Positions 1 to 64,000 of a stretch of DNA of 64,000 nucleotides are shown here, one piece after another (within the stretch, counting starts at the first letter, position 1; each line of letters begins with the position of its first letter). This DNA comes from a virus (lineage: Duplodnaviria > Heunggongvirae > Uroviricota > Caudoviricetes). Under the pieces are notes generated by a model. It did not search any database. It was not told where the DNA came from and worked only from the letters and a program-made list of their open reading frames with translations. Where the stretch lies: IMG/VR virus record IMGVR_UViG_2585427757_000006, one strand, 5' to 3'. Made by a program: the position numbers and the translations under genes.

Positions 1-1830
<1,830 letters not shown>

Positions 1831-2059
1831 TGACCAATAGCGGACATTAAAAATGGCGAAAAACGGCCAATAATCTTGGCGTTGACAGTGTTACGGGGGA
1901 TAAAATCAGGAGTTGAATAAATACGAAAAAGGAGGCGACACCCCTCCTTCCCTCCCCACTTATACATACCTGGCTTCTTCGCTATACATGTTGTGTTTTA
2001 TCTGTCTCAACCTCTCTATAGGCGTTAATGCTCACTCCTTCCAGAACGTTCTATACGGC

Positions 2060-2830
2060 GACTATTTCTGTTGGTGAATTGGGTGTGTTGTTCTCTCTGT
2101 CGGTGTATGTGGTTTCGTTCGTTTTGCGGTGGTTCTTCTATGGGGTGTTCTCGTCGTTTTGGTGATTGTTCTTCTCCGTGTATGGAGTAATGGCAGGGGG
2201 GCGATTCCTTTCGTTGTTGTGTTTGAGTTGTTTGTCTGGAGTGTGTGAAAGGCTTTTGCAGTTATTCGTGTATTGGGTAATGGCATTTCCCGTGATTGTT
2301 GTGTTTCGTGTCTTTTGGGATTGAGAGAAACCTTGCGGTTACAGGCTTCGTTGGGGTTTCAGTGATTCTGGTGTTCTTCGCTGTTTGGGGAATGGCGTGT
2401 CGTGGGTATCGCGCGTATGAATGTTTTCGGATTGCCTGTGAAAGTTAGGTTGGTTGTCCGGTAGCCTGGGGAGAAGAGGTGGGTCTTTTCGGTAGCCTGG
2501 GGAGAAGAGGTGGGTCTTTTCGGTAGCCTGCCATAAAGAGGTTGGTTGTTTTTGGAAATGGCATTTGTGTTATTTAGTTGTTTTGTTATGCCTGAAAATA
2601 AGTTGTTTATATGGTTGTGTAACGCAACGGGAGCGATTTTGAGCGTGTGTTTTTGTTGGTAGTGTGTTGGGTCGTCTGTGGTGAAAATTGGACGCTGTGG
2701 CGCTGTCTGCTGCGTAGAGTTACGGGTATAAGCAGTGATGTGTGAAAACGTCAATTTTTTAGACCAAATCGGGTGAAAGCGTTGATGTTTCGTTGATCTG
2801 TTATTCAGTTGTTTTCTTGATTGTATAAAC
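2060..2830. repeat. G+T-skewed tract without credible coding potential, with degenerate ~90-115 bp periodic units
   Basis: Plus strand almost only G and T. Cores gtaatggca at 2187 and 2277, aatggcg at 2391, aatggca at 2557. The units gtgtatggagtaatggca and gtgtattgggtaatggca are clearly homologous. Only low-complexity minus-strand ORFs. Confidence 0.6.
2459..2530 (+). repeat. Perfect 31-bp tandem repeat, 2.3 copies
   Basis: cggtagcctggggagaagaggtgggtctttt at 2459-2489 and 2490-2520, then cggtagcctg at 2521-2530. Confidence 0.95.
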
Positions 2831-2963
2831 AACTATAGCTTATTGATATTTAAGGATGTGATTGCGGGTATGGAAGAAGAGTAGTGGCGATCAACGGATT
2901 CTTATAGAAAAGAATCAAATTGTGACCGCCATTATCAACTGATTGATTTGTTTACTTGTGTAG

Positions 2964-3362
2964 TCAGTTCTCGAAATGAATAGGGTCAACGTAATGCCGC
3001 TCACCGCTTTTACCATTACACAGCACTGTAACTTTCGCCTTTTCACTCCAGGCTGAGTATAGAAAGTTCCCATCAGGTTGAACATGGTAACGAGAGAAGT
3101 AAACATCGCCGACTGAGGCGTCGAACATGTTCCTATCTTTTTCACTTTGGGCAAGCGAGATGGATATCACCGAATTCCCATTTGGGGAAACGATTTTAAA
3201 TTTATTCCCTATATCCATAACAATATTGTAACCAGGTAATTGCTTGTGTGTTTCCGGATCTATTTTCATGCATCGTGGGTACACGATAGTGTTAGGCTCT
3301 TCAACTGGCGTGGCATTAGCAGAAAGCACAAAAAATATTAGTGCCAATGGTGCATATTTCAT
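2964..3362 (-). CDS. Hypothetical secreted protein (132 aa)
   Basis: N-terminal signal-like MKYAPLALIFFVLSANA. SD gaggg 6 nt upstream of the ATG at 3362. Confidence 0.6.
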   Translation of the reverse strand: MKYAPLALIFFVLSANATPVEEPNTIVYPRCMKIDPETHKQLPGYNIVMDIGNKFKIVSPNGNSVISISLAQSEKDRNMFDASVGDVYFSRYHVQPDGNFLYSAWSEKAKVTVLCNGKSGERHYVDPIHFEN

Positions 3363-3369
3363 TTATCCC

Positions 3370-3663
3370 TCACAATTTCCAATTTTCCAGACCATCGTCT
3401 ATTTCAGCGTCAGGGTGGAATTGTACCGCATCAAATCCTACATCGAGCACCTTTCGAATGTTCTTGATGGTTTGCTATGTGACACCGTAATCACGCAGCT
3501 TTTCTTCCCTCCCCTGACTCCCCCATACTCCGTTTCTGTACCCAATTGAGTCCGAGATTGTATGGTGCTCGAAACAGATATTTGGTAGACACTCAGAGTC
3601 ATGCTGTGTAACGAGGGTAGGGCTACTAACTGTCGTCTTATACAATTTGGTGAGTTTCAGCAT
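3370..3663 (-). pseudogene. Small ORF interrupted by an in-frame TAG (62 + 34 codons)
   Basis: ORF 3475..3663 ends at TAG (plus cta 3475-3477). The same frame stays open 34 more codons (QTIKNIRKVLDVGFDAVQFHPDAEIDDGLENWKL) to TGA at 3370-3372, just before the next gene's SD. Confidence 0.45.
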
Positions 3664-3905
3664 TTTACCACCCCGTTCGGAAACAACTCATTCGCCGTAG
3701 TTGATATAACCTCCCAATTAACGCCGACATCAGCGTTATGGCATTGTCTGATTTTTTGCATCACCTGTACGCATTGTTCATCAGTGAGATCTGTCCTTAC
3801 TTCAGCAATATCTTCTTTGTGCCACATAACCATGAGTAAGGGTTCGTCTTCTGGATAGTTTTTCAGTTTCTCGATGATTTCTTTTGCTGTTCCAAACATC
3901 TTCAT
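3657..3905 (-). CDS. Hypothetical protein (82 aa)
   Basis: SD aggag directly upstream of the ATG at 3905. 7-nt overlap with the downstream ORF start (3663). Preceded by the operator-like palindrome. Confidence 0.55.
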   Translation of the reverse strand: MKMFGTAKEIIEKLKNYPEDEPLLMVMWHKEDIAEVRTDLTDEQCVQVMQKIRQCHNADVGVNWEVISTTANELFPNGVVKC

Positions 3906-3910
3906 CTCCT

Positions 3911-3979
3911 AAACAATTTGTTTTCTTATATGACTTATTATCTCAATCAACAAAAGGTAGAAAACAAATTGTTTTAGAG
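3911..3979. promoter_or_regulatory. Two copies of the AAACAA-N-TTGTTT palindrome (family A)
   Basis: aaacaatttgttttcttata 3911-3930 and gaaaacaaattgttttagag 3960-3979. The first ends 5 nt before the SD of gene 3657..3905. Confidence 0.5.
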
Positions 3980-4010
3980 TTTGTTAAAGTCAGAAGGGGT
4001 TGTGTCTATA

Positions 4011-4039
4011 TGAAAATGCCCGGCGTGTTGCCGGGCATT
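4011..4039 (-). terminator. metG intrinsic terminator
   Basis: Stem aatgcccggc / gccgggcatt (4015-4024 / 4030-4039) with loop gtgtt, followed on the minus strand by tttTc; 20 nt after the metG stop. Confidence 0.7.
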
Positions 4040-4058
4040 GCGAAGAGAGGGTGTTTAA

Positions 4059-6092
4059 TTACTTAACCTGGTGGCCAGGTTTAGCACCAGCATCCGGGCT
4101 TAACAGGAAGATATCTTTCCCCCCGGGGCCAGCAGCCATTACCATGCCTTCGGAGATACCAAAGCGCATTTTACGCGGTGCCAGGTTGGCCACCATAATG
4201 GTGTGACGCCCGATCAGTGCCTGCGGATCTGGGTAGGCAGAACGAATACCGGAGAAGACATTGCGTTTTTCACCACCGAGATCCAGCGTCAGGCGAAGCA
4301 GTTTGTCAGAACCTTCTACAAACTCTGCGTTTTCAATCAGCGCCACGCGCAGGTCAACTTTGGCGAAGTCGTCAAAGGTGATAGTTTCCTGAATCGGGTC
4401 GTCAGCCAGTGGGCCAGTTACCGGTGCGGCTGTGGCTTTCACTTCTTCTTTGGATGCTTCCACCAGTGCTTCAACCTGCTTCATATCGATGCGGTTATAC
4501 AGTGCCTTGAACGGATTCACTTTATGGCCCAGCAGCGGTTGCTGGATACCATCCCAGGTCAGTTCTGTATTCAGGAATGCTTCTGCACGTTCAGTCAGTT
4601 TCGGCAGTACCGGTTTCAGGTACGTCATCAGCACGCGGAACAGGTTAATGCCCATAGAGCAAATCGCCTGCAGATCGGCATCGCGTCCTTCCTGCTTTGC
4701 CACCACCCACGGAGCCTGTTCATCAACATAGCGGTTAGCCAGGTCAGCCAGTGCCATGATTTCACGGATAGCTTTGCCAAATTCGCGGCTTTCCCATGCT
4801 TCGCCAATCACTTCAGCGGCATCAGTAAAGGTTTTGTACAGTTGCGGGTCAGCCAGTTCGCTTGCCAGCACGCCGTCAAAACGCTTGTTGATAAAGCCTG
4901 CATTACGGGAGGCCAGGTTAACCACTTTGTTAACGATATCGGCATTCACACGCTGAACGAAATCTTCCAGGTTGAGATCGATATCATCAATGCGCGAAGA
5001 GAGTTTCGCAGTGTAGTAGTAACGCAGGCTGTCGGCGTCAAAATGATTCAGCCAGGTGCTGGCTTTAATAAAGGTGCCGCGAGACTTGGACATCTTCGCG
5101 CCGTTCACCGTCACATAGCCGTGAACAAACAGGTTGGTCGGCTTGCGGAAGTTGCTGCCTTCCAGCATGGCAGGCCAGAACAGGCTGTGGAAGTAAACGA
5201 TATCTTTGCCGATGAAGTGGTACAGCTCGGCGGTGGAGTCTTTCTTCCAGTATTCGTCGAAGCTGGTAGTGTCGCCGCGTTTGTCGCACAGATTCTTGAA
5301 GGAACCCATGTAGCCAATCGGCGCGTCCAGCCAGACGTAGAAGTATTTGCCCGGTGCGTTCGGAATTTCAAAACCGAAGTAAGGTGCGTCACGGGAGATA
5401 TCCCACTGTTGCAGGCCAGATTCAAACCACTCCTGCATTTTGTTTGCCACCTGCTCCTGCAACGCACCGCTGCGGGTCCATGCCTGCAACATTTCGCTGA
5501 AAGAAGGCAGATCAAAGAAGAAGTGTTCGGAATCACGCATTACCGGTGTAGCGCCAGAAACCACTGATTTCGGCTCGATCAGTTCCGTCGGGCTGTATGT
5601 CGCGCCGCAGACTTCACAGTTATCGCCGTATTGATCCGGCGCTTTACATTTCGGGCATGTGCCTTTTACAAAACGGTCCGGCAGGAACATGCCTTTTTCC
5701 GGGTCGTACAGCTGAGAGATGGTGCGGTTTTTAATAAAACCGTTCTCTTTCAGGCGAGTATAGATAAGCTCGGACAACTGACGGTTCTCTTCGCTGTGCG
5801 TCGAGTGATAGTTGTCATAGCTGATGTTAAAGCCTGCGAAATCAGTCTGATGTTCCTGACTCATTTCGCCAATCATCTGTTCCGGTGTGATACCAAGCTG
5901 CTGTGCTTTCAGCATGATTGGCGTACCGTGGGCATCGTCGGCACAGATGAAATTAACCTCGTGGCCGCGCATTCGCTGGTAACGAACCCAGACATCAGCC
6001 TGGATGTGCTCCAGCATATGGCCGAGGTGGATTGAGCCGTTAGCGTACGGCAGCGCGCACGTCACCAGAATTTTCTTCGCGACTTGGGTCAT
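4059..6092 (-). CDS. metG: Methionyl-tRNA synthetase (677 aa from [25 protein letters not shown])
   Basis: HIGH (HLGH) and KMSKS motifs, Zn knuckle CPKCK..CEVCG. Near-identical to E. coli MetG as recalled. The track ORF has a 43-codon upstream extension; ATG taken at 6092. Confidence 0.97.
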
Positions 6093-6249
6093 AGTAGGCA
6101 TTACTTCTTTGTAGTGAAAAGGGGCTTGATAGTAACAAAATGGCCTTATGTCTGCCATGTGATAACAGCATTTCTCATAAATGATTAAATGTCGTAGCTG
6201 GAGTACACTACAAGGCGACAATTGCGCAAATTAAAATAAAGGAGACGGG

Positions 6250-7350
6250 ATGAGCGAGTCCAAATCGCCGGATGCCCTGAGAGCAATGGTAGCCGGTACG
6301 CTGGCTAATTTTCAGCACCCAACCCTGAAACACAACCTGACTACGCTTAAAGCGTTACACCATGTTGCGTTGATGGATGACACACTGCATGTCGAACTAA
6401 TCATGCCTTTCGTGTGGAATAAGCCTTTTGAAGACCTGAAAGAGCAATGTAGTGGTGATCTGCTCCGTATCACTGGCGCAAAGGCTATTGACTGGAAGCT
6501 GTCGTACAACATTGCCACGCTTAAGCGCGTCAAAAACCAACCAGGCATTAATGGCGTTAAGAACATTATCGCCGTCAGCTCAGGCAAGGGCGGCGTGGGT
6601 AAATCCTCCACGGCGGTAAACCTGGCACTGGCGTTGGCTGCTGAAGGTGCGAAAGTTGGTATTTTGGATGCCGATATCTATGGTCCATCAATTCCAACCA
6701 TGCTGGGCGCGGAAAACCAACGTCCAACCTCACCGGACGGTACTCACATGGCACCTATCATGTCTCATGGCCTGGCAACCAACTCTATTGGTTATCTGGT
6801 CACCGACGACAATGCAATGGTGTGGCGTGGACCGATGGCCAGCAAGGCGCTGATGCAGATGTTGCAGGAAACACTGTGGCCTGATCTGGACTATCTCGTT
6901 CTCGATATGCCACCGGGCACTGGTGATATTCAATTGACGCTGGCGCAGAACATTCCTGTAACTGGTGCGGTTGTGGTAACTACGCCGCAAGACATCGCGC
7001 TGATCGATGCGAAGAAAGGCATTGTGATGTTCGAAAAAGTCGAAGTGCCGGTACTGGGTATCGTTGAAAACATGAGTGTGCATATTTGCAGTAACTGCGG
7101 TCATCACGAGCCAATTTTTGGCACCGGTGGCGCACAGAAACTGGCCGAGAAATACAACACGCAGTTGTTAGGCCAAATGCCACTTCATATCTCTCTTCGT
7201 GAAGATCTGGATAACGGAACACCAACCGTTATTAGTCGTCCAGATAGTGAATTTACGGCTATTTATCGTGACCTCGCAGATCGCGTTGCTGCCCAAATGT
7301 ATTGGCAAGGTGAAGTAATACCTGGCGAAATCGCATTCCGCGCAGTGTGA
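6250..7350 (+). CDS. apbC: Fe-S cluster carrier ATPase ApbC/Mrp
   Basis: [11 protein letters not shown]-loop and the CSNCGHH motif. Collinear with E. coli Mrp as recalled; divergent from metG as in E. coli. Confidence 0.95.
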
Positions 7351-7356
7351 TAAAAA

Positions 7357-7486
7357 GGTGGTGCTTTTGCCGTTACGCACCCCCCCGTCAGTAGCTGAAC
7401 AGGAGGGACAGCTGATAGAAACAGAAGCCACTGGAGCACCTCAAAAACACCATCATACACTAAATCAGTAAGTTGGCAGCATCACC
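7357..7486 (-). mobile_element. IS1 left-end fragment (~130 bp, truncated)
   Basis: Reverse complement of IS1 IRL ggtgatgctgccaacttactgat (7486-7464) plus the insA start at 7431. ORF 7168..7431 begins [16 protein letters not shown], the InsA N-terminus, then runs into antisense apbC. Confidence 0.85.
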
Positions 7487-7597
7487 GAGCGCCAGCGGCG
7501 AACATATGAGCTTCGGAAATACTAGACATTCTTAACTCCGTTGTTTTCTAGTTGTGGTTATTTTCACAAATAAGAAAAGATAGAAAACAATTTATTT

Positions 7598-7618
7598 AAG
7601 GCCACAACTTATGGCCTT
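7598..7618. terminator. Hairpin downstream of gene 7649..8029
   Basis: aaggcca caactta tggcctt with A/T-rich flanks. Orientation and function uncertain. Confidence 0.4.
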
Positions 7619-7648
7619 TATTTATTCATGCCGAAGGATTTGTAGCGT

Positions 7649-8029
7649 CTAATTGCCGGATAAAATGGGGTGAGGTGCTTGCCAGTAGGCTCCACCGTTC
7701 CATGTGAACCCCATGCGAATAAGAGTGTTTATTGCGGCTTTGGTAGACTCCGATTCGACACTGGCTTTACGAAACTCTTGAACCTCTTTCGCCAACTTGT
7801 ATGTAATTGTGCAGGGGACGATTGCAGCCCAGCCTTTCTCATGACTGTTAATGACCATCTGGATGTGACCATCCAGAATAGGTTGATTAGGCATGTTATT
7901 GAAAATGTCTGCCTGTTTTTGAATGTGAAGAAAAAGCCTTGCCAGCGCCATTTGCTCACTACGAGACAAGGGATTATCAAGAGGGCTTTTTGCAAAAGCT
8001 GCTATACGCTGTGCATCAATGCCAAACAT
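7649..8029 (-). CDS. Hypothetical protein (126 aa)
   Basis: Long ORF whose start codon shares one nt with the stop of the upstream gene (8029). No motif recognised. Confidence 0.6.
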   Translation of the reverse strand: MFGIDAQRIAAFAKSPLDNPLSRSEQMALARLFLHIQKQADIFNNMPNQPILDGHIQMVINSHEKGWAAIVPCTITYKLAKEVQEFRKASVESESTKAAINTLIRMGFTWNGGAYWQAPHPILSGN

Positions 8030-8733
8030 CAGCGCACCTCACCATCTTTATGGCTGGAGTTAACTTCCGTCATTAAATGTCTGACGTAATCGACAAGAGA
8101 GCCGCCTGGTGGAATCTGGCATTCCTCAACTAACTGGAAGTAGATATCCGCTGCATTACGTGTATTGCTACCCGCGCATATTCTTTCTTCCCGAAGTGCA
8201 TGAAGCTCGTTGATCAAACGGTCACACTCTCCGTTACGCTGATCCACAACGGCCTCAAGCTCTGCGACGCGTTCACCTGGCGTCTTACCTTCTTTGCGTT
8301 GGATGGTAACGACGAAATCGCCAATTGCAGGGACGTTGTAATCCAGCTCAAGGTAGTTTTTGGCACCGCTGCGGACGAACTCACCCGCGAACATGGTGGC
8401 GAACATCGCAGAGGCCACTTCTCCGTTGAAAAGTGACTCCAGATCTAACGGAGTCCCGGCAGCAAGAGCCTCCTTTGCTGTATCCATTGCATCCATGAAC
8501 CGATCAAACTCACTAGCGCGCTTTTCCAGGTCTTTCCATTGCTCGCTCCAACGTTTGGCAACGAAGTCTATGAATGTTTTCGCGGATTCATCAAAATTCC
8601 CCTCAAACTTAACGATGCCTTTATCAATAATGATCTGGCCTACCGCATCCTCTGCATAACCTTTCAATGTAAACTTGAAAGGAAAATCGGAATGGCCTGT
8701 GACGTTAAAATGCTCTAACTGGAGGTTGCTCAT
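8029..8733 (-). CDS. Hypothetical protein (234 aa)
   Basis: Starts in the conserved leader (plus catgtgttttt at 8731). No motif recognised. Confidence 0.65.
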   Translation of the reverse strand: MSNLQLEHFNVTGHSDFPFKFTLKGYAEDAVGQIIIDKGIVKFEGNFDESAKTFIDFVAKRWSEQWKDLEKRASEFDRFMDAMDTAKEALAAGTPLDLESLFNGEVASAMFATMFAGEFVRSGAKNYLELDYNVPAIGDFVVTIQRKEGKTPGERVAELEAVVDQRNGECDRLINELHALREERICAGSNTRNAADIYFQLVEECQIPPGGSLVDYVRHLMTEVNSSHKDGEVR

Positions 8734-8794
8734 GTGTTTTTCTCTTATCGTTTAGTAACTACATTCTTACATAAATTAAGTAAGCATTTACCTA

Positions 8795-10480
8795 TCATTT
8801 AACGCGTTTGAAAACGTATACGCTGACTGTGATCCCTGTGTCTTCAAACTCGTTGGTAAACGACTTCCCTCTGGCATAAACGTAATTATCCATCGTCATC
8901 CAGTCCAGTATTGGCGCAGTGCCCGGCAATACTGCTACAAGACGCCCGCCGACTTTCAGATGCCCCAGCGCAGCCAGCGTGTGCTCTCTATGACGACCAA
9001 GCGAGTACGGCGGGTTCATAACGATTTTGTCGAACTGATAACCTGCGTTGTCCTCAGACCACTTTATGAAGTCGCAGCAAATCGTGTTCGTATACCCTTT
9101 TCCACGCAGGATATCAGCGAAGAGAGGTGCGATTTCTATGCAGGTAACATCTTCCAGATCGGCGTCAATATAGGCCAGAAGATCCCCACGTCCGGCTTGA
9201 GGCTCCAACAGCTTCTCACCAGGCTTCAATTCAGTGGCTCTTGCAACGTACTCAGCAATCAAGCGTGGGGTAGGGTAGAACTGGTGTGATTTTGTATCCG
9301 GTATTAAACCGGTAGCCACAATCGTATTTAGCGTATGGCCGATGTCATACGGGAACTGCCAGTGCTTTTTCTCCTGCACGCCGCCAATGAAGCTCAGTGT
9401 GCGCTCAAGCTCTTCCACCTGCGACTTCTGGAGAGCTGAATCAGAGAAGTACCATACACCTTTGTCTTTGCTCAATCGCCCGTCACGAAGCGCAGTGCGA
9501 ACCGGCACGGAGATCGTCTTCTGGATTAAACCGAACTGCTTTGGTGCCCGTGTTTTTGGCGCAGTTCGGCATGGCGCGGGGATTGCAGCAGGCATACTGT
9601 AAGCCAGCACCTCATTCAACTTCCAGGCCACGTCAGGATGTATTTCAAAGTGAACGTTGCCGTTCTTGAACATCTTCACGCGCATCAGATTTCCATCGAC
9701 GTTCATCCAGTCACCGGTCTGGCAGTCGTTTGCCCGATACGCAGCTGATAGCACCTCAGCAGTGCGGTTGATGGTAATAAATTCTTTGTGCGCGAAGAAA
9801 TGAAGCAAGACACGCAGATCGTCGATGTAGTCCTCTTTGCGATAGTTCACGCTAACGCTGTCCCGCCAGAAATCAGAAATGCAGTCAGCGATTATCAGCC
9901 GCTCGCTGAAACCATTTGTCTTATTTGTCTTGTGCACAGGACTCAGCGCCTTAAACAAGCCATACACGCGCTCAGAGAGATATTTGTGCCTGTCATTCAG
10001 CAAATTAAGCATCGTGGGTATGACCGTTTCTGCTTTGAACTCCGGTACACCAACGAACTCTTTAACCTTCATCTGGTAGCCGGTTCTGTCAGTTTTGATG
10101 ACTTCCTGTTTGCCCTCTATAAACTGCTCGCGCCACTCATCTCGACGGGAAGCTGGCATGATCAGCAAAACGTTAGTCATGTCCGTGACCTTCCTCCAGT
10201 ACTCGGCCCAAATATTCTGTTTCACCCATTCCAGATCGACTTTATCCAACCAACCTCGATTTAAACGCGAGCGATCTTCATCTGGTCGATGGTTTAGTCT
10301 CAGCAGGCGATTAATCATGTTGTGGCGTTCGTCGCCATAAACGAAGTCGTGTACCTGATACATGAAGGCGATCTCTTTCTCGCACTCGGCCACAATTTCG
10401 TGGATAACGTTCATTTCCTGACGATAATCGATAGCAGTGTTTGAGCTGGCATCGTCGATGATGGAAAGGGCTGTATTCAT
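8795..10480 (-). CDS. N6-adenine DNA methyltransferase with a large N-terminal domain of unknown function (561 aa)
   Basis: C-terminal motif I LEPQAGRGDL and motif IV VMNPPYS. The first ~370 aa carry no recognised motif. Confidence 0.8.
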   Translation of the reverse strand: MNTALSIIDDASSNTAIDYRQEMNVIHEIVAECEKEIAFMYQVHDFVYGDERHNMINRLLRLNHRPDEDRSRLNRGWLDKVDLEWVKQNIWAEYWRKVTDMTNVLLIMPASRRDEWREQFIEGKQEVIKTDRTGYQMKVKEFVGVPEFKAETVIPTMLNLLNDRHKYLSERVYGLFKALSPVHKTNKTNGFSERLIIADCISDFWRDSVSVNYRKEDYIDDLRVLLHFFAHKEFITINRTAEVLSAAYRANDCQTGDWMNVDGNLMRVKMFKNGNVHFEIHPDVAWKLNEVLAYSMPAAIPAPCRTAPKTRAPKQFGLIQKTISVPVRTALRDGRLSKDKGVWYFSDSALQKSQVEELERTLSFIGGVQEKKHWQFPYDIGHTLNTIVATGLIPDTKSHQFYPTPRLIAEYVARATELKPGEKLLEPQAGRGDLLAYIDADLEDVTCIEIAPLFADILRGKGYTNTICCDFIKWSEDNAGYQFDKIVMNPPYSLGRHREHTLAALGHLKVGGRLVAVLPGTAPILDWMTMDNYVYARGKSFTNEFEDTGITVSVYVFKRVK

Positions 10481-10582
10481 AATTACACCATTAAATAATT
10501 TGTTTTCTGATTGGTGTAATTATCGCAAACTTGAAAAGGCATAAAAGCTGCATTCATAGGCGTTACAGCAGATTTAAGGCGT

Positions 10583-10604
10583 AAAAATGGGGGCTGTCGC
10601 CCCC
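10583..10604 (-). terminator. Intrinsic terminator after gene 10622..11188
   Basis: gggggc tgtc gccccc (10589-10604), followed on the minus strand by atttttac. Confidence 0.6.
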
Positions 10605-10621
10605 TGTCGACTGGTGCTGTA

Positions 10622-11188
10622 TTAGAGTGCGTATTGCGTTTTGTGCGGCTGCTTATTCAAGTCATGGCGATGCGTGAGCTCCCGCATCATGTCTTCAAGG
10701 CGACTCTTTGTGTCGTCGAGCTGGTCGGCCATTGCACCTAAAAGCTGGCGAACGGCCATCGGATCGTCGCTGTTTAGTGATGGCATTTTAGAACCTGCTT
10801 TAGAAGACATAAGGTTGATTGCAGACATCAACATCGTTAGAGAGGATTTAAGCCCGGCAATTTCACGATCTTTGCTGGCAATAATCGTCTCACTTTTGTT
10901 ACCGTCATCAGTTTCTTGAGTCTCGCTCACCATATCCAAAGTCGCTTGCAACTTATCAGCTCTCTCTTTTTCAGCAAGGTAATGAACACCGAAATGGTGT
11001 GCCAAAGCTACAATCTGAGTTGGCTCTTCAAAGGTGGAATTAAAATTAAGTATTGTAAACAGTCTCTCAAATATGGAAACGTCTTCTATTCCTCGAAGAA
11101 TGGCTAACATTTTGACCAGTTCATTAGCATCCATTTCTTCGAATAAGGCGTTTTGTTCATCAGCTATTGCTTTGCATTTCTCGCACAT
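10622..11188 (-). CDS. Hypothetical protein (188 aa)
   Basis: Conserved leader aaggaaaacacATG and a family A palindrome upstream (11205-11225). Confidence 0.6.
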   Translation of the reverse strand: MCEKCKAIADEQNALFEEMDANELVKMLAILRGIEDVSIFERLFTILNFNSTFEEPTQIVALAHHFGVHYLAEKERADKLQATLDMVSETQETDDGNKSETIIASKDREIAGLKSSLTMLMSAINLMSSKAGSKMPSLNSDDPMAVRQLLGAMADQLDDTKSRLEDMMRELTHRHDLNKQPHKTQYAL

Positions 11189-11204
11189 GTGTTTTCCTTA
11201 ATGC

Positions 11205-11225
11205 TTAAACAAGTTGTTTTCTTAT
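11205..11225. promoter_or_regulatory. Representative family A palindrome
   Basis: ttaaacaagttgttttcttat, about 17 nt upstream of the ATG at 11188. Confidence 0.5.
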
Positions 11226-11305
11226 TGGTTTTATTGTGATGTGGCATAAAAGGGGAGCAAGCTAAACGTAAAGGTGCAAACTCTCTATTTCGGTCAACGA
11301 AACAC

Positions 11306-11325
11306 AAGGGCCATTTGGCCCTTGT
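11306..11325 (-). terminator. Hairpin after the 52-aa ORF
   Basis: caagggcc attt ggcccttg, 3 nt after the TAA at 11328-11330. Confidence 0.5.
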
Positions 11326-11327
11326 CA

Positions 11328-11486
11328 TTAACACTTTGCTTTACGAACTAACGGATAAGCGAAGTAGATCGCCAAACCAATGAGGACGCCATCAGAAATG
11401 ACAGACATCATCTTTCCCGTAAAATCCACCAACACCGCCATCACCAGAAGAGCAATGACGATCACAAGCCGGAATCTCTCAAGCAT
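11328..11486 (-). CDS. Small membrane protein (52 aa), not in the ORF track
   Basis: Hand translation gives MLERFRLVIVIALLVMAVLVDFTGKMMSVISDGVLIGLAIYFAYPLVRKAKC. The ATG overlaps the TerB-like stop as TAATG at 11484-11488. Confidence 0.45.
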   Translation of the reverse strand: MLERFRLVIVIALLVMAVLVDFTGKMMSVISDGVLIGLAIYFAYPLVRKAKC

Positions 11487-11911
11487 TAGAGATAAGCATC
11501 CAGTGACAACTGAAGCGCCTGGGCGATCTTTTTCAGTGCCTGCTCTTCTTGTTCACCAATGCCGTCCTGATCGGCAATATCAAGGCACAGACACAGAACA
11601 TCGACCGCCTCTGGAGTACCCGCAATATCAGACAGCTCACGAATAGCCTGTGCATTAGCAGAACGAGGGGACGCTTCGTAACGAGCACGGATATTGGCGC
11701 TCATTTGGGCAATTTCACCAGCAAACGGAGAAAACGCAGGCAGAGCTGCAATTGTCTTCTCAAGAATGGCAATTTCTTTTGCGTCACATGTGCCGTCGGC
11801 ATAGGAGATCATGTACGCGCCCCACACGGTGGCCTCAACCGCATCACGGTTCTCCATTTTTTTGACTTCGATAACTGCTTTACGAGTTTTCTTTTTGAAG
11901 AAACCTAACAT
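11486..11911 (-). CDS. TerB-like domain protein (141 aa)
   Basis: Helical pattern DG.CDAKEIAILEK...LCLCLDIADQDGIGEQEEQALKKIA resembles the TerB (tellurite-resistance) fold with paired acidic motifs. Recollection-based. Confidence 0.5.
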   Translation of the reverse strand: MLGFFKKKTRKAVIEVKKMENRDAVEATVWGAYMISYADGTCDAKEIAILEKTIAALPAFSPFAGEIAQMSANIRARYEASPRSANAQAIRELSDIAGTPEAVDVLCLCLDIADQDGIGEQEEQALKKIAQALQLSLDAYL

Positions 11912-12004
11912 GTGTTTTCCTTTTGTTATTTGTCAAAACAAGTTGTTTTCTAGTTAAATAAATTGCTTACGCAAAGACGGTCAATGCATATGTACTAACA
12001 ACCG

Positions 12005-12193
12005 TCAGAAATAACCAAGTACCGAACCGACTGGAAAAATAAAAATCCCAACTACACGAGCCAAGGTCATGCCAGCCTGAAACTGGAGATCGCCAGAGCA
12101 AACAAGTTTTATAATGTTCGATACCCAACCGGCGGCCATGAGGGCAAGAATTGCCAGCCAAATTTTTCCAAAGTGATTTGAAAACCAGTTCAT
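12005..12193 (-). CDS. Small membrane protein (62 aa)
   Basis: Two hydrophobic segments (IWLAILALMAAGWV, VVGIFIFPVGSVLGYF). Confidence 0.5.
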   Translation of the reverse strand: MNWFSNHFGKIWLAILALMAAGWVSNIIKLVCSGDLQFQAGMTLARVVGIFIFPVGSVLGYF

Positions 12194-12202
12194 ACAACCG
12201 CC

Positions 12203-12697
12203 TTAGTCACAGCATGATCCTGAGTAACTGGATGAACTTGAGGTATCGCATCCACCGCCATCCCATCCAGAGTGACAGGACGCTCCACTGGAGTGGTGGT
12301 AATTGTCGTCGACGAAGGTGTGGTGGTGGATGAATCCGGCATCAAAAGGCTCTGACCGGCTGGAACGGCTACCGTCGCCAGTGAAACTATAATGAGAACG
12401 TAGGCCATTGGTTTCAGCCTCTTTCTTTGAAAATTTTCCATTCGAACTGTCCTTGTTGTTTTTCTCCTTCACTAAAGGCCGTGCATTTTTCGCTTCGCGT
12501 GAAGAACCAGAGGCAACAATCGCCCCCATGTTCGCAACAACTGACGCTTGATTATCTAAACGTTCATTCAGCAACCGAACGGTAGTCTCTAGTTCATCAA
12601 GGCGTGACATAACACGACCGCTAAATAATTCGGCCAAAATTTGACGTAAAGAACGAGGACGTTTAGTTACAGAAGTGAAATAGGTTTGACGTGCCAT
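12203..12697 (-). CDS. Hypothetical protein, coiled-coil N-terminus with a His/Cys/Ser/Gly-rich tail (164 aa)
   Basis: The N-terminal 80 aa look protein-like. The tail reads HHHTFVDDNYHHSSGASCHSGWDGGGCDTSSSSSYSGSCCD. The alternative frame 12190..12441 is also open over the tail. Confidence 0.5.
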   Translation of the reverse strand: MARQTYFTSVTKRPRSLRQILAELFSGRVMSRLDELETTVRLLNERLDNQASVVANMGAIVASGSSREAKNARPLVKEKNNKDSSNGKFSKKEAETNGLRSHYSFTGDGSRSSRSEPFDAGFIHHHTFVDDNYHHSSGASCHSGWDGGGCDTSSSSSYSGSCCD

Positions 12698-12845
12698 GTG
12701 GACTCCATCCAGTGTCAGAAAGAGTTGCGGCTGGCGATTGCCAGCCGCTTTTCTCGTTCCATCCTGGAACTGTGTCTTACCGACACATTGTCATCCTGAC
12801 GCCGATAAGATACATGATTTAAAATGATAGGTAAACACTTACTTA

Positions 12846-13436
12846 CTATTTGTTATAAACAAAACCAATATCTTTCTTGTGAGGCATATCTGCTGCTGAA
12901 AAAGCTGCGATCTTCGCGAGTCGATCACATATTTCATTTTCACGATGCCCGGCGTGACCTTTAACCCACTTCCAGCGAACATTATGTCGACTTGCGGCCT
13001 CATCCAGACGCTTCCACAGATCAACATTCTTTACCGGTTTTTTGTCAGAAGTCATCCATCCATTGCGTTTCCACCATTTCATCCACTGTGTCATGCCGTT
13101 TTTCAGATACTGGCTATCAGAGTGCAAAATAACGTTGCATGGATATTTCAAACGCTCCAGCCCGATAAGTGCCCCCATCATCTCCATGCGGTTATTGGTG
13201 GTGCTATGAAAACCATCTGAGAACTCGCGTTCCTCACCACGATACTGGAGAACGATACCGTAACCGCCCGGGCCACCCGGATTTTTAAGGCAAGAGCCAT
13301 CACTAAAGATTTTCACGGTTTTAAGCTGGGGATTGAACTCTACGACAGGCGTTGTGGGATTGGTGCGGGGGGAATTTTTGTTTTTGGCTTTTTTGCGAGT
13401 TTTTGCTTGCGATCGGGCTGGTGTCTTCGTCGTCAT
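12846..13436 (-). CDS. rnhA: Ribonuclease HI with a basic N-terminal extension
   Basis: DGSC..NPG.GG, NNRMEL-like [13 protein letters not shown] and KGHAGH..NE.CD match RNase HI catalytic motifs. Start taken at MTTKTPARS (cat 13434-13436), not the track's 13520. Confidence 0.85.
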
Positions 13437-13473
13437 ATAAACTCCTGAATCAAGCGCCGCGCCGATTTTTCCT

Positions 13474-13497
13474 CGCGCGTGCGCACACGCGTGCGTG
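13474..13497. other. 24-nt perfect alternating pyrimidine-purine tract
   Basis: cgcgcgtgcgcacacgcgtgcgtg is (YR)x12 without interruption, 38 nt upstream of the rnhA start. Confidence 0.9.
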
Positions 13498-13534
13498 TTA
13501 ATAATTATTAAAATAAACAAATTACTTCCCAGAA

Positions 13535-14000
13535 CAGGTTTTTATAAACCTGAACTGAACGAACGAAGTGAGTGAAGTTCACCTCGAACGAAGTGAGAGG
13601 TTGTCTTTTCAGGTAATACTCTCCCAGGGAGGTGAGTATAAAAATCTCTCACCAACCTGGTCGTTTCATAACCTGAAAAGTTATGGTCTAAGTCTACTGC
13701 CAGCTTAGACTTGGGAAGTTATGGATGACAGCACCCCAGAACCGAGATCTTCCCACACTTTATGAAGGGGAGTACTGGATTCAACCTCTCGAAACACCCC
13801 AGACTCGACAATCATAAAGTGACCCTTGTCTCTGCTCACTTTGGTTCCCCCTTCCCCGACACCTAAACGGCACCAGTTCTACGCTGGTAGTGAGCTTTTT
13901 TAAACCTGACGCCAGTGACGCTTACCCCCACCCATCAGGTCGAGTCTCCAGTCTACGACTGGAAACTATCAGATCTTAGCACTTACAATTCACTTTATGA
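13535..14000. other. ORF-free, hairpin-dense segment (candidate structured RNA or cis-element)
   Basis: No ORF of 60 aa or more on either strand. Perfect 10-bp long-range inverted repeats 13605-13614/13671-13680 and 13756-13765/13812-13821, further stems and direct repeats (see findings). Confidence 0.5.
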
Positions 14001-14018
14001 ATAGTTTGTACTTATCTA

Positions 14019-14249
14019 TCATTGTGATTGATTATTTTCTCTACCATGTAGTTGAACATTCAAGGCAAACACCTCATTGATCAACTCACCTAAAAGCTGT
14101 TCAACAAGTTCGCGATGCTCGCCAAGATGCAAGCACTTAATTGCCCATTCGTACAAGTTGAAAGCCTGCTCACGATCTTTCATCATTTCACGAGCCTGGG
14201 CCAGAAAATCGCTCTCTACGAGCGCAACGACATTAGTCGGGTATGACAT
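14019..14249 (-). CDS. Hypothetical protein (76 aa; track start 14273 also possible)
   Basis: SD aagga lies 8 nt upstream of the ATG at 14249. Confidence 0.5.
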   Translation of the reverse strand: MSYPTNVVALVESDFLAQAREMMKDREQAFNLYEWAIKCLHLGEHRELVEQLLGELINEVFALNVQLHGRENNQSQ

Positions 14250-14434
14250 GTTGGTTTCCTTAAAGTGGTTCATAAAATCGATTTTAAAGCGTCTGCGAAG
14301 GGGTTCTAGTGGATTCTGTAGTTATGTTCAGGTCTGGAGTCTCTGATACAAAACAGCCTTCTTCCGTATATTAATAATTAATATGTAGTTATTTATATAT
14401 ACAGAAGCAGGCTAATTACAGACACCAGAACAAA

Positions 14435-15028
14435 CTAAGCAGCCTTCTTTGATGGTCTTTTTTTCCTGATCACATTCGCAGGATCATACCCTCCCAGACT
14501 TTTCATGACGTCCAAAGGGATCTTGCTTATAGAGTGCCCAGCGTCCTGACAGAATCCTCGAAAAACAACGAGCATACTGCCACCCGGGTTGATGTTTACT
14601 TCTACCTGACCCAGATTTACGTCAGGCTCGACAAACGCTACGCGGCCACCAGACAGAATAATCGTCTCATTCGCACACTCTGTTGCACGCTCATACCACT
14701 TTGTATCTAGGGATTGAGGAATTAGCATCACTGTTGTACCCCCGCGAGCCTGCTCACGTATAGCCGCATCAATCCAGGGGTAGATTTTGGAGTAGGGTGG
14801 ATTGAGGAAGGCAATTGTACCTGGCTGTCCCCATTCAGATTTCAAAGCATCACGCTCAACGCCTATGAAATTAGGCAGCTTTGCATTGTCCTTGTTGCAG
14901 GCAACGTCAACATCAAATGTCACTCCAAGATAACGTTGAATGGCAGAAAACAGCCAGTCAGGTGTTCTCCAGAGGTCACGAAGAGAGTTGTCACGCTTTC
15001 GCTGTTTGATTTTTTCGGCTGCAATCAT
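14435..15028 (-). CDS. Phage-type DNA N6-adenine methyltransferase (197 aa)
   Basis: FLNPPYS motif IV and the small single-domain size typical of phage Dam-like enzymes. Confidence 0.85.
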   Translation of the reverse strand: MIAAEKIKQRKRDNSLRDLWRTPDWLFSAIQRYLGVTFDVDVACNKDNAKLPNFIGVERDALKSEWGQPGTIAFLNPPYSKIYPWIDAAIREQARGGTTVMLIPQSLDTKWYERATECANETIILSGGRVAFVEPDVNLGQVEVNINPGGSMLVVFRGFCQDAGHSISKIPLDVMKSLGGYDPANVIRKKRPSKKAA

Positions 15029-15211
15029 CTTCTTTCTCGATAGGTAAGTAAATACCTATTTTTGCATTTGATTTTATGTCTGGCAATCAAATAAAACGCG
15101 CCAGAAATGCAAACGAGAAGCTCTCTGGCGCGTTTTTGTGGTGCTGGGTATGTGATTGACTTACCCAGTACTATAAAGCTCTCTATGGGCTTTATTTTAA
15201 GTAGGGGAACG

Positions 15212-16021
15212 TCATCCAATAGTGTACTCCGCGACAAACTTCTTAACGATCGGTGATTCTTCGTTCAATGTTAGATTTCCACCGTCTCTAACGGCAATTC
15301 CTGTCGCTGGAAATACAGCCATCATTTGCCCAGCCTGAGTTGACGCAGTATTAAGCGGATACGGTTTTTCTGGATTGCTCATTAAAGCAATCTTAATACT
15401 ATTACTTGTAGCCTTCTTTTCTGTGAGAAGGTGTCTCATGGAAATTACCGTGTAAACACTAATATCTGGACCTCCGCTAAACCAATTAAGAAGGTTTAAT
15501 ATCTTATCCTTTGCTTTGACAGGCGCGTTATCGTAAGCGTCTAAGAAAATATCTTTTTCTAAGCCCGCTTTATTGAAAAACGAATCATCTTTATCACTTA
15601 AAGTAAAACGAGGACCTCTTGCAGTACGAGCTTTTTTATTTGTATTGCTATCATTTGACTGTTGAACTTTTAATTCATCATTAACCTCAACACACTCTTC
15701 AACCTCAATAAATCCCAATTGTTCTGGCTCGTTTTCGGCAGCTTCAACACTTTCAGCGTTAATTACGTTTATAGGCTCATGCGCTAACTCCAACTCATTT
15801 AAAGCAGAGCTGAAATCACCTGCTTTTTCTTCATTGAACAGTTCTTCGGCAACATCATCAGAACTCATGGCTACGCCAGCATCTAGGCCGAGCAGCAGAT
15901 CGTCAATATCATCAGTATTTTCAACCTGTGCAGCTTTTTTTACTGGTTCATCAAGTGATTGCAACATGGCTGTCAGCTCGTCCAGATCAGCATTTGTCAT
16001 TACATTTTCAACCGAACTCAT
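15212..16021 (-). CDS. Hypothetical protein with a strongly acidic N-terminal ~115 aa (269 aa)
   Basis: D/E-rich N-terminus (DDIDDLLLGLDAG..SSDDVAEELFNEE..), then a KKARTARGPR linker and a C-terminal domain that looks globular. Confidence 0.6.
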   Translation of the reverse strand: MSSVENVMTNADLDELTAMLQSLDEPVKKAAQVENTDDIDDLLLGLDAGVAMSSDDVAEELFNEEKAGDFSSALNELELAHEPINVINAESVEAAENEPEQLGFIEVEECVEVNDELKVQQSNDSNTNKKARTARGPRFTLSDKDDSFFNKAGLEKDIFLDAYDNAPVKAKDKILNLLNWFSGGPDISVYTVISMRHLLTEKKATSNSIKIALMSNPEKPYPLNTASTQAGQMMAVFPATGIAVRDGGNLTLNEESPIVKKFVAEYTIG

Positions 16022-16179
16022 GTAAGTCTCCTTCTGTTTGGTTACATTTGCGTTTCGATGGCTGCATTTTGACTAAACCTATCAGGCGGAAAAGTATTAA
16101 ATACAGGCAGGAAATGATTGAAAGGCGACTGTTCTTTAAAAGAAAGCCTACTTTAAACTTTTTAAAGTAGGCTTTTGTT

Positions 16180-16737
16180 TTACACAATTTCAGAGGGTAA
16201 TTTAAAAAATCCGTACTTATTACGTGCCTTAAAGAAGCATTGCATCATTAAGTTTGTGTCATATAAGGCACTATGTGCTTTGGCATGATCGTATATAAAG
16301 CCAAGAGAGAAGGCCAACTCTTCAAGGCGGGGACGTTTACCGTCTTCTGTGGCCCACAATCCCGATAACATAGTATCTATAACAGGAACTTCTGGCAGTC
16401 TTACTCCATACCCTGAAAACTCGTGTCGAATAAATGGTATATCAAATGCTTCGCCGTTATGAGCAACCCACACACTACATGCCCCCATATAAGCGCCAAT
16501 TTCGCTGGCATGATTTGACAACAAAGGTTCAGCTGCGAGCTGTTCCAATGAAATGCCATGAACGGCTTGAGCTTTCGGATCTATGTTTCTGCGAGGGTTA
16601 AAACGCATCTCCAGACTATCAATATGTCTCTGTGTCTCCAGTTCATAGCGGGTAATTGCGATTTCAATAATTTTATGACCAGCAAGGAAATCCAGTCCCG
16701 TAGACTCGATATCGATGCCTGCAACAATCGTTGTCAT
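16180..16737 (-). CDS. DEDDh 3'-5' exonuclease (DnaQ/epsilon-like, 185 aa)
   Basis: ExoI GIDIESTG, ExoII AHNGEAFDIPF, ExoIII HSALYDTN. Confidence 0.85.
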   Translation of the reverse strand: MTTIVAGIDIESTGLDFLAGHKIIEIAITRYELETQRHIDSLEMRFNPRRNIDPKAQAVHGISLEQLAAEPLLSNHASEIGAYMGACSVWVAHNGEAFDIPFIRHEFSGYGVRLPEVPVIDTMLSGLWATEDGKRPRLEELAFSLGFIYDHAKAHSALYDTNLMMQCFFKARNKYGFFKLPSEIV

Positions 16738-16746
16738 CAGAACTCC

Positions 16747-17166
16747 TTACAACTTCTTAGCGCCCTTAAGTAGTGCGCTACGTACAAATTGAGCCGCTTT
16801 TTTCAAAGTTTCTTCACTGGTTTCACAGACAATCGGATCTTTCCACTTACCTGACACAGTGTTGAGAATATTGATTTGGTTGCTATCCAGACAAACAGAG
16901 ATATAAAGCACCGTGCCACCAGCCAGCATCAAATGCATAGGAAACAGAGGCTTTTTACTGCCTTCACTGAACTGAGACATGGCGATGTTAATGGCTTCAC
17001 CCACTTGTGTACCAACAAGCCCCTGCGCAGTTTCGAATATGGCACGAATAGCCAGACGAGCCTCTCGATCGCTCATAAGCGACCGGGAATGTTCGTCCGC
17101 TACACGAATCAAAGCCTCTGTTGTTTTCCGATCCAGTTCATCTTCAAGCAACATTTCACTAAACAT
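16747..17166 (-). CDS. Hypothetical protein (139 aa)
   Basis: Long ORF in the operon, 10 nt upstream of the exonuclease gene. Confidence 0.6.
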   Translation of the reverse strand: MFSEMLLEDELDRKTTEALIRVADEHSRSLMSDREARLAIRAIFETAQGLVGTQVGEAINIAMSQFSEGSKKPLFPMHLMLAGGTVLYISVCLDSNQINILNTVSGKWKDPIVCETSEETLKKAAQFVRSALLKGAKKL

Positions 17167-17227
17167 TTTTTATCCTTAACCCATTTTGAGAGTTTTATTG
17201 TCGCAATGTCGAAGAGGCGAACAATTT

Positions 17228-17872
17228 CTAATGAACGGTCACTCGGCCACAGAACCGGTTTTCTATCTTTTCTACAGCGTTATCTAGCATTCTCATCACT
17301 GATCTGGCTCTTGCTTCAACTGTGCGATACCGGTTGGAAACGACGAAGGTTTGCAGATCTCCCCTTTGCGGATGCAGGTGAATTTTTGTCAGTTCCCCGC
17401 ACATCAACGCATCAATACGAGCGACATACAGACGGTCTAATGATGCTCGTTGTAACCGCAAGTAATCTCGCTCTGAGAGAGCGACCCCCGGGCGTAGGCC
17501 AGCAATGGCGTTAAAGTTTGAAATAGCAGTTTTGTGGCAAAACTTTTCGATATCGAGGGCTAACTCAATACACCGATCTTCATTTGTATGGCCGACCAAA
17601 TCCAACGTGTAGGCCATAACATCAGCAGGTGTGCGATCGATAACAAAGCCTTCAGCACCACGCGTAAGTAGCTCTATATGCTTTGCGATTTCCATTTGAA
17701 TCTGAAGCCGCTCATATAGAGGCATAGAATCACCTACTCGAACACCGAGGCGGCTCATCAAACTTCCGACACCAGCATCCACGTAAGGGATTCCGTAATG
17801 TTTGTCGATATATTTAGCCAGGGTTGTTTTCCCACTGCCCTGAGCACCAGTGATCCCAATCCGGTAATCCAT
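17228..17872 (-). CDS. P-loop nucleotide kinase-like protein (214 aa)
   Basis: Walker A GAQGSGKTTLAKY near the N-terminus. Sits among nucleotide-metabolism genes. Substrate unknown. Confidence 0.55.
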   Translation of the reverse strand: MDYRIGITGAQGSGKTTLAKYIDKHYGIPYVDAGVGSLMSRLGVRVGDSMPLYERLQIQMEIAKHIELLTRGAEGFVIDRTPADVMAYTLDLVGHTNEDRCIELALDIEKFCHKTAISNFNAIAGLRPGVALSERDYLRLQRASLDRLYVARIDALMCGELTKIHLHPQRGDLQTFVVSNRYRTVEARARSVMRMLDNAVEKIENRFCGRVTVH

Positions 17873-18348
17873 TACGACCTTCTGTATACGATCTGCGAAA
17901 AGCCAGGCTCTTCCTCGCTGGCTCGTTGGGTATAAGCTGTTTCAACAGGCACAAAGCCTAAATTACGCATCATGCTTGCCGGGAAGAATGCATCGGCGTT
18001 TGGCACATCAACGCCGATGTGGGAGAGCCAAATCTCTTCAACATGCGGCATGAATAGCGAGTAAATTTGTTCCCCGCCAATCACCCACACAGGCTCTGGT
18101 AATCGCAACACATCATCCACACCAGCAGGGTAGAATCCATTTGGTACAAAGCCATGAGAGCGCGTCAAAACGAGGTTATGACGCTCTGGAAGAGGGCGTT
18201 TGAGACTTTCCATCGTTTTACGCCCCATAACGACAGTGGCGTTTTTGGTGAGTCTCTTAAATAGCTTCAGATCGGTAGAACAACGCCAGGGCAGTTCGTT
18301 CGCTATGCCGATTTCATAGTTACGGCCAACAGCAGCTATCATCTTCAT
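17872..18348 (-). CDS. folA: Dihydrofolate reductase (158 aa)
   Basis: MIAAV..IG..LPW, VVMGRKT and VIGG..IY are DHFR signatures. 4-nt overlap with the upstream gene. Confidence 0.88.
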   Translation of the reverse strand: MKMIAAVGRNYEIGIANELPWRCSTDLKLFKRLTKNATVVMGRKTMESLKRPLPERHNLVLTRSHGFVPNGFYPAGVDDVLRLPEPVWVIGGEQIYSLFMPHVEEIWLSHIGVDVPNADAFFPASMMRNLGFVPVETAYTQRASEEEPGFSQIVYRRS

Positions 18349-18758
18349 TTGCTCACCTCATAGATGACCGGTCTATGATGAGAGTCAGCTAAAGCGGCAC
18401 GGAGTCGAGGATCGTGCACCAGCGCAGCGATAAGCAGATCGCCTTTATGCTCCGCTAATGTGCGCTTAATATGCTTCTCATAACTAGTGCTATTCGGTAC
18501 GAGGTGAAGCCAGTCGTAATCAACACCAAAATCTTTCAGCCATCGTTTAGTGGGCGCTTCAAGAGTTTCAGAGCGGCTACTGATAAGCACCACTTCAGCC
18601 CCTGAGCGAGCAAAACCACGCAACATACGGCTGGTGGGGAAAATGAGTTCATCACCGGCAATGAATTGGCCTGCATCCGAGTCAGATACAGATTTACGAT
18701 GGCTGGTATTTGCCAGCACACCTTCAATTTCGCATAAGACATACATACCTCTTGCCAT
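18345..18758 (-). CDS. HAD-like phosphatase-fold protein (138 aa, putative)
   Basis: Start taken at MARGMYVL (cat 18756-18758), abutting the thyA stop. The motif I position reads CEIEGV rather than DxDxT. Weak call. Confidence 0.35.
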   Translation of the reverse strand: MARGMYVLCEIEGVLANTSHRKSVSDSDAGQFIAGDELIFPTSRMLRGFARSGAEVVLISSRSETLEAPTKRWLKDFGVDYDWLHLVPNSTSYEKHIKRTLAEHKGDLLIAALVHDPRLRAALADSHHRPVIYEVSK

Positions 18759-18759
18759 A

Positions 18760-19890
18760 TCACACCGCCACTGGAACCTTGATCCACGGTAGAGGGGCAT
18801 AGCCAAGAATAAGAATCTCGTCCCATTTGAAATCATCCAGCTCAGACCATTCATTAGGGAATATAACGACCGGATCTGAATGCTCTGGAGCCTGTCGTTG
18901 CATTAGCTCACACACACCTTCCATGTGGTTGTTGTACAAATGCACGTCAAAGCCAAAATGCACAAATGCACCGGCCATGTGACCCGTAATCTTCGCGAGA
19001 AAATGAGTGAGAATGCCATAGCCAGCAATATTGAATGGCATACCAACAAAAGTGTCTACGCTACGCTGTACGAGGCAGGAGTTGAGGATGCGTTTGGGGA
19101 TTCCAAGTTCATCCAGTTCAGCTTCAGTAACACTGCCGTCTATCTCCAGATCGTATAGCATCTTGGTGTAGATAGACTCGTAACCGAGGCGACTGTGTTG
19201 AAGACCAATGTCAGTTGCCATCGTTAAACGGGTTTCAAAATCCAGCTCACGACTCCACAAAGAGAAGACAAAGTGGCAAGGTGGCAGTTTCATATCCTCA
19301 AGCTCGCCTACGTTCCATGCGTTAAGCATGATGCGACGATCGGTAGGGTTCGTGCGCAGTGTATCGACAATACGCTGTAGCTGATCGATTTCACGGGACA
19401 GCACTACGCGATCTTCACTGATACCCAGGTATCCCTCGACTTTGTACCCGCGTTCACGGAAAGTAGCGATCTTGCTCAGATATTCACTATGGCTCACGAT
19501 GCGGGTATCTTCCCATCGACGCCACTGCTTACCGTAAACCGGCCCCAAATCGCCATTCTCATCGGCCCATGCATCCCAAATCTTAACGCCGTTATCCTTG
19601 AGAAATTGGATGTTGCCCGTGCCTTTCAGATACCACTCAAGTTCGACAAGCAGTGGCTTAAGATTTACCGCCTTTCCAGAAATAAGCGGCACAGTCCCAC
19701 CAGTAAGCATGTAGTAAGAGGGAACGTAGCAGGTGCTTAAAGTACCAGTGCCTGTGCGATCATCAGCCTGCACGCCGCTTTTAAGCACCGTCTCAATAAC
19801 TTTTGCATACGATGCGTTTGTTACCTGACCGTTCGTATGCTCACGATTCAAAAGGAGTGACACAAAAACCTCACAAAGATAAGTAACCAC
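18760..19890 (-). CDS. thyA: Thymidylate synthase (ThyA type) with two internal insertions; start uncertain (GTG 19890 or GTG 19863)
   Basis: DRTGTGT, GPVYGKQWR, LPPCH (catalytic Cys), QRSVD and GMPFNIAGY. 376 aa versus ~264 in E. coli as recalled. Confidence 0.9.
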   Translation of the reverse strand: MVTYLCEVFVSLLLNREHTNGQVTNASYAKVIETVLKSGVQADDRTGTGTLSTCYVPSYYMLTGGTVPLISGKAVNLKPLLVELEWYLKGTGNIQFLKDNGVKIWDAWADENGDLGPVYGKQWRRWEDTRIVSHSEYLSKIATFRERGYKVEGYLGISEDRVVLSREIDQLQRIVDTLRTNPTDRRIMLNAWNVGELEDMKLPPCHFVFSLWSRELDFETRLTMATDIGLQHSRLGYESIYTKMLYDLEIDGSVTEAELDELGIPKRILNSCLVQRSVDTFVGMPFNIAGYGILTHFLAKITGHMAGAFVHFGFDVHLYNNHMEGVCELMQRQAPEHSDPVVIFPNEWSELDDFKWDEILILGYAPLPWIKVPVAV

Positions 19891-19940
19891 TTATTCATTG
19901 CGTGAGTTTACATTTATTGAGAGAACAAGACCAGACAGAT

Positions 19941-19970
19941 AAAAAAATGGTGGCCATAGGCCACCAAAAA
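19941..19970 (-). terminator. Intrinsic terminator after gene 20035..20904
   Basis: tggtggcc ata ggccacca (19948-19966), followed on the minus strand by seven T. Confidence 0.7.
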
Positions 19971-20034
19971 CGAATAGTTGTTTCAGAAATTTAACGCGCC
20001 AGCGCAATATACACAGATAGATAACTACCTACAA

Positions 20035-20904
20035 TTATTTTTTGATCATTCCGTACATTGCTGAGGCTTTAGCTTGCTCAACAAAGGAGGATAAATCGAC
20101 ATCACTATAGGTTGGAGACTTCAGAATCTTTCCATCGGAAATTCGAAAACCGATCATCTTATCGGTGCCATCAGCATGGCGAAATCCCAGGTCAGAAGAG
20201 TCGTATTTGCAGTTGGCCACAGCATGGCGACGCTCTTCGGCATCTGCAGGCCATAATTTTGTCATGTTGGACCGATGAATTTCGCCAACCAGCTCGACGA
20301 CATTGATACCGAGAAAATCAGCCAGTCGATAAGTCATCATGCACGCCACATAGATTTTGTTCATTACACGGCGCAGTTCCTGAATCAGCTCAGAATCCTT
20401 AACAGTCTTCTTCTCAAGTTTATCTGCCAGCTCTTCGAGCATACATGACGCCTCACGAGCTTCCTGAAATGGCATTGCCATATCATCGAAAACAGTGTTA
20501 CCAGGCACAAAAATTGTCTGCATAAAGCGATCAATGCTCTGTTCCTGCGTGTAATAAGTCATGCCGGTAGAAATACCACCTTTGATGGCGACCATCGTAC
20601 CAACACCAACGTATAAAAAGTCGGCCATTGCATCCAGCAGTTGCTCAATATCCCCATTCATTGCGGCTGGAATACCTTCCACTACAGCTTCTTCATGAAT
20701 CAGGCTTGCACGGAGACGAAGCAGCTCTGGTGTCGGCATAACGCGTCTCGGATGCTGGAAGAGTTCATGAAACTGATCGACCATCTTGTAAATACTTTCA
20801 GTGGCTACACCATGGCCTTCATGCAACTCATATGGTTCTGGCTTAAATCCAATGAGTCGATCGGTGGCAAGTTTCAGGTGGTCAGTCAGTTTGGTAAAGT
20901 TCAT
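20035..20904 (-). CDS. All-alpha NTP pyrophosphohydrolase-like (MazG-like) protein, putative (289 aa)
   Basis: LIHEEAVVE...LLDAMADFLYV resembles the EExxE...D motif pair of the MazG/dUTPase-like fold. Recollection-based. Confidence 0.35.
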   Translation of the reverse strand: MNFTKLTDHLKLATDRLIGFKPEPYELHEGHGVATESIYKMVDQFHELFQHPRRVMPTPELLRLRASLIHEEAVVEGIPAAMNGDIEQLLDAMADFLYVGVGTMVAIKGGISTGMTYYTQEQSIDRFMQTIFVPGNTVFDDMAMPFQEAREASCMLEELADKLEKKTVKDSELIQELRRVMNKIYVACMMTYRLADFLGINVVELVGEIHRSNMTKLWPADAEERRHAVANCKYDSSDLGFRHADGTDKMIGFRISDGKILKSPTYSDVDLSSFVEQAKASAMYGMIKK

Positions 20905-20981
20905 GCTAGTTTTGCTCCTTCTTAATTCTTGTGATCCATTGTGGCCCAGCGTTGCCAGGCCACATAATGCTTTGTATCGGT

Positions 20982-22124
20982 TTACAGGTCTGCAAACTGG
21001 CTTAGAGAAGCCTTATCCACGGTAGAATCGATCTGACCTACCAGATATGTGCTTTGCTCTGCCTCTTGTGGTGCAATTTGCAGTGTGTCGGTTAACAACC
21101 ACTTGTTCATCCAGACCAGCGGATCAGTGGTAACTTCTGGAAATAAAGCCTTCAGGCCAAGACGATTCATAGCCAGATTGGTGCGGTATTTTACATAGGT
21201 TTTGAGAATATCCGCGTTTAAACCAATCATCGAACCGTCTTTGAAGAGATAGTCTGCCCAGTTCATTTCTTGTTCGGCGACTGATTTCATGGTGTCGTAA
21301 ATGACGTTTTCTTCATCAGCAGCAATCTCTTTCCACAATAAACCTTCGCGACCGGTACGCATGAAGCGGATCATGCGTTCAGTTCCTTCGCAATGCAGAG
21401 CTTCATCACGGGCAATAAAGCGCATAATTTTGGTGTTACCCTCAAGCAACTTCCGTTCACCAAAGGCAAACGTACATGCAAAACTTACGTAGAAACGGAT
21501 CGCCTCAAGCGCATTAATGGACACCAACGTGCGGAAAAGCTGACGATGCAAAGGGTATGGCTCCCAGCCATATTCATTTACGTACAGACGCTCAAATTCC
21601 TTCTCACCTAACGACTGGCGCTCGCAGGTCATCCCATAAAGCCTGTCATATTCAGCAGAGATACTGATCGCTCGGTTGATGATTTCTTCATCCGTAACAA
21701 TGCCGTCAAAAACAATGCTCGGATCGTCCACCATGCCACGAATAATGTGGGTGTAGCTGCGGCTATGGATAGTCTCAGAGAAAGACCACGTTTCAACCCA
21801 CGTTTCCAGTTCAGGAATAGAGATAAGCGGCAGCAGCGTTGCATTTGGACTACGTCCCTGAACTGAATCGAGTAACGTTTGATAACGGAGATTGCTCAGA
21901 AAAATGTGACGTTCGTGGTCCCGCAGCTTCGTGTTGAAGTCGATACGATCGCTCGAAATATCAACTTCTTCCGGCCGCCAGAAGAAAGACAATTGACGTT
22001 CAATCAACTTTTCAAAATCACGGTATTTTTGCTGATCGTAACGTGCCACGTTGACAGATTGTCCGAGGAACATAGGCTCTTTGGTTGCATCATTAGCACC
22101 CAAACGGAACGTTGAATATGACAT
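20982..22124 (-). CDS. nrdB: Ribonucleotide reductase class Ia beta subunit
   Basis: Iron-ligand motifs [12 protein letters not shown] and RDEALHCEG; 380 aa. Confidence 0.93.
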
Positions 22125-22198
22125 GTGTTTTTCCTTTTTCTTTTTTGGTGCGTTTAAACAAGTTGTTATCTTATGTGTTTAAACAAGGCTTACAAATC

Positions 22199-22226
22199 AA
22201 AGAGAAGGTGGGGATATCCCCCACCA
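22199..22226 (-). terminator. Terminator between nrdA and nrdB
   Basis: ggtggggat/atcccccacc (one bulge), followed on the minus strand by ttctctttgattt. Confidence 0.55.
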
Positions 22227-22230
22227 TATG

Positions 22231-24546
22231 TCAGATTTTGCAGGCTCCGTCGCACTCATCTTCTGGCTCGACGGCTACAGCTTGCGCCAGTGGATTCTGC
22301 GGTTCGTCGTCATCACGCTTTCCTGCACCATCTCTGGTGTTGTGGTAGTAAAGCGTTTTAACTCCCATCTTGTAGGCGAGAAGCAAATCTGACAGTAGCG
22401 TCATCATTGGGACTTTATCGCCTTCAAAGCGAGAAGGGTCATAGTTGGTATTGGCTGAAATAGCCTGGTCAAAGAACTTCTGGATGATCGCCACCTTTGT
22501 CAGATAGCCGCGGTTGTCCGGCATATCCCACAGGTATTCATACTGTTCCTTCAGTTTTTCAAACTCAGGCACGACCATCTTAACGATGCCGTCCTTAGAA
22601 GATTTCACCGACACCGGGCCACGAGGCGGTTCGATGCCGTTGGTGGAATTAGTGATCTGGCTGGAAGTCTCGCATGGCATTTGTGCCGTCAGTGTGGAGT
22701 TGCGAAGGCCGTATTTTGCAATACGTTCACGCAGTTCTTCCCACGGCATCTTTAACTCAAAGTTGGTTTCGCCACTTTCGTCTAATGAAGAACGGTAATG
22801 GTCGATCGGCAACTGACCAATTGCGTATTTGGTCTGCTCAAACCAGTCACACTCACCTTTTGCTTCAGCAAGTCGGCAGCTGGCATCAAGAAGGTAATAC
22901 TGGATAGCTTCGAATGTTTCATGCACCAGTTTATTGCCAGCGGTATCAGAATAACGAACGCCATTCTTTGCCAGGTAATAAGCAAAGTTGGTTACACCAA
23001 TTCCCAAGCTACGACGAGCTTTGGCAGGCACTTCGGCTGCCTCCATCGGATAGTCTTGATAATCCAGTAACGAATCCAGTGCAGCAACGGCATAGAACGC
23101 CACCTCTTTAAGAGACTCCAGTGAACGGATGGCTCCGAGGTTAAAAGCGGATAAAGTGCATAGCGCGATCTCACCGTTCGGGTCGTCGGTAAATGCCAGT
23201 GGACGGGTGGGTAGGGTGATCTCCATACACAGGTTTGACTGGCGGACAGGTGCAAGAGCAGGAATGAAAGCGCCATGCTCATTAATATGATCGACGTTCG
23301 CAATATAAATTCGGCCCGTGGACGCTCGTTCCTGCATCAGAGATGAGAACAGCTCAATGGCAGGTACTGACTTCTTGCGAATTGAATCATCGGCTTCGTA
23401 TTTATGGTACAGCTTTTCAAACAGCTCCTGGTCTGTGAAGAAGGCTTCGTACATATCAGGCACATCATGCGGGCTGAACAGAGTGATGTTCTCGCTTCTG
23501 ACGAGTCGACGGTACATTAGACGGTTACTCATGACGCCGTAATCAAGATGGCGAACGCGGTTTTCATCAATACCACGGTTATTTTTCACCACCAGCAGAC
23601 TTTCAACTTCAAGATGCCAGATCGGGTAAAACGCTGTTGCTGCGCCACCACGAACACCACCTTGCGAACAAGATTTAACAGCCGTCTGGAAATGCTTCAG
23701 GAATGGAATAACTCCGGTATGGGTGGCTTCACCATTGCGGATCTCGCTGCCCAGCGCACGGATACGGCCAAAACCAATACCAATTCCAGCACGACGTGAA
23801 ACGTAGTCGATAATTGCGGCTGAAGCTGCACTAATCCCTTTCAGACTATCGCCAGACTCAATCAGCACACAACTGGAGAACTGACGGGTTGGAGTACGGA
23901 CGCCGGCCATGATTGGTGTGGGCAGAGACAGTTTGAACGTACTTGTAACGTCATAGAAACCTTTGACCATCTCCATACGTGTTTTGCCAGCGCAGTCGTC
24001 TTCCCAATTCTGGAACAGACACATGCCTACCAGCATATAGATATGTTGCGGCCCCTCATGAATCTCACCAGTAACACGGTTTTGAACGAGGTATTTGCTT
24101 TGCAACTGCACCGTAGCTGCATAGCCAAAAAGATCGTCACGTTTCGGCTTAATGTAATTGCCGAGTTCTTCGATCTCTTCAAACGAATAATGTGTCAGCA
24201 AATCCTTGTCATAAACGCCCTTGTTAACGTTCTTGACAATGTGTTGGTAGAAGTTCGGATAGTCGTAACGACCGAAGGCATCTTTGCGGATTTTAAAAAT
24301 GTTCAGGCGGGCAGCCACCTGTGAGTAATTTGGTGCTTCTGGTGAGATCAAATCAGCGGCAGATTTAACCAAAGCCTCATGCAACTGGCTGGTGGTCATC
24401 CCATCAAAAATGCTGGCCGCAGCTCCCATTGCTACAGCGGATGCGCTTACACCACGAATGCCTTCTACGCCATACATTACGACGCGGTTGTATTTTTCTT
24501 CGGATAACGGCTCTGTTTGGCCGTTACGTTTTACGATGCTTATCAT
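22231..24546 (-). CDS. nrdA: Ribonucleotide reductase class Ia alpha subunit
   Basis: N-terminal ATP cone (VKRNG..E), active-site NLCMEI, and a C-terminal CDGACKI redox pair; 771 aa. Confidence 0.95.
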   Translation of the reverse strand: MISIVKRNGQTEPLSEEKYNRVVMYGVEGIRGVSASAVAMGAAASIFDGMTTSQLHEALVKSAADLISPEAPNYSQVAARLNIFKIRKDAFGRYDYPNFYQHIVKNVNKGVYDKDLLTHYSFEEIEELGNYIKPKRDDLFGYAATVQLQSKYLVQNRVTGEIHEGPQHIYMLVGMCLFQNWEDDCAGKTRMEMVKGFYDVTSTFKLSLPTPIMAGVRTPTRQFSSCVLIESGDSLKGISAASAAIIDYVSRRAGIGIGFGRIRALGSEIRNGEATHTGVIPFLKHFQTAVKSCSQGGVRGGAATAFYPIWHLEVESLLVVKNNRGIDENRVRHLDYGVMSNRLMYRRLVRSENITLFSPHDVPDMYEAFFTDQELFEKLYHKYEADDSIRKKSVPAIELFSSLMQERASTGRIYIANVDHINEHGAFIPALAPVRQSNLCMEITLPTRPLAFTDDPNGEIALCTLSAFNLGAIRSLESLKEVAFYAVAALDSLLDYQDYPMEAAEVPAKARRSLGIGVTNFAYYLAKNGVRYSDTAGNKLVHETFEAIQYYLLDASCRLAEAKGECDWFEQTKYAIGQLPIDHYRSSLDESGETNFELKMPWEELRERIAKYGLRNSTLTAQMPCETSSQITNSTNGIEPPRGPVSVKSSKDGIVKMVVPEFEKLKEQYEYLWDMPDNRGYLTKVAIIQKFFDQAISANTNYDPSRFEGDKVPMMTLLSDLLLAYKMGVKTLYYHNTRDGAGKRDDDEPQNPLAQAVAVEPEDECDGACKI

Positions 24547-24550
24547 GTAT

Positions 24551-24585
24551 CACCAAATAAAGAGGGCCACTAAATATAGTGGCCC
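24551..24585 (-). terminator. Terminator/attenuator-like hairpin only 5 nt upstream of the nrdA ATG
   Basis: gggccac taaatata gtggccc (24564-24585), followed on the minus strand by tctttatttggtgatacATG. Confidence 0.45.
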
Positions 24586-24619
24586 ATGTTAATAGATAAG
24601 CACTTACCTATCAATGAAA

Positions 24620-25189
24620 TCAAATGAGAGACTTAAGAACATCGCGCACCTGGCGGAACTGATCTGTTTGCATACCGGTATGGATGACAGCCACCGCATC
24701 AGCCAAATGTTCGTTTTTGTTCACGAGAACATCCTGTCCAGATTGCTTACGACGCAGCCACGGTTCTTTAGGGTGTTTTTTCGTAGCCCACTGGATAATC
24801 TCTTCTTTCGATGTAGTAAGTTTATTGCCGACAAAATGCTTGATTTCGTTTGGAGTAACCTGGATCAATGGCTTATCCACACACGCAAGTACACCGATAC
24901 AAATACCGTAAGACGTCTGCGAACGAGAGTTTTGGCTCCCAACCGGTAGCTCACAAAAAACCATATTTGCCTTATCAATGATTGGCTTCGCAACACGCCA
25001 TATTTCACTGGCTCGGCGCAGATCGTCACTGTTCACACGAACGGTCTTTTTGTTACTCCCCGCTTTAGTCTCAACAAGAGTAAGGCCGTGAATCTCAAGT
25101 TCGTCCGTCTCAAGGTCTAAAGTGCCCACAGCAAGCCCAAAGTTGCTCATTGAGGGATCAACACCAACTACGCTGATTTTTTTACTCAT
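24620..25189 (-). CDS. RuvC-like Holliday junction resolvase (189 aa)
   Basis: VVGVDPSMSNFG (first catalytic Asp), ELPVGSQ (Glu) and HLADAVAVIHTG (C-terminal acidic motif). Confidence 0.7.
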   Translation of the reverse strand: MSKKISVVGVDPSMSNFGLAVGTLDLETDELEIHGLTLVETKAGSNKKTVRVNSDDLRRASEIWRVAKPIIDKANMVFCELPVGSQNSRSQTSYGICIGVLACVDKPLIQVTPNEIKHFVGNKLTTSKEEIIQWATKKHPKEPWLRRKQSGQDVLVNKNEHLADAVAVIHTGMQTDQFRQVRDVLKSLI

Positions 25190-25198
25190 ATAGTCTCC

Positions 25199-25942
25199 TT
25201 ACCATGTTCCCCATATAGGGTTTTCCAATAATCTCGCCTCCAACGAATTGGCTACTATTGCCGTTTGCAACGTTGGTTGGGGATAGTTTGCAAAGTCTGA
25301 ATACTCATTTTCCTGCGTGACACGTTTATCTGCGGTATGTTTAACACCACTTGCTATGAAATGACGCATGATGCCCAACAGCCTCCGACTGTCTGCACTA
25401 TCGTTTGCTAAAACATGAGGGAGCTGAAGTTCGATTTCTACCATTTCTCCATACTTACCAACAAACTGTAGTTTGTCCGCACTGTACTTTTTATCCCTCC
25501 TTTGGATAAGGAAACCAGTAAAAGCATCACCTGGCGATGCCAAACTATCCACCCGCTTATTGGCAAGTCGAATAAGGTTCGTGAAAGCCATACAGTGATG
25601 CGCACCCATTCCCCCAAAGAACCCTTCGCTATTAATGTTAAGATCTTCAGTTTCATGGGATGCAATAAACCCAGGCCCGACGTTGGGAAGATATCCCCCC
25701 TCAACAAAAGGATTAATCAGGATCGGCGCAATACATCCAGGTGGTAGTGATTTCAAACTTTGCATCAATGGTGTCTCGGATATTAGACCAAGCAACGCGG
25801 CGAATTGTACTCCGTCAATATTGTTGCTGCCCCATAGAATACGTGGAGCCGCACCATTGGAAGTATGCCCATTGATCAGTTTTATCGACTGCATCACTGC
25901 AAATACCTGCAAAAACTGCGAGCGGCTTAATTTAAACGACAT
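25199..25942 (-). CDS. Hypothetical protein (247 aa)
   Basis: Long ORF overlapping the SbcC-like gene end by 11 nt. No motif recognised. Confidence 0.6.
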   Translation of the reverse strand: MSFKLSRSQFLQVFAVMQSIKLINGHTSNGAAPRILWGSNNIDGVQFAALLGLISETPLMQSLKSLPPGCIAPILINPFVEGGYLPNVGPGFIASHETEDLNINSEGFFGGMGAHHCMAFTNLIRLANKRVDSLASPGDAFTGFLIQRRDKKYSADKLQFVGKYGEMVEIELQLPHVLANDSADSRRLLGIMRHFIASGVKHTADKRVTQENEYSDFANYPQPTLQTAIVANSLEARLLENPIWGTW

Positions 25943-27848
25943 AGCTGCGCCCCTCTTTAACTTCCAGCGTAATAGTTTCCCGGAACCATGACTTCATCTC
26001 TTTATGGGAGATAATCAGCACAGTACCTCGCTCGCGAGCTTTGGACTCCAGAATACCCATGAGGCGTTCAAGACCGGCTGTATCGAGTGCATCGTCAATT
26101 TCGTCGCCGATAAACAAATCGATGTTTTTACTCGCCCGGTTACTAACCAGATCCTGCAATGCCAAAGAACACGCAATGCGAACCTTCCGCTTCTCACCAC
26201 CAGAGAGGGTTTGGAACGACTTACTTGAACCTTTCTTCTGCACACTAATGTTGAATTTGTCGCGATACTCACCTTTTTTAGTGACATCCATCGTCGACCA
26301 CTCAGCAGTAATATTCCCGTCAGACAACGTATTGAGATACTCGGCAGTGCGTGTATTCAGGAAAGGCGTAACAGACGTCAAAATATGAGAACGCACCCCG
26401 GCAGGAGAGTAGACCTGACGAGCTTTTTCCAATAGCAACGTTTGTTCCTGAATAGCCTTCAACTCATCTTTTAAGGACTTGAAGGTAGACTTACTGGATA
26501 CCAGGTTATCTTCGTGTCTGGCGATAAGAGCAATAAACGGATTAATCTCTTTTGATATACGATCGACCTCAGTACGAGCACGAGTCACAAGAGACTCAAT
26601 AGCAACAACCTCCTTCTCACGATGACGCAAAGATGAGAGTTGTTTCGTAAGCTCTTCAATCCGGGCAATGATAGCCGTTACATCAGGTGTCGTTTTAACA
26701 AGGGCAGACTCAATGCTTAACGCTTTCTCAAGATTCGTTTTGTGTTTAGCCATTGCCTCTGCAAGTGTCTTCGCCTGACCAATTTCCTGACGTGCTTGTT
26801 CAATGAAATTCTCCTTCACCGTTGATAGATCTTCTTCGCAGTAGGCTTTGCCACAAGTAGGGCATGGTGATCCCACTTTAGTACCAACCTCTTCTGCTTT
26901 GGTCTTAAAATTACGCGCGCGGCTCATTGCATCAGCCTGACTATTTTCTGTAGCTTTGATGCTTGCCCGAATATCAGTTATCGCACCACGAACTTTGAGC
27001 AACTTGGCGTCATGTTCTTCTTTTGAGGCTAACTTTTTGCGCTCACTTTCGATTGCCTTCTCGGTATCACGGATCTGTTCGGGAAGAGTGCGGATCTCAA
27101 GTTCAACTTCCGTTAACTCAACTTCGGCACTGGCCAGCCCAGCCAGGGCATCGTCATAACGTTTAGAACGCTCTTGCTCCCATGATTCAGAGGAGGCTTT
27201 CGCTGACTCAATTTCTGACTGTGTTGCCTCAATGGTCGAGATTGTCGACTCCAATTTGGTTTTAACCACATCCATACGTGCGGCAGCTGCATTAGCTCGC
27301 TCACGAGCAATAGCGTAGGCGCGTGTCAGTCTGTCAACGCCAGCGGCTTCTTCTACGATGGTTTTGAGGTTTTTGTCGGACATTCCAGGTAAATCTGGCA
27401 TAGCTTCTTGGCTCGCATAGATGGAAGCCATGAAAACCTCTTTAGATGCACCGATCAGACGCTCGACGAACTCTTGCGTCAGCGCATCTTTGCCTTTCGT
27501 CATATCGCCGTCTTCACCACGAACGATAAGCCGATTTTTGAACTCTTTGTGTTTACGGTGACGAATGATCGCATATCTCTTGCCTTCATCCTCGATGGTT
27601 ACTGCAACACGACAGTTCTTTTCATGGTCGGTAGACAACACATCGTCCCCCTTCACACCATGAGCTGTTTCGCCATAAAGACACCACATCAGGCTATTCA
27701 TTAGCGTTGACTTTCCAGAGCCATTACTTGATGCGGAACTATCATCACTATTAACACCCTGAATGAGCACTAAACCACGCTGATCTAACTCGACCTCCGC
27801 GCTGGCGATAGCCATAAAATTCTCAACCTGGAGCTTTAAAAACTTCAT
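25932..27848 (-). CDS. SbcC/Rad50-like SMC ATPase (638 aa)
   Basis: Walker A NGSGKSTL, central coiled coil with a CPTCGK zinc hook, signature LSGGEKRK and Walker B LFIGDEID. Confidence 0.88.
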   Translation of the reverse strand: MKFLKLQVENFMAIASAEVELDQRGLVLIQGVNSDDSSASSNGSGKSTLMNSLMWCLYGETAHGVKGDDVLSTDHEKNCRVAVTIEDEGKRYAIIRHRKHKEFKNRLIVRGEDGDMTKGKDALTQEFVERLIGASKEVFMASIYASQEAMPDLPGMSDKNLKTIVEEAAGVDRLTRAYAIARERANAAAARMDVVKTKLESTISTIEATQSEIESAKASSESWEQERSKRYDDALAGLASAEVELTEVELEIRTLPEQIRDTEKAIESERKKLASKEEHDAKLLKVRGAITDIRASIKATENSQADAMSRARNFKTKAEEVGTKVGSPCPTCGKAYCEEDLSTVKENFIEQARQEIGQAKTLAEAMAKHKTNLEKALSIESALVKTTPDVTAIIARIEELTKQLSSLRHREKEVVAIESLVTRARTEVDRISKEINPFIALIARHEDNLVSSKSTFKSLKDELKAIQEQTLLLEKARQVYSPAGVRSHILTSVTPFLNTRTAEYLNTLSDGNITAEWSTMDVTKKGEYRDKFNISVQKKGSSKSFQTLSGGEKRKVRIACSLALQDLVSNRASKNIDLFIGDEIDDALDTAGLERLMGILESKARERGTVLIISHKEMKSWFRETITLEVKEGRSYVV

Positions 27849-28123
27849 ATAACACCTTTGATACCGTGTGTTAGCTTTTGACCTTCTTTCAATCTGAACT
27901 CCGTATGCGCCGGGAAGGATCTGCGCCTCAATACGCCTTTTCTGGTTAACCTTCCAAGATAAAACGCTACGGGATTTCCTTGTGGCGGGTAGGGCTTGTG
28001 AAACATCACCGTCTGGCCTCGTTCAAGTCTTTTCATCGTGATGGCAAAGTCTCGAAAGCTCCCATAACGACTTTGCCTCACACAGCCTCCGAACTCTCCG
28101 CTTCGGTGAGGATTTCCTGACAC
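27845..28123 (-). CDS. Small basic protein between the SbcD-like and SbcC-like genes (start uncertain: GTG 28123 or ATG 28036)
   Basis: Its stop overlaps the SbcC-like ATG as ATGA (27845-27848). No convincing SD for either start. Confidence 0.3.
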   Translation of the reverse strand: MSGNPHRSGEFGGCVRQSRYGSFRDFAITMKRLERGQTVMFHKPYPPQGNPVAFYLGRLTRKGVLRRRSFPAHTEFRLKEGQKLTHGIKGVI

Positions 28124-29163
28124 AAAATATCCAACTTGCTCAGATCAAATCCGCCGTCAGTATCGTGGACAATCTTGCAATAAGCAGATACCGACTCTCC
28201 CAGGCTATCGATTTTGCTGGTTTCCGTTGTGCTTGCTGTCCCTTCCATCATTGATGACTTACGGATGAAGTTGCACACGACACCTTTTGCACCCATTGTT
28301 TTGAGGATGTTCTGGTACTTAATGCCTTCTTCATCGTTCTCAATTACGGCGCGGAAACGCACGTAGTTGCCGCGAATTTGGTCATCGGCAACATAATCTT
28401 CCAGGTTAATGAATTTAGGCGCACTGGTTTCGTAGTGACTGAAACTGCCGTCCGGGTTTACGATCATGTAACCAGCCAGAGATCCAACATCTCCCCAATT
28501 TTGATGGGTCAGCGCACCGACACTGATAACTCCAGGAATGACCTCTTTGTGGTTGTGGTAATGCCCACTAAGCACGAGACGAAAGCCGATATCCTTTAAC
28601 TCCTGCGCATCGATACCGACGTCAGGCATTGTTGGAATGGCTTTGTTAATGGATGTATGGATAACAACGTCATGGTTATCACCTTCTACGCTCTTACGTA
28701 ATGCTTTCAGATCGCTGATAAGCTCCGCATGATTGTTACGCCAGCTAATCAGGTGGACAGTCACATCACCAATTTTTATTGAGTGTGGGCGCTTGCCACA
28801 TACGATTACCACGCCGATAGAACTCAGCGATGCTGCTGCGTTGGCGCTATATACTGAATCGTTGGTTTCAAGATCGTGATTACCGGCCAGCATTACTACT
28901 GTCAGATCAAGCTCGTTGATAATCCACTTGTACGTTTCAGTTACGTAATGCAAAACAGAAGGGGACACAGTTCCTCGGACGTGAAATGTATCACCGGCAA
29001 CCAACATGTACTTACAACCGGCCTTCTTCATGGCGATGGCTGCTTCTTTCGTTGCTTCCAACTGTATTTCAAGTCTGGAGTTAAGCCCCTCTGCGTTCGT
29101 CGTGGAGAACGCATCCCATTTGTGGTAGTGGCAGTCAGAAATGACGCCGTATGGCAAAGTCAT
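28078..29163 (-). CDS. SbcD/Mre11-like nuclease (361 aa)
   Basis: Phosphoesterase motifs ISDCHYH, AGDTFH, LAGNHD and SGHYH. Confidence 0.88.
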   Translation of the reverse strand: MTLPYGVISDCHYHKWDAFSTTNAEGLNSRLEIQLEATKEAAIAMKKAGCKYMLVAGDTFHVRGTVSPSVLHYVTETYKWIINELDLTVVMLAGNHDLETNDSVYSANAAASLSSIGVVIVCGKRPHSIKIGDVTVHLISWRNNHAELISDLKALRKSVEGDNHDVVIHTSINKAIPTMPDVGIDAQELKDIGFRLVLSGHYHNHKEVIPGVISVGALTHQNWGDVGSLAGYMIVNPDGSFSHYETSAPKFINLEDYVADDQIRGNYVRFRAVIENDEEGIKYQNILKTMGAKGVVCNFIRKSSMMEGTASTTETSKIDSLGESVSAYCKIVHDTDGGFDLSKLDILCQEILTEAESSEAV

Positions 29164-29417
29164 GTGTTTTTCCTTTGTGGTTATTTTGATACAAATTTTA
29201 AGAGCAATGAGAAGGTAAACAACTATGCATAACGGTATGTTAGGAATGAAACGAGCGTCTTAATATACAAAACTTATAAGTAAGTATATACCTATTTATT
29301 GTGGCGCAACTTTGCTTGTCTGTATGACTAAAAATAAGACAGGATCACTGTAGAACGCTATGAGAGCTATTTTGAGGAGGCGTAGATTCTATCTACGCCA
29401 ATATACGATCTGGAGGG

Positions 29418-30062
29418 TTACAGCGCGTCAGTGGGCTTTTTACGCGCTGCGTTTATGCTTATGACGCCAGCTTTTGGACGTGGGTCAACAAGGTTAAGCT
29501 CTTCTTCGCTGTGGTATTCGAGGTCGAACTCACGTTTTACATGTCTGATGTAGATTGCGGTGAGCAGGCTATCTTTGGTCAGAAAGTGTCCGTAGGATTT
29601 GCGGATCACTTCTTCTACCTTCTCGATTTTCTCACCACCCATACAGAGATGATTAAACCGGCTGTGTTTCCGCAACATTTCGTCTACTGGGCCTGAGTAA
29701 ACCTTGTCTACTTTCCCAAAACGGATGATTTTCCCTGTGTCTGCGGATACGAGGCAAATCAGCTTGTCTGGTGATAAACGATCTCGCCACGTCACACCTG
29801 AACGGAGTGTGTTGAAGTAGGGAGCATCCAATCCGATGATCGGTTTACGAAATGCGAGTAATGGAACGTACCTGATGCAACTGTTTAAATGAAAATTCAC
29901 ACCAGCCTTATCAAGTTTAATTCTGGTTTCGTAGATCGGGCACTTCGCCGCTATACCGCAGATGTCACAAAGCAACTTCTGCTTATTCAGGTTGGAATTT
30001 GATTCGATAGTGTAGGAGCCGTCTTCAAGACGACGAACCCAGCGCGTGCGTTTTAGATCCAT
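29418..30062 (-). CDS. Hypothetical protein (214 aa)
   Basis: Long ORF; last minus-strand gene before the replication origin. Confidence 0.6.
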   Translation of the reverse strand: MDLKRTRWVRRLEDGSYTIESNSNLNKQKLLCDICGIAAKCPIYETRIKLDKAGVNFHLNSCIRYVPLLAFRKPIIGLDAPYFNTLRSGVTWRDRLSPDKLICLVSADTGKIIRFGKVDKVYSGPVDEMLRKHSRFNHLCMGGEKIEKVEEVIRKSYGHFLTKDSLLTAIYIRHVKREFDLEYHSEEELNLVDPRPKAGVISINAARKKPTDAL

Positions 30063-30140
30063 ATGTCATTTTTCTGTGATTGTTAGCCGAGGCAACGATA
30101 ACCCACCAGGTGCGCCGAAGGTAGTAAATGCCTGTTTTAA

Positions 30141-30363
30141 TTATTCACATATCCACAGGATAGATCCTAATAAAGAGATCCATAGATAGATCCTTATATA
30201 GATCAAATAAGATCCCCGATCGCTGTAAGCCGCGCCACGACTGGTCTGAAGTCATGTTCATGTATGCTGTCAGCGGTAATTGATAGTCTGTCAGCGGTTC
30301 ACCGTATGCTGCCAACTGTTTTTGGTATTCTGTCAGCGGCAAATCAAGTATGCTGTCAGCGGT
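30141..30363 (+). promoter_or_regulatory. Plasmid origin: two DnaA boxes, six-GATC cluster, five iterons
   Basis: ttattcaca 30141-30149 and atatccaca 30149-30157. GATC at 30163, 30177, 30189, 30201, 30211 and 30218, mostly as agatcc. Iterons at 30263, 30284, 30305 (degenerate), 30326 and 30349. Confidence 0.75.
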
Positions 30364-30383
30364 TGAATGACAAAGGTGTCCAC

Positions 30384-31478
30384 ATGTCCACAAAAAATAA
30401 AAAAGGTAAAAATAACAAAGAAGTAGAAGATAACATCGACAACTTTGAAGAAGGTTCCCTTGAATTGTACACAGGGGAACTTGTCCCTAATAGCAACAAT
30501 ACAGTCCAACCAATTGCGTTGATGCGACTGGGGTTGTTCGTCCCCACGCTTAAGGGAACAAAATACAGTAAACGTAACAAGCCAAATGAGATCGATGCTT
30601 CAAAGGAGCTTGTCCAGCTCGAAGTAGCCCGTTCTGAAGGCTATTCCGATATCAAGATAACCGGTCCTCGTCTCGACATGGATCATGATTTCAAAACGTG
30701 GGTGGGCGTTGTGCGTTCGCTGGCAGAATACGGCGAACCTAACGGTCGTGTCGAGTTAAGCATCACGAAATTTGCGAAGTTTTGTGGCTATCCATCGTCA
30801 CAGATCCGCAAAACACTCCGCGACCGGCTTACAAACAGTCTTTTGAAGATCATGCGTACAACTCTGTCTTTCCAGAGAACGTATGAAGAAAAGAACGTCG
30901 ACGGCTCTAACAAGATCTCGCTTCTGATGGTGCACCTCATCAATAGCGTGGACTACAACGAGCAGAAAGATACGGTGGTGTTCTATGCAGAACCGAAGCT
31001 GGCCGAACTATATCGCTTTGACCATAAGGTTCTTTTGCAGTTAAAGGTTATCAATAAGCTACCACGCAAAGAAACAGCACAGGCTCTGTACACCTTCATC
31101 GAAAGTCTTCCAACCAAGCCTGCGCCGGTATCGCTTGCTCGATTGCGTGCGCGACTCAATTTGAGTAGCAGGAATGTCAGCTCGCAGAATCAGACTATAC
31201 GTAACGGCTTAAAAGCTCTCCAAGATTTGGGCTATCTCGAATACAGCGAGATTAAGCGTGGGCGGTCGATCTATATCCAGATTCACAGCCGCAATCCAAA
31301 ACTCAAAGTCGCACCGCCAAAACCTGAAGACATCGAACCCAAAAAACCAGATGAGAAAGCCGGGGAAATTGATGCCAAACAGAACATTATCAATAAGATA
31401 ACCGAACTTTCGCAGAATTTGACGCCTGAAAATATCAAGATGATTGAGATCCTTTCCAATAGTCTCAAACTGCTTTGA
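30384..31478 (+). CDS. repA: Iteron-binding replication initiator (364 aa)
   Basis: Bracketed by same-orientation iterons TATGCTGTCAGCGGT. ATG at 30384 chosen because the track's upstream extension is made of iteron DNA. Confidence 0.8.
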   Translation: MSTKNKKGKNNKEVEDNIDNFEEGSLELYTGELVPNSNNTVQPIALMRLGLFVPTLKGTKYSKRNKPNEIDASKELVQLEVARSEGYSDIKITGPRLDMDHDFKTWVGVVRSLAEYGEPNGRVELSITKFAKFCGYPSSQIRKTLRDRLTNSLLKIMRTTLSFQRTYEEKNVDGSNKISLLMVHLINSVDYNEQKDTVVFYAEPKLAELYRFDHKVLLQLKVINKLPRKETAQALYTFIESLPTKPAPVSLARLRARLNLSSRNVSSQNQTIRNGLKALQDLGYLEYSEIKRGRSIYIQIHSRNPKLKVAPPKPEDIEPKKPDEKAGEIDAKQNIINKITELSQNLTPENIKMIEILSNSLKLL

Positions 31479-32010
31479 TATGCTGTCAGCGGTGAAATGT
31501 ATGCTATCAGCGGCTATTTTTCTGAAAAGTATGCTGTGAACGGTTAAAGATATGCTACCAGCGGTATAGTGAGATGAACGTATGCTGTGAGCGGTAAATC
31601 ATCTATCACCACTCAATGCTCTGCCATACCTCCCCAGTGGTTACTAACCTCGAAGAGTGCATTCCATATAGGTTTGCGCTCACTAACATTCTATTGCTAT
31701 TGCGCTGATTGCTTGTAGTGAAAGGCATTTATTGCCTGCTACTCCCTGATAGAATGTATGCTGTCAGCGGTGTTTTATTGAGGAATTTTTGTTTGGATAT
31801 GCTATCAGCGGTAATTAATGGTATATGTCAGACCTTCGTATGCTGCCAGCGGTAATTTTGTTCTGGTTATACCCATACCGGGACACATTATTCATGCAAT
31901 GTCTTAAGTATGCTGTCAGCGGTAAAAAATCGAGTAAAGTATGCTGTGAGCGGTGAGATAGACTCTCGATATGCTATCAGCGGTAGTTGATTGTGTATGC
32001 TGTCAGCGGT
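31479..32010 (+). repeat. Twelve downstream iterons in two blocks (incA-like)
   Basis: Cores start at 31479, 31500, 31530, 31551 and 31581, then after a 161-bp gap at 31757, 31798, 31839, 31909, 31940, 31970 and 31996. All are on the plus strand. Confidence 0.88.
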
Positions 32011-32026
32011 GACGACTATGAAATAT

Positions 32027-32048
32027 GACTGCGGAACGTGCCGCAGTC
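32027..32048. terminator. Hairpin between the iteron block and convergent gene 32058..32270
   Basis: gactgcgg aacgtg ccgcagtc. Confidence 0.45.
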
Positions 32049-32057
32049 AGTTTGCAT

Positions 32058-32270
32058 TTAGTGTATTTTCTTTAACAGACCCCAAAGTGTTCCGGCTTTT
32101 GTAGTCAGTTTTCCTGTTTCTGGATCGTACATACGCCATTCACGCCGCTGGTGGACGATATACCCATCTTCACGTTCCAGACGCTCAAGAATGCCAGGCT
32201 GCTTGAAACCCTTAGCACGCCAGTAGCCGCTTGTTTTCTCGATTTCCAGACCTGCCAGTGTTAATGCCAT
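32058..32270 (-). CDS. Hypothetical protein (70 aa)
   Basis: Its start codon shares one nt with the upstream gene's stop (32270). Confidence 0.5.
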   Translation of the reverse strand: MALTLAGLEIEKTSGYWRAKGFKQPGILERLEREDGYIVHQRREWRMYDPETGKLTTKAGTLWGLLKKIH

Positions 32271-32605
32271 TACCCAACCTCCTTGCAGTCATCGAAAAGG
32301 TAGCTGTCGTTCTTCGCGTGAACGCCGTATACATCACCCGATTTGTTGTAAACGAACCTATCTTTACCTACGCCAGATAGTTCGCCGTTACGTTTAGTGA
32401 GAAACGGGGAAGACAGGACGCGATCATCGCGTACCACATAAAACTGTTCGCCACGGTCCACAACCATCGCGCCGTAATTAGCTTTAACGGCGTTGCGGAT
32501 CAGGCCGTTTTTCGCTTCGACCACAAACATTTCGCACTCATAGACATGTGTGTCCGCAAAGACGGGGAGAGTGAGCAGCGCCAGTACCAGGGCTGTTTTC
32601 TTCAT
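32270..32605 (-). CDS. Hypothetical secreted protein (111 aa)
   Basis: Signal-like MKKTALVLALLTLPVFA. Confidence 0.6.
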   Translation of the reverse strand: MKKTALVLALLTLPVFADTHVYECEMFVVEAKNGLIRNAVKANYGAMVVDRGEQFYVVRDDRVLSSPFLTKRNGELSGVGKDRFVYNKSGDVYGVHAKNDSYLFDDCKEVG

Positions 32606-32781
32606 GCCACGACTCCTTTGAAAACGCCTAATGCTGAGTCGAAGACCAGTACTACGGCCAGCGCATTGATCATCACATCATTAACAGGCGCCAGCGCTTT
32701 ACGGATTGCCCCTGTGAAGATGCAGTCGAGCACAAAGGCTATCGAGATAATAAGTAACGTGATATCTAATAAAATTTTCAC
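32602..32781 (-). CDS. Small membrane protein (59 aa, GTG start), not in the ORF track
   Basis: Hand translation gives VKILLDITLLIISIAFVLDCIFTGAIRKALAPVNDVMINALAVVLVFDSALGVFKGVVA. Its stop overlaps the next ATG as ATGA. Confidence 0.35.
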   Translation of the reverse strand: MKILLDITLLIISIAFVLDCIFTGAIRKALAPVNDVMINALAVVLVFDSALGVFKGVVA

Positions 32782-32820
32782 GATAGGTAAATGCTAACTT
32801 ATATATTTTTGCTGTAAATA

Positions 32821-33096
32821 TCACTCAAAAGTGCTGATACCCAAAATGCGCTCAAGATGGGCCGCGTCTTCATCGCTTACCAGCATTGTGTCGTCTACGT
32901 ACCAGCAGCTACCGTTGTGCCAACAAACACCGTCATCATCGATATAAATAGAATCCGCATCCATTCCTGTGTATTCAACTAGATTGCGTTCAATTGCCGC
33001 TTGAATTTCTTCATCGTTCAGCCCGTCGCACTTGATCATGAACAACGGGTAAACGTCATAGTCGGTACTAGATGAAATGCGAACCAAAGTCTTCAT
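32821..33096 (-). CDS. Hypothetical protein (91 aa from MKTLVRISS)
   Basis: Conserved leader (plus catgtgttttctcc at 33094). The track's upstream extension covers a family B palindrome. Confidence 0.55.
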   Translation of the reverse strand: MKTLVRISSSTDYDVYPLFMIKCDGLNDEEIQAAIERNLVEYTGMDADSIYIDDDGVCWHNGSCWYVDDTMLVSDEDAAHLERILGISTFE

Positions 33097-33268
33097 GTGT
33101 TTTCTCCTTGTTGGTAAGTACTTATCTATCTTAATGGACGCTATAAGGCGCACAATCATTGTGTTCAGGCTGGTGGAAAGAACTTCTCCAGCGTGTGGTT
33201 GATAGCCTTATCAATGTGCATCAGGTGCCAGACGACCATATCTTTGCTTCCAATGCCGCGAGTGTAGA

Positions 33269-36994
<3,726 letters not shown>

Positions 36995-37008
36995 AATTGT
37001 AAATTCCC

Positions 37009-38172
37009 TTAATCAAAATTCTTCTGTTTCATTGCCTCAGCCGCTTTTTGCAGCGGTCCTTTCAAGGCTTTTTCTAACTTTGTCATCTGCTCTAAGTGCC
37101 ACGCAACCGCTTGGGGCCACGTCTCTTTATTAAACCCATCAGCTTTGGTCGAAAACTGAATACGGCAAGATTTCTTCTCATCCAGCCTCATCCACTCAAG
37201 TTCTGCACCAAAAGCATGTTCAATGTCCTGTTTGGACTGACTCAACAAGTCAAAAAGGTATTTATTCTCTTCGGTAACCCCACGGCTGATCCAAAGCTCT
37301 ACTCGAAGCTCTTTTTGCAGAAATATCAGGTTATACGGACACCCACTTAACCCTGAGCCTGCTGATAACCAGTGATCTTTGCTTGGGCTAATGTTGTTAT
37401 AGAGTTGGCAAACGCTTTTCTGAAACGCCTCTAAGGCACGCTCCCAGTACTCGCGACGCACCGTATGGCGGTTTTTAAGGACCACTTCGGTGGTTTTTTC
37501 TTCCGCTTCCTTGGCATTAATGCCGATCATCAACTCTTTCGCTTCTGGCGTTGGAATGATCTGGTCAATATTAATCAGTAGCTGTTCACCCAGTGAATAA
37601 GGCGTGATTTTGAAGCAGGCAATGCTAATGCCTTGACCCAATAACCACAGCGCGGTGCTGGTCACTTCTTTGCGAAAGTTTGCCGCAACTAGCATAATAC
37701 GCTGGCTGTTACCCAGGTTGAGCTTTAACTCATCCAGATCGGGCGCATCCAAAAATTCACATATTCTCGCCGAAGCACTTGCAGGGGCATTTAACAGGTC
37801 AACCTCTGCTGTTACAGGCTCATAGCGATCTAAGTACTGCTGGTAAATGTCAACTATTTGTGCTTTGGTTAAACTGGCACAGTAAGAGGCATATTTAAGG
37901 GCCTGCCACACCACATCTCGGCCACTGTCGTCCAGCTTATTTTCAATAATGACCAAGTTGCCATCTTTATCCAGTGCCAGTAAATCTAATCGTTCACGGG
38001 TGTCATCAAAGCCATCGAACTCTTTTTGAATAATCAACAACTCTTCACCCAATGCGGAAGGTTCGTGTGCCAACCACTCCTGAAGATGCTTGCGCTCAGT
38101 AAAGCCCAACTCACTGAACTTCTTTGTCCTAACAGGACTAATCCTGTTAGTTTGATGATTTACCGTGAACAT
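37009..38172 (-). CDS. PD-(D/E)xK-type nuclease-fold protein embedded in the R-M operon (387 aa)
   Basis: RLDLLALDKDGNLVIIENKLD fits a D...ExK motif. The C-terminal half resembles the DUF4268-type domain I recall from type I R-M loci (unverified). Confidence 0.55.
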   Translation of the reverse strand: MFTVNHQTNRISPVRTKKFSELGFTERKHLQEWLAHEPSALGEELLIIQKEFDGFDDTRERLDLLALDKDGNLVIIENKLDDSGRDVVWQALKYASYCASLTKAQIVDIYQQYLDRYEPVTAEVDLLNAPASASARICEFLDAPDLDELKLNLGNSQRIMLVAANFRKEVTSTALWLLGQGISIACFKITPYSLGEQLLINIDQIIPTPEAKELMIGINAKEAEEKTTEVVLKNRHTVRREYWERALEAFQKSVCQLYNNISPSKDHWLSAGSGLSGCPYNLIFLQKELRVELWISRGVTEENKYLFDLLSQSKQDIEHAFGAELEWMRLDEKKSCRIQFSTKADGFNKETWPQAVAWHLEQMTKLEKALKGPLQKAAEAMKQKNFD

Positions 38173-38181
38173 ATTCGCGTC

Positions 38182-39462
38182 CTATTGCTCAACCATTTCT
38201 GGGGTGATTTTTATTTTTCCTGTCACGGCGCTGTTGATCAGGGTGGTTTTGTATTCTTTAAGCTTTTCAATCTGCGACTTTTGGATATCAATCGTGCGAT
38301 TCAGATCTGGCTCAATTCCTTCAATGAACGAAATTATTTCTTGAATTTCATCTTTTGGTGGCACTGGAACCAATACACTTGCAAGACGATCCCTTGTTAA
38401 TTTTGGCTGTGCCGCACCAGAAATATATACCGTATAGTCCAATCCGCTTAATAATTCGGCCCAGTATTTAAAACCATGAAATTTTGGCTTAATAATATGT
38501 GCATGGTTATTCACCCAATACTTTCCAGTTGCAACAAAAGCCAATGGTGTTGACTTGCTTAGCAAATTCGCGCCATCTTCAGCGATCAAGATTAAATCTT
38601 CATCAAAGATGTAGTCATCAACATAATCGATAACACCACTTGCTCCGTAATACGGATATACGCCCTGTCTCGACTCTCTCTCAACTGCGCTTATTGGAAC
38701 TCTTCTACTGTTAAGAAACTCAAACGCATATCTCAATGACATTAAGTTCCAATGCGCTGGAATCTTACCAATCCAATCCACACCGGAGTCTTTCATTGGC
38801 ACATTGGGATCAAGCCCTTGGGTCACCGCCTGTTGGATGATGATCTGCTTACGCTCTTTCAGCAGGCTAATTTGCTGCTCTTTGATCGAAATCGCTTCGT
38901 CGATTAGAGCGGTTTTCTTGTCGAGAAAATTTGCAATTAGGGACTGCTCTTCTTCTGAAGGCAGAACAAAAGGAATCACCTTCATCCGTGCTTTTGAAAG
39001 GTCCCACTGACCAATCCTTACACCATCTGATGCACTACCAAAAAACGATACATATAACTTACTGCGTATCGCCCAATTGAAAAACTCAGGATTTATTGCC
39101 TTTGTAAAATCAAAAATAAAATACGCAGGACTTACAATTCCAGTGAACTTTGATACACCGTAAGAACCCTGCCACGCTTTCATTTTATTCATTCCAAATT
39201 GACCTTTCTCAAGCTTTTTATAGCCGCTAAGATCATCTGGTATAAAATTGTGATTTGACTCTTGATTATCCACGTCTCTCTCGATAACACCTTGTTCGCG
39301 TGTTATCGAAAGTAGTGGCAATTCAGGGCAGTTTTTGACCGACACCGGAGATAGGCACGAGCCTAACTTAACCAAGTCCCAATGCTCTGGAATCTCGCCA
39401 ATCCACTCATAACCAGAGTCACTATATTGATCATACTTTAGCGTTGAGGTAATGCTTTCCAT
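38182..39462 (-). CDS. hsdS: Type I restriction enzyme S subunit (426 aa)
   Basis: Two-fold internal repeat (WEWIGEIPEHWDLVKLG / VDWIGKIPAHWNLMSLR) with conserved central and C-terminal coiled regions. Confidence 0.85.
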   Translation of the reverse strand: MESITSTLKYDQYSDSGYEWIGEIPEHWDLVKLGSCLSPVSVKNCPELPLLSITREQGVIERDVDNQESNHNFIPDDLSGYKKLEKGQFGMNKMKAWQGSYGVSKFTGIVSPAYFIFDFTKAINPEFFNWAIRSKLYVSFFGSASDGVRIGQWDLSKARMKVIPFVLPSEEEQSLIANFLDKKTALIDEAISIKEQQISLLKERKQIIIQQAVTQGLDPNVPMKDSGVDWIGKIPAHWNLMSLRYAFEFLNSRRVPISAVERESRQGVYPYYGASGVIDYVDDYIFDEDLILIAEDGANLLSKSTPLAFVATGKYWVNNHAHIIKPKFHGFKYWAELLSGLDYTVYISGAAQPKLTRDRLASVLVPVPPKDEIQEIISFIEGIEPDLNRTIDIQKSQIEKLKEYKTTLINSAVTGKIKITPEMVEQ

Positions 39463-41891
39463 TAGGCTTCTCCCTGAACTTCCGCCACTTTCACGCCTAA
39501 TATTTGTGCAATCAAACCATCAGCCTTCTGCTCTAGATTGATAATGTCAGTTGCTACTTCTTCAAGACTACGTAATGGCTTATGCAGATAGAAATACTTA
39601 TTGAAGCTGATTTCATAGCCAATTTTTACCGTATCTAGGTTTATCCATGCTTCATCGACATGAGGCTTCACTTCATCTAGGAAGTACTGGTAAATGCTTT
39701 GCTTTAATGGAACAGATTCTGTATCTCGCAGGTCTGAATTGGTCTCGTAAGTGATATACTCGCCTTTTTTACCGCCTTCTGCTGAAGGAACGGGGTAATA
39801 ACCAAAATCTGGCAAGTCAGCGACTTCACACTCATAGCGCTCCAGCAGGTCGTTTAATTTATCACCCGTTAATTTAACTACCTTTTTAACCACTTTCTTG
39901 GCGGTTTCGTCATACCAGCTCACCGCGTGAAGAATGGCATTTTTCTCAGGTGCTGAAAGCTTAATAGCATGGGCTTTTAGCGATTTATCAACTTGGGTTT
40001 TAAAGCTATTGAAGTCATCAAATTCAATGCTACCGATGTCAGCCATCAGCGTTTGTGCAGTTTCAAGCAATGCTTTTAGCGCCAGCCAGTGTTTCACATC
40101 AAGCAGTTTGGCCTTAGCCTTAGCATTGAGACTGATGTCGTTATCTTCACACCAAGAAAGAATGTCTTTCTCGATGGATTTTAAGAAGCTCTTTTTCTGA
40201 TCTGACCCGTAGCCAGTTTTTTCGTAAACACGTTCGCCGTGCTCTGCGTACACGTACTCCATCACTTCACTAAGTTGCTTATCAAAACGCAGTGGGGCTA
40301 TGGCATCTTGAGTAAACTTGGCTTTGCGGCGATCTGGGCGCTCGATAGTGACTTTGTAGTAGCCAAAATCGTCATTGCTGAATACCTTACTGGCGATGCC
40401 AACAGGATCATTGTTTGCATCCAGTGCTCTTTCAACATCCTTACACGCGAGGTAAGTATCGGTAATTTCCGTGATGTGCTCAGGCGCAAATTCGCAGTTT
40501 TTGTTACCTAAGTTCTTGCGCAACTTACGGTAGAGCAAGCTGGCATCAATTAATTGCACCTTACCTTTACGCGCCTCAGGTTTATTGTTGCTCAACACCC
40601 AAATGTAAGTGGTAATGCCAGTGTTATAGAACAGGTTATTAGGTAACTGAACGATGGCATCTAGCATGTCGTTTTCAATGATGAAGCGACGAATATTACT
40701 TTCACCACCGCCCGCATCTCCGGTAAAGAGCGATGAGCCGTTATGAACAGAGGCAATCCGGCTGCCTAATGGACTTACGCTCGGATCTTTCATCTTGTTG
40801 ACCATCTCCATTAAGAAAAGCAGCTGGCCATCACTCGAACGTGGCGTGGCATCCACCACTTCGAGATTTCCCCAATAGTCTTTCAGGCTAACCTTAAAAC
40901 GCGGGTCAATCACATCACTGCCGTCTTTAATGTACTTCTGTTCAGACGCCCAACTCTTACCGTATGGCGGGGTAGACAACATAAAGTCAAAGCGTGAAGC
41001 CGCAAACTCGTCGGTAGACAAGGTTGAGCCTACCTTGATGTTCTCAGGGTTGTTACCTTTGATCATCATGTCCGATTTACAAATCGCGTAGGTCTCGTCA
41101 TTGATCTCTTTGCCGTAAAGGTAAATATCTCGGCTGTCGTTCGGGTATTTCTCTTCAATGAAGTTTTGAGATTCAGTGAGCATACCACCGCTACCACACG
41201 CAGGGTCGTAAACGGTCATGGTCAATGGTAGCTGCTCTTTCACTGGGTCAAAAACCAAGTGTGTCATCAGCTCAATCACTTCCCTAGGTGTAAAGTGCTC
41301 ACCGGCTTCTTCGTTATTCTCCTCGTTGAACTTACGGATCAACTCTTCGAACACGTACCCCATACCCAGGTTAGTAAGGGCTGGCATCTTGTTGCCATCT
41401 GGGTCTTCGATCGTTTCATGAGTTAAGTTGATGTAAGGGGAAACAAACTTTTCGACGACATCAAGAAGGACTTGCTTTGAGGCCATGTGACGAATTTGCG
41501 ACTTGAGGTTAAAGCATTCAATGATTTCTTTAACATTATCGCTAAAGCTAAGCAGGTACTCTTCAAAGTTGGCGAGTAATATCTGTTGGTTATTCGTTGC
41601 GGTGTTGAACAGGGATTTCAGGGTCCATTTAGATGTATTGTAAAAAACATAACCACTAGCCGCCTTCAATGGTTCATCATCAAGCTCCGTGGCTTGCATC
41701 TCTTCTTTTTGGAACTTGACCTCTTCAAGCACGGCTTCTTTGGTGGGTTCAAGTAACGTATCTAAACGTCGTAATACCACCATAGGTAAAATCACATCGC
41801 GGTACTTACCGCGAACGTACACATCACGTAAACAGTCGTCGGCAATGTTCCATATAAATGAGATGAGCTTGTTATGTACACTATGATCCAT
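39462..41891 (-). CDS. hsdM: Type I restriction enzyme M subunit (809 aa from MDHSVHNKL)
   Basis: DPACGSGGML (motif I), a motif IV variant STPPYG (canonical NPPF/NPPY), and a long C-terminal extension. ATG at 41891 has SD aggaaa; the track start at 41927 is TTG. Confidence 0.9.
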   Translation of the reverse strand: MDHSVHNKLISFIWNIADDCLRDVYVRGKYRDVILPMVVLRRLDTLLEPTKEAVLEEVKFQKEEMQATELDDEPLKAASGYVFYNTSKWTLKSLFNTATNNQQILLANFEEYLLSFSDNVKEIIECFNLKSQIRHMASKQVLLDVVEKFVSPYINLTHETIEDPDGNKMPALTNLGMGYVFEELIRKFNEENNEEAGEHFTPREVIELMTHLVFDPVKEQLPLTMTVYDPACGSGGMLTESQNFIEEKYPNDSRDIYLYGKEINDETYAICKSDMMIKGNNPENIKVGSTLSTDEFAASRFDFMLSTPPYGKSWASEQKYIKDGSDVIDPRFKVSLKDYWGNLEVVDATPRSSDGQLLFLMEMVNKMKDPSVSPLGSRIASVHNGSSLFTGDAGGGESNIRRFIIENDMLDAIVQLPNNLFYNTGITTYIWVLSNNKPEARKGKVQLIDASLLYRKLRKNLGNKNCEFAPEHITEITDTYLACKDVERALDANNDPVGIASKVFSNDDFGYYKVTIERPDRRKAKFTQDAIAPLRFDKQLSEVMEYVYAEHGERVYEKTGYGSDQKKSFLKSIEKDILSWCEDNDISLNAKAKAKLLDVKHWLALKALLETAQTLMADIGSIEFDDFNSFKTQVDKSLKAHAIKLSAPEKNAILHAVSWYDETAKKVVKKVVKLTGDKLNDLLERYECEVADLPDFGYYPVPSAEGGKKGEYITYETNSDLRDTESVPLKQSIYQYFLDEVKPHVDEAWINLDTVKIGYEISFNKYFYLHKPLRSLEEVATDIINLEQKADGLIAQILGVKVAEVQGEA

Positions 41892-42052
41892 TTTCTTTTC
41901 CTGTTCAGTGTTGGTTGCACCCCACAAAGTTGCTGCAACGGCTTCACTATAAATTTAAAATTCTGTTCTTTCTGTAACGCCTAAATGGCCTCTACATCGT
42001 TCGATTAACTTGTTCTACCCGGCGCTAGATTTAAGTTTATGACACCATAAAG

Positions 42053-42095
42053 TGAATCGCCACAGGTTTAATAGACTGAATCGCCACAGGTTTAA
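42053..42095 (+). repeat. Perfect 19-bp direct repeat, two copies, 24-bp period
   Basis: tgaatcgccacaggtttaa at 42053-42071 and 42077-42095. Confidence 0.9.
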
Positions 42096-42123
42096 CAGAC
42101 ACCTCAGAGTCATTTAAGATGAC

Positions 42124-42315
42124 TTAAAGAGAGGTGTACAGCTCGGTATTCAGACCAGTCCACTGACGGCCAACGCCGACAACTTCACCGATACCTTTGT
42201 CTTCACCCAATTTGTTTACTTTGATGCCAACGTACCCAGGCTCAACACGATCGCAGCCTGTAAGACCCATTGTGCAAACAGCAGCCACGATCACTGCCAG
42301 TAAACCTTTCTTCAT
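42124..42315 (-). CDS. Small lipoprotein (63 aa)
   Basis: Lipobox MKKGLLAVIVAAVCTMGLTGC. Confidence 0.6.
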   Translation of the reverse strand: MKKGLLAVIVAAVCTMGLTGCDRVEPGYVGIKVNKLGEDKGIGEVVGVGRQWTGLNTELYTSL

Positions 42316-42318
42316 TAC

Positions 42319-42519
42319 TTACTTCCCCTTCGAATTAATTAGTGACTTCAGAAAGTTACGACCAACATTAAAGCCGATAACAGGAGCGCCAAAAGCAACA
42401 ATGATTCCAAGCATTACGGCAATATCGCTTTTAGCCGAGATCAGCGACGGAACCAGCAAACAGTAGATGAAAACTACAGATATACCTGTAGCCACTGCCA
42501 TCAGATAGAGTTTGATCAT
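42319..42519 (-). CDS. Small membrane protein (66 aa)
   Basis: Two hydrophobic helices. Conserved leader (plus catgtgttttcc at 42517). Confidence 0.55.
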   Translation of the reverse strand: MIKLYLMAVATGISVVFIYCLLVPSLISAKSDIAVMLGIIVAFGAPVIGFNVGRNFLKSLINSKGK

Positions 42520-42609
42520 GTGTTTTCCTATGTGGCTATTGTGTGTAGATGGTGAGTAAGTGTTTATATATTTTCAAGGTATAAAGGCGTCCATTCGGAC
42601 GCCTGAAAA

Positions 42610-43683
42610 TTAATCTTCTAATTCATCTGTCGGTGATGTCTTCTCGCGCCTGTCATCTATTGCCTGTAACGCAGCAATGATTTCAGCTAATGGCTTCTCC
42701 CGGTACATCTCGACGATCTGTGATTTGGTGTATTTCTTCTCGCCAATTTCCACACGCCCGCTGGCGCTCTTGGGCAGGTATCCTTCCTCCAGCATGTATT
42801 CAACCAGAGACTCGACGACGTCCAGCCCGCGAGTCGGGTCGAAGTAGAATTTCCATGAGCATTTGCCAAACGGAGGCGCGACTTTGTTTTTAATGCACTC
42901 GGCGCCAACGTCCTGTCCGATCTTCTCTTTGCCATCCTTCATGACGGATGCACCCAGACGGATGCGCACCGACGCGTAGAACTTCGGAGAGTCGCCACCC
43001 GGAGACGTAGTCGGATCGCCAAACATCACACCAATTTTGGTACGCACCTGGTTCAAGAAGATGATGCACGCGTTGTACTTACGCGCCCAAAGCGCCAGAG
43101 TAGGGAAGTTCGCACTTGTCGCGCGCGCCAGCGCCGTGTTGTCGTTCATGTTCAGCTGATCTTTGTCTTTCGCAGTGCCTTCTGCCATCTTGTCGAACTT
43201 CTCAGCCTTCGAGTTCGGAACCATCGACGCCAGAGAGTCGGCTACGATGCAGATAGGGGCTGTTTCCGGAATAAGCTCTTCGTCGCGCACCAGCTTGAGG
43301 ATTGTGCCGATCAGCTCTACGGAGTCTTCGAAGGTATCCGGCTGTTTGTAGACCCACTGACCGTCATCCTCATCTGCGTTCAGGCCATTGGCTACAGCCA
43401 GGCCAACGTCAAAACTGTTTTCATGATCGAGGAATACCGCCAGACCATCTTGTTTTTGAGCGGAGATCATCGCTGCTGTTGCAAGGAACGTTTTCCCTGC
43501 ACTTGGAGGACCGAATACTTCGACGATACGACCACATGGGAAGCCGCCATCGTAACGACCAGAAATAGCTTTGTTTAACGGTGGAAAGCCTGTATCAATC
43601 CAATGAGTTACTTTCTGAATTTCGTCGTTGCTACCGATTTTCTTTTTCAGAGCAAGTGCCAGTGCGGATTTTCCTTTTGCCAT
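42610..43683 (-). CDS. RecA-family recombinase (357 aa)
   Basis: Walker A GPPSAGKTFLA, Walker B CIVADSLASM and the RecA-core layout. Confidence 0.8.
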   Translation of the reverse strand: MAKGKSALALALKKKIGSNDEIQKVTHWIDTGFPPLNKAISGRYDGGFPCGRIVEVFGPPSAGKTFLATAAMISAQKQDGLAVFLDHENSFDVGLAVANGLNADEDDGQWVYKQPDTFEDSVELIGTILKLVRDEELIPETAPICIVADSLASMVPNSKAEKFDKMAEGTAKDKDQLNMNDNTALARATSANFPTLALWARKYNACIIFLNQVRTKIGVMFGDPTTSPGGDSPKFYASVRIRLGASVMKDGKEKIGQDVGAECIKNKVAPPFGKCSWKFYFDPTRGLDVVESLVEYMLEEGYLPKSASGRVEIGEKKYTKSQIVEMYREKPLAEIIAALQAIDDRREKTSPTDELED

Positions 43684-43685
43684 GA

Positions 43686-43958
43686 TCAGGCTCCTTTTGT
43701 TTCGTTGATTCGTTTTAAAGCGGCGGATTCGTCGAATACAATCGCATCGTGGTTAAGGAGTCTGGATACACGAGCGAGGATTTTTACGACCTGCTCGCTG
43801 ACTAATCCAAACTCGCGATCTGTCGCTTTCATTCCGGCAGCGCCTAGAATTGACGGCAGTGCGATGACAGCGTACTCACCGTGATAAAAGACAATCTCTT
43901 TTGCCAGTTGGGCAGGGGTGGTTGTAGCGCCATTGATAATCGATTTAAGCATTAGCAA
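43686..43958 (-). CDS. Hypothetical protein (90 aa)
   Basis: ORF packed between the FEN and RecA-like genes with a 7-nt overlap upstream. Confidence 0.5.
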   Translation of the reverse strand: MLMLKSIINGATTTPAQLAKEIVFYHGEYAVIALPSILGAAGMKATDREFGLVSEQVVKILARVSRLLNHDAIVFDESAALKRINETKGA

Positions 43959-44947
43959 TACCTTTCGAATGGAAGAACAAACACTTCAAGGTCTTCAAGG
44001 AACGAACGGAAATTCAGCTCGTAGCACAGTTGCTCGAATGCTTTCACGTCACGATTGCCTTTGATTGTTTCGATTTCGGTAGGCGGAAACTTCGTCTCAA
44101 TCAGGTTCATTAGCGTGATGTTTCTCTTGAACGCTTCGAGCATTCGACAGCCTGTTTTCTCGTTGAAGGCATTCTTCGCTAGTTTGTTGAAGGCGGTCTT
44201 ATGGCGTCCTTTGTCAACCACGATTGAGCCGTCGTTGATGCCGCGTACCATCGTTGCGACACTTCCCCATTCATGCAGCAGCTCTTTCGCACCGCCAGCA
44301 CCAATGCCACCAACACCGCTAATGTTGTCCGATTTATCGCCTTGTAATGCTTTTGCTTCCAAAAATGCGCGAGGAGTAGCGAATCCTGTCAGCTCCGCAA
44401 ATTGCTCAAAATTAACCTGCTTGTTTTTGGCGTCTTCGCGCAGGCTTACCCAGCTTACGTTTTCGCGAACTAACTGAAGCCAGTCGCTATCGCCTGTTAA
44501 CAGATAGATGTGTTCAACGATTGGCTGCGGTGCAATGCTGGCTACCAGCAGCCCGGCCAGATCATCCGCTTCTGCATCTTTTGCAATGAGTTGGGTAACT
44601 CCAAGCGCGGTCATCATTTTGAGGATGTATGGCTTCTGGATAGCAAAGCCTTCCTTCATCTTTTTCATATCAGGATCGTCGTCGCGATTTGCTTTGTAGT
44701 CCGGGTAAAAGTCGCGACGCTTGTCACTAAATCCATCCCAAAGAATCATAGGTCGGGCATGGAGGATGGAGGCATAACGACGGACGTTCTTAACAAAGCC
44801 GAAAGCAGCCTGTACTTCCATTTCGCCGTTGTGCAATTTGTCAGATTGTTGGTGGTAATAACCCAGGCTATTGCCATCTACGAAGAGATAATTCACCGGT
44901 ACATTCCTTCCAAAAAGTAAGGCGTCCGTAGACGCCTTACTGGTCAC
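43952..44947 (-). CDS. 5'-3' exonuclease / flap endonuclease (331 aa)
   Basis: PIN-like N-terminus (LFVDGNSLGY, TGDSDWLQL) and H3TH motif GDKSDNISGVGGIGAGGA. Confidence 0.85.
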   Translation of the reverse strand: MTSKASTDALLFGRNVPVNYLFVDGNSLGYYHQQSDKLHNGEMEVQAAFGFVKNVRRYASILHARPMILWDGFSDKRRDFYPDYKANRDDDPDMKKMKEGFAIQKPYILKMMTALGVTQLIAKDAEADDLAGLLVASIAPQPIVEHIYLLTGDSDWLQLVRENVSWVSLREDAKNKQVNFEQFAELTGFATPRAFLEAKALQGDKSDNISGVGGIGAGGAKELLHEWGSVATMVRGINDGSIVVDKGRHKTAFNKLAKNAFNEKTGCRMLEAFKRNITLMNLIETKFPPTEIETIKGNRDVKAFEQLCYELNFRSFLEDLEVFVLPFERYC

Positions 44948-44956
44948 GTAATGGGA

Positions 44957-45985
44957 TTACAGAGAGTCCAGCTCTCTCAGTAGGTCATCCAGACCTTCAT
45001 CTTCCGTCGCAGATGCGGCTGCTACAGATGTCGCTGCGACTGCTTCAGACTCTTTGACTGATACTGCAACGGCAGCGGGACTTGCTTCTGGTTTAAATTC
45101 AGTTTCAACGGCACGGAGGATTTCTTCATCAACCAGACTGGTTGGTTCAGAAGCTGGGGTATGAGCGGTAGCTACAGCAGTCGCACCCTCCGTATGACCA
45201 GTGACAGAGCCAAATCCAGGTAGTGCCGCAGCCGATGTTTTCGCGGTTGAGGAAATTGCTGGTGCAGATGCTGCGGCAGTTGGTGCAGCGATGCCAATCA
45301 GACGACCCATAGTGCGAACTGTCGACAGAAGACGAGTTTCATCAGCCTGATTTGCGTATGCGATCAGATCATGCTGGGTGTTCCAGAATTTATCTTCGAT
45401 ATCGCCTTTGTAGACTTTACGCTTAGGCGAGACGTCATATTTGGTATCGCGACCAGAGCCAGTACGTTTAATCAGGAATGCGTAGCCTTCCTCTTTGCTC
45501 AGTGGATTGCCGATATCATCAGCGATGTCTTCGGTGATTGCTTTGCAGATATCATCGAATACAGTAGACGGCAGCTCGATTAACTGGCATTTCTCAGCAT
45601 CTGCGAAATCCTCACGAGCAGAAAGAATGCCGTTGACCAGGTAGCGAGGAGTGGCACGCATTTGACCGATGCGTTCTTCCATTGCTTTGTTACCCTTGTG
45701 ACGAGCGCGACCTTCCATCACCATTTCGCATAGCTGACAAGCGCGACCGTGAGTATGTTGCTCACAAATATAAGCGTTGGTTGCTTCTTTACCTTCCTCG
45801 TTCTGATACTTAACGTAGTGCATACCGAAAGTCTGGAAGAACTTACCGTTTGGGTCGTCTTTATTCGGGAAGATGCGGATATAGTTGACGCCGTCTTTTA
45901 AGCGAGTCAGATCAACGTTGTTACCACGTTTGGCGGCAATGTCTTCACGAGTTTTGTTAAGCAAATCAAGTAATGTCTTAGACAT
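44957..45985 (-). CDS. gp32-like single-stranded DNA-binding protein (342 aa)
   Basis: Zn motif CEQHTHGRACQLC, an Ala/Ser-rich linker, and an acidic tail EDEGLDDLLRELDSL resembling the T4 gp32 tail (DDLLNDL) as recalled. Confidence 0.65.
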   Translation of the reverse strand: MSKTLLDLLNKTREDIAAKRGNNVDLTRLKDGVNYIRIFPNKDDPNGKFFQTFGMHYVKYQNEEGKEATNAYICEQHTHGRACQLCEMVMEGRARHKGNKAMEERIGQMRATPRYLVNGILSAREDFADAEKCQLIELPSTVFDDICKAITEDIADDIGNPLSKEEGYAFLIKRTGSGRDTKYDVSPKRKVYKGDIEDKFWNTQHDLIAYANQADETRLLSTVRTMGRLIGIAAPTAAASAPAISSTAKTSAAALPGFGSVTGHTEGATAVATAHTPASEPTSLVDEEILRAVETEFKPEASPAAVAVSVKESEAVAATSVAAASATEDEGLDDLLRELDSL

Positions 45986-46102
45986 GTGTTTCTCCTTGTT
46001 GTGATTTGGCCGATGGCGCTATGCGCGTTGGGCTTTCGTTCATTCGTGGCTCTTTCGAGCTGTTAAATGATAGATCAGTACTTACTTATTATCTATCAAA
46101 AA

Positions 46103-46558
46103 TCAACGGGGAGTAATAAAGCGTTCAGAGCCTAATCGCTCTAATTCAACGATGGCCATCTTTGACGCCTGAACGATCATGTCTCGGCGATGCGAAAAGG
46201 CGGCGACAGCATGTTTGTATATGTCTGCGATGTGCCGTGCTTCATCCAACTTCTGCCTTTTAGACAGATACTGTGGGTTTGTTTTAACCTTAGCGTCCAG
46301 TACAGATTCGTTGAACTTAATGCCGTTCATACTCAAGTTCTTACGCTCTGTGTCGTATAGCTTTGCTTCAACAGCTTCAAGGTTAAGTTTTGCCTCTGCG
46401 ACACTTCTTTCTGCATGAGCGAGTTTTGAGCCATACTCCATTAAAAGGCGGGGTTGTCTACGCCAGACTTCCTCCAGATTGTCTCGGTCAAACTCGAGAT
46501 CAGACATTATTTTCTCGTAAATATCGGCGATCATGCACATTTCCTTATCACTTATCAT
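46103..46558 (-). CDS. Hypothetical coiled-coil protein (151 aa)
   Basis: Long ORF with heptad-like composition. Confidence 0.55.
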   Translation of the reverse strand: MISDKEMCMIADIYEKIMSDLEFDRDNLEEVWRRQPRLLMEYGSKLAHAERSVAEAKLNLEAVEAKLYDTERKNLSMNGIKFNESVLDAKVKTNPQYLSKRQKLDEARHIADIYKHAVAAFSHRRDMIVQASKMAIVELERLGSERFITPR

Positions 46559-46624
46559 TTTGTATTGATTATATCATTGTAATGATGAGGCAATGAGCTT
46601 GAAGATAGGGGGGGTGAGGGGATA

Positions 46625-46653
46625 AGGGAAAACATGGCCTTTATGGCCATGTT
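46625..46653 (-). terminator. Intrinsic terminator after the polymerase C-fragment
   Basis: aacatggcc tttat ggccatgtt (46631-46653), followed on the minus strand by ttttccc. Confidence 0.65.
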
Positions 46654-46660
46654 TATTGGA

Positions 46661-47830
46661 TCACGTCTTAATAGTTTCTGCTACGTCGGCTAATATCGCT
46701 TCTAGTCGTTCTCCCTCTTCAGGTCTGAAGTAAAGAATGTTGGGGTTAAACCCGTAAAAGACAGTAACGTCAAGGTCTGGAAGATACTCCTTCCTGCCGA
46801 CCAAATCGGATGGCTTGTTTTTGTTGTTAAACAATGAAGTTGCCCGGCTGCCACACGTCAGCACATAGGTCGGACGCACCAGATTGATCTCTTCACGCAT
46901 AAAGTCGGTGAACTGGCCGATCTCGTCTTTGGTGTAGTCTTTTTCTTTGTCTTTAACCTTCTTGCAAACACCTGTGACATAGAGATCGCCCATGCGTAAA
47001 TCTCCAGCCGTCAATAGCTTGGCCTTAAAGTCGTCGTATCCGTTCTCCATAAAGTAACCGGTTCGAGCATCATTGCCGTTCGCATTGTCCAGAATGATCA
47101 TGATTTTCGGCTTAATACCAATGCTGGGGCGGATTAGTTCATCACCTAAGCCCATTTCAGCCGCCATCCGCGTCATGAGTACGTTAATTTCAGCCGAACG
47201 TTTGGGGTTCATCTCAAACGGACGTGAGGCTTTAACTGCGTCTATGACAAGGTTTCCCATCAATTCAGCCTGGTCGCGTAGGCGCTCTGGATCAGTTGCT
47301 GGCAGACTGCCTGGCTCGATGGATGCAAACGCCCCTACTTTTTGCAGCGATTCGCGCACTCGACTATTACAGGCACGTTTCTCGACAGCTTCTTCGAATT
47401 GCGCCAGTGACTCGAATTTGCCGCCAACTTTTTCTCGCGCTCTCATGATGGCTTGGCAGCCATTCTCAGAACACCCCTTCACAGCAGAGAAGGGCGCATA
47501 CAGCACCTGGCTGCCATCTTCAAGCGTGCGGATCTCGATTCGGTTAGATGACACGTTAACGTCTGGTGGCAATACGCGAATGCCATAGGTCAGCGCATCT
47601 TTAACCAGCCCCTGGTGTTTATCTTCGCCAAGAATAGTGAGAGCAGCAGCGAAAAACTCTGCGGGATAATGAGTTTTCAACCACATAGATTGATAACTGA
47701 TTAAGGAGTAAGCAACAGAGTGTGATTTGTTGAAGGCATACGCGCCGGATTTCTCAAACATATTCCAGATTTCTTCGGCTCGTTCGTGCGTCAGGCCATT
47801 GCTCTCTTCGACAACACCGGTAATTTTCAT
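46661..47830 (-). CDS. dnaE: DNA polymerase III alpha (DnaE-type) C-terminal fragment fused to a UDG-like domain (389 aa)
   Basis: YAFNKSHSVAYSLISYQSMWLKTHYPAEF is the conserved DnaE finger motif. The last ~170 aa (IMIILDNANGNDARTG...LTCGSRA...FYGFNPN) resemble a family-4 uracil-DNA-glycosylase fold. Confidence 0.8.
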   Translation of the reverse strand: MKITGVVEESNGLTHERAEEIWNMFEKSGAYAFNKSHSVAYSLISYQSMWLKTHYPAEFFAAALTILGEDKHQGLVKDALTYGIRVLPPDVNVSSNRIEIRTLEDGSQVLYAPFSAVKGCSENGCQAIMRAREKVGGKFESLAQFEEAVEKRACNSRVRESLQKVGAFASIEPGSLPATDPERLRDQAELMGNLVIDAVKASRPFEMNPKRSAEINVLMTRMAAEMGLGDELIRPSIGIKPKIMIILDNANGNDARTGYFMENGYDDFKAKLLTAGDLRMGDLYVTGVCKKVKDKEKDYTKDEIGQFTDFMREEINLVRPTYVLTCGSRATSLFNNKNKPSDLVGRKEYLPDLDVTVFYGFNPNILYFRPEEGERLEAILADVAETIKT

Positions 47831-48561
47831 GCAGTCACCTCATCAATCTTCACGAACTCATCCCCATTGGAGGCCAGCCAGTTCCGTTGGCGCTCCCAGC
47901 TCCATATCTCTTCACGCATTTCACTATGCAGGCGAATGTGGGCGTCTTCTGGAAGTGCTACAAGATTCCCAGGGGCGTTATCTATCGTATCGCGGTTAAT
48001 ATGGTGGACATGTTCATCGTCACGTAGCTCCCGACCGAGACGTTCTTTCGCTATCAATCGATGAACGTATTCGTATTGCGAAACGCCATTGTTACCAACC
48101 AGCTGCATCATGTAGCCGTTGGTTTTTACGATGATGCCACCTTTGTAGTTGTTCGCTTCTTCTCCGATCTTTCCGCGTTTGGCAGCCGCCAGCTTTTCCT
48201 TCGTCTCCGCGCGGATTGTTCTGCCGGTTAGCTTTTTCGAAACGGTGGCCACTCGCTCATCGATATCAGCACGCAGACCGGCATTCCACGAGGTTTTCCC
48301 ATACATAGGGTTGCCAGTGCCAGTCCGGGCTTCGGAGAGACGCTTCATACGTTCGTCATTATTTTTGTTTTTGCCACGATTCCAGGCTGGGGTAGCGGAG
48401 ATCCGCGCGCTTCCGCGCCTGATCCCCCATTTGGCTAATAAGCGGTCAATATTTGCCTTGCTGCAACCAGCTTCGGCGGCAATGTCTTCTTTTCTCATCA
48501 GGTCAACCATGTAACGCTGACGTAACCATTCTTCTGTGATTTTGTACTTCGTACTCGGCAT
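47827..48561 (-). CDS. Free-standing HNH homing endonuclease (244 aa)
   Basis: C-terminal HNH EYVHRLI...HVHHINRDTIDNAPGNLVAL..H, with NUMOD-like repeats (PAWNRGK, KTSWNAGL). ATGA overlap with the downstream polymerase fragment. Confidence 0.85.
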   Translation of the reverse strand: MPSTKYKITEEWLRQRYMVDLMRKEDIAAEAGCSKANIDRLLAKWGIRRGSARISATPAWNRGKNKNNDERMKRLSEARTGTGNPMYGKTSWNAGLRADIDERVATVSKKLTGRTIRAETKEKLAAAKRGKIGEEANNYKGGIIVKTNGYMMQLVGNNGVSQYEYVHRLIAKERLGRELRDDEHVHHINRDTIDNAPGNLVALPEDAHIRLHSEMREEIWSWERQRNWLASNGDEFVKIDEVTA

Positions 48562-48609
48562 TTCTAAGACTCACTAAACAAATTGTTTTCTTATCTTATA
48601 AATTAATTC

Positions 48610-50973
48610 TCAAATATCGAAGCTCGTTATGTCGGCATTTATTGCCATTGCTTCGGCATAAGTGCGACGCTCACCATCAGCACAAAGTAGGCGTGCTGCT
48701 TTATGGATTTTTCTCGTAGAACCATCATCCAGTGACACTGTCACCCAGCCTTCCTCCGCTCGCTTAATGAAGTCGCCGCCAATGGATTTCATTTTCTCCA
48801 TATCTTTTTTCCCGATCGCTTTCCTGACCGAGTCTGCTTCCGCCATTGAGAACCCCGCCAAGATTCGCGTAGCAGCCATGATCTGTTCCTGATAAATCAG
48901 AACTCCGTTTGTGTCGCGAGAGATGTCGTCCAGCATTGGGTGTAAGGAATGTGGGGCCATGAAGCCTTTGGCCACGGACACATAATCGTCCAACATGCCG
49001 GATTGAATCGGGCCAGGTCGGAAGAGCGCAGTTGTAGCGACGACCGTTTTAAAGCTCATTGGCTCAATTCCACCACCTAAATCTTTAAGCAGCTTGCGCA
49101 TTGGGCCTGATTCAAGCTGGAATACGCCCTGTGTATACCCTGCAGCAAAACCATCCAGCACCTTGCGATCTTCAAGAGAAATGGCATCAAGATTGATATC
49201 TTCACCTGTGTTCTCTTTTATGTAGCGTTTTGCACTATCGAGCAAATCGAGAGTTGCCAGGCCAAGCACGTCCAGCTTAATTAGGCCCATAGCCTCGCAG
49301 TAACGCTTGTCAAATGCGATACAACGCGCGTCACCACGGCGTTCAACCGGTGTACGTTCTGTCAGAGGAACACCTGCTACGATCATCCCTGCCGCATGTC
49401 TACCAAAGCCACGCATAAGGCTTTGTAACTTGCAGGCTGCATTGAATGCATCAGGATATTTTGTTGCGTATTTGTCGAGACTTGCCAGTTGTTCGCGCAG
49501 CTCTTCCAATGGAAGGCTATCATCCTCGACGTTCTTCAGTTCTTTTGATACCGCCATATCTGCGGACTCCACACCATAAATACGAGCGGTGTCACGTAGT
49601 GCAGAGGCTGCGCCCAGGTAGGTGAAGTTCGGAATGCCTGCAACGTAATCTTCGCCGTAGCGTTCATTCAGATACTCGATCACCTCATGGCGACGTGCCT
49701 GGCTGAAGTCCAAGTCCGCATCCGGCAAGTCGAGACGCTCAGGGTTGATGAAACGCTCAAACAGAAGACCGTGACGGATTGGGTCGACGTTGGTTATGCC
49801 TATGCACCACGCCACCAGAGAACCGGCAGAGGAACCACGACCAGGCCCAACGGGAATGCCAGTTTCACGACTATGATTCATCAGATCGCGCACCATCAGG
49901 AAGTAACCACAGAATCCCAGGCGAGTCAGCGTGTCCATTTCGTACTTTAGCCGCTCAACATAAACCCTGTTCTCAGAAGCAGGTGGTGTGTATCCAAACT
50001 CTTTTGTGGTAAGACGTTTACGCAGCCCTGCAACAGCCAGTTTCATCAGCGTTGCAGGTTCGTCGTCTGCCATCTTGGGCAGTGCTGGTGGCAATTCATG
50101 CCAGCGCCATGTGCAGGCATCGATAATGGAGTCCTGCGTTGTTGAGGCCATTGCAGCTGTTACCGGCACATCCATGCGAACGGAGAAGGCTTTAAGCGCC
50201 TCAAGGAGATGGCGACGACCATTGATGGCGTTATCTCGCTGGTGGGGGATACGCAGACGATGCGGCTGGTCGATTTTTATGTTGTTCGTAACCATGTGCG
50301 CAATGTCTTTAATGTCTGCATCGTCGATCGATTCGTAATAAGCGGGATAGAACGCCACTGGCTCTATTTTCAATGCGCTGGCGACTTTCATCGCCCGGAC
50401 GTTAATCTGGTCGTAGAATGGGGTAGGGTGCGGATAAACCACACTATAGAAGTTGTCTTTTCCACCCGCTGTAATCAGTGTGCTTATGATTTTTGCAAAA
50501 TCGTTGCGTTGGAACACGCTACCGATGTCGGAAGTAAGCAGGATGATGTTGCCTTTGGCATATGTAGAAACCAACTGTTCGAGCGAGAGACGCGGCACAA
50601 AGTAGAACTGTTCTCGTGTGTTGGCCACCGTCATTAGTTCGCAGATGTCGCGATATCCTTGCTCATTTTTAATTAGAGCGGTAAACGAGTAGTTACGTCC
50701 CCGCTCTAATGATTCCATACATCTCATAGATTCTTTAGCAAGTTTAGCCCGGTGCTCGTATGTGGGATCATCAACAATGTTTAGTTTCACACCACAAATA
50801 ACCGCCATGTCGTCACCAGCGGCACGTTGTAGTGGAATAACGCTCGCAATATTCATGCTATCTGCTGAAATTACAGCGGTGTAGCCAGCTTCTCTGGCAA
50901 TCTTCACCGCGTTTTCAGCTTTTAGAGCCGACTCCCCAAGTGAGAAGTCAGTTCGAACCATCAGTGCCTTCAT
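48610..50973 (-). CDS. dnaE: DNA polymerase III alpha (DnaE-type) N-terminal fragment: PHP, palm, thumb (787 aa)
   Basis: GPGRGSSAGSLVAW, DLPDADLDF (catalytic Asp pair) and LFRPGP. Ends 45 aa after ..FIKRAEEG with non-DnaE-like sequence. Confidence 0.9.
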   Translation of the reverse strand: MKALMVRTDFSLGESALKAENAVKIAREAGYTAVISADSMNIASVIPLQRAAGDDMAVICGVKLNIVDDPTYEHRAKLAKESMRCMESLERGRNYSFTALIKNEQGYRDICELMTVANTREQFYFVPRLSLEQLVSTYAKGNIILLTSDIGSVFQRNDFAKIISTLITAGGKDNFYSVVYPHPTPFYDQINVRAMKVASALKIEPVAFYPAYYESIDDADIKDIAHMVTNNIKIDQPHRLRIPHQRDNAINGRRHLLEALKAFSVRMDVPVTAAMASTTQDSIIDACTWRWHELPPALPKMADDEPATLMKLAVAGLRKRLTTKEFGYTPPASENRVYVERLKYEMDTLTRLGFCGYFLMVRDLMNHSRETGIPVGPGRGSSAGSLVAWCIGITNVDPIRHGLLFERFINPERLDLPDADLDFSQARRHEVIEYLNERYGEDYVAGIPNFTYLGAASALRDTARIYGVESADMAVSKELKNVEDDSLPLEELREQLASLDKYATKYPDAFNAACKLQSLMRGFGRHAAGMIVAGVPLTERTPVERRGDARCIAFDKRYCEAMGLIKLDVLGLATLDLLDSAKRYIKENTGEDINLDAISLEDRKVLDGFAAGYTQGVFQLESGPMRKLLKDLGGGIEPMSFKTVVATTALFRPGPIQSGMLDDYVSVAKGFMAPHSLHPMLDDISRDTNGVLIYQEQIMAATRILAGFSMAEADSVRKAIGKKDMEKMKSIGGDFIKRAEEGWVTVSLDDGSTRKIHKAARLLCADGERRTYAEAMAINADITSFDI

Positions 50974-51151
50974 GTGTTTTTACCTTTCTGGTTTTTTTGA
51001 TTTTGTCATTGGGGAAGCCTACGAACTTCCCATGCATCGAAATCGCAACTTCTTTTGCTGATTGGTGACAATCGGGCTTGTCTGGACACACCAGACAAGC
51101 CTTACCAGTTTCAGAAGCAGCGATAAGAGAGCCGAAACATCCTTTACGCAC
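50948..51151 (-). CDS. Small Cys-rich protein (67 aa)
   Basis: C..x15..CLVC..x5..C pattern. Overlaps the dnaE N-fragment start by 26 nt. Weak call. Confidence 0.35.
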   Translation of the reverse strand: MRKGCFGSLIAASETGKACLVCPDKPDCHQSAKEVAISMHGKFVGFPNDKIKKTRKVKTHEGTDGSN

Positions 51152-51153
51152 GA

Positions 51154-52389
51154 TTAACCAAATATTTTTTGAACAACTTCACGAGCCGCTTGTGCAGAAG
51201 CTGAAGGGAGTTTGTTAATGAAAGAACGCTCAATACCTGTCACAAAGTCGCCTCGCATCATTCCAATCTTGGCCGACAACAAAAGTTCACGAGGGCCAAT
51301 TGGCTGACTAATAAGGTGTTCTTCGTATCCATCGCGAACGATACCGGCAAACTTAACCATCTTTTCAGCGTATTCATCCACGATGCCTGCATTTGTCAAC
51401 ATGTTGATCTCTGCGTCTTTGCTCATGTATTTCACATTCGAAACGATGCCAAAACGCGAAAAGTTCGCGGCGTTCTGGATGTTTGTACCCTGGTACAAGC
51501 CGGTTTCATCACCAGATCCGTTCGTGTTGCCAGTGCCAATGAAAGCAAACCGTTCATGCGGAGTAATGCGACGCCATTCTGGAGTTGCCTCTTTGATGAC
51601 CAACGCTTCACCTTCCAGCACTGGCTGATACACGCCAAGAATTTGTGGAAACGCAAAGTCGTATTCATCCGCGAGGTAAACCCAGCCATGCTTCATTGCG
51701 AGCGCAAGCAAGCCAGGTTCGAAATACGTAGAGCCATCACGCGCCAGAATTTGCCCCGTAACATGTGCCTCTTCCATTGATGCTGTATGTTGGGCACGGA
51801 TCAACGGACGATTGAGCAAAGCACATAGCTGTGTAGGCAATGACGATTTGCCTGTTCCTGCATGACCCCACAAATAGCCAGGTATGCCAAGTTCAAGCAT
51901 CATGAAAATATCTTTGATCAGTTCGAAGTCGCCATATACGTAGCCTTTCTTCACTTCGGGAACGAACTCTGGATACGGCGTATTGACGTTGACGCTAACC
52001 ATGAGCGGCGTCCCACGTTTTGTTCCGAGTTCTTCCACCGTTACGTTTAGCAGTTCGTGAGCTGCGACCAGATCTGTCTTGTACTCAACTGTGCCTGTGT
52101 AGCCAGGGCTACTGGTCAAGCCAGAAGATTTGGCCATTTCGCTTTTTTGCTCGGCACGTTTAGCTTGAATTGCATCAAGTGCCTTTTTCGATAGCGTTGG
52201 TTCATCTGGAAACTGCGTTGTGTACATTTTCAGTACGGTGTCAGGATCGGCATCTTTTACTGACTCAGGAATGCCCTCGCAATTACCATTGGCTACATGG
52301 GACTTAAAATAGTGAAATGATTTGCCGCACCACTTGCAAACAAGGTAATCAGAAGGATTTTTTTCATTTTGCAGTGCAGTAGTCGTCAT
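51154..52389 (-). CDS. CobS/MoxR-like AAA+ ATPase (411 aa)
   Basis: Walker A GHAGTGKSSL, Walker B VYLADEYD, and an N-terminal CKWCGK..H..C zinc-finger-like motif. Confidence 0.8.
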   Translation of the reverse strand: MTTTALQNEKNPSDYLVCKWCGKSFHYFKSHVANGNCEGIPESVKDADPDTVLKMYTTQFPDEPTLSKKALDAIQAKRAEQKSEMAKSSGLTSSPGYTGTVEYKTDLVAAHELLNVTVEELGTKRGTPLMVSVNVNTPYPEFVPEVKKGYVYGDFELIKDIFMMLELGIPGYLWGHAGTGKSSLPTQLCALLNRPLIRAQHTASMEEAHVTGQILARDGSTYFEPGLLALAMKHGWVYLADEYDFAFPQILGVYQPVLEGEALVIKEATPEWRRITPHERFAFIGTGNTNGSGDETGLYQGTNIQNAANFSRFGIVSNVKYMSKDAEINMLTNAGIVDEYAEKMVKFAGIVRDGYEEHLISQPIGPRELLLSAKIGMMRGDFVTGIERSFINKLPSASAQAAREVVQKIFG

Positions 52390-52484
52390 GCGTTTTTCCT
52401 TTGTTCTCTAATGAGCGTTCAACTTCTTATATAAATATATCATCATCTATCGTAAGTAGTTACTTATCGTTAAGGCTGTTTTGT

Positions 52485-54593
52485 TCACTTTAAAATGATA
52501 CGAGATAGTTCAGTAACTACAGATGAACCAAGACTATCAACGCTCGTTACCAGGGCATGATTTGAGTAAAATCTCTCCGGTGCGTCAGTCATGATGCCAA
52601 TTGCCATCAAATCAATATCAGTCTGCGTTTCAATTTGCTTCGCAACTGAACGCAAATGAGCGTCAAAACCTCTCCCAACAGCCCACGGCGCGCCATCACT
52701 CAGAACAAGCATGATCTTCCTGTCCTCCATGCGACCGGAAAATAACGATGCAAGGCTGGCTATGCTTTCACCATCCACGTTATTAAGAAGTGGGAATGTG
52801 TAGCCTACGCACCCCATACGTGAGCGAACTTCGCGAGAATTTACCTTTTCATTCCAATTTTTGATGATAGGTAGCATTAAAGATTCAAAGCGAGAGAACT
52901 CATACTTGACAGCCTTAAGTTCTCCTGCCGCCATATGACTACCAAATGTAGTGAAGCCGGTGATAATGTTGGGAACATTTATTCGATCAAGGGCATCGGC
53001 GATGGTATATGCACTTGCAAGAGCCAGTTTAATCGTTATACCACTCATTGAACCTGATAAATCAATCACTTGTTGAACACAGGCGTTAACGGCTTTAGAT
53101 TCTTCTTTTTTACGAAACACGCGAGCATCATTCATTGCTAATCTGTAGATACTAGAACCATGAATGCGCCCCCGACGCTGGCCCGGTATAAACTGAACTC
53201 TGTTTCTGCTTGCTATTGCTCGCTCCAGGTCTTTTGCCAGCGTCGACGAAACACCTGACGAAAGATGCTTTTCAATATATTTGTCGAAGAGCTGGTTGCC
53301 TTCAGGAACGATGCGATAGCGGCTGATTGGATATCCTCCCAAATCAATATCGGAGAATGTTTTAATAAGCCGTTTGATATGGGCTTCTGCCTGATCAATG
53401 GAGCCGATGAAGTCGTATGAGCGATTGTATGGCCTGTATTCGCTTTTCGAGCTTTCTGTTAACTCGCTTTTAATCGTTTCGGATAGCGCATCTTCTGTCA
53501 TGCCTCCGACTTCATCTTCCATGCTATCCAACTCCTCTAAAGCCTCTTCCAGACTCATTTTTGACGGAGTTGGGATATCTGAAGAGCCGTCTTCTGTCGT
53601 TTTTCTTTTTTCGTGGTCAGCGGTTAATGATTCTGACGCCGCGTTATCAGAAGCATCAGAATCTGATACCTCTTTATCATTTTCTGTATCATCGAATATT
53701 GTTTCTGATGATTCAGAATTATCTGAATCATCACTGTCGTTATTATCATGTTTGTGCTTACTATGTGATTCTGATTTGATAGATTTGTGGTTATCTAACA
53801 CTGAGGGTGTCTCATGATCTTCGTTGTCTTCACTGTTTTCTCCAGAGGCATCCGTCTGGTCAGCGTCTGAAGGATCGGAAGTTTTTCCCGGAGCTGACTC
53901 CTTACCTTTGCTTTCACTTTCAGTGTCTTTGAGGATCTTAGCTATGGTCGCAGCCACCTTTACACAATCCTCGGTGCAAGACATGTTACGCACGGCCACA
54001 TCGATACCATGTTCTTTTAATAATGAAATTGGTTTCTCAATGACAGGCCAATATTCATCCATGAAATCTACGAACGGTGCTTGGCCATCCCAGGCTCTTA
54101 CAACCGGACAGAGAAAGAAGTTTAGAAAAAGCGCGCGCTGATCTTTGCCACAATAAGCAATAGCCTCTGAAGCCTTTGGTTTAAAGACTTTTTCGATTAT
54201 AAGGCGCTGAGTTGCCATCAGATTACGTCTTGTTCCGTTAAAGACCTGACCCATTTTTCGCTCGATGAACACGTCTTCTAAGGCATTCCATAGCGACCAG
54301 GAAGGAACGCGTCCTTTTTCTCTCATTTTGTTGGACACACGAATATCGGTAAACAAAATGTGAGCAACCTCATGATCGAGAAATCCGCGCACAGCATTCA
54401 TCAATGCCGGTGTTGCGTTATCCGGGATTGATGGGATGTTTACGAGAATTGGCTCTCCATCATCGTTATAGCGTACATAAGCGTCGTCCCCTCGTTCTGC
54501 AACAGGGATGTTTTTACCTGAAAGGAGAGCGACTACTCGTTTTACACTGTCACGGAAGTCCTGAACCTCTTTGATGGAACGTTTTTTAGACAT
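52485..54593 (-). CDS. CobT-like protein with a C-terminal vWA domain and a long acidic linker (702 aa)
   Basis: MIDAS motif VIDLSGSMSG. Central ~120 aa is D/E/S-rich (DSDDSDNSESSETIFDDTENDKEVSDSDASD). Confidence 0.8.
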   Translation of the reverse strand: MSKKRSIKEVQDFRDSVKRVVALLSGKNIPVAERGDDAYVRYNDDGEPILVNIPSIPDNATPALMNAVRGFLDHEVAHILFTDIRVSNKMREKGRVPSWSLWNALEDVFIERKMGQVFNGTRRNLMATQRLIIEKVFKPKASEAIAYCGKDQRALFLNFFLCPVVRAWDGQAPFVDFMDEYWPVIEKPISLLKEHGIDVAVRNMSCTEDCVKVAATIAKILKDTESESKGKESAPGKTSDPSDADQTDASGENSEDNEDHETPSVLDNHKSIKSESHSKHKHDNNDSDDSDNSESSETIFDDTENDKEVSDSDASDNAASESLTADHEKRKTTEDGSSDIPTPSKMSLEEALEELDSMEDEVGGMTEDALSETIKSELTESSKSEYRPYNRSYDFIGSIDQAEAHIKRLIKTFSDIDLGGYPISRYRIVPEGNQLFDKYIEKHLSSGVSSTLAKDLERAIASRNRVQFIPGQRRGRIHGSSIYRLAMNDARVFRKKEESKAVNACVQQVIDLSGSMSGITIKLALASAYTIADALDRINVPNIITGFTTFGSHMAAGELKAVKYEFSRFESLMLPIIKNWNEKVNSREVRSRMGCVGYTFPLLNNVDGESIASLASLFSGRMEDRKIMLVLSDGAPWAVGRGFDAHLRSVAKQIETQTDIDLMAIGIMTDAPERFYSNHALVTSVDSLGSSVVTELSRIILK

Positions 54594-54691
54594 GGCTAAT
54601 CCTTTGTTATGAAAACAAATTATTTACTAGTGTGTTTAATGTAGCACTGCGCGAACAGGGAACTAAGCCATTCGCGCAGGGAGAAGAGGGG

Positions 54692-54904
54692 TTAACAGAT
54701 TCTGACGGCTAAAGACCCGGAGCCGATATTGAGAAGCGTGAAGCGTTTGTTGTTAAGTTCGAATATAAAGCCAGTTGTGTCATTCACACCAACCTGAATC
54801 TGCTCATTCGGTAGATCGGTGAGGATGTCAGCTACACACTCATCAGCTAATTTCTGTACGTGTCCGATCTCAAGAGCGATTAGGCTGGAAATAGTGGTGT
54901 TCAT
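54692..54904 (-). CDS. Hypothetical protein (70 aa)
   Basis: ORF only. Confidence 0.4.
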   Translation of the reverse strand: MNTTISSLIALEIGHVQKLADECVADILTDLPNEQIQVGVNDTTGFIFELNNKRFTLLNIGSGSLAVRIC

Positions 54905-55154
54905 TCAATCAATCCATTCTAACTTATACTATGGTAAGGAATACTACTAAAATTTATATCAATACTGAATACATTCATATCATATGCAAGTTAATTTTCT
55001 TACCTGTTTTGGGCTAATTTTTCTCCGTGCAATGGCCTTTAACCGGTCTTTTAAGTGTCTATCGAAAAAATGATAATAGCTTTACAACCCTAACCTTTGA
55101 TGTAATATCGGTAAGCACTTACCAGAGAGAATTGAACGCGCAAAGGTTGTAACA

Positions 55155-55541
55155 ATGTCTGACAACAAGATTGAATTTATAGAAAGTCGCTATGCTGCTT
55201 TTATCGCAGGGCTGATTGAATCCTCACCTATGAGTCAGGCCCAAATAGCCAGACTTATTGGTTATAAAAATGCCAACAACCTTTCTTTAATTAAAAGTGG
55301 CAAAATTCCTTTGCCTATCGATAAGGTTCGTCCGTTGGCGCTGGCGCTGGGTATTGAGCCAAGTCGTCTTATGATGATGGTGCTGGAAGAACGCCAACCT
55401 GAACTCGCAGCATTTTTATACAAAGAAGGCACCGCTCCTCTTAACGAGGACGAAAAACAGGTTCTTGCTGCATATAACGAGCGATTCGGTAAAGAGAAAG
55501 GCGCATCACAAAAGGTTGTTGAGGCTATAAAGTCTCTATGA
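55155..55541 (+). CDS. XRE-type helix-turn-helix regulator (128 aa)
   Basis: MSQAQIARLIGYKNANNLSLIKSG fits an HTH. Converges on and overlaps the integrase gene end by 6 nt. Confidence 0.7.
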   Translation: MSDNKIEFIESRYAAFIAGLIESSPMSQAQIARLIGYKNANNLSLIKSGKIPLPIDKVRPLALALGIEPSRLMMMVLEERQPELAAFLYKEGTAPLNEDEKQVLAAYNERFGKEKGASQKVVEAIKSL

Positions 55542-56639
55542 AAAATTTACACGAATAAGCTCTGTTGATAGACGATCTCCCTTAAATTTGTGGTCAATTT
55601 CGTCTAAATCCGGTTGCTCTACGATTGATGCGATGTACGTCGAGAAACTTTCTAAGGCGTCTCGCATCTCGTCCATATAATCGTGCCGGTCGTAGACCCG
55701 ATCTATCCCCTCAAGACTGTGGTTCATGATTTTACGTGATACCTCCTGGCTTATGCCTAATGCTGGGAAGTAACTACGCGCAGTACGGCGCAAATCTCGG
55801 GGTGTAAATGGCTCAAGCTCCATCAGTTCTGGTCGTTCCAGAATACGACGTAATGCCTGGGCTATTGCCACTTTAGACATAGGAAGGTCTTTCCCGATTT
55901 TTTTATTCGAAGGCACGAGCCACTGGCTGTCTTTACCATATTCGAACAACTCTTCAATACAAGTGCGCATTAATGAGCTTAAAGGCAGAGAATGCTCACG
56001 GGCAGATTTGTTCCTCTTGCCTTGATTCCAAACCCCACGCTTAAGATTGAACTCACTTTTTTTAGCCCGCAGTACTTCGTCAGGTCGTCTTGCGGATACA
56101 AGACATAGCCTGGCCGCCCATTTTGTACCAGCACACACATTGAAGTAGTCCCATATATTCCAGAACACCCATACCTCTGCGTCGGTCAGCTTCCGCTCGC
56201 GAGGTGTGGGCTTTGCGCCACCGGCAACTTTGTTTAGTGACATATCGTTTAACGGTGACACGTCTATCATCCCCTGGAAGGCGCACCAGCTAAGGAACTG
56301 CTTCATCAGAGAGAAAACGCGGCGGCCCATAACAATTTTGCCATCCAGTATTAGTGGGTTGACCAGTTGGTTCACCATGAACCTATTAATGTCACTTACT
56401 TTTACATCGGCAATGTGCGGCAAAACATGTATCAAAATACAATGAACAGCGATCTCTGGCCGACGTCTGGTTATCAGCAGAGATAAGCGAGTGAATAACA
56501 TGAATGCGTCCGAGAATCTCATGTCATTGCTGACCTGGGAGATCATAACGGCCTGCATTTGAGATGCTCTTTCGAGATACTCTATCGCCTCTTTTGAGGT
56601 GTTCTCCGCAGCGCGTGCTCTGTCAAAGCTATTTTTCAT
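55536..56639 (-). CDS. Tyrosine recombinase / phage integrase family (367 aa)
   Basis: Catalytic context ARRPDEV (Arg), PRDLRRTA (second Arg), MNHS (His) and VYDRHDY (Tyr). Confidence 0.9.
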   Translation of the reverse strand: MKNSFDRARAAENTSKEAIEYLERASQMQAVMISQVSNDMRFSDAFMLFTRLSLLITRRRPEIAVHCILIHVLPHIADVKVSDINRFMVNQLVNPLILDGKIVMGRRVFSLMKQFLSWCAFQGMIDVSPLNDMSLNKVAGGAKPTPRERKLTDAEVWVFWNIWDYFNVCAGTKWAARLCLVSARRPDEVLRAKKSEFNLKRGVWNQGKRNKSAREHSLPLSSLMRTCIEELFEYGKDSQWLVPSNKKIGKDLPMSKVAIAQALRRILERPELMELEPFTPRDLRRTARSYFPALGISQEVSRKIMNHSLEGIDRVYDRHDYMDEMRDALESFSTYIASIVEQPDLDEIDHKFKGDRLSTELIRVNFS

Positions 56640-56737
56640 ATGACAATCACCGAGTTACGCCGATTCACTGTATAAGTAAACAGTATATTAGGCATAGATT
56701 CTTATAGGATCAAGAGTAAAAGTAACTCATTTTCAGT

Positions 56738-56770
56738 AATGATTCCATACATAGTAGGTATGGAATCATT
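56738..56770. promoter_or_regulatory. lox/FRT-like site: perfect 13-bp inverted arms around a 7-bp spacer
   Basis: aatgattccatac atagtag gtatggaatcatt, 99 nt upstream of the integrase ATG in the divergent intergenic region. Confidence 0.55.
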
Positions 56771-56889
56771 GTGGGCCTTTTTTATAAAATCTGTGATTCT
56801 TCTCAGGATAAATTATCTAAACTAAAAATTGTGTTTTGTGTTGGCATCTGCTTGAATAGACGCATGTTTATTCAGATATGGAATAATCA

Positions 56890-57426
56890 GTGAACAACCA
56901 AATTCATTGGGACTACCCATTCTCAGAAGAATTCGGCAGTGGGATGGTACACAGACAATTCACTGTGGGAAGCACTATTTATGCCGTTGGGTTTGAACAA
57001 ATATTGACGATGGATGATTTCACACGTAAGGGAGTTGATATCCTAAATGTACATCCAACATTCCGGTTTCCTCTGAGTGGTGTATGGGGAGTGATTTTTG
57101 ACGAAATTGACCCTGTAGAAATGGATTTCAAAGGATTTCGGCATATCCAACATCAAGGCTTGGCAGGTGGTCAAGTGCTTTTGAATGTTGCAAGTATAAT
57201 CTTTGACCATTATACTGTTTGTAACGCAGGAGCTTATGTCTTCTCCGCCGCAGACGACCATCAGCATTTACGCAGAACTGACTTGGTTGACATTTACTGT
57301 AAGATACTAGGTCTAAATGGAAAACGTAAAAGTAGATTGTTCGCCAATGGTTTTCCTGGATGGGAGGCATACTGTGATGTACCAACAGGAGGAAGAGGCT
57401 ATGTCGTCACGACTGAAAGTTATTAA
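56890..57426 (+). CDS. Hypothetical protein (178 aa, GTG start)
   Basis: Long plus-strand ORF. No motif recognised. Confidence 0.5.
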   Translation: MNNQIHWDYPFSEEFGSGMVHRQFTVGSTIYAVGFEQILTMDDFTRKGVDILNVHPTFRFPLSGVWGVIFDEIDPVEMDFKGFRHIQHQGLAGGQVLLNVASIIFDHYTVCNAGAYVFSAADDHQHLRRTDLVDIYCKILGLNGKRKSRLFANGFPGWEAYCDVPTGGRGYVVTTESY

Positions 57427-57628
57427 TTATTACCCCACCTCTGCAGAACGTTTGAGCCTTGAAATGGGCGAAAGACTACAGAAAGCTGCTGGTCAGGATT
57501 TAAAGAACAAGTTGGGTTCAGGGGAAATTAAACTGATTAACGGTAAATATGTAGGTGAAAGCCTGAAAGTTAATAGCACCTCTATGCTAAAAGCGCGGTT
57601 GCGTAAAGCGTATATCCCCGCTAAATGA
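57401..57628 (+). CDS. Hypothetical protein (75 aa from MSSRLKVINYY)
   Basis: ATG at 57401 preceded by ggaggaagagg. Overlaps the upstream ORF by 26 nt. A terminator follows. Confidence 0.4.
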   Translation: MSSRLKVINYYPTSAERLSLEMGERLQKAAGQDLKNKLGSGEIKLINGKYVGESLKVNSTSMLKARLRKAYIPAK

Positions 57629-57650
57629 AAAGGCCTATATGGGCCTTTTC
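57627..57650. terminator. Bidirectional terminator between convergent genes
   Basis: gaaaaggcc tatatg ggccttttc. Confidence 0.7.
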
Positions 57651-57654
57651 ATTT

Positions 57655-57900
57655 TTATAGTGTACTCACCAGCGCCGCAAATTCCGTATACCCCCCAATA
57701 TGCTCTCCATGTATGAATATCTGAGGTATGGTATCCACTGGTTTACCAACCAGGTTGCTCAACGTTTCTTTGTTGATCCCCGCAGATGTAATATCTATAT
57801 ACTCATAATCACCGTAGCCATGTCCCTTTAGTTGCTTCGCCAACTCGACCGCACGTTTGCAGTATGAGCAGTTATCTCGTCCGTAGATAGTGATCGTCAT
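57655..57900 (-). CDS. Glutaredoxin-like redoxin (81 aa)
   Basis: Active site CSYC at residues 11-14, a TIPQIFI..G..IGG motif, and small size. Plausible electron donor for NrdAB. Confidence 0.8.
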   Translation of the reverse strand: MTITIYGRDNCSYCKRAVELAKQLKGHGYGDYEYIDITSAGINKETLSNLVGKPVDTIPQIFIHGEHIGGYTEFAALVSTL

Positions 57901-58073
57901 AACTTAACAAATACCTTTATAAATATTGATTCGAACATATCAGACTATACTACAAACAGATTTTTTTGATAAGTATGTAGTAACTTATTGATTGACTAGT
58001 AAACAATTGAAGTGATTACGACAATAGATTACAGTAAGGATTGCCTTGAAATGTACATTTTATAGAGGTTTTA

Positions 58074-58982
58074 ATGATTGGTAAGTTGTCTGATTCTTTG
58101 ATTGAAAATAAATACAACGAATTTAGAGAAGAAATATCTTTACTTTTTGACTATTTAAATCAGATAAATGATACAACAAAGAAAAATATAAAACGTCTTC
58201 TTAAAGAAGTGGAGTATGCACAAAATCCAGATACTATTATTAATATTAATGAAACTATTAAGATTAAGTGTGGCACAACGTTAGCTCGCCATTTATGTTC
58301 AAACCCATATACAGGTTCAACATTAGAGATAGGTAACAGCGCCATTGATTTAGAAGAAAAGATAAGATTGTGTAATACTTTGAAAAATAAACAATATCAG
58401 TGGGTTATTACTGAAGCCTATGAGTTACTGGAAGACTATATTGAGGCAATATATGTCTATACTGTATGTGTTCGAAATGATTTATGGTCCTCAAGTGATT
58501 TTGGTAAGGTTGAAGATGATGAAATTGGGAAAAGGGAAGTTTATTACAGATTATTAAAAGCAAAAAGTAACCCATCGAAAAAAATAACTAAAATTTTCAG
58601 AAATAAAATACCTGGCTTCAAAGAGATAGAAACAAACAACAAGATTGGCAAAAACTATCGCTTTAACATCAAGCTAATTGAACTACTAAGACATACAATA
58701 GTACACAATAGTGGACGATTCAATGATACAGAAAAATTTATAAATAAGGTTTTAGATGAATCTGAAATAAACGGTAAGAAAAGAGTTATTGGAGAAAGAG
58801 CTGTTAGAAGTTACATTACTAAAGTGCAAGAAGATGATATTGTGATGCTCTTAGAAAGACCATCTGAAATTTTAGGTTCTTTTGGTGGGTATTTTAACAG
58901 AGCAAAATTTTTACTAAGTGATATTTTAGAATACTCACTAATCATTAAAGAAGAACTAAAATCATATCTAGGCAATCATTAA
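58074..58982 (+). CDS. Low-GC hypothetical protein with a HEPN-type Rx4H motif (302 aa)
   Basis: SD agagg at 58064-58068. LIELLRHTIVHNSGRF gives R-HTIV-H. Composition (by eye below ~30% GC) is much lower than the neighbours. Confidence 0.6.
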   Translation: MIGKLSDSLIENKYNEFREEISLLFDYLNQINDTTKKNIKRLLKEVEYAQNPDTIININETIKIKCGTTLARHLCSNPYTGSTLEIGNSAIDLEEKIRLCNTLKNKQYQWVITEAYELLEDYIEAIYVYTVCVRNDLWSSSDFGKVEDDEIGKREVYYRLLKAKSNPSKKITKIFRNKIPGFKEIETNNKIGKNYRFNIKLIELLRHTIVHNSGRFNDTEKFINKVLDESEINGKKRVIGERAVRSYITKVQEDDIVMLLERPSEILGSFGGYFNRAKFLLSDILEYSLIIKEELKSYLGNH

Positions 58983-58986
58983 CAAA

Positions 58987-59013
58987 AAAGGGGCCGAAGC
59001 CCCTTTGGATTTT
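58987..59013 (+). terminator. Strong intrinsic terminator after the HEPN-motif gene
   Basis: aaaggggc cgaa gccccttt, then ggatttt. Confidence 0.8.
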
Positions 59014-59080
59014 GCGCTTAAAAAAGTGTTGCTAGGATGTTAGCAAGCTATGGTTAAGAACGTCTGCCGTAATTGTCTAT

Positions 59081-59158
59081 CACAGCGTTGAGCGGTCTGG
59101 TTTATGTTAGCGGAGTCTTAATCTGGGTGATTAAAAGGCCAAACCGCTCAACGCTGTG
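59081..59158. repeat. Long hairpin A, 16-bp perfect arms, abutting the tRNA-Ser 3' end
   Basis: cacagcgttgagcggt 59081-59096 pairs with accgctcaacgctgtg 59143-59158. Confidence 0.85.
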
Positions 59159-59160
59159 TC

Positions 59161-59247
59161 TGGCGGAGAGTAATGGAATCGAACCATCATCGCTTGCGCA
59201 ATGGGACGGTTTTCAAGACCGCTTGAGCACCATGCTCCCTACTCTCC
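59161..59247 (-). tRNA. tRNA-Ser (anticodon UGA), class II, CCA encoded
   Basis: Hand fold: acceptor ggagagt/actctcc, anticodon arm gcggt-cttgaaa-accgt, variable arm with a gcaa tetraloop, T arm gatgg-ttcgatt-ccatt. Confidence 0.85.
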
Positions 59248-59249
59248 GG

Positions 59250-59399
59250 CCGTTGTGGTGGCCGGTACTGAATCTCCGGCATACGGTGCAGCCAATTAGG
59301 ACTACGGACGATCACCGCTCGCGAAAGGGAAGATTTGCGGCCGCATTTCCCTAACATCCAAGAAAGCTATCGCATCAGTCTGCGAATCCACCACAACGG
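59250..59399. other. 150-nt segment closed by a 12-bp perfect stem between tRNA-Ser and tRNA-Thr (candidate small RNA)
   Basis: ccgttgtggtgg 59250-59261 pairs with ccaccacaacgg 59388-59399. Internal hairpin agggaa..gcggccgc..ttccct. Confidence 0.3.
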
Positions 59400-59471
59400 T
59401 AAGATCACTACCTTTCGACCAGTCATTGTGCACATGAACGACGATTAACCGTAATGATCTTATCGTTGTAT

Positions 59472-59547
59472 TGGTGCCGGTTAGCGGACTCGAACCGCTG
59501 ACATCCTGCTTACAAGGCAGGCGCTCTACCAACTGAGCTAAACCGGC
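59472..59547 (-). tRNA. tRNA-Thr (anticodon UGU), CCA encoded
   Basis: Canonical cloverleaf: gccggtt ta gctc agttggta gagc g cctgc cttgtaa gcagg atgtc agcgg ttcgagt ccgct aaccggc a cca. Confidence 0.92.
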
Positions 59548-59551
59548 AATT

Positions 59552-59638
59552 TGGTGGGGAGTGATGGAGTCGAACCACCCGAGTCGCAATGACAGTAGAT
59601 TTACAGTCTACCCCGCTGCCCCTACGGACTAACTCCCC
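59552..59638 (-). tRNA. tRNA-Tyr (anticodon GUA), class II, CCA encoded
   Basis: Acceptor ggggagt/actcccc, anticodon arm gtaga-ctgtaaa-tctac, variable stem gtc/gac, T arm ggtgg-ttcgact-ccatc. The D arm is slightly non-canonical. Confidence 0.8.
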
Positions 59639-59643
59639 TAAAT

Positions 59644-59718
59644 TGGCGATGGTGGGTGGATTCGAACCACCGACCAGTTGGTTAACAGCCAACTGCTCTA
59701 CCGCTGAGCTACACCATC
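59644..59718 (-). tRNA. tRNA-Asn (anticodon GUU), CCA encoded
   Basis: Canonical cloverleaf: gatggtg ta gctc agcggta gagc a gttgg ctgttaa ccaac tggtc ggtgg ttcgaat ccacc caccatc g cca. Confidence 0.92.
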
Positions 59719-59984
59719 AATTCAGCACTGCCAGTATTTATTACTCAACAGTGCCAATCGCGACGGTTTAGTTTCTGCCAGGAAACGCACCGCTACTTGC
59801 ACTTTTCGTTTGTGCCAGACGCTTTCGACTTCGCTCAATAGTAGAAGGCAAAATCTTTAAGTAGATGATGTTTCTGAGGACAGCACCTACTTTGTAATTT
59901 ATACAATGTGATGTATGGAATCATTTGTTGTGAAAACAGGCACCAATGGCAACAGTGGTTAAACCTACACAACAATCCTGTCTT

Positions 59985-60106
59985 CACAACGTTGAGGCCA
60001 CTACTCCGATTGAATGTTTGCCCAACATGTTACATATCAACGCTCGCCGGTATCTCTGTGAATAGAACCTTAGAATTGATAAAAATGTAATGGCCTCAAC
60101 GTTGTG
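59985..60106. repeat. Long hairpin B, 16-bp perfect arms related to hairpin A
   Basis: cacaacgttgaggcca 59985-60000 pairs with tggcctcaacgttgtg 60091-60106; 90-nt loop. Confidence 0.85.
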
Positions 60107-60439
60107 TGCTGGCTAACCATACCAGCCGGGCTACGTCGCCGCTTTTTAACCCAGTATAAACGACATAATTGAACAAAATGACGTAACAGGATGGGCGGTC
60201 AGTGGCTAAGAATCCGGGAGTCATATGGAGTTGAAAATATACCAACCGCCCATTCTGTTCCCTCCTGCGTTCTGCAATCACACTCGCTCAGTGTGTCCCA
60301 TTTCGGTAACGAGGCTGGAAACTGACCTCGCTGGTGTTTGGCTTATTAGGCTACTGCCAGATAGACTTCTTCGTTTGCACTTGTATTTAAGTTCAAACAG
60401 TCGCGTCTCAACGAAAACAAAGTCATCTTATACATAAAA

Positions 60440-60461
60440 GATAAGTAAGTAAATACTTATC
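60440..60461. promoter_or_regulatory. Representative family B palindrome
   Basis: gataagta agtaaa tacttatc. Confidence 0.5.
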
Positions 60462-60470
60462 AATATGTTT

Positions 60471-60761
60471 TTATTCGGTTGTGACTTTTTTGATCAAGGC
60501 CACTCTACGACTAGGTGTTCTTGTAATGGTGGCAGTGAATCGTTTCGCTTGGATAGTAATGGTTTCGTTCTCCTTAAGTTGCCCGTAGCGAGTTTCCACC
60601 AGGGTGCCAAGACGCCACAGACCATCATCGATACGTTTATGACTAGCAAATTTAATCAGCAACAGTTTTACGACTAACTGACCTACGTAAAAGGCGAATG
60701 CGACTCCGGCCGCTAAGAAATAGGTGGCCAACCACCATTCCCAAGAAGTTAAATTGCTCAT
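60471..60761 (-). CDS. Membrane protein (96 aa)
   Basis: TM segment WWLATYFLAAGVAFAFYVGQLVV and SD aggtg. The ATG overlaps the upstream stop as ATGA. Confidence 0.6.
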   Translation of the reverse strand: MSNLTSWEWWLATYFLAAGVAFAFYVGQLVVKLLLIKFASHKRIDDGLWRLGTLVETRYGQLKENETITIQAKRFTATITRTPSRRVALIKKVTTE

Positions 60762-60910
60762 TTTTTCACCTTTGTTTCATGAACTACCCGATACACACGC
60801 TTTCCGATGCACAGTGTTTTGGTTTTAAGTTCCTGCTTAATTAAATCACGACAGATGCCGAAGCCGATAAGGAAGCCACCCATAAAAGCTAATGAGATGT
60901 ATGGAATCAT
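60758..60910 (-). CDS. Small membrane protein (50 aa), not in the ORF track
   Basis: Hand translation gives MIPYISLAFMGGFLIGFGICRDLIKQELKTKTLCIGKRVYRVVHETKVKK. ATGA overlaps at both ends. Confidence 0.5.
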   Translation of the reverse strand: MIPYISLAFMGGFLIGFGICRDLIKQELKTKTLCIGKRVYRVVHETKVKK

Positions 60911-61122
60911 TTTAACACTCCTGATTCTACTAATTGCTGTAGCAATACTTTCCCTTTATCAGTTAACTGGTAGTTGGCCGAACACCACGTTTCAGAAACG
61001 TTTGCAACCAACCCTAAACGCTCTAACTTAGCTCGCGTTTTAGGCTTCCAGTACTCAGGGAACTCCGGCCACTTACTGATTTCATGAAGCGTTTCCTTCT
61101 CCCGTTTACTTAATACGATCAT
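60907..61122 (-). CDS. Hypothetical protein (71 aa)
   Basis: ORF in an ATGA-coupled chain. Confidence 0.5.
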   Translation of the reverse strand: MIVLSKREKETLHEISKWPEFPEYWKPKTRAKLERLGLVANVSETWCSANYQLTDKGKVLLQQLVESGVLK

Positions 61123-61285
61123 CCTTAATCTCCTTCAGGGTGTTGGTTATTTCTACAATGCGATAAATACGACCGCGTCTTTCTATAACACCGCTTTTAA
61201 TGTAGTCATTGATGCAACTGGACATCACCACAATACCTATGAAAAAACCAACTGCTAAAAATGCAATCATCCAGCCGAGCATCAT
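61106..61285 (-). CDS. Small membrane protein (59 aa), paralog of 60758..60910, not in the ORF track
   Basis: Hand translation gives MMLGWMIAFLAVGFFIGIVVMSSCINDYIKSGVIERRGRIYRIVEITNTLKEIKDDRIK. The ATG overlaps the ligase stop as ATGA. Confidence 0.5.
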   Translation of the reverse strand: MMLGWMIAFLAVGFFIGIVVMSSCINDYIKSGVIERRGRIYRIVEITNTLKEIKDDRIK

Positions 61286-62604
61286 TCTTTATCTCCGATT
61301 CGATCTTCTGTATCGCGTAAGCAACGCGGCCATTTCAGTCGGGGGTGGCGTAAGCTGCCATCCGGTGTTTTCTCGTGACAATGAACCTCAACAATACGAC
61401 CACGGTACTTCTCTTTGTTGTTCCAGATCTCGTCCAGATATTTATGCTTAATACCGCTCGCACGAACGATGACGCCGTTTTCAAGACGAATAACAATTTT
61501 TCCAAGTGTGTTGGCAAAACCAGAGTCCGGGTCGCCCGGCTCAAAGTCGATAATTTCACCATCTTCTGAATCTTCGTCTTTTAACTTCCACCAGCTGCGG
61601 GTACGTTTAAACTCGTAAACAGAGTTCGGATCTTTGCCCATCTCCCCTTCTTCGTTATCGTCCAGGCGTTTCATGAAGCGTTCGATGAAGTCTTCGTGGC
61701 TATGGATGATATAGAACGGATGCAGGTGAATATCTTGTGTGTAGCCTTCACTGCGATCGTTTTTGAACAACGCCACCAGCATAGCCAGGCGCTCTTTCAG
61801 CTTCATACCTGTCTTTGCATACTCTTTGGATTTAGCCTGTGCTCGCCATTCCGGTAGGAAGAAGTCGAAAACATGATAAATAGCGCCAATTGCCTGCACG
61901 TTCTTTTTGCGCAATGCAGATACGGACTGGTTAAATGAACCGGCAGTTCCTTCACCATCGAAGAAGATGTGTTTGTGGCCTGAAAGTTTGCCTAATTCGA
62001 GCATGGCTGGCTTTAGGTGATCGAGAGACGTGATTGGATTACCAGTACGAGAAAGGAAGTTAACCTCTTCCTCGTCAACAATAACCTCGCAAATTACTCG
62101 CAAACCATCGAGCTTAAGACTGCCAATCATTGGCCATTTTGCTTTAGGATTTGGCTTGAAGGGGTATTTGTCGCCTTTTTCTTTATACGGTGACGCCAGC
62201 TGCACCTCGAATTTCGGAATGGGATTTTCAAAAACCTTGTTGCATAGGCTAATCCCAACGCCAGCTTTCGGGTCTTTTAAGAGGAAACGACGGAACACGT
62301 CCTGCCCATCGGCGCACATTGACGCCACGATAGACTCAACAGCTGCTATTGCTGCGTTCCCCGTTAGCTCGCGAGAGGCCAGCTTGTTCAGTACATCAAT
62401 GGCTTTTTCGTCACTTGGGATGGACTCACTAAGCGGCTCTGCCACTTTGTATTTCTTTACCCCAAAACGGATGAAAGGGTTGAGCATCAATGAAACCATG
62501 CTTTGCTCGAAGTCATCCATGTTGGCCAATGCCTCTTTTTTTGCATTGGTTCCCATAGCTTTCATTTCGTCCAGCTTATGCTTAAGTGCGATCAACTTTT
62601 TCAT
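61282..62604 (-). CDS. ATP-dependent DNA ligase (440 aa)
   Basis: Motif I SLKLDGLR (adenylated Lys), motif III FFDGE, motif IV EGEMGK, motif V WWKLK. Confidence 0.85.
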   Translation of the reverse strand: MKKLIALKHKLDEMKAMGTNAKKEALANMDDFEQSMVSLMLNPFIRFGVKKYKVAEPLSESIPSDEKAIDVLNKLASRELTGNAAIAAVESIVASMCADGQDVFRRFLLKDPKAGVGISLCNKVFENPIPKFEVQLASPYKEKGDKYPFKPNPKAKWPMIGSLKLDGLRVICEVIVDEEEVNFLSRTGNPITSLDHLKPAMLELGKLSGHKHIFFDGEGTAGSFNQSVSALRKKNVQAIGAIYHVFDFFLPEWRAQAKSKEYAKTGMKLKERLAMLVALFKNDRSEGYTQDIHLHPFYIIHSHEDFIERFMKRLDDNEEGEMGKDPNSVYEFKRTRSWWKLKDEDSEDGEIIDFEPGDPDSGFANTLGKIVIRLENGVIVRASGIKHKYLDEIWNNKEKYRGRIVEVHCHEKTPDGSLRHPRLKWPRCLRDTEDRIGDKE

Positions 62605-63083
62605 TGTTGTTTTACCTCCATATGTTGATCGATTTGCTCATGTGTTTCTTTTGTTGTTTCTTCAAGCAACGCCGCATACACGTCAGTGATCGCTGTTTGT
62701 GATGTGGTGCTCTTCTTAACCATGCTATTAATCGTTACACTGTCACGTTTTCGTTTTAAAGTTCTGGCTTGTTTATTCCGTTCTTCAACCTCCTTAATGA
62801 GCGCGGTCATATCTTCGAAATACAGAGATTCTCCTTTACGAATCTCTTCAACCATCATTTTTAACGCCTTGCATTTGCCTGCTTTGATAGCGGTTGCGCA
62901 CGACTGGAATGAAGTTCGAGGAAGACGGTTTTCTTTGAAGGCAAGAATGGTGTGCTGGCAAACGGAGTAGCTGCAATATGCCGACTCACCGTTTATCTTT
63001 ACTTCCTCACAACGAAGTGAATAACCATTATTTCCTGAAATAGAGGGGATTTTTGACAAATCAGCTTTCACAATTACCGCCAA
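62601..63083 (-). CDS. Hypothetical protein (160 aa, TTG start in track)
   Basis: ORF with a 4-nt overlap onto the ligase gene. Cys-rich N-terminal half. Confidence 0.5.
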   Translation of the reverse strand: MAVIVKADLSKIPSISGNNGYSLRCEEVKINGESAYCSYSVCQHTILAFKENRLPRTSFQSCATAIKAGKCKALKMMVEEIRKGESLYFEDMTALIKEVEERNKQARTLKRKRDSVTINSMVKKSTTSQTAITDVYAALLEETTKETHEQIDQHMEVKQQ

Positions 63084-63138
63084 AAATAATCTTGTGCTTA
63101 CCTATCATTATTTGCGTAAAAAACGACACACTGAGAGC

Positions 63139-63915
63139 TTACCAACTTCCCCAGCTAATCATCTTGCGCTGATCGCTTTCTAAGCGATAGGGGACAAGAA
63201 GCTCTGTGACATGATTGGTGGCGTATGATTTAGCCTCTTGCTCTATCATCGGTAATTCGTTAGCAATCCTGACCATCTTCCCAGCAAACTCCGCCATTAC
63301 GCCATCACATGCCTTCCCAGCATCAATAACGATATGCACCAGATCCAACTGGCTTTTGCACATGTCGCAAAGAGACGCATACTCACTCTCTCTGATTACA
63401 TTTACGGCATCATTGGCCCCTTTATTAAGCAAGACTTCCAACAGGTTTGTCGGGGTAACGAAATCTGCTTTCAGAGATAATGTCTTTTCACCACTTATCG
63501 AACGCAAGTACTCTTCGTAGTTATTCTTCATCAAACCGCTGCTGCGCATTGCTAGAACTGCTTCTTGAATGGCCGCTTCAATAGTTTCGTCGTTTGAAAG
63601 ACAAAAAACGGTATTTGTGTAGATCACTCTGCCATCAAGCCATGCTCCAACCTGCACTTTAAGACTGAGCGGGTTTTCTTTGCTAATAAAAACAACTAAT
63701 GCAGAACGCCGTGCACAAGAAGGTTCGCCCCATACGTGTAACTCAACTTTCAGATAAGGCAACCCTGGTAGCGGGATCTCGTCCATACGAGCAGCGATAT
63801 GATTCATTGCTGTATTGACGGCCTTTCCAATGATGTCTAGTCGACTGCCCTCGCTGATTTCTAAACCTGTTTTATCAATGATGTCACAGGCCAATTTCTG
63901 AATTTCGTCTTTCAT
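63139..63915 (-). CDS. Hypothetical protein (258 aa)
   Basis: Long ORF, SD ggag upstream, family B palindrome at 63958-63977. Confidence 0.6.
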   Translation of the reverse strand: MKDEIQKLACDIIDKTGLEISEGSRLDIIGKAVNTAMNHIAARMDEIPLPGLPYLKVELHVWGEPSCARRSALVVFISKENPLSLKVQVGAWLDGRVIYTNTVFCLSNDETIEAAIQEAVLAMRSSGLMKNNYEEYLRSISGEKTLSLKADFVTPTNLLEVLLNKGANDAVNVIRESEYASLCDMCKSQLDLVHIVIDAGKACDGVMAEFAGKMVRIANELPMIEQEAKSYATNHVTELLVPYRLESDQRKMISWGSW

Positions 63916-64000
63916 ACCAACTCCTAGCTAACAGATGAAAGTATTCTTACAAAAAACTAAGTATGTATCTACTTATCATTTTAGGCGCAATAGTTCCCTA

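Follow-up and report, generated by a model that had tools for sequence, protein, structure and literature searches.

The window analysed here, a stretch of 64,000 nucleotides, represents an SSU5/pHCM2-like phage-plasmid and matches E. coli pM160133_p3 at 100% identity. Between rnhA and a gene for a 76-aa protein it contains a gap, positions 13437-14018, in which the longest ORF spans 46 aa (+ strand, 13568-13708) and in which lies an RNA locus termed type 1, as distinct from a second RNA found at the same locus in another lineage. An earlier sequence-only reading had described this gap as free of ORFs of 60 aa or more on either strand, which the ORF listing confirmed, and as dense in hairpins and repeats, all of which (a to j below) were recovered by sequence reading and a repeat finder.

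12846-13436, minus strand: rnhA, left flank of the gap
13466-13524: left-edge element, comprising a T5/A5 run (13466-13470), a (CG/CA)n alternating tract (13474-13497) and an AT-rich spacer (13498-13524)
13474-13497: (YR)x12 tract (a)
13535-13552: hairpin (b), the weak helix P12 of the fold model
13560 and 13585: direct repeat CGAACGAAGTGAG, 13 nt (c)
13605-13617 and 13668-13680: inverted repeat (d)
Within the gap: stems cataac/gttatg (e), gtctaag/cttagac (f) and gggaag/cttccc (g)
13756-13765 and 13812-13821: stem (h), with an extra copy at 13991-14001
Within the gap: repeat ACCTGAAAAGTTATGG/ACTTGGGAAGTTATGG (i) and C-runs (j)
14001-14019: one of the dispersed intergenic palindromes of ~20 bp, ATAGGTAAGTACTTACCTAT, here in degenerate form; it follows immediately on the 76-aa gene's stop codon and shares positions with the -35 box of the RNA promoter
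14019-14249, minus strand: gene for the 76-aa protein, right flank of the gap

The locus lies within a nucleotide-metabolism and replication module, with rnhA as its usual neighbour. The genes immediately downstream differ among carriers (rnhA, DUF262, betT or hypotheticals), rnhA being missing or swapped for other genes in several RNA-carrying elements, and conservation stops at the A-run in those elements where DUF262, betT or others replace it. In SSU5, an annotated antirepressor is located ~1.8 kb downstream of the RNA locus in the same orientation. The left-edge element is present in relatives at variable length and adjoins the variable-cargo junction, while the dispersed palindrome, which occurs in 11 copies in the window (1.2 expected), is perfect at the 14001-14019 position in SSU5, pHCM2, Klebsiella relatives and the lineage with the type-2 RNA.

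The gap is locally the most conserved stretch, with nucleotide identity of 91-94% in the RNA core vs 76-81% for rnhA, the 76-aa gene and dam. Records containing the type-1 RNA locus comprise 687 from plasmids and 12 from phages; of 5426 complete E. coli genomes, 232 (~4%) carry it, and it is without annotation in all records listed. Its carriers are SSU5/pHCM2-type phage-plasmids of E. coli, Salmonella, Klebsiella and relatives, and the RNA is confined to such SSU5-like elements of Enterobacteriaceae.

At the structural level, the segment is more stable than its shuffles on both strands (z -4.9 for minus, -4.0 for plus), and RNAalifold scores the minus strand at -101.7 vs -61.8 for the plus strand, with 17 compensated pairs. 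A curated covariation model of the minus strand, drawn from 27 homologues and comprising 14 helices and 103 pairs (two loop-to-3'-segment pairings included), is 95.0% paired across these homologues vs 31-49% in slid controls, and 32 of its pairs are changed on both sides vs 4-12 when slid, a count reached by 0 of 500 shuffles. The alignment of relatives, suggested earlier as a check for covariation, has in this way yielded compensated pairs well above controls. A bisulfite-converted assembly (L104) was left out, and two unrelated contigs sharing the 23-mer (L016 and L035) were treated as non-homologous.

The minus-strand model contains 195 G-U cells vs 43 A-C cells, an asymmetry that fixes the RNA strand as minus; a plus-strand RNA is excluded by folding energy and by the same ratio. 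A further candidate stem, 13616-13624/13631-13639, was found unsupported in the alignment because its variants in L007 and in the Cronobacter-type lineage are uncompensated. Altogether, positions 13520-13967 can be regarded with high confidence as a discrete structured noncoding RNA gene on the minus strand. The structured segment of 13440-14018 marked out by the sequence-only reading is real, but the conserved functional unit is narrower (~13520-13967): the rightmost ~50 bp of the gap are promoter, and the leftmost ~80 bp form the separate, length-variable element. The helices and motifs are listed below from 5' to 3', all on the minus strand.

13520-13967: type-1 ncRNA gene, 5' end predicted at ~13967, 3' end expected within 13500-13535
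13947-13963: P1, 5'-terminal hairpin, hypervariable in sequence with the stem retained
13940-13933/13911-13904: P2, 100% paired, 5 of 8 pairs compensated
13936-13925: invariant G-cluster GAUGGGUGGGGG, carried by the P2 loop, unique in the window
13895-13889/13840-13834: P3 domain, enclosing a small stem, 95% paired, 3 compensated pairs
13857-13844: invariant GGGGAAGGGGGAAC inside the P3 domain, unique in the window
13821-13812/13765-13756: P4, stem (h), 99% paired, enclosing P5
13802-13799/13778-13775: P5, with loop GAGAGGUUG at 13790-13782
~13803-13796: motif GUCUGGGG, related to the single-stranded motif near the 3' end
13755-13749/13718-13712: P6, stem (g), containing P6a and invariant GAUCUCGGUUCUGGGG
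13736-13732/13727-13723: P6a, inner hairpin
13686-13710: P7 hairpin, stem (f), 100% paired, 5 of 10 pairs compensated
13667-13685: P8 hairpin CAUAA/UUAUG, stem (e), 99% paired
13660-13648/13636-13624: P9 hairpin, 98% paired, 2 compensated pairs
13537-13597: 3' domain, C-rich and G-poor
13597-13585 and 13572-13560: two copies of repeat CUCACUUCGUUCG in the 3' domain
13581-13576/13556-13551: P11, 99% paired, 2 compensated pairs
13550-13537: P12, weak hairpin, stem (b), only 68% paired
13525-13535: GUUCUGGGAAG, a motif that is conserved and single-stranded, close to the 3' end, with a second copy at 13742-13732

P1 differs in sequence yet forms a hairpin in every lineage, with both-side changes in 6 of 7 pairs. 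Complementary variants of P4 occur among relatives (CACUUUAUGA/UCAUAAAGUG, CAUUCUAUGA/UCAUAGAAUG and CACUGUAGG/CCUACAGUG), P6 and P6a are 100% paired with 3 and 1 compensated pairs, respectively, and P8 shows an A-U to G-C exchange in the Cronobacter-type lineage. Stems b, d, e, f, g and h, originally picked out by eye, correspond to model helices kept across relatives, all except b with compensatory change. Furthermore, UCUGGG is invariant across all lineages and GUUCUGGGAAG has 2 exact matches vs 0.15 expected; pattern searches found no further copies of the conserved motifs. Alternative folds are predicted for the 3' domain at 13537-13597.

These patterns bear on whether the locus might instead act as DNA, in packaging, in recombination or cargo insertion, or through protein-binding repeats, with transcription and folding merely incidental. 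The left edge is indeed a cargo hotspot, a Z-DNA-prone tract and the dispersed palindrome mark two edges, and one phage record begins ~300 bp from the region. However, such a function is highly improbable, since the G-U excess over A-C and the compensation in the helices mean that selection acts on one strand as RNA; moreover, the hotspot and palindromes lie outside the conserved 430-nt core, the phage record is UNVERIFIED and starts inside the 76-aa gene, and the terminase genes are elsewhere (the Cyrano record begins at terS, and in this plasmid they lie at L106 37736-39624). A lytic origin or packaging site, which had been raised at the outset, finds no support, given the RNA-like, strand-specific constraint, the remote terminase and the intrinsic terminator of the sister RNA.

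Coding function was also considered, as the record of the near-identical phage Cyrano annotates a 44-aa ORF, CYRAN_81, at the equivalent of window ~13705-13839, a 37-aa ORF spans 13542-13655, and the type-2 region bears a hypothetical-protein annotation in two plasmid records. A small protein is nevertheless scarcely credible as the function of the locus: no ORF is common to the lineages in the type-1 RNA region, variability is equal among codon phases (variable-column fractions 0.54, 0.50 and 0.55, without 3-nt periodicity), and CYRAN_81 has no Pfam or PHROG match. The small-ORF candidates were rejected on these grounds of unconserved frames and absent family matches, and the conserved small protein gene whose discovery in the gap had been foreseen as contrary evidence was looked for and not found.

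Upstream of the RNA, by contrast with its variable surroundings, a promoter is conserved.

13973-14001, minus strand: promoter, with -35 box TTCATA (14001-13996), 17-nt spacer and extended -10 box TGcTAAGAT (13981-13973)

TGnTAnnAT and an ATTTAA-like -35 box recur at identical spacing in all lineages inspected, and a generic promoter scan did not report the promoter, as each hexamer matches at only 4 of its 6 bases. From this extended -10 promoter, transcription is predicted to start at ~13967 and to run leftward. The copy at 13991-14000, once offered as an alternative partner for stem (h), proved to be promoter DNA upstream of the start and is unconserved in other lineages, so that this alternative pairing was rejected. 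No conserved plus-strand promoter was found inside the RNA, nor a canonical intrinsic terminator at the type-1 3' end.

Expression can be read from published RNA-seq counts of Cyrano (GSE154648; 10 samples, library strandedness unstated), in which CYRAN_81, a spurious ORF inside the RNA, reports on its interior. Its counts lie 12 times above the prophage median, with log2 values of 6.8-10.35 in 10 of 10 samples, where the upstream gene has 3.1-5.8 and rnhA 2.6-5.0. In every sample the RNA interior exceeds its two flanking genes 12- to 40-fold and stands at about the level of the mRNA of the putative repressor CYRAN_45. The RNA accumulates in lysogens, and both neighbouring genes are nearly silent. 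Covariation, strand-specific G-U pairing, promoter conservation and the discrete peak in the RNA-seq counts strongly support the initial suggestion of a structured RNA.

The 76-aa neighbour belongs to a protein family confined to SSU5-like elements, and its gene is not co-expressed with the RNA in lysogens. Its AlphaFold model, a three-helix fold (pLDDT 79), has no PDB fold match and the protein no Pfam family; with fold and family searches empty, no inference is possible on a role as Rop-like or RNA-binding partner.

In a divergent Klebsiella lineage, the same locus is occupied by a second structured RNA of ~430 nt, type 2, which shows no sequence similarity to type 1 by nhmmer or by local alignment against shuffles and for which the Rfam search of the locus gave nothing meaningful. 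Its region is the one that two plasmid records label a hypothetical protein. The type-2 RNA ends in a terminator, a hairpin plus U7, that lies 20 nt upstream of the rnhA RBS, so that the downstream genes can be reached only by read-through.

The position beside rnhA raises the possibility of an RNA-primed (R-loop) origin resembling ColE1 RNA II or T4 oriF/oriG, in which the G-cluster-rich transcript would persist as a hybrid on the C-rich template and RNase HI would cut it to a primer where the DNA is AT-rich and Z-DNA-prone. Invariant G-clusters within the first 130 nt, a negative + strand GC skew over 13700-14100 (a G-rich RNA), a downstream AT-rich stretch with an alternating Pu-Py tract after it, and the usual presence of rnhA in a nucleotide-metabolism and replication module are all compatible with this, and RNA II is likewise long and structured with alternative folds. 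Such an origin is, however, unlikely. Several carriers of the RNA lack or have replaced rnhA, type 2 ends in a strong intrinsic terminator, neither an RNA I-like antisense promoter nor an RNAI match was found, the GC-skew turn is at ~8 kb with no origin signal at the RNA locus, and non-replicating stationary lysogens contain the RNA at high abundance. The element, moreover, possesses RepFIB-type or rep_cluster replicons together with its own primase, DnaB-like helicase and Pol III alpha.

Concerning known families, Rfam returned tRNAs only at gathering threshold over the window and nothing meaningful at E<=10 over 13350-14100, and under both settings the C4 and RNAI models gave no match. The scan proposed earlier for a known family thus produced only tRNAs and chance-level matches. 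There was likewise no model match to GOLLD, ROOL, OLE, raiA, HEARO, 6S, CsrB, RNase P, tmRNA or group I/II introns, ARAGORN detected no tRNA or tmRNA in the region, and no description of the type-1 RNA was found in the literature on SSU5 or pHCM2 ncRNAs, origins or immunity RNAs. Our verdict is that the type-1 RNA represents a real, new, autonomously transcribed family of large ncRNAs, ~450 nt in length with at least 14 helices.

The model also contains two long-range pairings, both on the minus strand.

13595-13603: PK1 3' arm CAACCUCUC, pairing over 9 bp with the P5 loop at 13790-13782
13680-13672: PK2 5' arm, the whole P8 loop CUUUUCAGG
13605-13613: PK2 3' arm CCUGAAAAG, stem (d), one base apart from the PK1 3' arm

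GAGAGGUUG, the loop of P5, and CUUUUCAGG, that of P8, are complementary to 5'-CCUGAAAAG-A-CAACCUCUC-3' at 13613-13595; two adjacent 9-nt sites in the 3' part of the RNA itself are the pairing partners of these hairpin loops. PK1 is invariant except in L103, where G-C has become U-A through change on both sides, and the complementarity of PK2 is kept in three lineages, as CUUUUCAGG/CCUGAAAAG, as UUCUGG/CCAGAA (a double change) and as CUUUUAGG/CCUAAAAG (a co-deletion). The competition between stems (d) and (e) envisaged in the sequence-only reading appears reasonable, with compensatory change in both and a simultaneous pseudoknot sterically strained. As P8 and PK2 would be hard to form together, the arrangement suggests a switch. 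Alternatively, PK1 and PK2 could be merely architectural pseudoknots.

Taken as a whole, mechanism included, it is plausible, and put forward tentatively, that the type-1 RNA serves in the lysogeny phase as a riboregulator, of either immunity or attenuator type. Pairing of loops with sites, intra- or intermolecular, would set the conformation of the 3' domain, a C-rich and rut-like region (putative Rho loading) with repeat CUUCGUUCG. In the lysogen, transcripts from the constitutive promoter, as well as read-through from the upstream early operon, would then end short of rnhA and the variable early genes, and the RNA may also insulate from each other two blocks of what is a long, co-directional early operon. 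Several observations run counter to this mechanism: the covarying part (~430 nt) far exceeds known immunity RNAs and is mostly without a role in the proposed switch, variable downstream genes are odd for a dedicated leader, the target sites have no conserved ORF or RBS, and the type-1 3' end has no canonical terminator.

A possible, if rather doubtful, alternative is that the same autonomous ncRNA acts in trans as a folded particle, whether scaffold, decoy, sponge, catalytic or self-assembling, in which case the pseudoknots would be architectural and the drop in downstream signal ordinary termination. Its size and many covarying helices fit such a particle, as do the long invariant unpaired stretches (GAUGGGUGGGGG, GGGGAAGGGGGAAC, GAUCUCGGUUCUGGGG and three UCUGGG), the 5' protective hairpin of free sequence, and the moron-like layout with its own promoter and, in type 2, terminator; the RNA is also expressed alongside maintenance genes under all conditions tested, and the variable downstream genes make a gene-specific leader role less than obvious. 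Against a particle stand the neighbouring 76-aa protein, with neither fold or family match nor lysogen co-expression, the lack of similarity to GOLLD, ROOL, OLE, raiA, HEARO, 6S, CsrB, RNase P and tmRNA models, and the want of a complementary target in the element's genome, where RNAduplex searches with the conserved loops gave antisense self-matches and borderline hits only.

In broader terms, SSU5-type phage-plasmids may depend on a new class of large (~430-450 nt), doubly pseudoknotted lysogeny RNA, with at least two types at one locus that lack detectable sequence similarity, acting either as an RNA-only switch in the decision between lysogeny and lytic growth or in plasmid maintenance, or as an RNP- or ribozyme-like particle; we consider this proposition finely balanced, with a slight lean towards doubt. 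If true, it would add an RNA control layer unlike the c4, CI and CA immunity RNAs in scale and architecture. The lysogeny maintenance of SSU5-like phage-plasmids is poorly understood, and few large pseudoknotted RNAs without assigned function are known from enterobacteria. SSU5/pHCM2-like phage-plasmids occur frequently in clinical isolates of E. coli, Klebsiella, Enterobacter and Salmonella, an example being pHCM2 of S. Typhi CT18. One report describes SSU5/pHCM2-like elements as spreading antibiotic-resistance genes (PMC9600943). Since the locus combines the strongest local conservation with expression in every sampled condition and has been missed by annotation, it offers a direct handle on the biology of the element, whether this concerns immunity, induction, copy number or the way in which cargo is acquired at the neighbouring hotspot. 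Genetically tractable hosts and RNA-seq data already exist, and Cyrano in LF82 provides an inducible phage.

Among known systems, the c4 (immI) RNA of P1/P7, CI of P4 and CA of N15 resemble the type-1 RNA in being encoded by a plasmid-prophage or satellite and transcribed from a lysogen-active promoter upstream of silent co-directional early genes (including the annotated antirepressor in SSU5), in carrying two loops complementary to two closely spaced 3' sites of the same transcript, and in a sharp fall in transcript abundance after the RNA. The c4 and CI RNAs, however, measure ~70-80 nt (C4 ~77 nt), compared with ~450 nt and at least 14 covarying helices here. The target sites of P1 c4 overlap an ORF and RBS (icd), whereas those of the type-1 RNA do not, its downstream genes vary, it has no known processing signals, and Rfam gives no match. 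An RNA of the c4 or CI kind, as first suggested, is therefore upheld as regards the loop-site logic and not as regards kinship, the RNA being 5-6x larger; membership in the c4/CI family is not supported, and the similarity appears to be one of logic only.

ColE1 RNA II is likewise a structured, constitutive plasmid RNA of ~0.5 kb with alternative pairings and G-rich segments, and RNase HI, functionally relevant there, is encoded beside the type-1 RNA. The latter differs in having no antisense RNA I, no RNAI match, no signal of Pol I dependence and a dispensable rnhA. The ColE1 primer RNA runs into its origin without a terminator and is cut by RNase H; in type 1 no canonical terminator was found, type 2 is terminated by a hairpin and U7, and several carriers are without rnhA.

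Large, ornate RNAs such as GOLLD, ROOL, OLE, raiA and HEARO share with the type-1 RNA invariant unpaired nucleotides, a mobile or phage-borne setting and discovery through conservation, while the type-1 RNA, which matches none of them, stands apart in its fixed early-operon position and expression in lysogeny. Lastly, morons and the promoter-stem-loop cassettes (PeSL) of T4-type phages are similar as autonomous units between phage genes, prophage-expressed, palindrome-flanked and placed beside gene shuffling; those units carry an accessory protein gene, whereas the unit described here is the conserved core RNA of a whole phage-plasmid group.

The window is an SSU5/pHCM2-type phage-plasmid; the 1-kb neighbourhood of its ORF-free gap shares 98-99.5% identity with the Escherichia phages CMS-2020a, PhiR41_1 and Cyrano (pLF82 of E. 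coli LF82) and 80-85% with SSU5 and Klebsiella relatives, while E. coli plasmid pM160133_p3 is 100% identical over the 582-bp gap and has annotated gene coordinates that match the window's ORFs. The gap is flanked by two genes:

12846-13436, minus strand: rnhA, left neighbour of the RNA
14019-14249, minus strand: 76-aa gene, right neighbour of the RNA

Beyond the 76-aa gene follow a Dam-type methyltransferase gene and a long leftward nucleotide-metabolism gene array, all of them minus-strand. To the right, carriers invariably have the 76-aa gene and dam; to the left the neighbour varies, being rnhA in the majority and DUF262, betT or hypothetical genes elsewhere, and homology among carriers ends at an A-run on the left side of the (YR)n tract. 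This junction (window ~13437-13475 and the left flanks of the compared contigs L008-L012 and L014) is a cargo hotspot with two recurrent junction sequences. The alternating CG/CA tract itself (13474-13497) is length-polymorphic among relatives (~8 to ~30 nt), resembles a slippage-prone, Z-DNA-forming microsatellite and is retained along with the RNA block. The phage RNase HI carries a Lys/Arg-rich N-terminal extension of ~35 aa (window 13330-13436, the rnhA N-terminus) ahead of its Pfam RNase_H domain (residues 40-178). Elsewhere, window 4059-7350 holds as cargo metG (methionyl-tRNA synthetase) and apbC, two housekeeping genes of chromosomal type, near a GC-skew sign change at ~8 kb, and four tRNA genes (Ser-TGA, Thr-TGT, Tyr-GTA, Asn-GTT) cluster on the minus strand at 59161-59718. 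A dispersed ~20-bp palindrome, ATAGGTAAGTACTTACCTAT, with 11 copies in the window versus 1.2 expected, also occurs in SSU5, PhiR41_1 and the type-2 lineage described below; copies with checked gene coordinates lie in intergenic gaps, often immediately past a stop codon, and the palindrome may serve as an operator or a weak terminator, or may mark the edge of a promoter-stem-loop cassette.

8779, 12830, 15043, 24595, 29279, 33113, 45834, 46073, 52451, 55110, 60448: palindrome 14-mers from the repeat count
14001-19: degenerate palindrome copy

The core of the gap (type 1, 13520-13968) is 91-94% identical to SSU5, pHCM2, a Klebsiella phage and a Salmonella Concord plasmid and is thus more conserved than rnhA, the 76-aa gene and dam (76-81% in the same comparison); the gap is not a spacer. 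The region is present in 687 plasmid records, nearly all non-mobilizable (from Klebsiella, Escherichia, Enterobacter, Salmonella, Citrobacter, Cronobacter, Shigella and others), in 12 of 12 related phage records, and in 80 IMG/VR contigs and 3 genome contigs matched by an invariant 23-mer; 232 of 5426 complete E. coli genomes carry it, and none of the records listed annotates a feature over it. The exact 23-mer CCTCGAACGNAGTGAGAGGTTGT of the RNA also occurs, with no other likeness, in two unrelated contigs, an Acidobacteriaceae MAG and an IMG/VR contig (L016 5357-5379; L035 6307-6329, there within an 8-bp hairpin), a sharing that could reflect chance or a common short motif. Logan contig L104 (SRR8137545), a homologous contig, was set aside as unusable, being an assembly of bisulfite-converted reads in which nearly all C is read as T.

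An ORF scan confirms that the gap lacks any ORF of at least 60 aa, as the sequence-only reading had claimed, and a sequence read and repeat search recover all the repeats and stems it listed where it had placed them; its proposal of a structured RNA is borne out by helices with compensatory change and a G-U excess on the minus strand. Either strand gives a more stable fold than its dinucleotide shuffles (z -4.9 for minus, -4.0 for plus), and in the first alignments stem sequences change with complementarity kept, plus-strand C-A mismatches being G-U on the minus strand. RNAalifold yields -101.7 kcal/mol for the minus versus -61.8 for the plus strand over 60 distinct homologues and, over 21 non-redundant sequences, 86 pairs, 17 with compensatory double changes. 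A hand-written model of 14 helices and 103 pairs, two pairings non-nested, was evaluated on an alignment of 27 sequences, with three further divergent lineages added: 95.0% of cells are paired versus 31-49% in controls with the 3' partners shifted by 1-3 columns, both sides change in 32 pairs versus 4-12, and the covariation score is 0.238 versus 0.05-0.09, values reached by 0 of 500 shuffles. Helix cells comprise 195 G-U versus 43 A-C, and the unpaired cells, as we read them, fall mostly in P1 and P12, the two hairpins with the poorest alignment. These signals indicate that the gap encodes an RNA, read from the minus strand. The readings as a DNA-level site or as a small-protein gene, ranked fourth, are very improbable even when taken together: the strand-specific, RNA-type constraint speaks against the former, and the latter finds no coding signal, with no ORF common to the lineages, variable columns even over three codon phases, and no family match for a 44-aa ORF annotated in Cyrano.

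The modelled RNA comprises the following parts, named from its 5' end:

P1, minus strand: 5'-terminal hairpin, its sequence different in every lineage
P2, minus strand: loop with invariant GAUGGGUGGGGG
P3 domain, minus strand: contains GGGGAAGGGGGAAC
P4, 13756-13765/13812-13821, minus strand: several complementary sequence variants; encloses P5
P6/P6a, minus strand: the stem at 13713-13718/13749-13754
P7, minus strand: the stem at 13686-13692/13704-13710
P8, minus strand: the cataac/gttatg stem
P9, minus strand: between P8 and the 3' domain
3' domain, minus strand: rich in C; two copies of the CUCACUUCGUUCG repeat, P11 and a weak P12 (13535-13552)
Invariant UUCUGGG motif, minus strand: near the RNA end

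Two loops reach adjacent 3' sites (13613-13595): in PK1 the P5 loop GAGAGGUUG pairs with CAACCUCUC, confirmed by lineage L103, where G-C is swapped for U-A, and in PK2 (13605-13614/13671-13680) the whole P8 loop CUUUUCAGG pairs with CCUGAAAAG, confirmed by a double substitution, UUCUGG/CCAGAA, in a Cronobacter-type lineage and by a co-deletion in L103 (CUUUUAGG/CCUAAAAG). P8 and the 9-bp PK2 together would need zero-length connecting loops, a geometry that makes them more likely alternatives than a static pseudoknot, in keeping with the competition proposed earlier between these stems. The alternative partner once suggested for P4, at 13991-14000, falls away, being promoter DNA unconserved in other lineages.

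Immediately upstream of P1, TGnTAnnAT is kept in all lineages amid freely varying sequence, with a -35-like ATTTAA or TTCATA 17 nt farther upstream; the position of this promoter predicts a start at ~13967.

14001-13996, minus strand: -35
13981-13973, minus strand: extended -10

A terminator scan found no canonical intrinsic terminator at the type-1 3' end; the C-rich, G-poor 3' domain and the U-rich/AT-rich spacer after it would be compatible with Rho-dependent termination. Cyrano is 97.3% identical over the region, and its 44-aa ORF, CYRAN_81, lies inside the RNA (window ~13705-13839, minus strand). CYRAN_81 is among the lysogen-transcribed genes, at 12x the prophage median in counts whose strandedness is not given (PMC9928086), with log2 values of 6.8-10.35 in 10 of 10 samples (LB, DMEM, macrophage), against 3.1-5.8 for upstream CYRAN_80 and 2.6-5.0 for downstream rnhA (PMC9928086 S1 Table), and in each sample it is about as abundant as CYRAN_45, the putative repressor (PMC9928086). 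With both flanks low, these counts, of unstated strandedness, imply that lysogens make a discrete transcript that has its own start and stop. In the same published LF82 RNA-seq, CYRAN_43 (OV696614 40268-40822), a "hypothetical protein" adjoining integrase/repressor genes, stands 723x and CYRAN_40 (OV696614 39144-39356) 15x above prophage background; neither was located in the window, and each may represent another unannotated RNA or a toxin-antitoxin transcript.

With 728 plasmids, the 76-aa protein has 41 more carriers than the RNA, and a Moellerella relative has the gene and no such RNA. Thirty Klebsiella plasmids form a divergent lineage (identity to the window: dam 68%, 76-aa protein 50%, RNase HI 52%) in which the same locus carries another sequence:

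L107 2726-3306 (OW968253.1), also in the related contigs L109-L113: type-2 RNA, ~430 nt, in the gap of divergent Klebsiella SSU5-like plasmids

Profile search and local alignment against shuffles detect no similarity to type 1, and the two may be either diverged homologues or replacements. RNAalifold (-124 on the sense versus -96 on the opposite strand), 11 compensated pairs from six sequences only, and 81 G-U versus 3 A-C helix cells point to a structured RNA on the sense strand. Its promoter, TTTACT-17-TATCAT, precedes a 5' hairpin, and a clean hairpin with a U7 terminator ends it 20 nt ahead of the rnhA RBS; the locus thus encodes a self-contained RNA gene, and downstream genes are reached only via terminator read-through. 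That terminator also weighs against an R-loop primer origin, ranked third and unlikely, for which G-clusters in the RNA, AT-rich, Z-prone DNA downstream and rnhA as neighbour would speak; yet rnhA is dispensable (missing in some carriers), there is no RNA I, the element owns Rep, primase, helicase and Pol III genes, and the locus shows no skew signal.

The explanation ranked first, tentatively, is a lysogeny-phase riboregulator or attenuator, c4/CI-like in logic. Its two loops would address two adjacent sites in the RNA's own 3' part, P8 and PK2 would be mutually exclusive and the 3' domain rut-like, and the RNA would keep transcription from its constitutive promoter, and likewise upstream-operon read-through, off the downstream early genes. 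Counted in its favour are the sharp abundance drop before rnhA, the annotated antirepressor downstream in SSU5 and the type-2 terminator immediately before rnhA. Second in rank, and a possibility of lesser weight, is a trans-acting folded particle with some partner, a reading favoured by the RNA's size and invariant loops.

We regard the finding as a real, new, widespread, lysogeny-expressed family of large ncRNAs whose loop-to-site pairings are backed by covariation and whose hosts are well-studied enterobacteria, and there is a substantial probability that it will prove a distinct class. The literature searched (SSU5/pHCM2 ncRNAs, origins, immunity RNAs) holds no description of the RNA, and the Rfam search proposed with the sequence-only reading returned no Rfam 15 match for the type-1 region or the type-2 locus. 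The RNA is accordingly filed as of the phage/plasmid regulatory-RNA kind, outside every known family; the earlier suggestion of a c4/CI-type RNA stands as a likeness in logic, two loops set against two adjacent 3' sites, rather than as membership of a known family.

Follow-up and report, generated by a model that had tools for sequence, protein, structure and literature searches.

The closest precedents for the divided polymerase gene described here are gp43A/gp43B of Aeromonas phages and NrdA-a/NrdA-b of Aeh1. In Aeromonas phages 25 and 44RR, the replicative polymerase is encoded in two collinear cistrons (Petrov, Ratnayaka & Karam 2010, in PMC2988022), and the gp43A and gp43B fragments co-purify and polymerise. 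In Aeh1, the free-standing HNH gene mobE lies inside an essential gene of DNA metabolism (Friedrich 2007; PMC3045599); no splicing occurs, and the active enzyme cannot assemble without the short new C- and N-terminal tails at the junction (Crona et al. 2011, PMC3045599). Another arrangement involves dnaE itself, since three 'fractured' DnaE loci were reported to carry a split intein together with a free-standing endonuclease between the halves (Dassa et al. 2009, PMC2677866). In these genes, as in the cyanobacterial split DnaE, the intein halves ligate the exteins. Finally, the HNH endonucleases I-HmuI and I-HmuII of SPO1 and SP82 are encoded by group I introns, which are self-splicing and interrupt phage DNA polymerase genes.

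The locus analysed here lies in a stretch of 64,000 nucleotides (the window), which is an SSU5-like phage-plasmid of E. coli with its own plasmid initiator, Rep3 (Rep3/IncFIB replicon). As in gp43A/gp43B, a replicative polymerase is encoded in two collinear cistrons; however, where the Aeromonas phages have a B-family polymerase and a GIY-YIG endonuclease of the seg type, the present case concerns a C-family DnaE whose junction is occupied, in different lineages, by two unrelated HNH genes or a 184-aa ORF. A further difference is the host, a family of temperate phage-plasmids that has both intact and split alleles, with the split form fixed in deep clades. With Aeh1 it shares a free-standing HNH gene inside an essential DNA-metabolism gene, lack of splicing and short new tails, although the enzyme is another one; with the 'fractured' genes it shares the host gene and the position of the endonuclease between the halves; and with I-HmuI and I-HmuII it shares an HNH and NUMOD-type endonuclease tied to a phage DNA polymerase gene.

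Organization of the dnaE locus

A preliminary description of this DNA had proposed a DnaE-type gene in two cistrons around a free-standing HNH/NUMOD gene, and the three minus-strand open reading frames and their Pfam matches agree with it. The features are:

48610..50973, minus strand: DnaE-N cistron, 787 aa (ORF list; Pfam PHP, DNA_pol3_alpha, DNA_pol3_finger)
48562..48609, minus strand: intercistronic spacer, 48 nt (sequence)
48576-48588: palindrome AAACAATTTGTTT in the spacer, 15 nt upstream of the HNH ATG
47827..48561, minus strand: HNH/NUMOD3 gene, 244 aa (ORF list; Pfam HNH_3, NUMOD3)
46661..47830, minus strand: DnaE-C cistron, 389 aa (ORF list; Pfam HHH_6, weak UDG match)
47734..48990, minus strand: mobile cassette or co-conversion tract, ~1.26 kb (sliding identity)

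DnaE-N comprises the PHP domain, the palm and thumb (DNA_pol3_alpha), the first half of the fingers and most of a family-specific inserted beta domain of ~50 aa, while DnaE-C comprises the second half of the fingers with the AFNKSHS motif, an HhH domain and a C-terminal UDG-like domain, which in this polymerase replaces the OB/tau-binding end of cellular alpha subunits. In the close relatives SSU5, PhiR41_1 and Cyrano, dnaE is one uninterrupted gene of 1168-1172 aa, with which both fragments are collinear: DnaE-N with residues 1 to ~782 (aligning also to E. coli Pol III alpha residues 84-740 and Taq alpha 363-793), and DnaE-C with the C-terminal third (aligning to E. coli alpha 732-896).

The sequence also contains, as previously stated, the palindrome in the 48-nt spacer and the overlap of the HNH stop with the DnaE-C start as ATGA. 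This palindrome, taken to be the HNH gene's own upstream control element, is one copy of a genome-wide palindrome, AAACAAnTTGTTT, of which the window has 8 copies (0.28 expected); most lie no more than ~50 nt upstream of an ATG and six no more than ~35 nt. Buttiauxella (L004), L016 and L017, which have no endonuclease, also carry the motif in their spacers and in this resemble the 'fractured' DnaE genes (PMC2677866), in which a hairpin or palindrome upstream of the endonuclease stays after endonuclease loss. Moreover, the spacer has three stops in the DnaE-N frame before the HNH ATG and the reading frame of DnaE-C differs from that of HNH, so that a single polypeptide is impossible from this region. 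DnaE-C has its own Shine-Dalgarno sequence, GAGGTG at 47841-47836 (read from the sequence), and the 3′ end of DnaE-N is predicted to pair in the RNA with the HNH AUG (z -2.8).

Position of the junction and search for splicing

Alignment to uninterrupted orthologs, which had been suggested earlier, showed that the fingers domain is interrupted near E. coli alpha residue 733, with 31 residues separating the break from AFNKSHS, which begins at DnaE-C residue 32. DnaE-N terminates in ...INADI-TSFDI and DnaE-C starts with MK-ITGVVEES, and only TSFDI, a 5-aa tail, and MK, a 2-aa head, are without counterpart in the intact alleles. The break lies close to, and upstream of, the site of the cyanobacterial DnaE intein, whose equivalent we take to lie between Y31 and A32 of DnaE-C, before FNKSH; with the site so placed, an earlier estimate of ~35 residues was roughly right, the distance being 31. 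The N-fragment does end 45 residues after ...AEEG, as had been reported, but these residues are not 'unlike DnaE', as 40 of the 45 align to a lineage-specific insertion found in every intact SSU5-type DnaE. This insertion is a beta-rich mini-domain of ~50 residues, inserted at the fingers only in this SSU5-like phage-plasmid family. When P0112, an intact homologue, was modelled with AlphaFold2 (mean pLDDT 76; 80-92 over residues 741-800), the insertion formed a small beta domain, and the break maps, by model and alignment, to the turn between strands 784-785 and 788-793, near the end of the mini-domain. The two halves may be held together in part by hairpin-like pairing of the terminal strand of DnaE-N (..TSFDI) with the initial strand of DnaE-C (KITGVV..), a contact suggested by a monomer model of an intact homologue, not of a complex; the large helical interface of the fingers domain would also contribute. 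Compared with Aeh1 NrdA-a/NrdA-b (PMC3045599), split DnaE has new tails of just 2-7 and 2 residues, and it is broken within a mini-domain inserted in this lineage rather than in the conserved core.

The reported lack of a group I intron and of an intein was borne out by the searches. No group I or group II intron was detected in the region with Rfam at E≤10; no Hint or intein match was obtained for the insertion at E≤5 or for the fragments at E≤0.01, nor were split-intein halves found; and the alignment of DnaE-N and DnaE-C to intact alleles revealed a junction without Cys, Ser or Thr at +1 and without HN. It is thus extremely improbable that a group I intron, an intein, trans-splicing of a split intein (a 'fractured gene') or ribosomal bypassing reunites the halves. 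The non-coding part is merely 48 nt, and the 5 + 2 non-homologous residues are far below the size of an intein half, which counts against splicing despite the precedent of the three DnaE loci (PMC2677866) and a superficially intein-like '…LEDG…IH…' pattern in the insertion. As for bypassing, 6/6 split lineages have, close to the start of DnaE-C, a second copy of the codon that precedes the DnaE-N stop, but the offsets of the matching codons are inconsistent among them, the 783-nt gap holds a translated ORF and is far beyond known bypassing, and every DnaE-C keeps an ATG and a Shine-Dalgarno sequence. In contrast to the 'fractured' and cyanobacterial DnaE, the window DnaE has no intein sequence, and therefore its halves must stay separate polypeptides. 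A two-cistron dnaE expressed without RNA splicing, protein splicing or ribosomal bypass is, as far as these searches indicate, very likely.

The HNH gene and its cassette

The HNH gene matches Pfam HNH_3 with 31.8 bits (cut-off 24.8) and NUMOD3 with 27.6 bits (cut-off 20.4), and its product matches PHROG 21964 over the full length. The domains of the protein run from an HTH-like region at the N-terminus through NUMOD3 repeats to an HNH_3 nuclease at the C-terminus, an order of DNA-binding modules and nuclease that is reversed with respect to I-HmuI and I-HmuII, from which it also differs in being without a ribozyme. This 244-aa HNH/NUMOD3 protein is taken to be a free-standing homing endonuclease, with a presumed cleavage activity and target. 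The gene is missing from near-identical intact dnaE alleles, its homologues are limited to 5 protein clusters from E. coli and Cronobacter, all at ≥87% identity, and it shows a dN/dS of ~0.2 and a dS of 0.15-0.37, against 0.7-1.6 for the backbone.

The tract that includes the HNH gene also contains the spacer and, on either side, ~380 nt of DnaE-N and ~95 nt of DnaE-C coding sequence; its right boundary, at the FNKSHS codons, is sharp. By sliding identity, the intact PhiR41_1 allele is 97-100% identical to the window outside the tract and 45-70% inside, whereas the split alleles of Cronobacter, Enterobacter and Buttiauxella are 70-90% identical outside and 86-100% inside; likewise, the DnaE coding patches in the cassette have a dS of 0.13-0.44 against 0.7-1.6 for the backbone. 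Such sharing of a cassette among diverged backbones is the mark of homing with co-conversion. The cassette has spread by copying to diverged phage-plasmids of E. coli, Enterobacter and Cronobacter; the presumed route is double-strand-break repair after cleavage of endonuclease-free alleles, and its arrival makes a split gene of an intact dnaE in a single step. The HNH cassette was found in 23/107 E. coli phage-plasmids and the split allele in 25 PLSDB plasmids; in the phage collection, the relatives that were isolated and form plaques (SSU5, Cyrano, PhiR41_1 and CMS-2020a) all lacked the HNH gene. Buttiauxella p1WJP83 has the same cassette flanks and split, with both fragments intact, and has lost the HNH gene, of which only ATG TCA TGA is left.

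Age and distribution of the split

The same junction was found far beyond the range of this HNH gene. N-fragments of 784-792 aa occur at 87, 79, 78, 74, 70, 68, 62, 59 and 54% identity, some in clusters with many member sequences (P0093, 1105; P0104, 383; P0106, 111), and a DnaE-C of 385-389 aa follows in every split context examined. At the junction, distant split lineages show …DADI plus a short tail and then MK(I/V)…, with an unrelated NUMOD4-HNH between the fragments in L014 (Klebsiella), a 184-aa ORF of unknown function in L019 and no endonuclease in L016, L017 and L020; the spacers of endonuclease-free split relatives measure 70-84 nt. Three 'Klebsiella phage' records, unannotated, carry the NUMOD4-HNH split allele, and a literature search on them found no paper. 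In a neighbour-joining tree of residues 1-650, whole clades are split and split alleles are also interleaved with intact ones.

It had been proposed that the gene was split by this HNH, and here the two questions of how the window lineage acquired its split and where the junction came from must be separated; PMC2988022 raises the same doubt for gp43A/gp43B, where the endonuclease may have caused the split or entered one that was already there. In the window lineage, the split came together with the HNH gene on the co-converted 1.26-kb cassette, which is the half of the proposal that holds. The junction itself, found in endonuclease-free alleles and in alleles with other inserts, is much older than this endonuclease, so that this HNH is best described as the present occupant of a long-standing intercistronic site. 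De novo creation of the split by this HNH in an intact dnaE, with the endonuclease-free split alleles as later deletions, is unlikely. Most alleles in the E. coli clade are intact, and Buttiauxella, which keeps the HNH start and the cassette flanks, is a deletion derivative of this very cassette; however, lineages of 54-87% identity share the junction with unrelated contents or none, homologues of this HNH are confined to ≥87% identity and its dS is far below that of the backbones, and the window backbone received the split ready-made on the co-converted tract.

Selection on the two fragments

The test of searching relatives for frameshifts, also suggested earlier, revealed none among the split alleles sampled. 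DnaE-N of 787 aa and DnaE-C of 389 aa are kept in 9/9 sampled window-type cassette alleles (eight with HNH plus the Buttiauxella allele that lost it), the HNH length of 244 aa is kept in 8/8 sampled HNH-bearing alleles, and both fragments are intact in the five more distant split lineages sampled. The dN/dS was 0.03-0.06 for DnaE-N and 0.015-0.03 for DnaE-C, although much of this backbone signal predates the cassette transfers; strictly post-split is only the patch analysis (159 codons), in which DnaE codons of the cassette, which diverged when the gene was already split, gave a dN/dS of 0.02-0.09, with 34 synonymous and 4 non-synonymous differences between the window and Cronobacter.

A dead or dying polymerase, inactivated by the endonuclease insertion in an element that survives as a plasmid, perhaps as a phage, on host Pol III, would be at odds with these values, with full-length ORFs in all sampled split alleles, with fixation of the split in deep clades at 54-79% identity and with its persistence after endonuclease loss in Buttiauxella. 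Such decay is very improbable, even if this exact allele occurs in no isolated phage of the collection and the element owns Rep3. With the Rep3/IncFIB replicon and the host replisome a phage-plasmid can maintain itself, and plasmid presence alone is therefore no proof of polymerase use. PGAP marks the C-fragment as a pseudogene in some records, but the reason given is 'missing N-terminus', so that the flag reflects an annotation rule rather than a frameshift.

The strong purifying selection on both fragments makes it very likely that DnaE-N and DnaE-C form a non-covalent two-subunit polymerase, and comparative evidence (intact ORFs, low dN/dS, deep split clades) strongly favours the two-polypeptide enzyme envisaged in the preliminary description. 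The two proteins would be translated separately and then assemble non-covalently into the active enzyme. Taken as a whole, the explanation with a high probability of being correct is a two-cistron dnaE with separate translation and non-covalent assembly of its products, homing of the HNH cassette and a junction older than the HNH gene. The two-gene DnaE of these phage-plasmids is a new example of an already known kind of gene in pieces.

Organization of the dnaE locus

The region 46661-50973 of the window was found to consist of three ORFs in succession on the minus strand, two of them encoding the parts of a DnaE-type DNA polymerase (DnaE-N and DnaE-C) and one, placed between them, an HNH/NUMOD3 homing endonuclease (the HNH gene).

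Features of the dnaE locus
48610-50973, minus strand: DnaE-N, 787 aa; Pfam PHP, DNA_pol3_alpha (E 6e-74) and DNA_pol3_finger
48562-48609, minus strand: intercistronic spacer, 48 nt
47827-48561, minus strand: HNH gene, 244 aa; Pfam HNH_3 and NUMOD3
46661-47830, minus strand: DnaE-C, 389 aa; Pfam HHH_6 and a weak UDG match

The spacer presents TGA, TAG and TGA codons in the DnaE-N frame, all 5′ of the HNH ATG, and the HNH stop codon overlaps the DnaE-C start in the sequence ATGA, these two ORFs being in different frames; a single polypeptide across the region is excluded by these frames and stops. A Shine-Dalgarno sequence (GAGGTG) is found 5 nt 5′ of the DnaE-C ATG. The three-ORF layout of the preliminary description, made from the sequence alone, was therefore accurate, the ATGA overlap included.

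The region shares 95-96% identity with the Escherichia phages CMS-2020a and PhiR41_1, 91% with phage Cyrano, 85% with the Salmonella phage SSU5 and 99.9% with E. coli plasmids, among them pGMI17-003_2; on the basis of these identities the window was assigned to an SSU5-like phage-plasmid. It also encodes a Rep3 initiator, a ribonucleotide reductase, an SbcC-like ATPase, a DNA ligase and a type I restriction-modification system, the latter complete (hsdR/S/M, 33977-41927), as well as a full-length methionyl-tRNA synthetase (4059-6221). A 302-aa ORF at 58074-58982, with no Pfam match, lies in a stretch of very low GC content (0.30) and is probably cargo of recent acquisition.

Domains and position of the break

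The domains of a C-family alpha subunit are present at the locus, namely PHP, palm/thumb (DNA_pol3_alpha), fingers and HhH (Pfam E 6e-74 to 5e-17), and the fragments align to the alpha structures of E. coli, Taq and M. tuberculosis. The cellular-type C-terminal OB-fold/tau-binding domain was not found, the alignment to E. coli alpha stopping at residue 896, and the C-terminal ~150 aa of DnaE-C (46661-47110) gave a weak Pfam UDG match. A UDG-like domain of family-4 type occupies the place of the OB/tau-binding region in intact alleles as well (PF03167 on the relative P0116). The names given by PGAP to DnaE-C vary from pseudogene ("missing N-terminus") to "helix-hairpin-helix domain-containing protein", "uracil-DNA glycosylase" and "DNA polymerase III subunit alpha", an example of this inconsistent annotation being RefSeq NZ_CP031136.1, 95127-96245.

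In PhiR41_1, SSU5 and Cyrano, DnaE is a single ORF of 1168-1172 aa. Alignment to these uninterrupted orthologues, as the preliminary description had recommended, revealed that the fragments are adjacent, on the same strand and collinear with each of them, and defined the insertion point. All intact family members carry an insertion of ~50 residues that is missing from the alpha subunits of E. coli, Thermus and M. tuberculosis. The 45 terminal residues of DnaE-N, previously described as unlike DnaE, turned out to align with this family-specific insertion, except for the last five (TSFDI). The only new residues at the junction are these five and the two at the head of DnaE-C (MK), the rest being homologous to intact alleles. 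The match of DnaE-N to E. coli alpha extends to ~residue 740 and that of DnaE-C begins at residue 732, an overlap that places the break at residue 733 of E. coli alpha, within the fingers domain. A further 31 residues separate the break from the downstream Y|A-FNKSH position, the site of the cyanobacterial DnaE intein.

Absence of splicing and of ribosomal bypassing

No group I or group II intron was detected by Rfam cmscan (E<=10) over 46400-51200, only chance matches to miRNA and snoRNA families being returned. A group I intron carrying an endonuclease ORF was rejected, given that no ribozyme core was matched and that the non-coding sequence amounts to 48 nt. Similarly, no Hint or intein match was found by Pfam in DnaE-N or DnaE-C, and the search of the ~50-aa insertion in the corresponding intact-allele segment (Pfam, E<=5) returned nothing relevant, so that an intein relic was discarded despite a superficially Hint-like "…LEDG…IH…" pattern. 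Fractured genes are defined by intein halves at the break (Dassa et al. 2009, PMC2677866); at this locus no intein match, nucleophile or HN junction was observed, and intein halves are excluded because just seven junction residues are new. Rfam, Pfam and the junction comparison with intact alleles therefore agree with the earlier claim that neither an intron nor an intein is involved.

A recurrent codon was also observed at the break: a codon read by the same tRNA as the last DnaE-N sense codon occurs within -2 to +8 codons of the DnaE-C ATG in 6/6 split lineages (48613-48615 versus 47822-47824 in the window, and the loci L014, L016, L017, L019 and L020). The product of the chance probabilities was 0.002 in this post hoc test with varying offsets, and the recurrence may be coincidental or a scar of microhomology left by the original insertion. 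Ribosomal bypassing, which this recurrence had brought into consideration, was rejected for the window, where the gap is 783 nt long and translated, offsets are inconsistent, and the ATG and Shine-Dalgarno sequence are conserved.

The HNH gene and its mobile cassette

The endonuclease exceeded the curated Pfam cut-offs for both HNH_3 (31.8 bits, cut-off 24.8) and NUMOD3 (27.6 bits, cut-off 20.4), and its nuclease motif (...EHVHHINRD...GNL...AHIRLH) is intact. It is free-standing, with its own start and stop, unfused and outside any intron. With catalytic residues intact and a dN/dS of ~0.2, the sequence is consistent with an active element. Its relatives formed only five clusters at >=87% identity (word-index search); tblastn against phages returned matches at <42% identity only, confined to the HNH domain, and no PDB relative was found at E<=1. 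The split allele with the HNH gene was found in 25 PLSDB plasmids and in 23/107 E. coli phage-plasmids (complete RefSeq genomes); no isolated phage of the collection carried the gene. It is missing, for example, from PhiR41_1 and CMS-2020a, themselves 96-100% identical outside the cassette tract.

This tract, 47734-48990 (minus strand, ~1.26 kb), comprises the HNH gene, the spacer and flanking DnaE coding sequence. By sliding identity, the window matched the intact PhiR41_1 at 97-100% outside the tract and 45-70% inside, and matched the split alleles of Cronobacter, Enterobacter and Buttiauxella at 70-90% outside and 86-100% inside. Moreover, dS was lower in the tract (HNH gene, 0.15-0.37; flanking patch, 0.13-0.44) than in the remainder of dnaE (0.7-1.6). 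This mosaic of identity and dS is what homing with co-conversion classically leaves behind: ~380 nt upstream and ~95 nt downstream travelled with the HNH gene, and the right-hand crossover lies at the invariant FNKSHS codons.

Maintenance of both fragments

Among the sampled window-type cassette alleles, 9/9 keep DnaE-N at 787 aa and DnaE-C at 389 aa, and the HNH gene stays at 244 aa in the 8/8 that carry it. The dN/dS values were 0.03-0.06 for DnaE-N and 0.015-0.03 for DnaE-C. Because part of the backbone divergence predates the cassette transfers, the test was repeated on the 159 DnaE codons within the cassette, which diverged in the split state only, and values of 0.02-0.09 were obtained; between the window and Cronobacter, these codons differ by 34 synonymous and 4 non-synonymous changes. 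In the Buttiauxella plasmid p1WJP83, with the same flanks and split, the HNH gene has shrunk to ATG TCA TGA, both fragments are intact, and a Shine-Dalgarno sequence precedes DnaE-C. These signals indicate that both fragments are held by selection and that the split is functional. The element could persist as a plasmid without its own polymerase. A Pfam scan of ten large ORFs (302-1005 aa) of the window, itself part of an element of ~110 kb, revealed no second DNA polymerase. Decay is nevertheless unlikely in view of the selection signals and of the fixation of the split in deep clades.

Age of the split and other tenants of the site

The protein search with DnaE-N recovered N-fragments of 784-792 aa at 87, 79, 78, 74, 70, 68, 62, 59 and 54% identity, from Klebsiella, Enterobacter, Xenorhabdus and metagenomes, some clusters having hundreds of members, and intact forms of 1168-1210 aa were interleaved with the split ones. 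No genomic record was found for the Xenorhabdus N-fragment (P0111). In five lineages the sequence between the cistrons could be compared, DnaE-C (385-389 aa in all of them) coming next in each case.

Sequence between DnaE-N and DnaE-C in five split lineages
Klebsiella P0093 (L014): unrelated 233-aa NUMOD4-HNH_3-HTH endonuclease, then DnaE-C
P0104 (L016): 70-nt spacer only, then DnaE-C
P0106 (L017): 84-nt spacer only, then DnaE-C
P0099 (L020): 72-nt spacer only, then DnaE-C
P0124 (L019): 184-aa ORF with no family match, then DnaE-C

The junction is alike everywhere, …D(A/S)(A/L)D(I/V) plus a 2-7-residue tail being followed by MK(I/V)…, and a neighbour-joining tree (residues 1-650) presented deep clades that are wholly split and sporadic split alleles inside intact clades. 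The deep split lineages, the shared junction and the tree together led to the conclusion that the two-cistron polymerase is an old, stably inherited state. The gene orders likewise indicate that the intercistronic site has had several tenants. The interpretation of the preliminary description was therefore largely right, apart from the N-fragment tail and from the role of this HNH gene in splitting dnaE: the junction predates it, as the deep split clades attest, and the split did reach the window backbone together with it. Through co-conversion, the HNH gene carried the split into an E. coli backbone of the intact type. Edgell and colleagues (PMC2988022) describe an equivalent situation for Aeromonas gene 43, split with a seg endonuclease in phage 25 and with endonuclease-free intercistronic sequence in 44RR.

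Other observations concern the tenants and the intact alleles. The NUMOD4-HNH split allele is present in three unannotated "Klebsiella phage" records. The 184-aa ORF (L019, 3681-4235), in the lineage at 54% identity, had no Pfam match and a weak match to PHROG 8942, and may be an unrecognised mobile gene. Intact-allele junctions, read from the alignment columns around residues 775-795 of P0008, occur in three lengths: a short Cyrano type (DY-VEIV-SEQ), a medium SSU5 type and a long Xenorhabdus type. Since its flanks share 86-87% identity with those of the Klebsiella NUMOD4-HNH cassette, the short type may be the empty site of that cassette or a re-fused derivative. Rare DnaE-N::RecA-like chimeras also occur among the relatives (P0079, P0097 and P0122). 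In P0079, DnaE ...RRSYSEA, ending a few residues before the split site, is joined to "NGIISHN|TFLATAAM", an intein-like C-terminal junction, and P0122 gave a weak Intein_splicing match, which suggests inteins in a RecA-like gene of some elements together with rearrangements or mis-assemblies.

Spacer palindrome and expression signals

The spacer carries the palindrome AAACAAnTTGTTT, which has 8 sites in the window versus 0.28 expected (3911-3923, 3962-3974, 7585-7597, 10493-10505, 11207-11219, 11936-11948, 48576-48588 in the dnaE spacer, and 54613-54625). The family form is (A)AAACAAnTTGTTT(T), often with TAAGA just before it; most sites are placed at most ~50 nt upstream of an ATG, six of them within ~35 nt. 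The palindrome was also found in the endonuclease-free dnaE spacers of p1WJP83 (L004), L016 and L017, the pair in L016 forming a perfect hairpin. To all appearances it is a control element of the whole family, now standing ahead of the HNH gene, and it probably serves the phage-plasmid as an operator or promoter element. No σ70 promoter or intrinsic terminator was found in the spacer, scan counts being at or under the shuffle expectation. In the predicted RNA fold of 48540-48625 (minus strand), the 3′ end of DnaE-N pairs with the HNH AUG region (MFE -15.8 kcal/mol, z -2.8; 0/200 shuffles as good), and this modelled structure may provide translational control of the endonuclease. A parallel is offered by the regulatory hairpins that Dassa et al. 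(PMC2677866) noted ahead of free-standing endonuclease genes.

Possible assembly of the two fragments

In the AlphaFold2 monomer model of the intact homologue P0112 (mean pLDDT 76; 80-92 over residues 741-800), the insertion is a small beta domain with strands 745-750, 755-759, 763-766 and 769-772, a helix (773-778) and strands 784-785 and 788-793. By the family alignment, the break maps to the turn between these last two strands, and the DnaE-N tail (…SFDI) and the DnaE-C head (KITGVV…) would form the two arms of one hairpin. The model suggests that DnaE-N and DnaE-C assemble into an active enzyme. Assembly of the split NrdA in phage Aeh1 requires short tails that derive from its junction (PMC3045599), and by this analogy it is plausible that the junction tails of the window also help assembly.

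A joint reading of these data, which is favoured with moderate confidence, is that a C-family polymerase exists as a natural non-covalent heterodimer, broken in the fingers 31 residues from FNKSH, in which the last hairpin of a lineage-specific beta mini-domain acts as an intermolecular clasp. According to the same reading, the site is a long-lived landing pad where three or more unrelated inserts, including two HNH endonucleases, have settled; within the phage-plasmid population, alleles change from split to intact and back, and the junction length polymorphism of intact alleles possibly reflects re-fusion scars.

Significance

No paper describing this split was found in the searched part of the literature on SSU5 (HNH, polymerase or homing endonuclease) and on vB_KpnS_p4727. 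The locus is a new case in a known class, in which a gene lies in pieces without an intein and in association with a homing endonuclease; as far as the literature searched shows, it would be the first intein-free, naturally two-piece DnaE-type polymerase. Annotation is directly concerned, as pipelines mislabel DnaE-C as a pseudogene, "uracil-DNA glycosylase" or "HhH protein", and for protein engineering a permissive split site is marked in Pol III alpha. The carriers are clinically widespread phage-plasmids of Enterobacteriaceae (E. coli, Klebsiella, Enterobacter and Cronobacter), and the natural allelic variation makes the split DnaE directly testable. The near-identical backbones with intact alleles, split alleles with the endonuclease and split alleles without it constitute a natural experiment on the tolerance of an essential enzyme to fragmentation and on the spread and loss of homing endonucleases.

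What the first reader, a model, noticed from the sequence alone, without database searches (positions are those of the whole stretch)
55155..56890. Tyrosine recombinase with a lox/FRT-style 13-7-13 site in its own promoter region
The sequence aatgattccatac-atagtag-gtatggaatcatt (56738-56770) lies 99 nt upstream of the integrase ATG. It has perfect 13-bp inverted arms around a 7-bp asymmetric spacer, which is the geometry of minimal tyrosine-recombinase sites (loxP and FRT have 13-bp arms; dif-type sites are similar). In P1 the Cre gene also lies next to loxP and serves cyclisation and dimer resolution. This element may have an analogous but unrelated recombinase/site pair. An XRE-type gene converges on the integrase with a 6-nt overlap. 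Alternatively the dyad is simply the operator of the divergent promoters.
Basis: partly seen in the sequence, partly recalled or inferred. Interest (0 to 1): 0.65.

Follow-up and report, generated by a model that had tools for sequence, protein, structure and literature searches.

The report
Plasmid-prophage recombinase with its own site
A tyrosine recombinase gene of an SSU5-like plasmid prophage sits next to a perfect 13-7-13 palindrome that follows this recombinase family everywhere and changes in step with it, so the pair is most likely an uncharacterised Cre/loxP-style system that keeps the plasmid monomeric.

Summary
A perfect 13-7-13 dyad lies at 56738-56770, 98 nt upstream of a tyrosine-recombinase gene (55536..56639, minus strand). 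The window is an SSU5/pSLy3-like phage-plasmid. A search seeded only with the recombinase found 63 family loci. All 63 have a dyad with a 7-bp spacer just upstream of the gene. The arms are TGATTCCATAC where Int is at least 57% identical and TGACTCCAGAC where it is 45-53% identical. Both differences are mirrored in both arms. The XRE gene is missing from most of these loci, so the dyad goes with Int and not with XRE. Int has no arm-binding domain, and its model is closest to the lambda Int core-binding plus catalytic domains. In 5,426 complete E. coli genomes all 255 copies are on plasmids. No Xer site or second recombinase was found. My best reading is a simple recombinase/site pair for plasmid multimer resolution that probably also represses its own promoter. 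Recombination itself is inferred, not shown. New findings are a LexA box in the int promoter, a conserved ~26-nt flank, in-situ spacer flips, a cargo hotspot starting exactly at the dyad, and three unexplained single arm copies nearby.

The parts
56738..56770 (.). Core site: 13-bp arm AATGATTCCATAC (56738-56750), 7-bp spacer ATAGTAG (56751-56757), 13-bp arm GTATGGAATCATT (56758-56770).
   Evidence: Sequence read. Inverted repeat reported. Present next to an int homolog in 79 of the 80 IMG/VR loci returned (the cap); the 80th is cut at its contig end. Present in 63/63 family loci found from the protein alone. Arm covariation measured.
55536..56639 (-). Tyrosine recombinase (Int, 367 aa). It has no arm-binding N-domain. 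Catalytic positions are R185, K211, R281 (in place of the usual His), R284, H307 and Y316.
   Evidence: Pfam PF00589, E 2.9e-10. PHROG 1 integrase. Alignment A2. AF2 model with pLDDT 84.5. Foldseek best hits are lambda Int, Tn1549 Int, Xer and IntI.
56685..56713 (-). Best sigma-70-like int promoter: -35 TTGATC (56713-56708), 17-bp spacer, -10 TAATAT (56690-56685).
   Evidence: Read directly from the sequence. It scores 8/12 matches, below the scan threshold. The same hexamers are conserved in Kluyvera and Yersinia loci. This is an inference.
56668..56683 (.). LexA-box-like palindrome CTGTATAAGTAAACAG, immediately downstream of the -10 and covering the expected int transcription start.
   Evidence: It is the only CTGT-N8-ACAG in the 64-kb window (0.84 expected by chance). 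It is conserved at the same place in Klebsiella pJN2-26 and in Kluyvera and Y. pestis loci. It is absent from the rest of the family.
56771..56797 (.). Conserved flank on the side away from int (GTGGGCCTTTTTTATAAAATCTGTGAT): a T-tract followed by AAATCTG. It may be an accessory or regulatory element.
   Evidence: Position-wise conservation across 51 dereplicated family loci. Right-flank listing.
55155..55541 (+). XRE-type HTH protein (128 aa), convergent with int with a 6-nt overlap. It accompanies int only in phage-plasmid contexts.
   Evidence: Weak Pfam HTH_19 hit. PHROG 8 transcriptional regulator. tblastn finds it in only 8 of the 63 family loci.
56771..57673 (+). Hypervariable cargo slot that starts exactly at the right arm. 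Here it holds ORFs 56890..57426 (178 aa) and 57317..57628 (103 aa), neither with any family match.
   Evidence: Megablast homology to relatives stops at 56770 and resumes at 57674. Among 7 cargo types, the left 300 bp are 87-100% identical and the right 300 bp only 52-60%. No Pfam, PHROG, PADLOC or NCBIfam hits.
50708..50720 (+). Single copy of the arm 13-mer, inside the polIII-alpha gene on the antisense strand and pointing toward the dyad.
   Evidence: All 13 nt are invariant across lineages whose flanks have diverged.
59913..59925 (-). Single copy of the arm 13-mer upstream of the tRNA cluster, pointing toward the dyad.
60899..60911 (-). Single copy of the arm 13-mer, overlapping the stop codon of a 71-aa regulator gene and the ATG of a 50-aa membrane ORF. 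It points toward the dyad.
   Evidence: Cyrano annotation.

Best explanation
Int and the dyad form a self-contained, simple tyrosine-recombinase/site module. One Int protomer binds each 13-bp arm. Two occupied sites, one on each half of a plasmid dimer, synapse. Strand exchange then runs across the 7-bp AT-rich spacer and converts dimers of this ~108-kb low-copy plasmid prophage into monomers, as Cre/loxP does for P1. The site lies just upstream of, or overlapping, the int promoter, so Int bound there probably also represses its own synthesis. In enterobacterial phage-plasmids a LexA box adds SOS control. Shown here: the anatomy, the strict Int-dyad linkage, the symmetric arm covariation, the missing arm-binding domain, and the plasmid-only location. 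Inferred: binding of Int to the arms, catalysis at this site, the dimer-resolution role, and autoregulation.
For: 1. Int is a tyrosine recombinase by Pfam, PHROG and fold, and catalytic residues spaced as in lambda Int are conserved across the family. 2. It lacks the arm-binding domain PF13356 that its nearest outgroups have, and its N-terminus is predicted all-helical. It should therefore need only a core site. 3. In a scan seeded only with the protein, 63/63 family loci carry a 7-bp-spaced dyad 44-254 nt upstream of int. These loci span phage-plasmids, Pantoea and Erwinia plasmids and other large replicons whose flanking genes differ. 4. Two arm positions differ between the clades, and both arms change together: C-G in 44 sequences versus T-A in 18, and G-C in 42 versus T-A in 18, with no one-sided changes. 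Pairing is 92% against 28-40% in slid controls. 5. Three Chimaeribacter genomes each carry two paralogous modules with different arms. 6. XRE is absent from most loci. 7. In E. coli, 255/255 copies are on plasmids and none on a chromosome; 793 PLSDB plasmids match. 8. The full Cyrano genome has only one dyad and annotates no other site-specific recombinase, and no Xer cer/dif-like site was found. 9. The spacer length is invariant and the spacer is AT-rich. TTAATAG is shared by both clades, and it occurs in either orientation relative to the flanks. That is what one expects if only the relative orientation of sister copies matters. 10. Predictions of Cre-type recombinases paired with nearby palindromes were validated experimentally about half the time (PMC10250229).
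Against: No recombination product, dimer junction or cointegrate with two dyads was seen in any dataset. The first catalytic His is replaced by Arg in the whole family, and activity is untested. The arm covariation is also what shared inheritance of a linked operator or hairpin would give. A conserved ~26-nt flank and a nearby -10-like element fit a purely regulatory site equally well. The three conserved single arms, which persist in SSU5 even though it lacks int, are not explained by a resolution model. SSU5 does without the module entirely.
Confidence: 0.6

Rival explanations
1. The dyad is only a regulatory operator. Int, or another dimeric DNA-binding protein, binds it to control the int promoter and the divergent cargo promoter, and no strand exchange takes place there.
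For: A -10-like TAnAAT lies 16-21 nt from the dyad on the int side in most lineages, so the int-proximal arm overlaps a -35 position. There is a conserved flank on the other side. The family-wide His-to-Arg change at a catalytic position could mean reduced catalysis. Tyrosine-recombinase folds used as repressors do exist: YopR and SroF appear among the Foldseek hits.
Against: R185, K211, R284, H307 and Y316 are conserved across a family that has diverged to 42% identity, which argues that catalysis is maintained. The 13-7-13 geometry puts the arm centres 20 bp apart and each arm has 11 invariant or covarying bp. That is typical of recombinase core sites and not of HTH operators. The module is retained on many unrelated plasmids that have no conserved divergent gene.
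Confidence: 0.17
2. The dyad is the operator of the convergent XRE-type repressor.
For: XRE is adjacent to int in all phage-plasmid members and is annotated as a putative repressor in Cyrano. The single arms occur only in clade-A phage-plasmids, and all of those except SSU5 also carry XRE.
Against: tblastn finds XRE in only 8 of the 63 family loci, whereas the dyad is present in all of them. In L117 the downstream gene is H-NS-like, and L090 has no HTH gene nearby. The arms stay identical while XRE drops to 44-50% identity.
Confidence: 0.03
3. The dyad is an attI-like docking site. SOS-induced Int captures or swaps cargo DNA at the right arm, which would explain the cargo hotspot.
For: Homology breaks exactly at the right arm. 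At least 7 unrelated cargo types sit next to left flanks that are 87-100% identical. There is a LexA box in the int promoter, as in integron intI promoters (the integron comparison is from my own knowledge). IntI is among the Foldseek hits. Published work places antibiotic-resistance insertions of SSU5-like elements in one locus of this region (PMC9600943).
Against: There is no second dyad or attC-like site at the far end of the cargo; arm-like matches with up to 4 mismatches occur at about the chance rate. The conserved T-tract/AAATCTG flank survives in most cargo types, so the junction is not at the crossover point. Further variable slots lie more than 1 kb away, as in ordinary plastic regions. 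The resistance insertions are attributed to IS elements and class 1 integrons.
Confidence: 0.08
4. The dyad is a structural hairpin, acting as a transcription terminator or insulator between int and the cargo or grx unit, or as an RNA element.
For: The terminator scan lists it, with a 15-pair stem followed by a T-rich tail. The RNA fold has a z-score of -2.8 to -3.8. Loop flips such as L002 versus L038 are typical of hairpins.
Against: The stem is AT-rich and the T-run starts 8-9 nt after it, which is not a canonical terminator. Eight of the 11 core positions are invariant across the family and there are no G-U-type one-sided changes, so the sequence is selected and not just the pairing. The loop sequence TTAATAG is itself conserved between clades. 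There is no Rfam match.
Confidence: 0.05
5. The dyad is an attP used for chromosomal integration of the phage-plasmid.
For: Int descends from the P4/lambda-like integrase branch.
Against: None of the 255 copies in complete E. coli genomes is chromosomal. The dyad is intact wherever int is found, whereas an integrated element would carry a split site. Int has no arm-binding domain.
Confidence: 0.03

Closest known systems
Cre/loxP of phage-plasmid P1, and the Cre-type pairs Dre/rox, Vika/vox and Panto/pox
   Same: A single tyrosine recombinase with no arm-binding domain. The gene lies next to a palindromic site with 13-bp arms around a short asymmetric spacer. The host element is a low-copy plasmid prophage. 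The inferred role is dimer resolution.
   Different: There is no detectable sequence relationship to Cre (no PDB sequence hit). Foldseek ranks lambda Int, Tn1549 Int, Xer and IntI above Cre. The spacer is 7 bp and not 8. The first catalytic His is Arg. About 26 nt of flank are also conserved. A LexA box is present in one clade. The published Cre-type screen required 8-bp spacers, so it could not have found this family (PMC10250229).
Lambda/P4-like (CP4-57-type) phage integrases
   Same: They are the closest sequence outgroups at 25-34% identity. The best structural match is lambda Int residues 75-356. They share the Phage_int_M central domain. My own knowledge, not tested here: the 7-bp spacer equals the 7-bp overlap of lambda-type core sites.
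   Different: This family has no N-terminal arm-binding domain PF13356. Its core site is perfectly symmetric, with no sign of arm-type sites. It shows no chromosomal integration. The NCBIfam P4-type model scores 33.9 bits against a cut-off of 434.
Plasmid and transposon resolution systems that use tyrosine recombinases (F ResD/rfsF, Tn4430 TnpI/IRS, XerCD/cer)
   Same: The recombinase gene abuts its site on a plasmid. The core is an inverted repeat. A conserved asymmetric flank lies on one side, which recalls the accessory motifs of IRS or cer. These comparisons are from my own knowledge of those systems.
   Different: The flank is short, about 26 nt, and contains no recognisable extra arm copies. 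The spacer can flip relative to the flank, which is unexpected if the flank dictated synapse topology. The recombinase is plasmid-encoded, unlike host XerCD.
Integron IntI/attI
   Same: A tyrosine recombinase gene is transcribed divergently from a variable cargo region that begins at its site. A LexA box lies in the recombinase promoter.
   Different: There are no attC-bounded cassettes and no second site. The site is a double-stranded perfect palindrome.
P1 C1 repressor operator network (relevant to the single arms only)
   Same: Single asymmetric sites are dispersed and there is one inverted pair ('bivalent' operator) next to regulatory genes. This resemblance is recalled from my own knowledge.
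   Different: Only five arm copies exist in the 108-kb genome, all within 9.2 kb. Most do not lie at recognisable promoters. The binding protein is unknown.

Membership tests
Tyrosine recombinase superfamily | Phage_integrase catalytic-domain fold | tested here: met
   PF00589 scores 40.6 bits against a cut-off of 27.1. The AF2 model has pLDDT 84.5. Foldseek gives E 2e-7 to lambda Int with probability 1.00.
Tyrosine recombinase superfamily | Catalytic R-K-H-R-H/W-Y set | tested here: inconclusive
   R185, K211, R284, H307 and Y316 are conserved with lambda-like spacing. The first His is Arg (R281) in every family member, while the outgroups keep His. The mapping onto lambda Int residues relies on my own knowledge.
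Cre-type simple recombinases (Cre, Dre, Vika, Panto) | Sequence or closest-fold relationship to Cre | tested here: not met
   phmmer against all PDB chains finds nothing at E<=1. Cre chains rank 40th or lower, at E about 1e-2, behind lambda Int, Tn1549 Int, Xer and IntI.
Cre-type simple recombinases (Cre, Dre, Vika, Panto) | Target of two 13-bp inverted repeats around an 8-bp spacer | tested here: not met
   The arms are 13 bp (11-bp conserved core), but the spacer is 7 bp in all 63 family loci.
Cre-type simple recombinases (Cre, Dre, Vika, Panto) | Recombines two minimal sites without accessory proteins | not testable with these tools
   This needs an in vivo or in vitro recombination assay.
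Lambda/P4-like heteronomous integrases | N-terminal arm-binding domain (PF13356 or a lambda N-domain) | tested here: not met
   Family members carry only PF22022 and PF00589, whereas outgroups P0114-P0120 also carry PF13356. In the alignment a short helical N-terminus replaces that domain. DSSP assigns helices and essentially no beta strand to residues 1-135.
Lambda/P4-like heteronomous integrases | Integration into a chromosomal attB, leaving split attL and attR | tested here: not met
   0 of 255 places are chromosomal in 5,426 complete E. coli genomes. The dyad is intact in every locus.
Plasmid multimer-resolution systems | Recombinase gene adjacent to its site on a plasmid, with one site per replicon | tested here: met
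   There are 793 PLSDB plasmids and 255 E. coli plasmid copies. The complete 108-kb Cyrano genome has a single dyad.
Plasmid multimer-resolution systems | Loss of the system causes multimer accumulation and instability | not testable with these tools
   This needs genetics.
Integron platform (IntI/attI/attC) | Cassettes bounded by attC sites next to attI | tested here: not met
   There is no second dyad or arm-like site in or beyond the cargo. Matches with up to 4 mismatches number 21, excluding the four exact arm copies, against about 13 expected by chance, and none is paired.
XRE/Cro-type repressor-operator pair | Operator co-occurs with its HTH repressor gene | tested here: not met
   XRE is detectable in 8 of 63 loci, while the dyad is present in 63 of 63.

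The most novel reading that the evidence does not exclude
The module may do more than resolve dimers. SOS-induced Int, acting at the dyad, would drive exchange of the cargo that begins exactly at the right arm, making the site an integron-like or lox-like docking point for shuffling accessory genes between co-resident phage-plasmids. The three or four conserved single arms that all point toward the dyad would form a polar Int-binding network that regulates or delimits this activity.
Probability: 0.08. Interest if true: 0.8.

Novelty: new member of a known kind. Interest (0 to 1): 0.5.

Why it matters
SSU5/pHCM2/pMT1/pKpn-type phage-plasmids are common in E. coli, Klebsiella, Salmonella Typhi and Yersinia pestis, and they carry resistance and virulence cargo. 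Their only site-specific recombinase has no assigned site or role in the papers I could search. Pairing it with a defined 33-bp site gives a directly testable maintenance function. It also provides a handle for curing or destabilising these plasmids. Two natural specificity variants exist (TGATTCCATAC and TGACTCCAGAC arms, 7-bp spacer), and they could serve as recombinase tools orthogonal to Cre-type systems. The family also shows how an arm-dependent integrase lineage can simplify into a lox-like system.

Tried and rejected
1. XRE as the dyad binder: rejected, because XRE is absent from most family loci. 2. Chromosomal attP: rejected, because all E. coli copies are on plasmids. 3. A conserved divergent gene explaining the flank motif: checked in L086, L129 and L101, and no shared ORF was found. 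4. Single arms as a universal part of the system: rejected, because none occur within +-10 kb in the Xenorhabdus and Providencia phage-plasmids. 5. Single arms as the far boundaries of cargo or of the int module: rejected, because the region missing in SSU5 does not end at arm copies. 6. A replication terminus or origin at the dyad: no GC-skew switch is visible. 7. A Xer cer/dif-like site as an alternative resolution system: none was found in the window or in Cyrano under loose criteria. 8. A known RNA family at the dyad: none. 9. Literature search for the arm sequences and for any study of this recombinase: only unrelated primer hits and general phage-plasmid surveys turned up. One listed preprint could not be opened. 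10. Function of the cargo ORFs: no hit in Pfam, PHROGs, PADLOC or NCBIfam.
Full report
WHAT THE WINDOW IS. The region matches Escherichia phage-plasmids of the SSU5/pSLy3 type at 93-99% identity (CMS-2020a, Cyrano, PhiR41_1) and Klebsiella relatives at about 74%. The gene order is polIII-alpha, CobS-like, CobT-like, a 70-aa ORF, XRE, Int, the dyad, variable cargo, glutaredoxin, tRNAs and ligase. It is the same as in the annotated relatives.

THE OBSERVATION. The sequence aatgattccatac-atagtag-gtatggaatcatt lies at 56738-56770, exactly as reported. The int ORF is 55536..56639 on the minus strand. The XRE-like ORF 55155..55541 converges on it with a 6-nt overlap. The spacer is itself nearly palindromic.

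THE PROTEIN. Int matches Pfam Phage_integrase (E 2.9e-10), weakly matches the Phage_int_M central domain, and matches the PHROG integrase family. No named NCBIfam family claims it: the P4-type model scores 33.9 bits against a cut-off of 434. No solved structure is detectable by sequence. A database search found a compact family of about 110 clusters at 42-100% identity. Most sit on ~100-120-kb contigs of Enterobacterales, but some sit on large Pantoea, Rahnella and Erwinia replicons. The family is followed by a sharp drop to P4-like integrases at 25-34% identity.

Those outgroups carry the arm-binding domain PF13356; the family does not. The AlphaFold model (pLDDT 84.5) is all-helical through residue ~135. 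It superposes best on lambda Int residues 75-356, then on Tn1549 Int, Xer and IntI, with Cre much lower. R185, K211, R284, H307 and Y316 are conserved with lambda-like spacing. The first catalytic His is Arg in every member. Int is therefore a lambda/P4-branch recombinase that has lost the arm-binding domain of its relatives, so a core site should be enough for it.

THE DYAD GOES WITH INT. An exact-arm scan of IMG/VR returned 80 loci (the cap). Each has an int homolog (59-100% identity) 44-99 nt away, except one locus cut at its contig end. That scan is circular, because it required perfect arms. I therefore searched one genome per species using only the protein alignment. All 63 family loci have a dyad with a 7-bp spacer 44-254 nt upstream of int. 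Fifty-eight of these dyads have perfect arms and five have one or two asymmetric positions.

Where Int is at least 57% identical to the window's, the arms are TGATTCCATAC (Kluyvera, Y. pestis pMT1, Buttiauxella, Chimaeribacter). Where it is 45-53% identical, they are TGACTCCAGAC (Pantoea, Rahnella, Erwinia, Ewingella, Hafnia, Xenorhabdus, Photorhabdus, Morganella, Providencia). Both differences are mirrored in both arms. Counted on 62 distinct sites, the two pairs are C-G 44 / T-A 18 and G-C 42 / T-A 18, with no one-sided changes. Pairing is 92%, against 28-40% when the partner column is slid. Eight of the 11 core positions never vary, so the sequence is selected and not only the pairing.

Three Chimaeribacter genomes each hold two paralogous modules with different arms. 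That is what separate specificities would look like.

NOT THE XRE PROTEIN. tblastn finds XRE in only 8 of the 63 loci, all of them phage-plasmid contexts. A Pantoea plasmid has an H-NS-like gene downstream of int instead. A Chimaeribacter locus sits among metabolic genes. No conserved divergent gene exists either.

LOCATION AND COPY NUMBER. In 5,426 complete E. coli genomes, 252 carry int plus the dyad. All 255 places are on plasmids and none is chromosomal. PLSDB has 793 matching plasmids. The complete Cyrano genome has one dyad and annotates no other site-specific recombinase. I found no cer/dif-like Xer site in the window or in Cyrano. A low-copy 108-kb plasmid would be expected to need a way of resolving dimers, and this module is the only candidate found.

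THE SPACER. Its length is always 7. It is AT-rich, and TTAATAG or its exact reverse complement CTATTAA dominates in both clades. PhiR41_1 and an IMG/VR relative are 99.8% and 100% identical over 1 kb on either side of the dyad, yet carry exactly reverse-complemented spacers, CTACTAT versus ATAGTAG. The spacer therefore flips in place, and site polarity relative to the neighbouring genes is neutral. That fits a site whose partner is always a sister copy. Template switching at a hairpin, or antiparallel synapsis followed by mismatch repair, could produce such flips. I cannot tell which.

EXTRA ANATOMY.
- The best int promoter is TTGATC-17-TAATAT (56713-56685). It is followed at once by CTGTATAAGTAAACAG, the only LexA-box pattern in the window. 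The box is conserved in the Klebsiella, Kluyvera and Yersinia relatives but is absent from the rest of the family. SSU5-like elements are inducible by mitomycin C (PMC9600943).
- Across 51 dereplicated loci, about 26 nt on the side away from int are conserved (consensus tCAGAtTTCatCAgAAnGCGTCtTTg). In most lineages a TAnAAT hexamer lies 16-21 nt from the dyad on the int side. The functional site is therefore larger than the dyad, and Int bound there would probably repress its own promoter.
- Homology between closely related elements stops exactly at the right arm. Among seven cargo types, the left 300 bp are 87-100% identical and the right 300 bp only 52-60%. No second site bounds the cargo.

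UNEXPLAINED. The arm 13-mer also occurs singly at 50708(+), 59913(-) and 60899(-). The first lies inside polIII-alpha on the antisense strand. The second lies upstream of the tRNAs. The third overlaps the ATG of a 50-aa membrane ORF. The whole 108-kb Cyrano genome has only these five arm copies, all within 9.2 kb. The singles are invariant over 12-15 nt while their flanks diverge, and they are usually followed by ATC. A fourth near-copy lies inside int in the clade whose Int is about 85% identical. All point toward the dyad.

The singles persist in SSU5, which lacks int, XRE and the dyad. They are absent from the Xenorhabdus and Providencia phage-plasmids. They might be Int half-sites, a monomeric operator network of the P1 C1 type, or RNA-pairing elements. 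I could not decide among these.

VERDICT. The comparative evidence makes the dyad the cognate site of Int. The most economical function is Cre/loxP-like multimer resolution combined with autoregulation (confidence 0.6). Nothing here demonstrates strand exchange. A purely regulatory site (0.17) and a cargo-docking role (0.08) remain open. I found no description of this recombinase/site pair in the searchable literature. The published screen for Cre-type pairs required 8-bp spacers and Cre homology.

Noticed in passing
window 50708-50720(+), 59913-59925(-), 60899-60911(-): Three single copies of the dyad's 13-mer arm, each usually followed by ATC. They are the only other copies in the ~108-kb genome. 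All lie within 9.2 kb of each other and all point toward the dyad. They are invariant while their flanks diverge. They are kept in SSU5, which lacks int, and are absent from clade-B phage-plasmids.
   Followed up: partly
window 56668-56683: A LexA-box-like CTGT-N8-ACAG directly after the -10 of the int promoter. It is the only such pattern in the window. It is conserved in the Klebsiella, Kluyvera and Y. pestis relatives but not in the rest of the family.
   Followed up: partly
window 46661-50973 (-): The polIII-alpha gene is split into 787-aa and 389-aa ORFs by an HNH_3/NUMOD3 homing-endonuclease ORF (47827..48561). Phage Cyrano has one uninterrupted 1168-aa gene.
   Followed up: partly
L002 6136-6168 versus L038 4934-4966: Two near-identical elements (99.8% and 100% identical over 1 kb on each side of the dyad) carry exactly reverse-complemented 7-bp spacers. 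Both orientations of TTAATAG also occur in each clade.
   Followed up: partly
window 56771-56797; family loci L086-L161: A ~26-nt element on the side of the dyad away from int is conserved across the family. Pantoea-type sites have two TTCTGA direct repeats 11 bp apart. On the int side, a TAnAAT hexamer lies 16-21 nt from the dyad.
   Followed up: partly
L084 42344-42761 (Salmonella phage SSU5): SSU5 itself lacks the whole block between CobT and tRNA-Asn: the 70-aa ORF, XRE, int, the dyad, cargo, glutaredoxin and the extra tRNAs. Only 165 bp lie between tRNA-Asn and CobT.
   Followed up: partly
L090/L143, L091/L135, L092/L138 (Chimaeribacter): Each of three Chimaeribacter genomes has two paralogous Int+dyad modules. 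One has TGATTCCATAC arms. The other has asymmetric arms, TGACGCCAGAC and TGACTCCATAC.
   Followed up: partly
L162 4150-5637 (Klebsiella plasmid phvKP12-B): A group II intron (ltrA) is inserted between the int start codon and the LexA-box/dyad region, in the same orientation as int.
   Followed up: no
window 56771-58982: There are two separate variable slots: dyad to glutaredoxin, and glutaredoxin to the tRNAs. ORFs 56890..57426, 57317..57628 and 58074..58982 match nothing in Pfam, PADLOC or NCBIfam; the last matches only a PHROG of unknown function. In the commonest relatives, glutaredoxin lies just 99 nt from the dyad.
   Followed up: partly
window 57623-57654: A terminator-like palindrome, AAATGAAAAGGCC-N6-GGCCTTTTCATTT, lies at the far end of the cargo slot. 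It shares the outer AATGA...TCATT with the dyad, which may be chance.
   Followed up: no

Follow-up and report, generated by a model that had tools for sequence, protein, structure and literature searches.

The window analysed here, a 64,000-nucleotide stretch (IMG/VR record IMGVR_UViG_2585427757_000006), belongs to a phage-plasmid of the SSU5/pHCM2/pMT1 type with a replicon of ~108 kb. The family has medical relevance and is very common: PLSDB holds 822 related plasmids, from Klebsiella, Escherichia, Enterobacter, Yersinia and Salmonella. In this window, a tyrosine recombinase gene adjoins a palindrome, one arm of which recurs as lone copies kilobases away. What are these copies: borders of exchangeable cargo, duplicated gene starts, or sites of another kind? 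The features around the palindrome are as follows.

55155..55541, plus strand: HTH regulator gene (weak Pfam HTH_19; phrog_8).
55536..56639, minus strand: tyrosine recombinase gene ('integrase', 367 aa; Pfam PF00589, E = 3e-10; weak PF22022; phrog_1 integrase).
56738..56770, no strand assigned: putative lox-like core recombination site, AATGATTCCATAC - ATAGTAG - GTATGGAATCATT, with 13-bp inverted arms and a 7-bp spacer (13-7-13).
56771..58980, no strand assigned: hypervariable cargo segment right of the core, with two unknown ORFs, glutaredoxin and a 302-aa ORF.

The core lies 99 bp upstream of the recombinase gene, and more than 200 loci have a palindrome 100–150 bp upstream of this gene in the same layout. 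The core arms are invariant between lineages; the spacer varies, with at least 10 different versions, and is flipped in PhiR41_1 and L069. TGATTCCATAC core arms go with recombinases at least 56% identical, and recombinases 45–52% identical have another arm at the equivalent place (TGACTCCAGAC-N7-GTCTGGAGTCA). When 74 related loci were aligned to the window, the alignment ended at the core in 69, and exactly at 56768–56775 in 52. Because of this recurrence near the gene, the kept arms and free spacer, the arm switch and the homology break at the edge, we read the palindrome as the probable site of the resident recombinase. It has the make-up of a simple lox/FRT-like site: inverted arms around a spacer of 6–8 bp, an adjoining tyrosine recombinase gene, and an arm that tracks the recombinase lineage while the spacer is free. 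The homology break also suggests that exchange takes place at the core alone. The core would probably serve plasmid dimer resolution, and would be the place where cargo differs between relatives.

The recombinase appears to be a distant relative of P4/CP4-57-like enzymes, with a match to NCBIfam PRK09692 that covers profile positions 137–393 only. No arm-binding N-terminal domain was recognised in the 367-aa protein by profile search (PF13356 and PF09003-type domains are absent); PF13356 is present in more distant homologues (28–34% identity). No sequence relative was found in the PDB. The HTH gene is convergent with the recombinase gene, overlaps its 3′ end and always accompanies it, being a conserved partner in L220 and L227 as well. 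The arrangement recalls Cre/loxP of the phage-plasmid P1, in which a plasmid prophage has a tyrosine recombinase gene beside perfect 13-bp inverted arms that enclose a short asymmetric spacer. Both systems have a simple, gene-adjacent site with dimer resolution and exchange between co-resident elements as likely roles, but the spacer is 7 bp here and 8 bp in loxP, and the enzyme here is of a remote P4/CP4-57 type and not Cre-like. We know of no conserved lone loxP half-sites elsewhere in P1.

Exact copies of GTATGGAATCATT are located at 56738–50 (minus), 56758–70 (plus), 59913–25 (plus), 60899–911 (plus) and 50708–20 (minus). This makes five matches in the window at up to one mismatch, against 0.10 expected, and none of 100 shuffles gave five. 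The two right-hand copies had been reported in the first-pass annotation with the correct orientation and spacings (3155 and 986 bp), as had the 21-nt block common to them, of which 19 nt are shared; they are exact and not due to chance. The 15-mer quoted in its title fits the left arm on the minus strand; the right arm reads AGGTATGG... The label 'arm-type' describes real copies but is a misnomer in the lambda sense, as they are identical to the core-type arm. The inverted copy at 50708–50720, within a DnaE-like gene, is absent from that annotation. For the replicon-wide count that it proposed, the remaining 46 kb was supplied by CP053388, the closest complete genome; there is no copy of TGATTCCATAC in it, even with one mismatch, and the motif is therefore confined to 50.7–60.9 kb of the window. 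The lone copies, hereafter satellites, are as follows.

50708..50723, plus strand: satellite 1, lone half-site AATGATTCCATACATC; antisense in the DnaE-like gene (codons ..R-C-M-E-S-L..), pointing toward the core.
59910..59925, minus strand: satellite 2, the 'leader' copy, AATGATTCCATACATC; noncoding, pointing toward the core.
60896..60911, minus strand: satellite 3, AATGATTCCATACATC; spans the stop/start overlap (ATGA) and codons 1–5 (MIPYI) of the 50-aa membrane-protein gene 60758–60910.
56023..56033, plus strand: decayed fourth copy, CTTGATTCCAAAC, inside the recombinase gene.

The satellites have a common consensus of 14–16 nt, (A)ATGATTCCATACATC, and are all oriented toward the core. Satellite 2 lies ~195 nt upstream of a minus-strand tRNA-Asn/Tyr/Thr/Ser cluster. 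The fourth copy is intact as CTTGATTCCATACAT(C/T), in codons D-V-W-N-Q and facing the core, in the Klebsiella-type and K. michiganensis-type lineages; all four independent copy positions (the fourth in these sister lineages) thus point inward. About 150 loci have the copies in one and the same order and orientation. Between the 50708 and 60911 copies, which are mutually inverted, 20 nt agree exactly (AATGATTCCATACATCTCAT). Just inside the satellite arm there is an invariant ATC, whereas core spacers never start with ATC and vary freely; the satellite spacers ATCTCAT and ATCACAT differ from the core spacer ATAGTAG. In the 13 nt past each satellite's 7-nt spacer, only ~3 of 13 positions match the arm, as read directly from the sequences.

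The first-pass annotation had considered the copies as cassette borders or recombination scars around the cargo. In the active form of this idea, the 3155-bp and 986-bp segments would be units that can be excised by way of the direct half-sites at their ends, much as in integrons or pdif modules. The two right-hand copies do have the same orientation as the right core arm, the intervening cargo is highly variable, and, as with integron attI/attC and Acinetobacter pdif modules, the recombinase gene faces variable cargo. However, compared with 69 of 74 loci in which homology ends at the core, at most one ends at a satellite: one at the 59913 copy (ambiguous, at 75% identity), none at the 60899 copy and none at the DnaE copy, with the backbone conserved at these positions. 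Homology stops at 56770 and restarts at 57655/57674 (glutaredoxin, 78–81% identity) and at ~58981, and the variable cargo ends at ~58981, 59453 or 59643, in the tRNA cluster and away from the repeats. The 986-bp segment and the stretch from the tRNAs to the satellite are conserved backbone. In contrast to integron or pdif modules, the borders here lack complete two-arm sites, and the repeats show no presence/absence polymorphism. Precise loss of a unit was seen in no relative, nor was a deletion product (core fused to the leader flank), and every match among the 74 loci is colinear, with no inversion. We rejected cassette borders as very improbable, since the comparative data already contradict them. 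The unknown ORFs of the cargo gave no matches in Pfam or PADLOC.

The same annotation offered duplicated gene starts as the other explanation, the repeats being the 5′ ends of paralogous small MIPYI ORFs. Every copy does read ATG ATT CCA TAC ATC, and the ORF at 60910, described there as a credible 50-aa membrane protein, is a member of a genuine family of phage genes (phrog_6302, E = 1e-36). However, only the 60911 copy starts a gene. The leader copy (59925) has no ribosome-binding site (Shine-Dalgarno), and its frame stops after 5–6 codons in other lineages (MIPYIQ-stop, MIPYI-stop), such that the ORF is not conserved; the 50708 copy is antisense within conserved dnaE; the flanks are unrelated, with no homology extending past the repeat; and selection on a peptide would leave synonymous sites unfrozen. 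Gene duplication is thus already contradicted and was rejected, its probability being practically nil.

Synonymous sites are in fact frozen. Satellite 1 is invariant across 58 unique DnaE contexts, and 4 of 5 third codon positions inside the motif are invariant, compared with 3 of 80 in the flanks (p = 8e-5); the values for satellite 3 are 3 of 4 and 0 of 40 (p = 3e-4). In the MIPYI gene, the first five codons are invariant at the nucleotide level and the remainder varies. Satellite 2 is the best-conserved block of an otherwise diverged noncoding region. This pattern shows purifying selection that acts on the satellites as DNA, in each of three unrelated settings, and the three lone copies, together with the fourth in sister lineages, are likely to be functional cis elements.

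Their distribution follows the core arm. All three satellites are kept in Nissabacter elements (recombinase 60% identical). The leader copy is the most widely retained, being found in the SSU5-type, Nissabacter and K. michiganensis-type lineages; the K. michiganensis type is without the DnaE and MIPYI copies, and where DnaE has a different peptide at the satellite 1 position, the satellite is absent. In Chimaeribacter, whose arms are the same, no satellite lies within 10 kb. Satellites are absent from all TGACTCCAGAC-arm lineages (recombinases 45–52% identical), and the Xenorhabdus and Morganella backbone relatives among them, which have the same synteny, have neither a TGATTCCATAC nor a TGACTCCAGAC satellite; a satellite is thus found only alongside a resident arm that it matches. 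In SSU5 and L084, the recombinase and HTH genes are deleted together and the satellites are retained. This loss looks like a recent deletion: the SSU5 junction was found in none of the 822 related plasmids. The SSU5 leader copy already has one substitution.

We tentatively favour, at a probability of roughly 0.4, the reading that the satellites serve as auxiliary sites where single monomers of a protein that we infer to be the resident recombinase bind without recombination. Situated in backbone DNA on both sides of the core and all facing it, they would not themselves recombine, because each has one arm and a spacer side (always ATC...) that never matches the core spacer. For this reading, 13 nt of each satellite equal the core arm, the five copies against 0.1 expected are confined to ~10 kb, the satellites are under selection as DNA and survive next to a recombinase 60% identical, all four positions face the core, and satellites occur only in lineages with a TGATTCCATAC core arm. 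Against it, the satellites obey an ATC constraint that the core escapes; because the ATC is invariant in satellites and the spacer start is free in the core, this constraint is an extra one, and a different reader could account for it. The satellites are also dispensable for the recombinase family (Chimaeribacter, the K. michiganensis type and the TGACTCCAGAC lineages), they are kept in the recombinase-less SSU5 and L084, and their distance of 3–6 kb far exceeds that of known accessory sites. What binding would do downstream is speculative: it may raise the local recombinase concentration, shape the core synapse, an effect that the accessory motifs of TnpI have over short distances, or have a non-recombination role, as a roadblock or regulator, like that of XerD at its lone sites. 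If the recombinase does bind the lone sites, it would be a plasmid-borne tyrosine recombinase that uses dispersed half-sites kilobases from its crossover site, and protein-coding sequence (a replicative polymerase, a gene start) would carry a second, DNA-level code.

Among known systems, lambda arm sites are likewise additional integrase-binding sites outside the crossover core (binding being putative here). They are part of attP, have a sequence other than that of the core and depend on an N-terminal arm-binding domain, whereas the window copies have the sequence of the core arm at a distance of kilobases and go with a protein in which no such domain was detected. The satellites are closer to accessory sites of the TnpI DR or XerD lone-site type, having half-site sequence, being conserved by selection and not being the crossover point. 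Both are precedents for the favoured reading. TnpI DR1 and DR2 are extra recombinase-binding motifs outside the crossover site (PMC2847244); there too a motif is repeated outside a symmetric core, giving asymmetry and control, but DR1 and DR2 are direct repeats within about 100 bp on one side of the core, whereas the window copies are 0.7–6 kb off, on both sides, mirror-oriented, and two are in coding sequence. According to PMC12322038, citing Karaboja 2021, XerD unloads SMC in the terminus region in a sequence-specific way. As described there for B. subtilis, dispersed single-subunit sites similarly cluster round the dimer-resolution site dif and have a non-recombination function, but that system is chromosomal and tied to SMC, whereas the SSU5-type sites have no SMC link and only putative binding.

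Alternatively, and as an unlikely but substantial competitor, the satellites (TGATTCCATACATC) may have a reader that is not the recombinase: a different DNA-binding protein from the SSU5-type backbone, or a pairing RNA. In the latter case, an RNA derived from the leader might base-pair with the dnaE and int messages: AAUGAUUCCAUACAUC is present in the minus-strand transcripts of the tRNA leader and the MIPYI start, and its exact complement in dnaE mRNA and, in sister lineages, in int mRNA. Such a reader would explain why the invariant ATC takes the satellite consensus past the core's needs and why satellites survive in the recombinase-less SSU5 and L084; in the window, moreover, same-strand transcripts of the dnaE and MIPYI copies have 20 nt of complementarity. 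However, the match to the recombinase arm then becomes a 13-nt coincidence repeated across several lineages, backbone relatives with the other arm type have no satellites, and complementarity past 16–17 nt is not kept elsewhere (for example, dnaE ATCCCCC and MIPYI ATCCTGT). No Rfam family matched, nothing promoter-like was seen close to the leader copy, and the adjacent HTH gene has no motif copy near its own promoter. Rather improbable is a weak form of the scar idea, in which the satellites are secondary (pseudo-att) sites that the recombinase seldom uses for exchange of the tRNA/cargo region, and hence old recombination joints. The leader copy marks the far end of the variable core–cargo–tRNA region in every lineage, and its flanks are mosaic at a deep scale, with homology starting or stopping at the motif edge: the window and SSU5 have a common outer flank and different inner flanks, and SSU5 and the K. 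michiganensis type a common inner flank and different outer flanks. The K. michiganensis-type leader copy lies 13 nt beyond a tRNA 3′ end, and PhiR41_1 has an isolated copy beside an IS fragment with both flanks novel. Set against this are the recent breakpoints (0–1 of 74 at satellites, 69 of 74 at the core), the missing deletion and inversion products, the heterologous spacers, homology that runs right through the satellite in L076 and L220, and the location of two of three copies within conserved genes, where exchange is destructive; neutral scars, furthermore, would not freeze synonymous sites.

The inverted pair formed by the 50708 and 60911 copies (20 nt identical) also recalls the Rci/sfx shufflon of plasmid R64, in which a 19-bp repeat consists of one conserved arm and a 7-bp spacer, the second arm being non-conserved. 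Unlike shufflon sites, no alternative orientation was found in more than 150 relatives, the 74 aligned loci being colinear; the spacer identity between copies is lost in other lineages, and inversion here would truncate DnaE.

A bolder version of the monomer-site reading, which we regard as a long shot, is that SSU5-type phage-plasmids, including relatives of pHCM2 (S. Typhi) and pMT1 (Y. pestis), keep a mirror-symmetric, non-recombining array of monomer sites as a polar device, trapping or unloading the replisome, SMC or RNA polymerase, or holding the core looped and regulated. Such an array would resemble the Ter sites around dif, or lone XerD sites, and a plasmid-borne tyrosine recombinase would thereby acquire a second function, an architectural one. 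In this version, some of the sites are written into coding sequence, at a cost in synonymous freedom.

A firmer, practical by-product concerns the core. In these phage-plasmids, the cargo hotspot has its sharp boundary at the core site, 56738–56770. Two clean types of site, TGATTCCATAC-N7 and TGACTCCAGAC-N7, go with the recombinase family and are candidates for new lox-like tools.

By megablast, the 55.5–62 kb part of the window matches SSU5-like phage-plasmids, the nearest records being Escherichia phage CMS-2020a (CP053388, 98% identity), Cyrano/pLF82 and PhiR41_1. PLSDB holds 822 related plasmids, among them pHCM2 of S. Typhi CT18 and plasmids of Y. pestis. The recombination site of this region (the core), the recombinase beside it and the lone copies of one 13-nt half of the site (an arm), here called satellites, are:

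55536–56639, minus strand: tyrosine recombinase, 367 aa (PF00589; PF22022 weak; P4/CP4-57-type model partial).
56738–56770, palindromic: core, AATGATTCCATAC-ATAGTAG-GTATGGAATCATT, perfect, 99 bp upstream of the recombinase gene.
50708, antisense in the DnaE-like gene: dnaE copy, codons R-C-M-E-S-L.
59925, noncoding: leader copy, ~195 nt upstream of the minus-strand tRNA cluster.
60911: MIPYI copy, spanning ATGA, where stop and start codons overlap, and codons 1–5 of a 50-aa gene.

The recombinase ORF has neither an arm-binding domain nor a sequence relative in the PDB. Across IMG/VR loci retrieved through the recombinase (71) or through DnaE (78), the distance from palindrome to gene is constant and the arms are invariant; the core spacers go by lineage (ATAGTAG, TTAATAG, CTTACAA, CTAAAGA, CTACCAA, TTTATAG, TATATAA and others). 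Recombinases of 45–52% identity have TGACTCCAGAC-N7-GTCTGGAGTCA at the same place (62 loci in species-representative genomes; hosts Pantoea, Rahnella, Erwinia, Xenorhabdus, Photorhabdus and Morganella). Arms that shift with the protein, around a spacer of constant 7-bp length, are the signature of a simple tyrosine-recombinase core and, judged from this comparison, the palindrome is the resident recombinase's site. The core also sharply bounds a hypervariable cargo region on its left: alignment to the window stops there in 69 of 74 relatives (in 52, exactly at 56768–56775).

In PhiR41_1 the core spacer (window 56751–56757; L006 11252–11258) is reverse-complemented relative to the gene, reading CTACTAT between the same arms, and in another relative, L069, it is likewise flipped (CTATTAA versus TTAATAG) with the arms unaltered. 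Simple inversion or integration at the core would not produce such a flip; one possible cause is template switching in a hairpin loop at the palindrome. The right flank of the core (window 56771–56800, ~70 loci) differs in sequence, yet nearly always has a T-run 8–10 nt from the arm (for example TAGACGTTGTTTTTTGAA, GAGAGTCGATTTTTTTAA and GTGGGCCTTTTTTATAA); on the left, TTTT lies 4–5 nt from the arm. The core hairpin and T-run gave the sole terminator-like score in a scan of the core and satellites, and may serve as a bend, or as a terminator that shields the recombinase gene from the cargo.

A recount of the 13-mer GTATGGAATCATT bore out the coordinates given for it in the first-pass annotation and added a fifth copy at 50708–50720, in the opposite orientation. 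Five matches compare with 0.1 expected, no shuffle attains five, and the 15-mer AATGATTCCATACAT is exact in four copies. The other 46 kb of the closest complete genome contains no copy, even of an 11-mer with one mismatch; a replicon-wide count, proposed in the same annotation, thus restricts the motif to ~10 kb centred on the core. All four independent positions face the core, the left copies on the plus strand and the right copies on the minus strand, and the three lone copies lie in mutually unrelated settings. The 50-aa gene that starts at the 60911 copy is a real family (phrog_6302).

The first-pass annotation had read the copies as cassette borders or recombination scars, with duplicated gene starts as a fallback; both meanings are wrong. 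Comparison of gene order in relatives revealed no presence/absence breakpoints at the satellites beyond one ambiguous end: among 74 relatives, alignments end once at 59913, in a 75%-identity match, and never at 60899 or at the dnaE copy. Homology returns at 57655/57674 (a diverged glutaredoxin allele), at ~58981, and at 59453 or 59643, inside or beside the tRNA cluster. The succession of tRNA-Asn, leader and MIPYI copies and ligase gene is conserved backbone, kept even in SSU5. More than 35 distinct sequences lie to the right of the core and the leader flank is not among them, so the predicted product of a core-by-satellite deletion was never seen. No inversion of the segment was found among the relatives compared, and the satellite spacers (ATCTCAT, ATCACAT) are unlike the core spacer. 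As to gene starts, only the 60911 copy opens a conserved ORF. The dnaE copy runs antisense to its gene, the leader copy lacks a ribosome-binding site and reads MIPYIQ-stop, MIPYI-stop or MIPYIT-stop in other lineages, and the flanks of the copies have no homology.

In 58 unique DnaE contexts, the dnaE copy has 14 consecutive invariant positions in the motif, between flanks with the usual third-position wobble; of the third positions, 4 of 5 in the motif are invariant versus 3 of 80 outside (Fisher p = 8e-5). For the MIPYI gene the figures are 3 of 4 in codons 2–5 versus 0 of 40 in codons 6–45 (p = 3e-4); some core-site reading frames were in this sequence set, and their presence can only render the test conservative. 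Within its noncoding region, no block is better conserved than the leader copy. This pattern of invariance indicates that the satellites are selected as DNA. The three nucleotides after each satellite are ATC, rarely ATT or ACC, even at a four-fold degenerate dnaE site, whereas core spacers never begin with ATC and vary freely; the satellites are thus under an extra constraint.

Satellites are restricted to elements with TGATTCCATAC as the resident core arm. Nissabacter elements (recombinase 60% identical) carry all three in the same orientation. K. michiganensis-type elements (56–59% identity) keep the leader copy, 13 nt past a tRNA 3′ end, and have a further copy in the recombinase gene at codons D-V-W-N-Q, which is common to Klebsiella-type SSU5 relatives and decayed in the window at 56023. 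Xenorhabdus and Morganella elements, with TGACTCCAGAC arms, have the same backbone synteny (DnaE ~6 kb on one side, ligase ~7 kb on the other), a different DnaE peptide at the satellite loop and no satellite of either arm sequence. Chimaeribacter has the same arms as the window and no satellites, and the TGACTCCAGAC lineages all lack them. On this distribution, the satellites are evidently dispensable for the recombinase family as such.

SSU5 and a close relative, L084, have lost the HTH–recombinase–core module and retain the satellites. The SSU5 junction occurs in none of the 822 related plasmids, which points to one recent deletion and says little about the satellites; relaxed selection in recombinase-less lineages was set aside as an approach because only these two, a single recent deletion, were found. 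SSU5 (L004 11211–11376) lacks the 70-aa ORF, HTH regulator, recombinase, core and cargo; L084, without the regulator, recombinase and core, still has the 70-aa ORF and the cargo. SSU5's behaviour as a lytic isolate may be linked to its loss of the HTH gene, a putative repressor-like regulator.

The most economical explanation, to which we assign a probability of about 0.4, is that the satellites would act as auxiliary sites that do not recombine and that bind monomers of the resident recombinase. The closest precedents are the accessory motifs of TnpI (DR1/DR2; PMC2847244) and the non-recombination role of XerD at lone sites (PMC12322038, citing Karaboja 2021). The satellites differ from both in how far away they lie, in their mirror symmetry and in their location within genes. 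The extra ATC constraint has no counterpart in the core and would suit a different reader, either another protein or RNA pairing between sense and antisense copies, which we consider rather unlikely. Rare use as pseudo-att sites seems more doubtful still. At deep scale the leader copy does lie at mosaic joints: only its outer flank is common to the window and SSU5, and only the inner to SSU5 and the K. michiganensis-type. However, two relatives, L076 and L220 (the latter of the K. michiganensis-type sister lineage), are homologous straight through it. In PhiR41_1 an isolated copy, novel on both flanks, lies next to an IS remnant. The ATC constraint, the dispensability, the mosaic joints and the isolated PhiR41_1 copy keep both alternatives to recombinase binding alive.

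Other candidates were rejected. GATTCCAT resembles the T-loop/T-stem of the window tRNA-Ser, but the seven nucleotides in front of CCATA (AATGATT) do not contain the universal TTC of a T-loop, and ARAGORN is silent there. No satellite has a sigma-70-like site, and manual inspection found no −10/−35 at a fixed distance across lineages. Rfam matches are to tRNAs only. No second degenerate arm accompanies any satellite; a weak, unconserved GTAT lies 8 nt from the leader copy of the E. coli-type. Covariation of outer arm bases between core and satellites looked promising (AAT/AAT in the E. coli-type, TGT/TGT in the L220-type) but breaks down in L076 and in the Nissabacter MIPYI copy. Spacer covariation of the inverted dnaE and MIPYI copies, a sign of inversion or RNA pairing, holds in the window lineage only. 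An operator for the adjacent 128-aa HTH protein was dropped, there being no copy near that gene's own promoter, as was a replication terminus: gene orientation does not switch at the core, and the PhiR41_1 replication-protein gene is ~18 kb off, not opposite. In the literature searched, neither papers on SSU5, Cyrano and phage-plasmids nor the sequence string turned up anything on this site or motif; the satellites are a real feature and apparently an undescribed one.

The DnaE-like polymerase is split in the window into 787-aa and 389-aa ORFs with a 244-aa ORF between them:

48610–50973, minus strand: DnaE-like part, flanking the 244-aa ORF.
47827–48561, minus strand: 244-aa ORF with HNH motif HVHHINRD...N...H.
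46661–47830, minus strand: DnaE-like part, flanking the 244-aa ORF.

The 244-aa ORF probably encodes a free-standing homing endonuclease. In PhiR41_1 and SSU5 DnaE is a single 1172-aa gene, and ~800 bp are lacking at the split point; in K. michiganensis-type (790 + 386 aa) and Nissabacter (785 + 389 aa) elements the gene is split without an insert.

Near the right-hand satellites, the small membrane proteins of 59 aa (61106–61285, minus strand) and 50 aa (60758–60910, minus strand) have a C-terminal G(K/R)R(V/I)YR(V/I)V(H)E motif in common and appear to be paralogous; 12 of 74 relatives lack the 59-aa gene (61133–61281). The 750-nt noncoding region from the leader satellite to a 96-aa gene is conserved, also in SSU5, and has no Rfam match. 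Positions 59926–60110 contain repeated CACAAC/GTTGTG words and an inverted repeat, CACAACGTTGAGGCC ... GGCCTCAACGTTGTG, ~100 nt apart.

The tRNA-Thr/(Tyr)/Asn block (59138–59720) is 92–94% identical to clusters of the P1-like phage-plasmids P7 and D6 and of phage Ro157c2YLVW, and ~78% identical to N4-like phages. Close relatives differ in tRNA content (Ser-Thr-Asn in Cyrano, Asn only in SSU5), which suggests that phage families exchange tRNA cassettes. Window cargo ORFs 56890–57426, 57317–57628 and 58074–58982 have no Pfam or PADLOC match. L076 cargo includes toxin–antitoxin-like and methyltransferase-like ORFs, and the K. michiganensis-type cargo by the core, beside glutaredoxin, includes an Acb2/Tad1-hairpin family gene (L220 8422–8667), by Pfam an anti-CBASS/anti-Thoeris sponge fold. 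From its gene content, the DNA on the right-hand side of the core appears to be a hotspot of counter-defence or accessory genes.
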